Part shown: piece by piece, positions 1-20,000 of the stretch
Position numbering within the stretch: the stretch's first letter is position 1
Layout of the letters: every line of letters begins with the position of its first letter
Source of the DNA: Chiloscyllium plagiosum
Taxonomy: Eukaryota
NCBI RefSeq assembly: GCF_004010195.1
Contig: NC_057718.1
Span: 74,891,324-74,911,323 of the forward strand
Length of the DNA stretch: 20,000 nt
Direction of reading: 5' to 3'
The notes under the pieces: generated by a model
Database searches by the model: none
Seen by the model: only the letters and a program-made list of their open reading frames with translations
Told to the model about the DNA's origin: nothing
Made by a program: the position numbers and the translations under genes

Positions 1-1112
1 TTGCGCAATAATCAATGAACATCCTGATTTCTAACATTTTGATGAAGGGAAGATTATTGATGAAATAGTTGAGCATGGGACATCACACTGAGGGACTAAG
101 GACTCTTGCTACACAGTGGTAATGTATCTTCCTTTGAATCAGGAAGACTGGGTCCAAGTCCGATCTGTGCCAAAGGCATATTGTAGCATCATTGATAAGG
201 TTGATTAGAAAATGTCTACCCTGAGGAGCTCCTGCAGAGATGTCCTGGAGCTGACTATCCCCAACAACAACAATCTTTCTTTGTGTCAAGTATGACTTTA
301 ACCAGCAGAGAGTAATCCCTTTGATTCCCATTAACCCCAGTTTTGTTTGGGCTCCATGATGCCATACTTGATTAAAGGCAGTCACACTCTGGAATTCAGT
401 TCTTTTGTACAAGCTTGAGTCAAGGCTATAATGAAGTCAGGAGCTGAGTAGTCCTGGCAGAACCCAAACTGGACATCAGTGATTAGGTTTTTACTGAGCA
501 GGAGTTGCTTCATAACACTATTGACGACACCTTGCATCACTTTACTGATGTTCGAGAGTAGACTGATGGGGCAGGTTGGCCAGGTTGGAGTTTTCCTGCT
601 CTTTGTTTACTGGACCATACTTGGGCAATTTCTCGCATTGTCAAGTCAAAGCCGTTGCTGTAGCTATACTGGAATAATTTGGTTAGGAGTCCGGCATGTT
701 CTGGAACACAGTACTATTTCCAGAAATTTGATAGGGCCCATAATCACCCACATCACCTTCAGCTTTTTTTTAATATCACATGAAGTGAATTGATGGAATT
801 CCTGTGTTGTATTTTCACCAGCTTGACATCTCTGATTTTAGATATATCTGGTTCTGATCTTGCTGTGCACTAGAGCTCTCTTCATTGAACCAAGGTTAAT
901 CTCCTGGTTTGGTGGTAATCGTAGAATGGGGGTTATGTGGGAAAATGAGGTTAGAAATTAAGGCTGAATACAATTCTGTTACTGTTGATGATCCACATGA
1001 AATCTTATGAAATTTCAATTTGGATTTGGTCTATTTGTTCAAAATTTATCCCATAGTGAAAGTACTGCACAATATGGTTGAGAGTATCCTCAAAATGAAG
1101 GCAGAACTGTCC
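1..1112 (-). mobile_element. Old degraded non-LTR retrotransposon (CR1/L2-group LINE) ORF2 fragment, continuing beyond the left edge and interrupted by a SINE at 98-215
   Basis: The minus strand gives AFNQVWHHGAQTKLGLMGIKGITLCWLKSYLTQRKIVVV..DISAGAPQG (412-220). After the insert it gives YFINNLPFIKMLEIRMFIDYC (~70-3), a decayed PQG...FINDL...FADD RT segment. The right boundary near 1110 is approximate. Confidence 0.8.
98..215 (+). mobile_element. Short (~120 bp) tRNA-derived SINE inserted into the LINE RT
   Basis: It has an A-box-like ACAGTGGTAATG (113-124) and a B-box-like GGTCCAAGTCC (151-161). It splits the RT at the PQG motif and is flanked by a degraded direct repeat (CACACTGAGGGACT 84-97, CTACCCTGAGGAGCT 216-230). 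Confidence 0.65.
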
Positions 1113-1121
1113 AAACGAAAG

Positions 1122-2037
1122 TGCAGGCACTAAATAAAGATATACTTTCTCGCCATCTCTGAGTGTTGTTGCCTGCTGGAGGAGAATTTGTGCTCCGATG
1201 GACTGGATGGTAATTCCATCCTGTCAAGGTCACAACTGCACTGATTGTTTGGTCTGGTGGCTCCTATGAAGGAGCAAATTAGGGATGGTGTGGCGTCTTC
1301 CAATCTTTGACACGTAAATGCATCTAGATGCCATTTTCTCCAGAGCACAAATCTTCATATCCTTCCCCTTTGATGAGAAGATTTGAGCAGCTTGGGCGGT
1401 GGGATTATCCACCATTGCCAGCTTCCTCCAAATGCAGAGCACAATAGACTGCACCCACATTGCTTGGAGAGTACCCTATCAACAACCTGCAGAGTGTGCC
1501 ACTCGAGAAAAGGCTTTCACTCCATGAATGTTTAAATCACATCTGACCATTGACACCAAATTCCTGAGGTATCTTGTGAGCTGCCATGACTCACTTATAC
1601 TAGAGAATTCATACATTGTTATCTCCTTCCAAGGTCCCCCTGCCACACAGGTATGGCTGGGGAGAGAAAAAGGTACCTTATTGACCATAACTCACGACAC
1701 TTATGGAACCTTCAGAATGACTTCACATTTCACCAGGACCATAGCAGAACAGATTATAGGCTTCCTTAAGAGGAGGTTTTGATACCTGTTGGAGCTTGCA
1801 GTATGGGGAACAAAGTATGTGCTGCATCATTGTGGCATGGTCTGTCTATTACAACTGGAACTGATAAAATGGGTATGTCCTAGATGCAAATGAAATGGGA
1901 CAATGAAACAATTTTCTGAGAATGAAGATGGGACCCAGAATCAGGACATTGACCAGGAGAACCATCCCAGATAGCATGACAGAGCAATGTATCATCAAAC
2001 ATGAAAGACCAGAGAACATCTAATTGAAACTTCTTAA
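1122..2037 (+). pseudogene. PIF/Harbinger (HARBI1-like, DDE_Tnp_4) transposase fossil with multiple stops and frameshifts
   Basis: Manual translation across frames gives, in order: VKVTTALIVWSGGSYEG (from 1223), IASFLQMQSTIDCTHIA (1414-1464), KGFHSMNV, YLVSCHDSLILENS, WLGREKG, TRTIAEQIIGFLKRRF*YL, LQYG..CCIIVA, then an acidic tail ending REHLIETS* at 2037. These match Harbinger motifs GAIDCTH, NRKGFHS.N.Q, PGS.HD, LGDxGY and R..IE..FG.LK.RF.CL. Confidence 0.85.
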
Positions 2038-2519
2038 ATTGTTTAACATTTTGTTTTATTATGGTAAGTAGCCCATGATTCATGCAAAAGATACATGGAC
2101 TTCATTATTTTTGCAGACTTTGACCTCTTCTGCTGCTGATTTATGTATCTTGTTATCAATATAGTATTCTGTTTGATACCTCCATCTGATTCCACTTAAG
2201 GTTTCTCCACATAATGTACTATTGACCATTAGGGGAAAGCAACAGTGAGATAATGCACAAACATCGACTAAATGGGGCTACCTCTTAGGTAACTCTTATG
2301 ACATCTGTCAGAATATCATATCAAAATGTTGTGTAGCAAAGTCTGTCATGATAATCAGGAGCCTGAGAAGAATCCTTTCAACACCTCCATTATTTATAAC
2401 ACTTTGATGTTTCACATATGTGTAGACTATTGATGTTTCCATATCGTTGAGGACAATTTGAGCCCGAAAGAGCAGGTAAGCAGCACTTTGTACAGTTGTT
2501 CTTGGTAGACTGTTGCATT

Positions 2520-2551
2520 ATGTGGGAGAGTGAACATGTGGGAGAGTGAAC
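2520..2551. repeat. Perfect 16-bp tandem duplication (ATGTGGGAGAGTGAAC x2)
   Basis: Read directly: 2520-2535 is identical to 2536-2551. Confidence 0.95.
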
Positions 2552-2966
2552 ACTTTAATTCGCAGTGAATTCCCCTTAGAAGCTGATCAACGGAACAAAC
2601 CTTTTCCTGTAGAGATGTGTAGACCCATTACTGGTTTCATACTCTCACACATAAGGTGGGTGCAAATGTAGAATAATGCAGATGGGTGAGGCCCTAGCAC
2701 ATTCTCTGCCTCAGTAGCTTCATTGTTGCGCATATAGTCATGTAAGGTGCGTGCTTTATATTAATCTCATTTATTTTGGACCTTAGGTTTTGAACCCAGT
2801 GGCATGTGAGTTTCTGTCTTTGTATATGAAGGGGTTTAATAATTAACTCAACAGGCTTTCTGATCTATGACTTTAAACCAGTACATATCAGAAAGCAGTT
2901 AACTGAGATAATGTGAGTTTGTTTGTATTGTGAGAGTCTTGTGATCAGAGAGAGCAAGCACTGAAA

Positions 2967-3183
2967 GGGGATTTCAACTTATTAACATCAACTGGGATCA
3001 TTTCAGTGTGAAAGGATCAGGCAGGGTGAAATTTTTAAAATGCATCCATGCATTTAAAATGCTCTTCGTGCCAGTATGTAGATAGTCCAACCAGAAATGG
3101 AGCAGTGCTAGATTTGATCTCTGTTGGTCAGTATGGACATGGTGGGCTGAAGGGCCTGTTCCTATGCTGTTTGACATTATGAT
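2967..3183 (+). mobile_element. CR1 fragment in which an AP-endonuclease segment is fused directly to the CR1 3' tail
   Basis: GDFN..NINWDHFSVKGSGRVKFLKCIH..QYVDSPTRNGAVLDLI (2967-3120) is followed immediately by the tail GGTCAGTATGGACATGGTGGGCTGAAGGGCCTGTTCCTATGCTGT. Confidence 0.75.
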
Positions 3184-3705
3184 ACATAATTCTCGAAATG
3201 GAAATCGGAATGGTGACCTCAGCTGGCTTCTGGATGTGAAGAACCTCCACGATCTCACCATGAATTAGTATTTCCAGGTCTGATCTATGGGCACCAGCCT
3301 CAAGTTTGCATCATTCATGAACATTGAGACATGATACTTGCCAAACCCTCAGGATTCTTACGACTCGTCTTCTTCAAGACATTAACAGTATACTTAGAAG
3401 CACAGAACTATATCACATGACATACCAACGTTGAAGAGCTTGAGACAGCTGCATCCCCATAGTGTAACTGCATTCCTGCAGCCTTTGGGCTATGAGAGCC
3501 ACTGTCTCCCATGTACCTGTGTGCTAATCCCTAGCCTCCTTATGCATGTGGGTAAAGTTCCTGATTGCTGACACCATATGATCCTTTTCTGCCTTGGGCT
3601 TTATCAACATAATGTTTCCACTGAGCTATCAGTATGGTAGCTAGAAGGGAAGTGCAGGAGAAATAGGATGCTTCTGGCTGCGCAGGCTGTTTCTCTGCTG
3701 AGGTT

Positions 3706-4210
3706 ATGGAGTCACAGAATCATACAATATGGAAACAGACTTTTTGGCCTATCTCATCCATGCCAACCATGTTTCCTAAACTGAAGCAGTCTTGCCTACA
3801 TTTCCCACATTCCTCTAAACTTTTTCTATCCATGTATCTGTCCAAACAACTTTTAAGTGTTGCAATTGTACTTGGCTCTTACAGTTCCTCTCGCAGTTTG
3901 TTCCATATATGCACTACCCTTTGTAGAAAAAGTTACTCCTAAGGTCCCTTTTAAACCTTTCCCCTGTCACCATGCTCTCTAATTTGGGACTCCCTACCCT
4001 AGGGAAAAGACCTTAGCTATTCATCTGATCTATGTCACTCATGATTTTATAAACCTCTATAAGATCACCCCTTAGCCTTATACATATCAGAGAAAAAAAA
4101 TCCCAATCTATCCAGCCTTTTCTTAGAACTCAAACTCTCCAGTCATGCTAACATCCCTGTAAAGTTTTTTTTAATCCTTTCCAGTTTAATAACATCCTTC
4201 CCGTAGCAGG
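3706..4210 (-). mobile_element. CR1 LINE 3' portion (ORF2 C-terminus plus 3' UTR)
   Basis: The minus strand reads CYGKDVIKLER...RGDLIEVYKIM. The 3' tail motif lies at 3706-3770. Confidence 0.85.
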
Positions 4211-4391
4211 CCTGTGACCAGTGGTATGCTGCAAGGATCAGTGTCGGATCCACTGTTGTTCATCATTTAAATAAACAATTTGTATGAGAATATAGGAGGC
4301 ATGGTTCGTAAGTTTGTGGATGACACCAAAATTGGTGGTATAGTGGACAGTGAAGACGATTACCTAAGAGTACAATAGGATCTTAGATCAA
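4208..4391 (+). mobile_element. CR1 RT fragment, head-to-head with the preceding minus-strand piece
   Basis: PVTSGMLQGSVSDPLLF..GGMVRKFVDDTKIGGIVDSEDDYLRVQ*DLR is a decayed [14 protein letters not shown] core. Confidence 0.85.
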
Positions 4392-4583
4392 GTTAGAGAA
4401 CATGGTATCCAGGGGGAGCTAACAAATTGGATACAAAATGGACTTGAAGGTAGAAGACAGAGCATGGTGGTGGGGGGTTGTTTTTCAGATTGATGGCCTG
4501 TAACCAGCAGTGTGCCACAAGGATCAGTGCTGGGTCCACTGCTTTTCATCATTTATATAAATGACTTGAATGTAAATATAGGC
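4392..4583 (+). mobile_element. CR1 RT fragment, left part of a host element that resumes at 6459
   Basis: [53 protein letters not shown] stops at 4583 and continues as GMVSKFADDTK at 6459. Confidence 0.85.
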
Positions 4584-6458
4584 AGTACAGCATAGTACAG
4601 GCTCTTTGGCCTTGATGTTATGTCAACCTTTTATCTAATTTTAAGATTAAACTAACCTACATACTCCTCATTGTACTATCATCCATGTGCCTATCCAAGA
4701 GTCGCTTAAGTGTCCCTAATGTATCTGACTCTACGGCCATTGCTGCAGTGCATTCCATTCTCCACCCACCACTCTCTGTGTAAAGAAACAACCTCTGACA
4801 TCTCCCCTAAATCTTCCTCCAATCACCTTAAAATTATGCCCCCTCGTGATAGCCATTTCCACCCTGGGAAAATGTCTCTGGCTATCCATGCTATCATTGC
4901 CTCTCATCATCTTGTACACCTCGATCAAGTCACCTCTCATCCTTCTTCACTCCAGTGAGAAAAGTCTGAACTCCCTCAACCTTTCTTCATAAGACATGCC
5001 CTCCATTCCAGGCAGTATCCTGGTAAATCTTCTCTGAGCCCTCTCTAAAGCTTCCATATCCTTCTTATAATGAGACAACCAGAACTGAAGACAATATTTC
5101 AAGTGTGGTCTAACCAGGGCTTTATACAACTGCAACATAACCTCGCAGCTCTTAAACTCAATCCCCCTGCTAATGAAAGCCAACACACCATAAGCTTTCT
5201 TAACAACCCTATCAACCTGGGTAGCGACTTTGAGGGATCAATGGATGTGGATCCCAAGATCCCACTGTTCCTTCACACTATCTTTGATCCTGTAATCTGC
5301 ATTCAAATTTAGCCTTTCAAAATGAATCACTTTACACTTTTCCAGGTTGAACTCCACCTGGCACGTCCATCATCTTGTCAATATTCCATTGCAACCTACA
5401 ACAGCCCTCCACACTTTCCACAACTCCACCAATTTTGTGTCAACAACAAACTTATTAACCCACCCTTCCACTTTCTCATCCAAGTCATTTATAAAAATCA
5501 CAAAGAGCAGAGGTCTCAGAACGGATCCCTGCAGAACACCACTGGTCATCGAGCTCCAGGCTGAATACTTTCCATCTACTACCACCCTCTGTCTTCTATA
5601 GGCCTTCCAATTCTGTACCCAGACAGTCAAATATCCCTGTATCCCATGCCTCCTTACTTTCTGAATGAGATTACCAAAGGGAAGCTTAACAAATACCTTG
5701 CTAAAATCCATATTTATAACATTCACTGCTCTACCTTCATCAATGTGTTTTGTCATATCCTCAAATAATTCAATAAGGCTGTGAGGATGACCTGCTCCTC
5801 AGAAAGCCACGCTGACTGTTTCTAATCTGATCAAGGTCCCCTTGTACTATAAGATAATCTTTTTTGCTGTCTGTAAACTTACTAACCATACCAAGAATGG
5901 AAAACTTTTCCAAATAATCATAAATCCTGTCTCTCAGAATCTTCTCCAACACTTTGCCCACCACCAATGAAAGAATGACTGGTCTATAATTCCCAGGGCT
6001 ATCCCTGTTTCCTCCAATCATCTGGTACTACTCCAGTGGACAGTGAAGATGCAAAGATCATCGCTAAAAGTGCAGCAATCTCTTTCCTCACTTCTCATAA
6101 TAACCGTGGATATATCCCGTCTGGCCCAAGGGACTTATCTATCCATGTTTATCAAAATTTTCAGCACATCTTCCAGCTTAACATCAACCTGTTTGAGCAT
6201 ATCAATCTGTTTCACACTGTCCTCACAAACAACAAGGTCCCTCTCAGTTGTGAATATTGAAGGAAAGTATTCATTAATGACCTCCCTTACCTCCTCTGAC
6301 TCCAGGCACAAGTTCCTTCCACTGTCCCTGATCAGCCCTACCTACATTCTGGCCATCCTTTTGTTCCTCACATAAGTGTAGAATGTCTTGGGGTTTTCCT
6401 TAAACCAACCCACCAAGGCTTTTACATGCCCCCTTCTCGCTCTCCTAAGTCCATTCTT
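4584..6458 (-). mobile_element. 5'-truncated CR1 LINE nested inside another CR1
   Basis: The minus-strand ORFs are collinear ORF2 pieces: [71 protein letters not shown] and RGDLIEVYK. The 3' tail lies at ~4584-4620. Confidence 0.92.
5825..5901 (-). repeat. 77-bp inverted local copy of 6450-6553 with a 27-bp internal deletion
   Basis: The reverse complement of 5825-5901 is TCCATTCTTGGTATGGTTAGTAAGTTT+ACAGACAGCAAAAAAGATTATCTTATAGTACAAGGGGACCTTGATCAGAT. It matches 6450-6553 except for the deletion and 2 adjacent mismatches. Confidence 0.92.
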
Positions 6459-7362
6459 GGTATGGTTAGTAAGTTTGCAGATGACACCAAAATAGGTGGT
6501 TTTACAGACAGTGAAAAAGATTATCTTATAGTACAAGGGGACCTTGATCAGATGAGTCAATGACCTGAACAGTGGCAGATGGAGTTTAATTTATATAAAC
6601 ATGAAGTGTTGAATTTTGGTAAGGCAAACCAGAGCAGGATGTATAGAGTTAATGGTTGGACCCGGGGGAGAGTTGCTGAACAAAGAGCCTGAGGGGTGCA
6701 GGTGCACAATTCCTTGAAAGTGGAGTTGCAGATAGAGAGGGTGATGAAGAGGATGTTTGACACTCTTATTTTCATTTGTCAGAACACTGAGTACAGAAGT
6801 TGGGATGTTATGTTATGGCTGTACTATTGGTGAGACTACTTTTAGAATACTGCATACAATTCTGGTTGCCCTTCTATAGGAAGGATGTTGTTAAACTTGA
6901 AAGAGTGCAGAAAAGATTTACAAGGATGTTGCCATGGTTAGATGGTTTGATTTAAAGGGAGAGGCTGATTAGACTGATTAGGCTGGTGCTTTTCTCCCTG
7001 TGGCATCAGAGGCTGAGGAGTGACCTTGTAGAGATTTATAAAATCATGAGGGGTATGGATAGGGTGAATTTTCCCAGGGTGGGGAAGTCCAAAACCAGAG
7101 GGCATTGGTTTAAGGTGAGAGGAGAAACATTTAGAAGGAGCCAAAGTGATGGTATGTGTATTGAATGAGCTGCTGGAGGAAGTGGTGGAGCTAGTACAAT
7201 TACAACCTTTAAAAGGCATCTGAATAGTTATATGAATAGGGAAGATTTAGGGGGATATGGGCCAAATGCTGGCAAGAGGGTGTAGGTCAGATTGGGATGT
7301 CTGGTTGGCAGATAAGTTGGACTGAAGATTCTGGTTCCATGCTGTATAACTCTATGAATCTA
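6459..7362 (+). mobile_element. CR1 LINE 3' half (continuation of 4392-4583) through the 3' tail
   Basis: It reads GMVSKFADDTKIGG..WQMEFN..LEYCIQFW..RVQKRFTRMLP..RSDLVEIYKIMRG. The tail CCATGCTGTATAACTCTATGAATCTA lies near 7337-7362. Confidence 0.9.
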
Positions 7363-7372
7363 TTACTCTGTA

Positions 7373-7686
7373 ACTGGACCAGTGGGCTGAGGAATGGTAG
7401 GTGGAGTTTAATTTAGATCAATGTGAGATGTTCCAATTTGTTGAGATTCACACAGTTAATGGTGGGGGTCTGGGCAGTGCTGTCAAACAGAGAGACCTAG
7501 AAATGCTGGTACATAGTTCCTTGAAGATGGCGTCATTGGTAGAAAAGGTGGCGAAGAAGGTGTTTGGCACATTTGCCTTCATGGGTTAGATCATTGGGGT
7601 GTCATGTTACTGGTGTACAAGACATTGATAAAGCCACATTTGAAGTATTGTGTACAATTCTGGTTGTCCTGCTATAGGAAGGTGAT
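7373..7686 (+). mobile_element. Degraded CR1 ORF2 fragment
   Basis: It reads EFNLDQCE..KQRDL..SSLKMAS..KKVFGTFAF..YKTLIKPHLKYCVQFWLSCYRK. Confidence 0.8.
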
Positions 7687-7856
7687 GGAAGTTGGTAACT
7701 GTAAAACACAAGGTGTTGTGGCCAATGGTCAGGAATGGTATGCAATGAATGACACTGACAGTGGGGTTCATGTAAACATTGCAGAGGAGTGAAGAGTGAT
7801 ATTTACTGAATTGGCTGAACATGGATGTCCCAGCATCCCTTCAGGAGTGATCCTGG

Positions 7857-8592
7857 TTTGGGGAGTGTTGCTGAACAAAGAGAGCTTGGAATGCAGGTTC
7901 AGAGTTCCTTGAAAGTTGAATCCCAGGTAGATAGGATAGTGAAGAAGGCATTTGGTACGCTTACCTTTATTGGACAGAGCATTGAGTATAGCATTTGGGA
8001 GATCATGTTGCGGCTGTACAGGACATTGGTTAGGCCATTTTTGGAATATTGTGTACAATTCTGGCCTCCCTCCTATCAGAAGGCTAATGTGAAACTTGAA
8101 AGGGTTCAGAAAAAATTTACAAGGCTGTTGCCAGGGTTGGAGGGCTTGAGCTACAAGGAGAGGCTGAATAAGCAGGAGTTGTTTTCCCTGGAGTGTTGGA
8201 GGCTGAGGGGTGACTTTATAGAGGTTTATAAAAGCATGAGAGGCATGAATAGGATAAATAGACAAGGTCTTTTCCCTGAGGTGGGGGAGTCCAGAACAAG
8301 AGGGCATAGGTTTAGGCTGAGAGGGGAACAATTTTAAAGGGACCTAAGGACCAGCTTTTTCACGCAGTGGGTGGTGCGTGTATGGAATGAGTTGCTAGAG
8401 GTAGTGGTGGAAGTTGGTACACTTCCAATATTTAAAAGGCACCTGGATGGGTATATGAATAGGAAGGTTTAGAGGGATATGGGCTAAGTGCTGGCAAATG
8501 GGACTAGATTAGATGGGATATCTGGTCGGCATGGACGAGTTGGACCAAAGGGTCTGTTTCTCTGCTGTACATCTCTATGACTCTTTGACTCC
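7857..8592 (+). mobile_element. 5'-truncated CR1 LINE (ORF2 C-terminus, 3' UTR and tail)
   Basis: ORF 7825-8337 reads EQRELGMQV..LYRTLVRPFLEYCVQFW..LERVQKKFTRLLPG..RLRGDFIEVYK..TRGH. The tail ends AGGGTCTGTTTCTCTGCTGTACATCTCTATGACTC. Confidence 0.9.
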
Positions 8593-8689
8593 ATATAATA
8601 AAGATAAAATAGTCATGGTGGGTAGGGTAATGGAGAAATTGATACGGACCAGACTGGGCCTTCGCATAAATCCCACATTAACAAGGTTC

Positions 8690-8714
8690 GGGGGAGTGGG
8701 TGGGGTGGGTGGGG
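8690..8714 (+). other. G-quadruplex-type motif (five G tracts with 1-3 nt loops)
   Basis: GGGGG AGT GGG T GGGG T GGG T GGGG, read directly. Folding is not tested. Confidence 0.7.
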
Positions 8715-8986
8715 TGCAGAAAAGATTTACAAGGATGTTGCCATGGTTAGAGGGGTAGAGTGGATCTTTGCTAATAATAAAATTTAGGGAAAAGTGTGAA
8801 TACATAAACATTGGATTCATTAGTGCAGTAGCAGAGTCCCTTTCAGAATGGAGTGTGTAAAATCATTCATCGGTAGATGAGATGGTTTAGAAAATTTTAA
8901 TGGATGTGCTCCGAAGTGGACAGTCTACCTATTAATATTATTATCTTCCAGATAAGAGCTTAGCATGAAATAATTAGGGGATACAC

Positions 8987-9299
8987 GGTGGGCGGCACGG
9001 TGGCACAGTGGTTAGCACTGCTGCCTCACAGCGCCAGAAACCCGGGTTCAATTCCCGACTCAGGCGACTGACTGTGTGGAGTTTGCACATTCTCCCCGTG
9101 TCTGCGTGGGTTTCCTCCGGGTACTCCGGTTTCCTCCCACAGTCCAAAGATGTGCAGGTTAGGTGAATTGGCCATGCTAAATTGCCCGTAGTGTTAGGAA
9201 AAGGCGTAAATGTAGGGGAATGGGTGGGTTGCGCTTTGGTGGGTCGGTGTAGACTTGTTGGGCCAAAGGGCCTGTTTCCACACTGTAAGTAATCTAATC
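8987..9299 (+). mobile_element. HE1-like tRNA-derived V-SINE, full length
   Basis: It has an A box TGGCACAGTGG, a B box GGTTCAATTCC, a V-domain-like GTGTGGAGTTTGCACATTCTCCCCGTGTCTGCGTGGGTTTCCTCCGGG, and a CR1-like tail GGGCCTGTTTCCACACTGTA followed by TAATC repeats. Confidence 0.92.
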
Positions 9300-9793
9300 A
9301 TATAGATCATATCAATTTGTTTTTGGTAGAGATCCTTTGGTAAAAGCTTACTACAGTAAGCTTTCCTTTGAGTACTTGAATGTCTTACATACAGGGAGAA
9401 GGTCGTTCATTAAGGTTGATATTTCAGAGGAATTTCAGCAAGTCTCATGACATTAAATTTGGCCATCAGAAATAAATTTTAATTCAGGGGACCTGGCGTA
9501 TTTCAAAAGAGAAATACAGAAAATGTGGAAAGGTCTGGATAAGGCAGTGATGGGAAAACAATAATTCAATAACATGGTAACAAATAATTAGAATGCATCC
9601 CTCTAATTGGCATTGATCACACCCTTATAGAATCTGAACAAATAATAGAAAATAATGCGACACCATGCATTTCATATACACATATGTTGGAACGTTATGT
9701 GGTTCAGATTATGGTGGATGAAGAGCTGACTGAATATGAACAAAGTGACACAGAGTTGTAGGACAAGGTTATTTGCCATAGTTCACAGCTTAT

Positions 9794-10097
9794 ATTAGAT
9801 TAGATCACTTACAGTGTGGAAACAGGCCCTTCGGCCCAACAAGTCCACACTGACCCACAACCCACCCAGACCCATTCCCCTACATTTATCCCTTCACCTA
9901 ACACTACGGGCAATTTAGCATGGTCAATTCACCTAACCTGCACATTTTTGGACTGTGGGAGGAAACTGGAGCACCCAGAGAAAACCCACGCAGACACGGG
10001 GAGAATGTGCAAACTCCACACAGTCAGTTGTCTGAGGCGGGAATTGAACCCAGGTCTCTGGCGCTGTGAGGCAGTAATGCTAACCACTGTGCCACCC
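9794..10097 (-). mobile_element. HE1-like tRNA-derived V-SINE, inverted relative to 8987-9299
   Basis: The reverse complement matches the 8987-9299 copy along its length. The (TAATC)n tail appears as ATTAGATTAGA at 9794-9804. Confidence 0.92.
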
Positions 10098-10818
10098 ACT
10101 GCCATGACAGAGTAATAAATGGAGAAATAGCATGATCATGGCAAGTGCAGGGAAAGCCTCTGATAACTGCAAGCACTGGCTAAGTATATAAGTTGAGGGA
10201 TAGGATTTAAGGAGGTGAACATAGAGGAGGTGAACATGGCCCTAGGAAAAGATCGAATCTTGCAAAAAGAGTTCCGATCACTGGAGGGGGAGATCTTATA
10301 ATCAAAATCCAGAACAAGATAGGAAGAGGAGATAAAGGTTGTAGTCTGACAAGAACAATGGAACAAGCTGGAATATCATGAAAAGTAGAAACACTTATGA
10401 TCAAGAGATTTTATTGACTACAACCAAATTAGACAGTAAATTGATAAAAAGAAGACAAACAAAATAGTTGGAAAGCTGGAATTTGATATGCATACCAAGG
10501 TACAAGACATGGATAGCCAGTCTCAAGATAGGGATACATATTTAATAATTTTTTTGAGTTGAAGATTGTGATCAGCACCTCCACAATTTTGACTTTCCTT
10601 CACTCAGCTACCTACTTACATCTGATCTGGACTGTCTGACTTATCTTTTCTCTCCAAGATTTTGAACACTTCCTCTAATCTACTTTTATCTTGCACTTTA
10701 TCTCACAAATTCCTTGTTTTCTACAGGCTTGGAAAACTCCTCTCTCTTGGTAAATACTGATAAAACGTACTCATTTATTTCCTTAGCCATGCTTTTTGCC
10801 CCTACTAATAAATCTCTA

Positions 10819-11002
10819 ATGAAATTAGAAATTGCTGGAGAAGCTCAACAGGTCTGGCAGCATTTTTAGATAAAAATCACAGCTAACGTGTCACGTTCAG
10901 AAATCCACAAATGTTGCCAGGTTTGCTAAGTTTTTCTGAAAATTTCTGTTTTTGTTTCTGATTTCCAGCATCCATAACTCTTTTGAATGGCTTTTATTTA
11001 TC
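10819..11002. mobile_element. Short palindromic Penelope-type non-autonomous insert, degraded, with a 12-bp TSD
   Basis: Imperfect inverted arms lie at 10827-10865 and 10909-10947. The left arm resembles the PLE terminus at 11237-11266 (GCTGGA.AAGC.CA.CAGGTC.GGCAGCA). AATAAATCTCTA occurs at both 10807-10818 and 11003-11014. Confidence 0.7.
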
Positions 11003-11280
11003 AATAAATCTCTATTTTGCTCCAAATGAGACCCCTGGTCTACTTATAGGGATTCTACAGTTTCTCCACCGAAACAAGAATTTCATATTCCACTGTATGC
11101 TTGGTATTAATTTACACAGCTTTATATTGTTTTTGCTTTTCTGATTTCCTTCTTCACTTCTTCGGATTTTTCTATGCAGTCAGATTATTCCTTATATTAT
11201 CACATTATATATGATATTTAATATCTGGATTAGTGGTGCTGGAAAAGCACAGCAGGTCAGGCAGCATTCGAGGACCAGTA

Positions 11281-11318
11281 AAATCGACGCTTCGGGTAAA
11301 AGCCCTTCATCAGGAATA
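11281..11318 (-). ncRNA. Minimal hammerhead-ribozyme-like motif in the PLE 3' terminal region, with a mutated core (GAAG in place of GAAA)
   Basis: The minus strand reads ATTC CTGATGA A GGG CTTTTA CCC GAAG CGTC GATT. Confidence 0.6.
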
Positions 11319-11643
11319 CAGGCAGAGTGCCTGAAGGGTGGAGAGATAAATGAGAGGAGTGTTGGGGTGGGGAGAAAGTAGCATAGAGTACAATAGGTGA
11401 GTGAGGGAGAGGGTGAAGGTGATAGGTCAGGGAGAAGGGTGGAGTGGATAGGTGGAAAAGATAGGCAGGTAAGACAAGTCATGGGGCCAGTGCTGAGCTG
11501 GAAGTTTGGAACTGGGGTGAGGTGGGGGAAGGGGAAATGAGGAAACTGTTGAAGTCCACATTGATGCCCTGGGGTTGAAGTGTTCCGAGGCGGAAGATGA
11601 GGCGTTCTTCCTCCAGGCGTCTGGTGGTGAGGGAGCGGAGGTG

Positions 11644-12465
11644 NNNNNNNNNNNNNNNNNNNNNNNNNNNNNNNNNNNNNNNNNNNNNNNNNNNNNNNNN
11701 NNNNNNNNNNNNNNNNNNNNNNNNNNNNNNNNNNNNNNNNNNNNNNNNNNNNNNNNNNNNNNNNNNNNNNNNNNNNNNNNNNNNNNNNNNNNNNNNNNNN
11801 NNNNNNNNNNNNNNNNNNNNNNNNNNNNNNNNNNNNNNNNNNNNNNNNNNNNNNNNNNNNNNNNNNNNNNNNNNNNNNNNNNNNNNNNNNNNNNNNNNNN
11901 NNNNNNNNNNNNNNNNNNNNNNNNNNNNNNNNNNNNNNNNNNNNNNNNNNNNNNNNNNNNNNNNNNNNNNNNNNNNNNNNNNNNNNNNNNNNNNNNNNNN
12001 NNNNNNNNNNNNNNNNNNNNNNNNNNNNNNNNNNNNNNNNNNNNNNNNNNNNNNNNNNNNNNNNNNNNNNNNNNNNNNNNNNNNNNNNNNNNNNNNNNNN
12101 NNNNNNNNNNNNNNNNNNNNNNNNNNNNNNNNNNNNNNNNNNNNNNNNNNNNNNNNNNNNNNNNNNNNNNNNNNNNNNNNNNNNNNNNNNNNNNNNNNNN
12201 NNNNNNNNNNNNNNNNNNNNNNNNNNNNNNNNNNNNNNNNNNNNNNNNNNNNNNNNNNNNNNNNNNNNNNNNNNNNNNNNNNNNNNNNNNNNNNNNNNNN
12301 NNNNNNNNNNNNNNNNNNNNNNNNNNNNNNNNNNNNNNNNNNNNNNNNNNNNNNNNNNNNNNNNNNNNNNNNNNNNNNNNNNNNNNNNNNNNNNNNNNNN
12401 NNNNNNNNNNNNNNNNNNNNNNNNNNNNNNNNNNNNNNNNNNNNNNNNNNNNNNNNNNNNNNNNN
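11644..12465. other. Assembly gap (822 N)
   Basis: N run. The long ORFs that span it are artefacts. Confidence 1.
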
Positions 12466-13800
12466 TGTAGAGGAGACCGCTTCGGGAGCAACGGATACAA
12501 TAAATGATATTGGTGGATGTGCAGGTAAAACTTTGATGTATGTGGACGGCTTCTTTAGGGGCTTGGATAGAGGTGTGGGGGGAGGTGTGGGCACAGGTTT
12601 TACAGTTCCTGCGGTGGCAGGGGAAAGTGCCAGGATGGGAGGGTGGGTCGTGGGGGGGGCGTGGACCTGACCAGGTAGTCACGGAGGGAACGGTCTTTGC
12701 GGAAGGCGGAGAGTGGTGGGGAGGGAAATATATCCCTGGTGGTGGTGTCTGTTTGGAGGTGGCGGAAATGTCGGCAGATGATTTGCGAAGGTTGGTAGGG
12801 TGGAAGGTGGGCACCAGGGGCGTTCTGTCCTTGTTGCGGTTGGTGGGGTTGGGTCTGAGGGCGGAGGTGCGGGATGTGGATGAGATGCGTTGGAGGGCAT
12901 CTTTAACCACGTGGGAAGGGAAATTGCAGTCTCTAAAGAAGGAGGCCATCTGGTATGTTCTGTGGTGGAACTGGTCCTCCTGGGAGCAGATATGGTGGTG
13001 GCGGAGGAATTGGGAATACGGGATGGCATTTTTGCAGGAGGTAGAGTGGGAAGAGGTGTAATCCAGGCAGCTGTGGGAGTCAGTGGGTTTCTAAAAATGT
13101 CGGTGTCAAGTCGGTCATCATTAATGGAGATGGAGAGGTCCAGGAAGGGGAGGGAGGTGTCAGAGATGGTCCAGGTAAATTTAAGGTCAGGGTGGAATGT
13201 GTTGGTGAAGTTGATGAATTGCTCAACCTCCTCGCGGGAGCACGAGGTGGCACCAATGCAGTCATCAATGTAGTGGAGGAAGAGGTGGGGAGTGGTGCCT
13301 GTGTCATTACTGAAGATGGACTGTTCTACGTAGCCATAGTTGGGCCCATATGGGTGCCCATGGCTACCCATTTTGTCTGGAGGAACTGGGAGGATTCGAA
13401 GGAGAAATTGTTAAAGGTGAGGACCAGTTCGGCCAAACGAATGAGAGTGTCGGTGGAAGGGTACTGTTGGGGATGTCGGGAGAGGAAGAAACGGAGGGCT
13501 TGGAGTACTAATCATGTCAAGTGTCTCCAATAGGCCTAGATGGAGGCCAAGTGCAAACATCTTCAAACATCCCCTTCTCCACTTGCAGCAGGGTGTATAT
13601 AGATCCAGATTAACTTAATTTCAAGTGTTTAATCACCCTCTGACCCACAACGCTGGGGTGGAAGAAAGTCATTCTTGATCCCAAGGGGTTGCCTAAGAAG
13701 ACGTCATATCTCCTAACTTTCATCTATTTATGTGTGGCTGTTTGAAAAACAAACAGATATGGAGCTTAAGGAAGTTAAACTTCCAAATGTGTTTGTATAT

Positions 13801-14572
13801 CAAGGATCAGTTTTGGGACCATTGCTGTTTGTCATTTTTATAAATGACCTGGAGGAAGGGCTAGAAGGTTGGGTGAGCAAGTTTGCGGATGATACGAAAG
13901 TCGGTGGAGTTATTGACAGTGAGGAAGGATGTGTCAGGTTACAGCGGGATATAGATAAGCTGCAGAACTGGGCAGAAAGGTGGCAAATGGAGTTCAATGT
14001 AGCTAAGTGTGAGGTGATTCACTTTGATAAGAGTAACAAAAAGATGGGGTACTGGGCAAANNNNNNNNNNNNNNNNNNNNNNNNNNNNNNNNNNNNNNNN
14101 NNNNNNNNNNNNNNNNNNNNNNNNNNNNNNNNNNNNNNNNNNNNNNNNNNNNNNNNNNGTATGGTAGGAAGATCGTATGAAGAAAGGCTGAGGCAGTTGG
14201 GGCTGTTTTCATTGGAGAAAAGAGGGTTTGGGGGTGACTTGGTAGAGGTGTACAAGATGATTAGGGGTTTAGTTAGGGTTGACCATGAGAACCTTTTTCC
14301 ACGTATGGAGTCAGCTATTACGAGGGGGCATAGCTTTAAATTAAGGGGTGGTAGGTATAGGACAGATGTTAGGGGTAGATTCTTTACTTAGCGAGTCGTG
14401 AGTTCATGGAATGCCCTGCCAGTAGCAGTGGTGGACTCTCCCTCTTTATGGGCATTTAAACGGGCATTGGATAGGCATATGGAGGATAGTGGACTAATGT
14501 AGGTTAGGTGGGCTTGGATCGGCGCAACATCGAGGGCCAAAGGGCCTGTACTGCGCTGTATTTTTCTATAAC
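13801..14572 (+). mobile_element. Well-preserved 5'-truncated CR1 LINE containing a 98-N gap (14061-14158)
   Basis: It reads [60 protein letters not shown]. The tail is GGGCCTGTACTGCGCTGTATTTTTCTA. Confidence 0.93.
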
Positions 14573-14832
14573 TAAGATGGTTTTATTGTATTGATTTGTA
14601 TTGATTTGAAATACACTAATAAACTATGAAAAGCTGCTTTGCATTCAGATCTATGAGTATATCAGAGTATATCAGAATTGGTTATGGTGGGCTTTAAGCA
14701 AAATGGGGATGAATAATGCTGAAAAGAAGAGCGTTTGAAAATCTTTACATGTAATGTGGTTCAAAATGCTGGAATGAAATGAACACAATTTGTGTGGCAG
14801 CAGCAAAGATAGGACATCAAGAATACAAGATC

Positions 14833-15487
14833 AGGAAGGCAAAGTAGGATTAGGAAAAAGGGATAGCGTTGTTACAGGAGGTAGGTTGGGAGGAGGTGTA
14901 GTCGAGGTAGCTGTGGGAGTCGGTGGGCTTGTCGCACATGTCCATGGTTAGTCGGTTGCCAGAGATGGAGATGGTGAGATCCAGGAAGGAGAGGGACGTG
15001 TCCGAGTTGGTCCAGGTGAATTTGAGGTCGGGGTGGAAGCTGATCGTGAAGTTAGTGAACTGTTCAATCTCCTCGTAGGACCATGAGGTGGCGCCGATAC
15101 AGTTATCGAAGTAACAGAGGAACAGGTGGGGGGTGGTGCCAGTGTAGGTGTGGAAGATGGACTGTTCCACGTACCCGACAAAGAGGCAGGTATAGCTAGG
15201 TCATGGCTAGCCCATGGCTACCCCTTTGGTTTGGAGGAAGTGGGAGGACTGAAAGGAGAAGTTGTCAAGGATAAGGACCGGTTCAGACAGGCGGATGAGG
15301 GTGTTGGTGGAAGAGTACTGGTTGGGACGACATGAGAGGAAGAAACCGGGGGCTTGGAGGCCTTTGTCATGGAGGAATGATGTGTACAGACATTGGATGA
15401 CCATGGTGAAGGTGAGGCGTAGGGGGCTGGGGAAACAAAAGTCTTGGAGGAGGTTAAAGGCATGGGTGGTGTCCCGAATGTATAAGG
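14833..15487 (-). mobile_element. Second, more decayed Penelope-like RT fragment
   Basis: It reads LDNFSFQSSHFLQTKGVAMG, EQSIF..PHLFLCYFDNCIGA..FHPDLKFTW..SFLDL..KPTDSHSYLDYTSS. It is homologous to 13000-13505. Confidence 0.88.
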
Positions 15488-16030
15488 AGTAGAAGTTGGG
15501 AAGTTATGTTGCAGTATACAGTACATTGATGAGGCCGCAATTGAAGTATTGTGTTCAATTTTGGTCATCTTGTTATAGGAAAGATGTAATTAAACTGGAA
15601 AGAGTGCAGAGGAAATTGACAAGGATGTTGCCTGGATTCAATGGTTAGTGTTATAGGGAGAGGTGGGACAAGCGAGGAGATTTGATCACGACAGGTATGG
15701 CTACTGTGAATGCACTCAGTCTTTTTCCAGGGTTGGGGAAGTGAGGACTAGAGGATATCAGTTTAAGGTTAGAGGGGAAAGAATAAAAGGGAACCTGAGG
15801 GCAATGCTTTTACACAGAGGATGGTACACATATGGAATGAGTTGTCAGTGGAAGTAGTTGAGACAACATTTAAAAGGCATTTGGACAAATACATGGATAG
15901 GAAAGTTTTAGAAGGATTTGGGCCAAGTGCAAGGAATGAGGTTAGCATGGATGGACACTTTGGTTGGCATGGACCAGTTTGGGCCAATATTGCCTGTCTC
16001 TGTGCTGCAGGGGTCTATGATTCTATGACT
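15488..16030 (+). mobile_element. CR1 3' fragment with internal deletions and tail
   Basis: It reads YSTLMRPQLKYCVQFWSSCYRKDVIKLERVQRKLTRMLPG..RTRGYQFKVRG. The tail ends CTATGATTCTATGA. Confidence 0.85.
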
Positions 16031-16054
16031 CGAAGTTACACAGAGAATAGTCCA

Positions 16055-16257
16055 TAAGTGGAATGAATTTCCCGGTGAAGTGGTGGATGTGAGTATAGTT
16101 ATAATGTTGAAAAGACAATTTGATAAGTACATAAGTAAGAAATGTTGGGAGGGATAAGGACCAAACGCAAGTAATTGGGGTGAGTTTAGTTTGGGATTAT
16201 GATCGGCATGGAATGATTGGACTGAAGGGTTAGTTTGCATACTATATGTCTCTATGA
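16055..16257 (+). mobile_element. Short CR1 3' end fragment
   Basis: It reads WNEFPGEVVD..LKRQFDKY, followed by the 3' UTR GATCGGCATGGAATGATTGGACTGAAGGG...CTCTATGAC. Confidence 0.75.
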
Positions 16258-16399
16258 CATGTTATGGACAGTTTCATGCTGTAAATTTTAGACTTTAATC
16301 TCAGCAAACTAAAGAAACAAGTAGCTGACAAACAAATCACTGCAAAAATATTTGAGAAAATTAATTGGTTTGTTTCATGTCACTTAATAGTTCATGAAT

Positions 16400-16595
16400 T
16401 TAAAAATCACACAACACCAGGTTATCGTCCAACAGGTTTAATTGGAAGCACACTAGCTTTCGGAGCGACAATCACCTGATGAAGGAGCGTCGCTCCGAAA
16501 GCTAGTGTTTTTCAATTAAACCTGTTGGACTATAACCTGGTGTTGTGTGATTTTTAACTTTGTACACCCCAGTCCAACACTGGCATCTCCGAATC
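16400..16595 (+). mobile_element. 196-bp palindromic PLE-derived non-autonomous insert with a perfect 13-bp TSD
   Basis: It has ~70-bp near-perfect inverted arms at 16400-16469 and 16489-16557. The TSD ATAGTTCATGAAT lies at 16387-16399 and 16596-16608. Confidence 0.85.
16473..16507 (+). ncRNA. Minimal type-I hammerhead ribozyme motif with an intact core
   Basis: CAC-CTGATGA(16476-16482)-A-GGAGC-GTC-GCTCC-GAAA(16497-16500)-GC-TA-GTG. Helix I is CAC/GTG, helix II is 5 bp, and helix III is reduced to the AGCT palindrome. Confidence 0.7.
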
Positions 16596-17156
16596 ATAGT
16601 TCATGAATGATAGCTTTGAGGATAATTATCACTTCACAGTTACAGGGTGACAGCTTGCTGATTGCCAGCTTTTTTTTAATTAACCTAAAGATCTGTGGTT
16701 TATTTTTGATTGATGCATTCAGTCAGTGAGGTATTTGACAATCAGTAAATTTATTTTGACAATTAACAGTTATTTGAGGCAATTAGAATTTATTTCCTCT
16801 GAATCTCCTTTGAGATGTGCTTCCTTTGAGAGCTGTGACGCTACAGATGTACACTGGAAACAATTTTGATAATGTGTTATTAATTGCTCTATGACAATTA
16901 ATGGTAAATAAGGATCAACCAATTATTTAGCTCAAAATACATTTCATCTCCCTTTAAAGAGCAAAAAGATAAGCATTTTCTGTATGATGATGACAGCATT
17001 TCAGGGAGGTTTAGTAAGTAAGAGCTTATAGAGCAATTGAATAAAATCTGGAATCTAATTGAGGAAATGTGTTTGACATGTTACTAAGAGAGTTATGATA
17101 GAGTTCTTTGCAGTATATCTAACCACAATCCAATTGAAAGTTGGACCAAATATTAA

Positions 17157-17480
17157 AGAATCCATACATTGCTGAAAGGGGCCATTCAGCCCATCAAGTG
17201 TGCACCAACCTCTGGAGAACATTCCAGCCAGACCCACCCCATCCCGTGACCCTGCATGCAGTTTTACTATTGCTGACCCACACATCCGTGGACTGGCACA
17301 ACTTTTAGCATGGCCAATTCACCTAACCTGCACATCTTTGATCTGTGGAGGAAATTGGATCACCCGGAAGAAGCCATTACAGATACAGGGAGAATGTGCA
17401 AACCACACACAGATAGTCACCCAAGGCTAGAATCAAACCTGGGTCCTTGGTGCTGTGAGGTAGCAATGCTAACCACTCTG
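17157..17480 (-). mobile_element. Older, diverged HE1-like SINE
   Basis: TTTAGCATGGCCAATTCACCTAACCTGCACATCTTTG, GGGAGAATGTGCAAA and TGTGAGG.AGCAATGCTAACCAC match the copy at 9794-10097. Confidence 0.85.
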
Positions 17481-17487
17481 TTAATTT

Positions 17488-18912
17488 TAGAACATAGAAC
17501 ATAGGATATACAGAGAAGTACAGGACCTTCGGCCCTCGATGTTGCGCCGACCTATGGAACCGATCTGAAGCCCACCTATCCTACACTATTCCATTTTCAT
17601 CCATATGCCTATCCAATGACCATTCAAATGCCCTTAAAGTTGGCGGGTCCACTCCTGTTGCAGGCAGTGCGTTCCATGCCCCTACTACTCTCAGACTAAA
17701 GAAACTACCCCTGACATCTGTCCTATATTTATCACCCCTCAATTGTGCAAGCCATCACCATCCGAGGAAAAAGGCTCTCCCTGTCCACCCTGTCTAACCC
17801 TCTGATTATCTTATACGTCTCAATTAAGTCACCGCTCAACCTTCTTCTCTCTAACGAAAACAGCCTCACATCCCTCAGCCTTTCCTCATAAGACCTTCCC
17901 TCCATACCAGGCAACATCCCAGTGATCCCTTAAAGTTGGCGGGTCCACTCCTGTTGCAGGCAGTGCGTTCCATGCCCCTACTACTCTCAGACTAAAGAAA
18001 CTACCCCTGACATCTGTCCTATATTTATCACCCCTCAATTTACAGCTATGTCCCCTTGTGCAAGCCATCACCATCCAAGGAAAAAGGCTCTCCCTGTCCA
18101 CCCTGTCTAACCCTCTGATTATCTTATACGTCTCAATTAAGTCACCGCTCAACCTTCTTCTCTCTAACGAAAACAGCCTCACATCCCTCAGCCTTTCCTC
18201 ATAAGACCTTCCCTCCATACCAGGCAACATCCCAGTAAATCTCCTTGGAACCCTTTCCAAAGATTCTATATTCTTCCTTATACTGCAGTGACCAGAATTG
18301 CATGCAATACTCCAAGTGCGGCTGCACCAGAGTTTTGTTCAGCTGCAGCATGACCTCGTGGGTACGAAACTCAATGCCTCTACTAATAACAACCCTATCA
18401 ACCTGGATGGCAACTTTCAGGGATCTATGTACATGGACACCGAGAGCTCTCTGCTCATCTACACTACCAAGAATCTTACCATTAGCCCCGTACTCTTATT
18501 CCTTTGGTGCTTCCAAAGTGAATCAACTCACACTTTTCCATATTAAACTCCATTTGCCACCTCTCAGCCCAGCTCTACAGTTTATCTGTGTCCCTCTGTA
18601 ACCTGCAACATCCTTCAACACTACCAACAATTCCACTGACCTTGGTGTCATCTGCAAACCCATCATTCTACGCCCTCATCCAGGTCATTTATAAAAATGA
18701 CAAAGAACAGTGGACCCAATACAGATCTTTGTGGTACACCACTAATAATTGAACTCCAGGATGAACATATCCCATCAACCACCACCCTCTTATCTTTCAG
18801 CTAGCCAATTTCTGATCCAAACTGCTAACTCACCTTCAATCCTATGCCTCCGTATTTTGTGCAATAGCCTACCGTGGAGAACATTATCGAATGCATTACT
18901 GAAATCCATATA
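17488..18912 (-). mobile_element. CR1 LINE 3' half (RT to tail) with an internal tandem duplication
   Basis: The (TAGAACA)n tail is at 17488-17505. The minus strand reads [52 protein letters not shown]. Confidence 0.92.
17631..18236. repeat. Near-identical ~300-bp tandem duplication within the CR1
   Basis: 17631-17923 (293 bp) and 17927-18236 (310 bp) are joined by a GAT linker. They differ by one substitution and a 17-bp indel. Confidence 0.95.
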
Positions 18913-20000
18913 TAAGAATGATGTTTTTTCTTGATTATATGTTTTTGGAGATATGTCTTTTGATTAAACTTAAAATATAAGCCATAACTATTCATTTAAC
19001 CTGGGGCAGTGTTTATAGAGGAATAAGACAATGTTACTTTCTGGGTTTGTAGATTGTGAAGGAGCAAAAATGGCATTTAATAGAGTGATATGCACTTCTT
19101 GTCAGATGTGGGAGTTTAAAGAGAGTTTAAGGGTTACTGTGGATTATATCTGCCATAAATGTTGTTGGCTGTGAATCTTATCAGATCAAATGGATCGGTT
19201 GGAGAGACAGTTAGAAGCAATGAGGGATTTGCAACAGTAACAGTATGTGATGGATGGCAGTTATAGGAAAGAGGGGAACGTCTCAGATACAGTCACATAG
19301 ATGGGTTAACTCCAGGAAATGAAAAAGAGGTAGGCAGCTAGTGCAGGAGCTTTTTGTGGATATACCCATTTCAAACAGGTATGCTGTTTTGGAAAATGTA
19401 GGGGGTGATGGATTCTCAGGGGAACGTAGCATAAACAGCCAAGTTCCTGATATTGAGACTGGCTCTAATGCAATGAGGGGTACGTCAGCTTCCAAGAGAT
19501 CAATTGCGTTAGGGGATTCTCTAATCCGAGGTACAGACAGATATTTCTGTGGCCAGCAGCGAAAAAGCAGAATGATGTGTTGCTTCCCTGGTGCCAGGAT
19601 CAAGGATGTCTCAGAGAGGGTGCAGAATGTTCTCACAGGGGAGAGGGGCCAGCAAGAGGTCATTGTCCACATTGGAACCAACAACATAGGAAGGGAAAAG
19701 GTTGAGATTCTGAAGGGAGATTACAGAGAGTTAGGCAGAAATTTAAAAAAAGGAAGTCCTCGAGAGTAGCAATATCTGGAATACTCTCAGTGCTACGAGC
19801 TAGTGACAGCAGGAATAGGAAGATAGAGCAGATGAATGCATGGCTGAGGAGCTGGTGTATGGGAGAAGGATTCACATTTTTAGATCATTGGAATCTCTTT
19901 TGGGGTAGAAGTGACCTGTACAAGGAGGATGGATTGCACCTAAATTGGAAGGGGACTAATATACTGGTAGGGAAATTTACTAGAGCTGCACAGGAGGATT
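18913..20000 (+). mobile_element. CR1 5' region (putative 5' UTR plus ORF1), continuing beyond the window
   Basis: It contains the ORF1 described in the next feature. The UTR assignment of 18913-19069 is inferred from position only. Confidence 0.75.
19070..20000 (+). pseudogene. CR1 ORF1p (Cys-rich finger, coiled coil, SGNH esterase), disrupted
   Basis: From ATG 19070: MAFNRVICTSCQMWE..YICHKCCWL*ILSDQMDRLERQLEAMRDLQQ*. Then SNRYAVLE, GDSLIRG, CFPGARIKDV, VIVHIGTNNI and DGLHLN (SGNH blocks). It has stops and frameshifts. Confidence 0.88.

Follow-up and report, generated by a model that had tools for sequence, protein, structure and literature searches.

The closest described relatives of the locus reported here are the Ty1/copia retrotransposons of the GalEa clade, a Branch 1 lineage that the available parts of two sources give as comprising GalEa1, CoRex1-2, Cico1, Zeco1 and Olco1 (PMC3587641, PMC5445492). 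Integrase upstream of reverse transcriptase (RT) is also described for Gmr1-type Gypsy elements in the accessible text of three papers (PMC3587641, PMC6238403, PMC2774666).

Sharks are among the known hosts of GalEa. The available parts of a survey of 263 metazoan genomes report copia in five chondrichthyans (PMC11889832): its Additional file 3 gives 719 copia copies and seven GalEa clusters for Scyliorhinus canicula and 210 copies and three clusters for Carcharodon carcharias, GalEa being the sole clade given for these two classifiable sharks, and unclassified copies are listed for Stegostoma (1), Chiloscyllium (1) and Rhincodon (2). Copia is also reported from the whale shark in the part available of a further source (PMC8455134). 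The original prediction, that a copia fossil in the present DNA might belong to a poorly catalogued shark lineage, was not borne out on this point, given the GalEa elements published for catshark and white shark (PMC11889832). GalEa is already known in sharks and many marine animals, and the relic can be no more than a new and older family of it.

The window analysed here is a stretch of 20,000 nucleotides from Chiloscyllium plagiosum. Judged from its sequence, positions 8594-10511 very probably represent a decayed fragment of the integrase region of a GalEa copia retrotransposon. This relic of about 2 kb is broken, and is a genuine but ordinary genomic fossil. A hidden copia pol fossil had been predicted in the A-rich spacers around two SINEs, and the collinear alignment of 8594-10511 to intact Ty1/copia polyproteins agrees with it; every one of the predicted motifs was found at its place in plus-strand translation. 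The parts of the relic and its later insertions are as follows.

8594-8699, plus strand: decayed integrase catalytic core, between the first and second catalytic positions (profile positions 563-584 at 8594-8659)
8700-8763, plus strand: short later insertion, a G-rich stretch and about 45 nt of the window's LINE (8714-8759 is 93% identical to 6905-6950)
8764-8986, plus strand: second half of the integrase catalytic core, with several frameshifts and stops (8767-8905 is profile 597-644; hmmsearch domains at 8780-8905 and 8832-8861); motifs FAN..FRE.CE..NI...SPFQNGVC..NH..VDEMV
8987-9299, plus strand: SINE 1, a tRNA-headed V-SINE that interrupts a conserved motif of the integrase (its arms are complementary to SINE 2 at 93% and 91%)
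9301-9607, plus strand: remainder of the integrase core, then a long helix and a first C-terminal domain of SH3-like fold (phmmer query, profile 670-786); motifs SYQFVFGR, LNVLHTGRRSFIK, GDLAYFKR, WKG, GSDGK, HG and RMH
9608-9793, plus strand: probable variable linker between two barrels, assigned from position and A-rich composition
9794-10103, minus strand: SINE 2, of the family of SINE 1 (inverted repeats relative to SINE 1)
10108-10188, plus strand: first half of a second SH3-like barrel, unbroken (profile match, hmmsearch domain 889-927); motif W...I.ASAGKA....HWLSI
10353-10511, plus strand: candidate spacer ahead of RT, with about 10 residues from the start of the RT region (LESW..FDMHTKVQD; subclade profile)

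Single-frame translations of the three spacers matched nothing in Pfam (0 of 9 frames), and an indexed homologue search with an 87-residue piece returned nine candidates, none of them significant. An exhaustive phmmer search of 1.84 billion proteins with 9298-9558, stops written as X, retrieved 50 proteins at E≤1e-3 (best, 1.8e-9). Because this segment was the query, its own match to the relatives is partly by construction, and the independent test lies in the remaining pieces. These were scored by frameshift-aware alignment against a profile of 86 full-length relatives and compared with dinucleotide shuffles, each per-piece score being restricted to the expected part of the profile.

In six frames of the whole 20-kb window, hmmsearch found four profile domains, all on the plus strand, within 8780-10221 and in profile order. 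The chain across 8594-9607 scored 96 bits, versus a mean of 16.6 and a maximum of 22.6 in 60 shuffles; 79 of its 198 aligned residues are the residue preferred by the profile, and it contains six stops and eight frameshifts, the exact sites of some frameshifts varying with alignment parameters. Two pieces outside the query were each unmatched in 500 shuffles: 8767-8905 (41.8 bits) and 10108-10188 (27.2 bits, or 31.3 bits and again 0/500 with a subclade profile). Three others, weak alone, lay at their expected positions: 8594-8659 (17.4 bits, 2/500), 9543-9607 (17.1 bits, 1/500) and 10363-10482 (16.2 bits, 5/500). Profile positions increase along the window, from 563-584 through 597-644, 670-786 and 890-916 to 933-974. 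A scan of 39 tiles on two strands, with the first SINE and the N gap excluded, gave three scores of 78 above 24 bits, all inside the relic; the best elsewhere was 23.7. Pfam came back empty in single frames, but the profile-based, frameshift-aware signal was far above chance.

Between the two barrels, 9608-9793 could not be aligned (288 of 500 shuffles scored as high), and 9545-9800 set against the whole profile found its best match elsewhere, non-collinear and by chance. This stretch is 35% A, as in the other pieces, and the corresponding linker in a structural model of the relative P0009 has pLDDT <50. The best pairwise identities between the relic and its relatives were 76-80 of 195 residues. 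Words of 9300-9790 occurred in 16 of the 24 sequencing-run rows listed, with shares of 0.27-0.67 for one organism (A) in two studies and 0.17 for another (B), too small a share to count as evidence; no RNA run was among the listed matches. Rfam returned for 8500-11200 a single tmRNA fragment, which we discarded as a chance match.

The left end of the relic (8594) adjoins the 3' tail of a LINE, and the right end fades between about 10510 and 10560. At 10353-10511 the subclade profile scored 22.7 bits, with none of 500 shuffles as high but a shuffled maximum of 22.5; two alignments compete further right, one of them over 10482-10559 at 16.6 bits. RVT_2 starts at profile position 977, the whole-family alignment stops at 974 and the subclade profile extends it by about 10 residues. 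The start of an RT that had been predicted here is therefore plausible on sequence grounds and barely present: at most about 10 residues would fall inside the RVT_2 region, with no Pfam match to an RVT_2-type RT. An RVT_2 search of the relic, proposed as a test, is unusable on the present copy, whose RT is almost gone. To the right, 10541-11200 is T-rich; the copia profile does not match it, and its one match elsewhere in the window is of 32 nt.

The structure of the element could be read from its intact relatives. All 50 phmmer matches fit one family profile, and the Gypsy RT motif occurred in none. Of 12 matches scanned, picked mostly for length, nine carry rve then RVT_2, two rve alone and one neither. 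A wider search seeded by the relative P0008 yielded 1045 relatives; among the 120 listed, RVT_2 was present in 118, rve in 117 and RVT_1 in none. Named relatives come from Mytilus edulis, Nymphon striatum, Hydractinia and Bolinopsis, in keeping with the predicted resemblance to copia-like polyproteins of aquatic invertebrates. One protein from Nymphon striatum, annotated as 'DNA polymerase epsilon subunit 2' (P0121), holds a whole GalEa-type pol (rve, RVT_2) and is probably a fused gene model. On viral contigs we found three distant integrases with 28-30% identity, which were left out of the analysis. Two integrase ORFs on such contigs, L001:4365-6048 and L002:3-975 (30% identical to the copia core), are ones that we take to be integrases of Polinton-like viruses.

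The 86 full-length relatives place integrase upstream of RT and RNase H by motif order in 80 cases. Their gag and protease carry CX2CX4HX4C (86) and D[TS][AG]C (74); their integrase carries HHCC (85; HX4HX30CX2C in 80) and D..D35E (82); their RT carries [KR]ARL[VI][AV] (81), D[VI]K.A[YF] (82) and HVDD (84); and their RNase H carries [TS]RPD[IVL] (73),.DA[SA] (83) and AD[CVASGP]LTK (49; ADCLTK in 22). In Branch 2 of copia, to which Hydra, CoMol and Mtanga belong among others, the protease is instead of the DSGA type and RNase H carries DADW and ADIFTK; among the same 86 relatives these occurred in two, none and none, respectively. The motifs of the relatives agree with a published table of six metazoan GalEa elements, as available in its Additional file 5 (PMC5445492), apart from a D-D spacing of 53-59, versus 49-54 in that table. 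These diagnostic protein motifs were read in the relatives, and none of the regions concerned is readable in the relic.

For the primer-binding site (PBS) we used 80 of the 238 metagenome stretches that encode relatives. The GalEa PBS, TGGTAGCAGAGC, was found with at most one mismatch in 22 of the 80 loci (exact in 12) and was absent at that threshold from 58, many of which are short contigs and some of which carry variants. Of eight loci checked for variant primer sites, three more had one. The variant sites at L016:4402, L009:413, L030:192 and L038:454 comprise one that starts TGGTATCA and three altered GalEa sites; several other intact relatives have no TGG-type site upstream of gag. The locus L004, third best of the 80 when compared with the relic, has TGTTAA at base 1 and TTAACA directly before a PBS at 161, the pattern given for Zeco1 and Olco1 in the available literature on these elements. 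LTR ends of the form TGT...CA were seen in this one locus of 13 checked for direct repeats, the others having no whole 5' LTR end.

We built a FastTree phylogeny on 224 columns of integrase alignment. Its 76 rows were the relic, 44 loci whose ORFs reach at least 900 residues, and 31 proteins chosen because they were nearest, first-found or named. The tree was rooted at its midpoint, supports are those of FastTree, no named GalEa reference is among the rows, and sampling is biased toward the relic's subclade, since P0008 seeded the search for relatives. The relic lies inside a subclade of 16 proteins (support 0.999) on a very long branch of 1.26 substitutions per site; its position within the subclade has a support of 0.37. 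This subclade in turn sits within a clade (0.908) that includes loci with a PBS as well as the proteins from Mytilus, Nymphon and Hydractinia. The 16 proteins are known from protein alone, and the PBS evidence comes from other loci. The integrase phylogeny with invertebrate elements that had been suggested nests the relic among PBS-bearing relatives. The GalEa clade is defined on RT and RNase H, lost in the relic, so that membership is assigned through integrase homology.

A first alternative is that the relic is a Branch 1 copia outside GalEa proper, from a CoDi-like or unnamed sister clade, and so an uncatalogued lineage. Its nearest relatives are unnamed metagenome and run-assembly proteins, with no shark protein among the matches; identity to them is just 39-44%; and named GalEa elements were not among the sequences compared. 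However, the subclade of the relic carries KARLVA, D[IV]KAAF, HVDD, [TS]RPD and SDAS, as do Olco1 and Zeco1 in the parts of the literature available, the tree sets the relic among loci whose PBS is exactly that of GalEa, and low identity is expected after such decay. We consider this alternative very unlikely and retain the assignment to GalEa.

What remains of the GalEa copy is only part of an element. Elsewhere in the window, a tile scan with the copia profile found no remnant of gag, protease, RT core or RNase H; there is no LTR pair, and the GalEa PBS has no match at two mismatches or fewer, that part of the element not being preserved here. The relic starts past the first of the integrase's catalytic positions, and none of the catalytic acidic residues is readable in it. 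Because of this, the relic is inert, with no coding function today. That the sequence has been domesticated or still works, as a gene derived from copia or as a regulatory element, could be argued from the roughly 200 codons that align despite their age and from the frameshift-free run at 9301-9534; set against the six stops and eight frameshifts in 8594-9607, the absence of a readable catalytic residue and three insertions, such a function is extremely improbable.

These insertions provide the order of events. The flanks of SINE 1 both fall at profile position ~670, the motif having been split by the insertion. SINE 2 lies within the variable linker, with collinear pieces on either side; the linker measures 103 codons without the SINE, versus 86-205 in relatives (n=73), a spacing that adds little to the case for later insertion. 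The two SINEs are 91-93% alike, compared with an amino-acid identity of about 40% between the relic and its best relatives. As read from the sequence, the copia relic is older than both SINEs, in accord with the order of insertion proposed originally, given the motif split by SINE 1 and the collinear flanks of SINE 2. Target-site duplications were found for neither SINE; around the short LINE-derived piece, the same 6-mer at 8694-8699 and 8758-8763 is a candidate 6-nt duplication, possibly by chance in such G-rich sequence. Of the insertion coordinates proposed earlier, those of SINE 1 were kept; a better fit is ~8700-8763 for the LINE piece and 9794-10103 for the second SINE.

The SINE tail is common to the LINE ends in the window (repeat family D15). 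We take the SINEs to be of the HE1 type and the LINE that fills the window to be of the CR1/HER1 type, which would fit a shark or ray as host; an HE1/HER1 pair of SINE and LINE is given for sharks and rays in the available part of one source (PMC3747384). The window is a patchwork of LINE pieces (with RVT_1 at 13717-14061), SINEs and an assembly gap. At 17631-18236, inside a LINE fragment, there are near-perfect duplications (114 nt at 100% and 181 nt at 99%), which reflect either tandem duplication in the very recent past or an error of assembly. Two related RT-like fragments on the minus strand, 11192-13533 and 14850-15589, are 78-81% alike, one being cut by an 820-base N gap; 12679-13410 had no match in Pfam. 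Both fragments are presumably of the Penelope type. Lastly, 16397-16560 holds a 51-nt inverted repeat (94%, 62-nt spacer), shaped like a small non-autonomous element.

The history of the element may be outlined from these observations. An active relative would be transcribed from its 5' LTR, as established for the clade, and would produce a Gag-Pol polyprotein of zinc knuckle, protease, integrase, RT and RNase H, seen here in intact relatives alone. A tRNA-Met would prime reverse transcription at TGGTAGCAGAGC, and the DD35E integrase would insert the cDNA. The present copy would have entered the germ line long ago and decayed neutrally; it has lost both ends and carries its six stops and eight frameshifts within about 200 alignable codons. 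Two SINEs and the short LINE piece arrived later, as the split motif shows for SINE 1 and the collinear flanks suggest for SINE 2.

Integrase upstream of RT had been offered as a copia hallmark. The relatives do carry rve then RVT_2, but order alone is not diagnostic, Gmr1-type Gypsy elements having the same one. Because of this shared order, we base the copia assignment on homology to RVT_2-bearing relatives. A Gypsy element of the Gmr1 type, or an integrase-only element, would account for the domain order, and the relic's GD..YFKR..WKG module resembles by eye the GPY/F module, which the available part of one source gives as absent from copia integrases (PMC2774666). The best Foldseek matches of a relative are moreover retroviral integrases, although such matches reflect which integrases have solved structures. 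The 120 listed relatives, with RVT_2 in 118 and RVT_1 in none, and the 50 matches, of which all fit the copia family profile and none has the Gypsy RT motif, leave this reading a negligible likelihood. Chance patterns in A-rich spacer DNA, which might explain the empty single-frame Pfam and indexed searches and the three weak pieces (1-5/500), are equally negligible given a chain of 96 bits versus a shuffled maximum of 22.6, two non-query pieces at 0/500, collinear order and nothing comparable among the other 75 tile scores.

The GalEa-type integrases share one further feature. A second SH3-like barrel follows the integrase C-terminal domain (CTD) in 82 of the 86 relatives; its sequence resembles the first, and it is probably a duplicate of the CTD. 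The barrels lie at residues 226-269 and 333-387 of P0009, at L004:2863-3066, and at 9490-9607 and 10108-10188 of the window, the relic retaining the second as its 'AGKA...WL.I' motif. The second barrel models at pLDDT 92.6, and its 42 matches (42/42) are within the GalEa-type family alone. No Pfam family passed E 0.005 and no PDB sequence matched below E 0.4; Foldseek gave no match at E≤0.001, and all Atlas matches were <0.9. We considered a Tudor identity and did not adopt it. No GalEa C-terminal second barrel was found in the literature searched, a scope that leaves out most subscription papers.

We put forward, as a speculative and rather unlikely proposal, that a second C-terminal barrel, hitherto undescribed, is present in GalEa integrases throughout the clade, as a CTD duplicate that converged on a Tudor-like shape and might steer integration by binding DNA or chromatin, and that the relic may represent a shark family distinct from the catshark and white shark clusters. 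The significance of the relic itself is modest, and the second barrel is the only lead worth following: tandem SH3-like barrels behind the integrase core, in a superfamily described as having no GPY/F module, offer a concrete domain for asking how the most widespread copia clade of marine animals chooses its target sites. Repeat-dense fish DNA holds unannotated GalEa relics that Pfam and LTR-pair searches do not reach; species scored with one or two copia copies in the available counts (PMC11889832) may hide an older wave, and nested SINEs supply a relative date for such relics.

Compared with GalEa elements as described in the parts of the literature available, the intact relatives agree in domain order, in PBS, in LTR ends (TGT...CA) and in the motifs of the knuckle (C2C4H4C), protease (D[TS][AG]C), integrase (HX4HX30CX2C and DD35E), RT (KARLVA/HVDD) and RNase H ([TS]RPD and.DAS), whereas the relic itself retains neither LTR nor PBS and lacks protease, RNase H and the core of RT. 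With the published shark clusters it shares the clade and, as a candidate judged by SINE and LINE types, the host group; those clusters are LTR-bounded and were obtained via LTRharvest, whereas the relic is end-less, a sort that the authors, in the available text, admit may be missing (PMC11889832). Compared with retroviral integrases (HIV-1, SIV, PFV, MVV, RSV and STLV), the part of P0009 that matches 9301-9607 models as a helix and a barrel and aligns to the catalytic core domain (CCD) and SH3-like CTD; P0009 aligns over ~260-295 columns at E ~1e-11 (Foldseek) with 13-19% identity, and the relatives add the second barrel past a disordered linker. Royal-family domains are known on other retrotransposon integrases, as the chromodomain of the copia element CoDi-A in the accessible part of one source (PMC2774666) and the Tudor domain of Gypsy-10_Ec32 (PMC12477816). 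If the proposal is true, the second barrel would be a copia counterpart of the chromodomain, retained from ctenophores to sharks.
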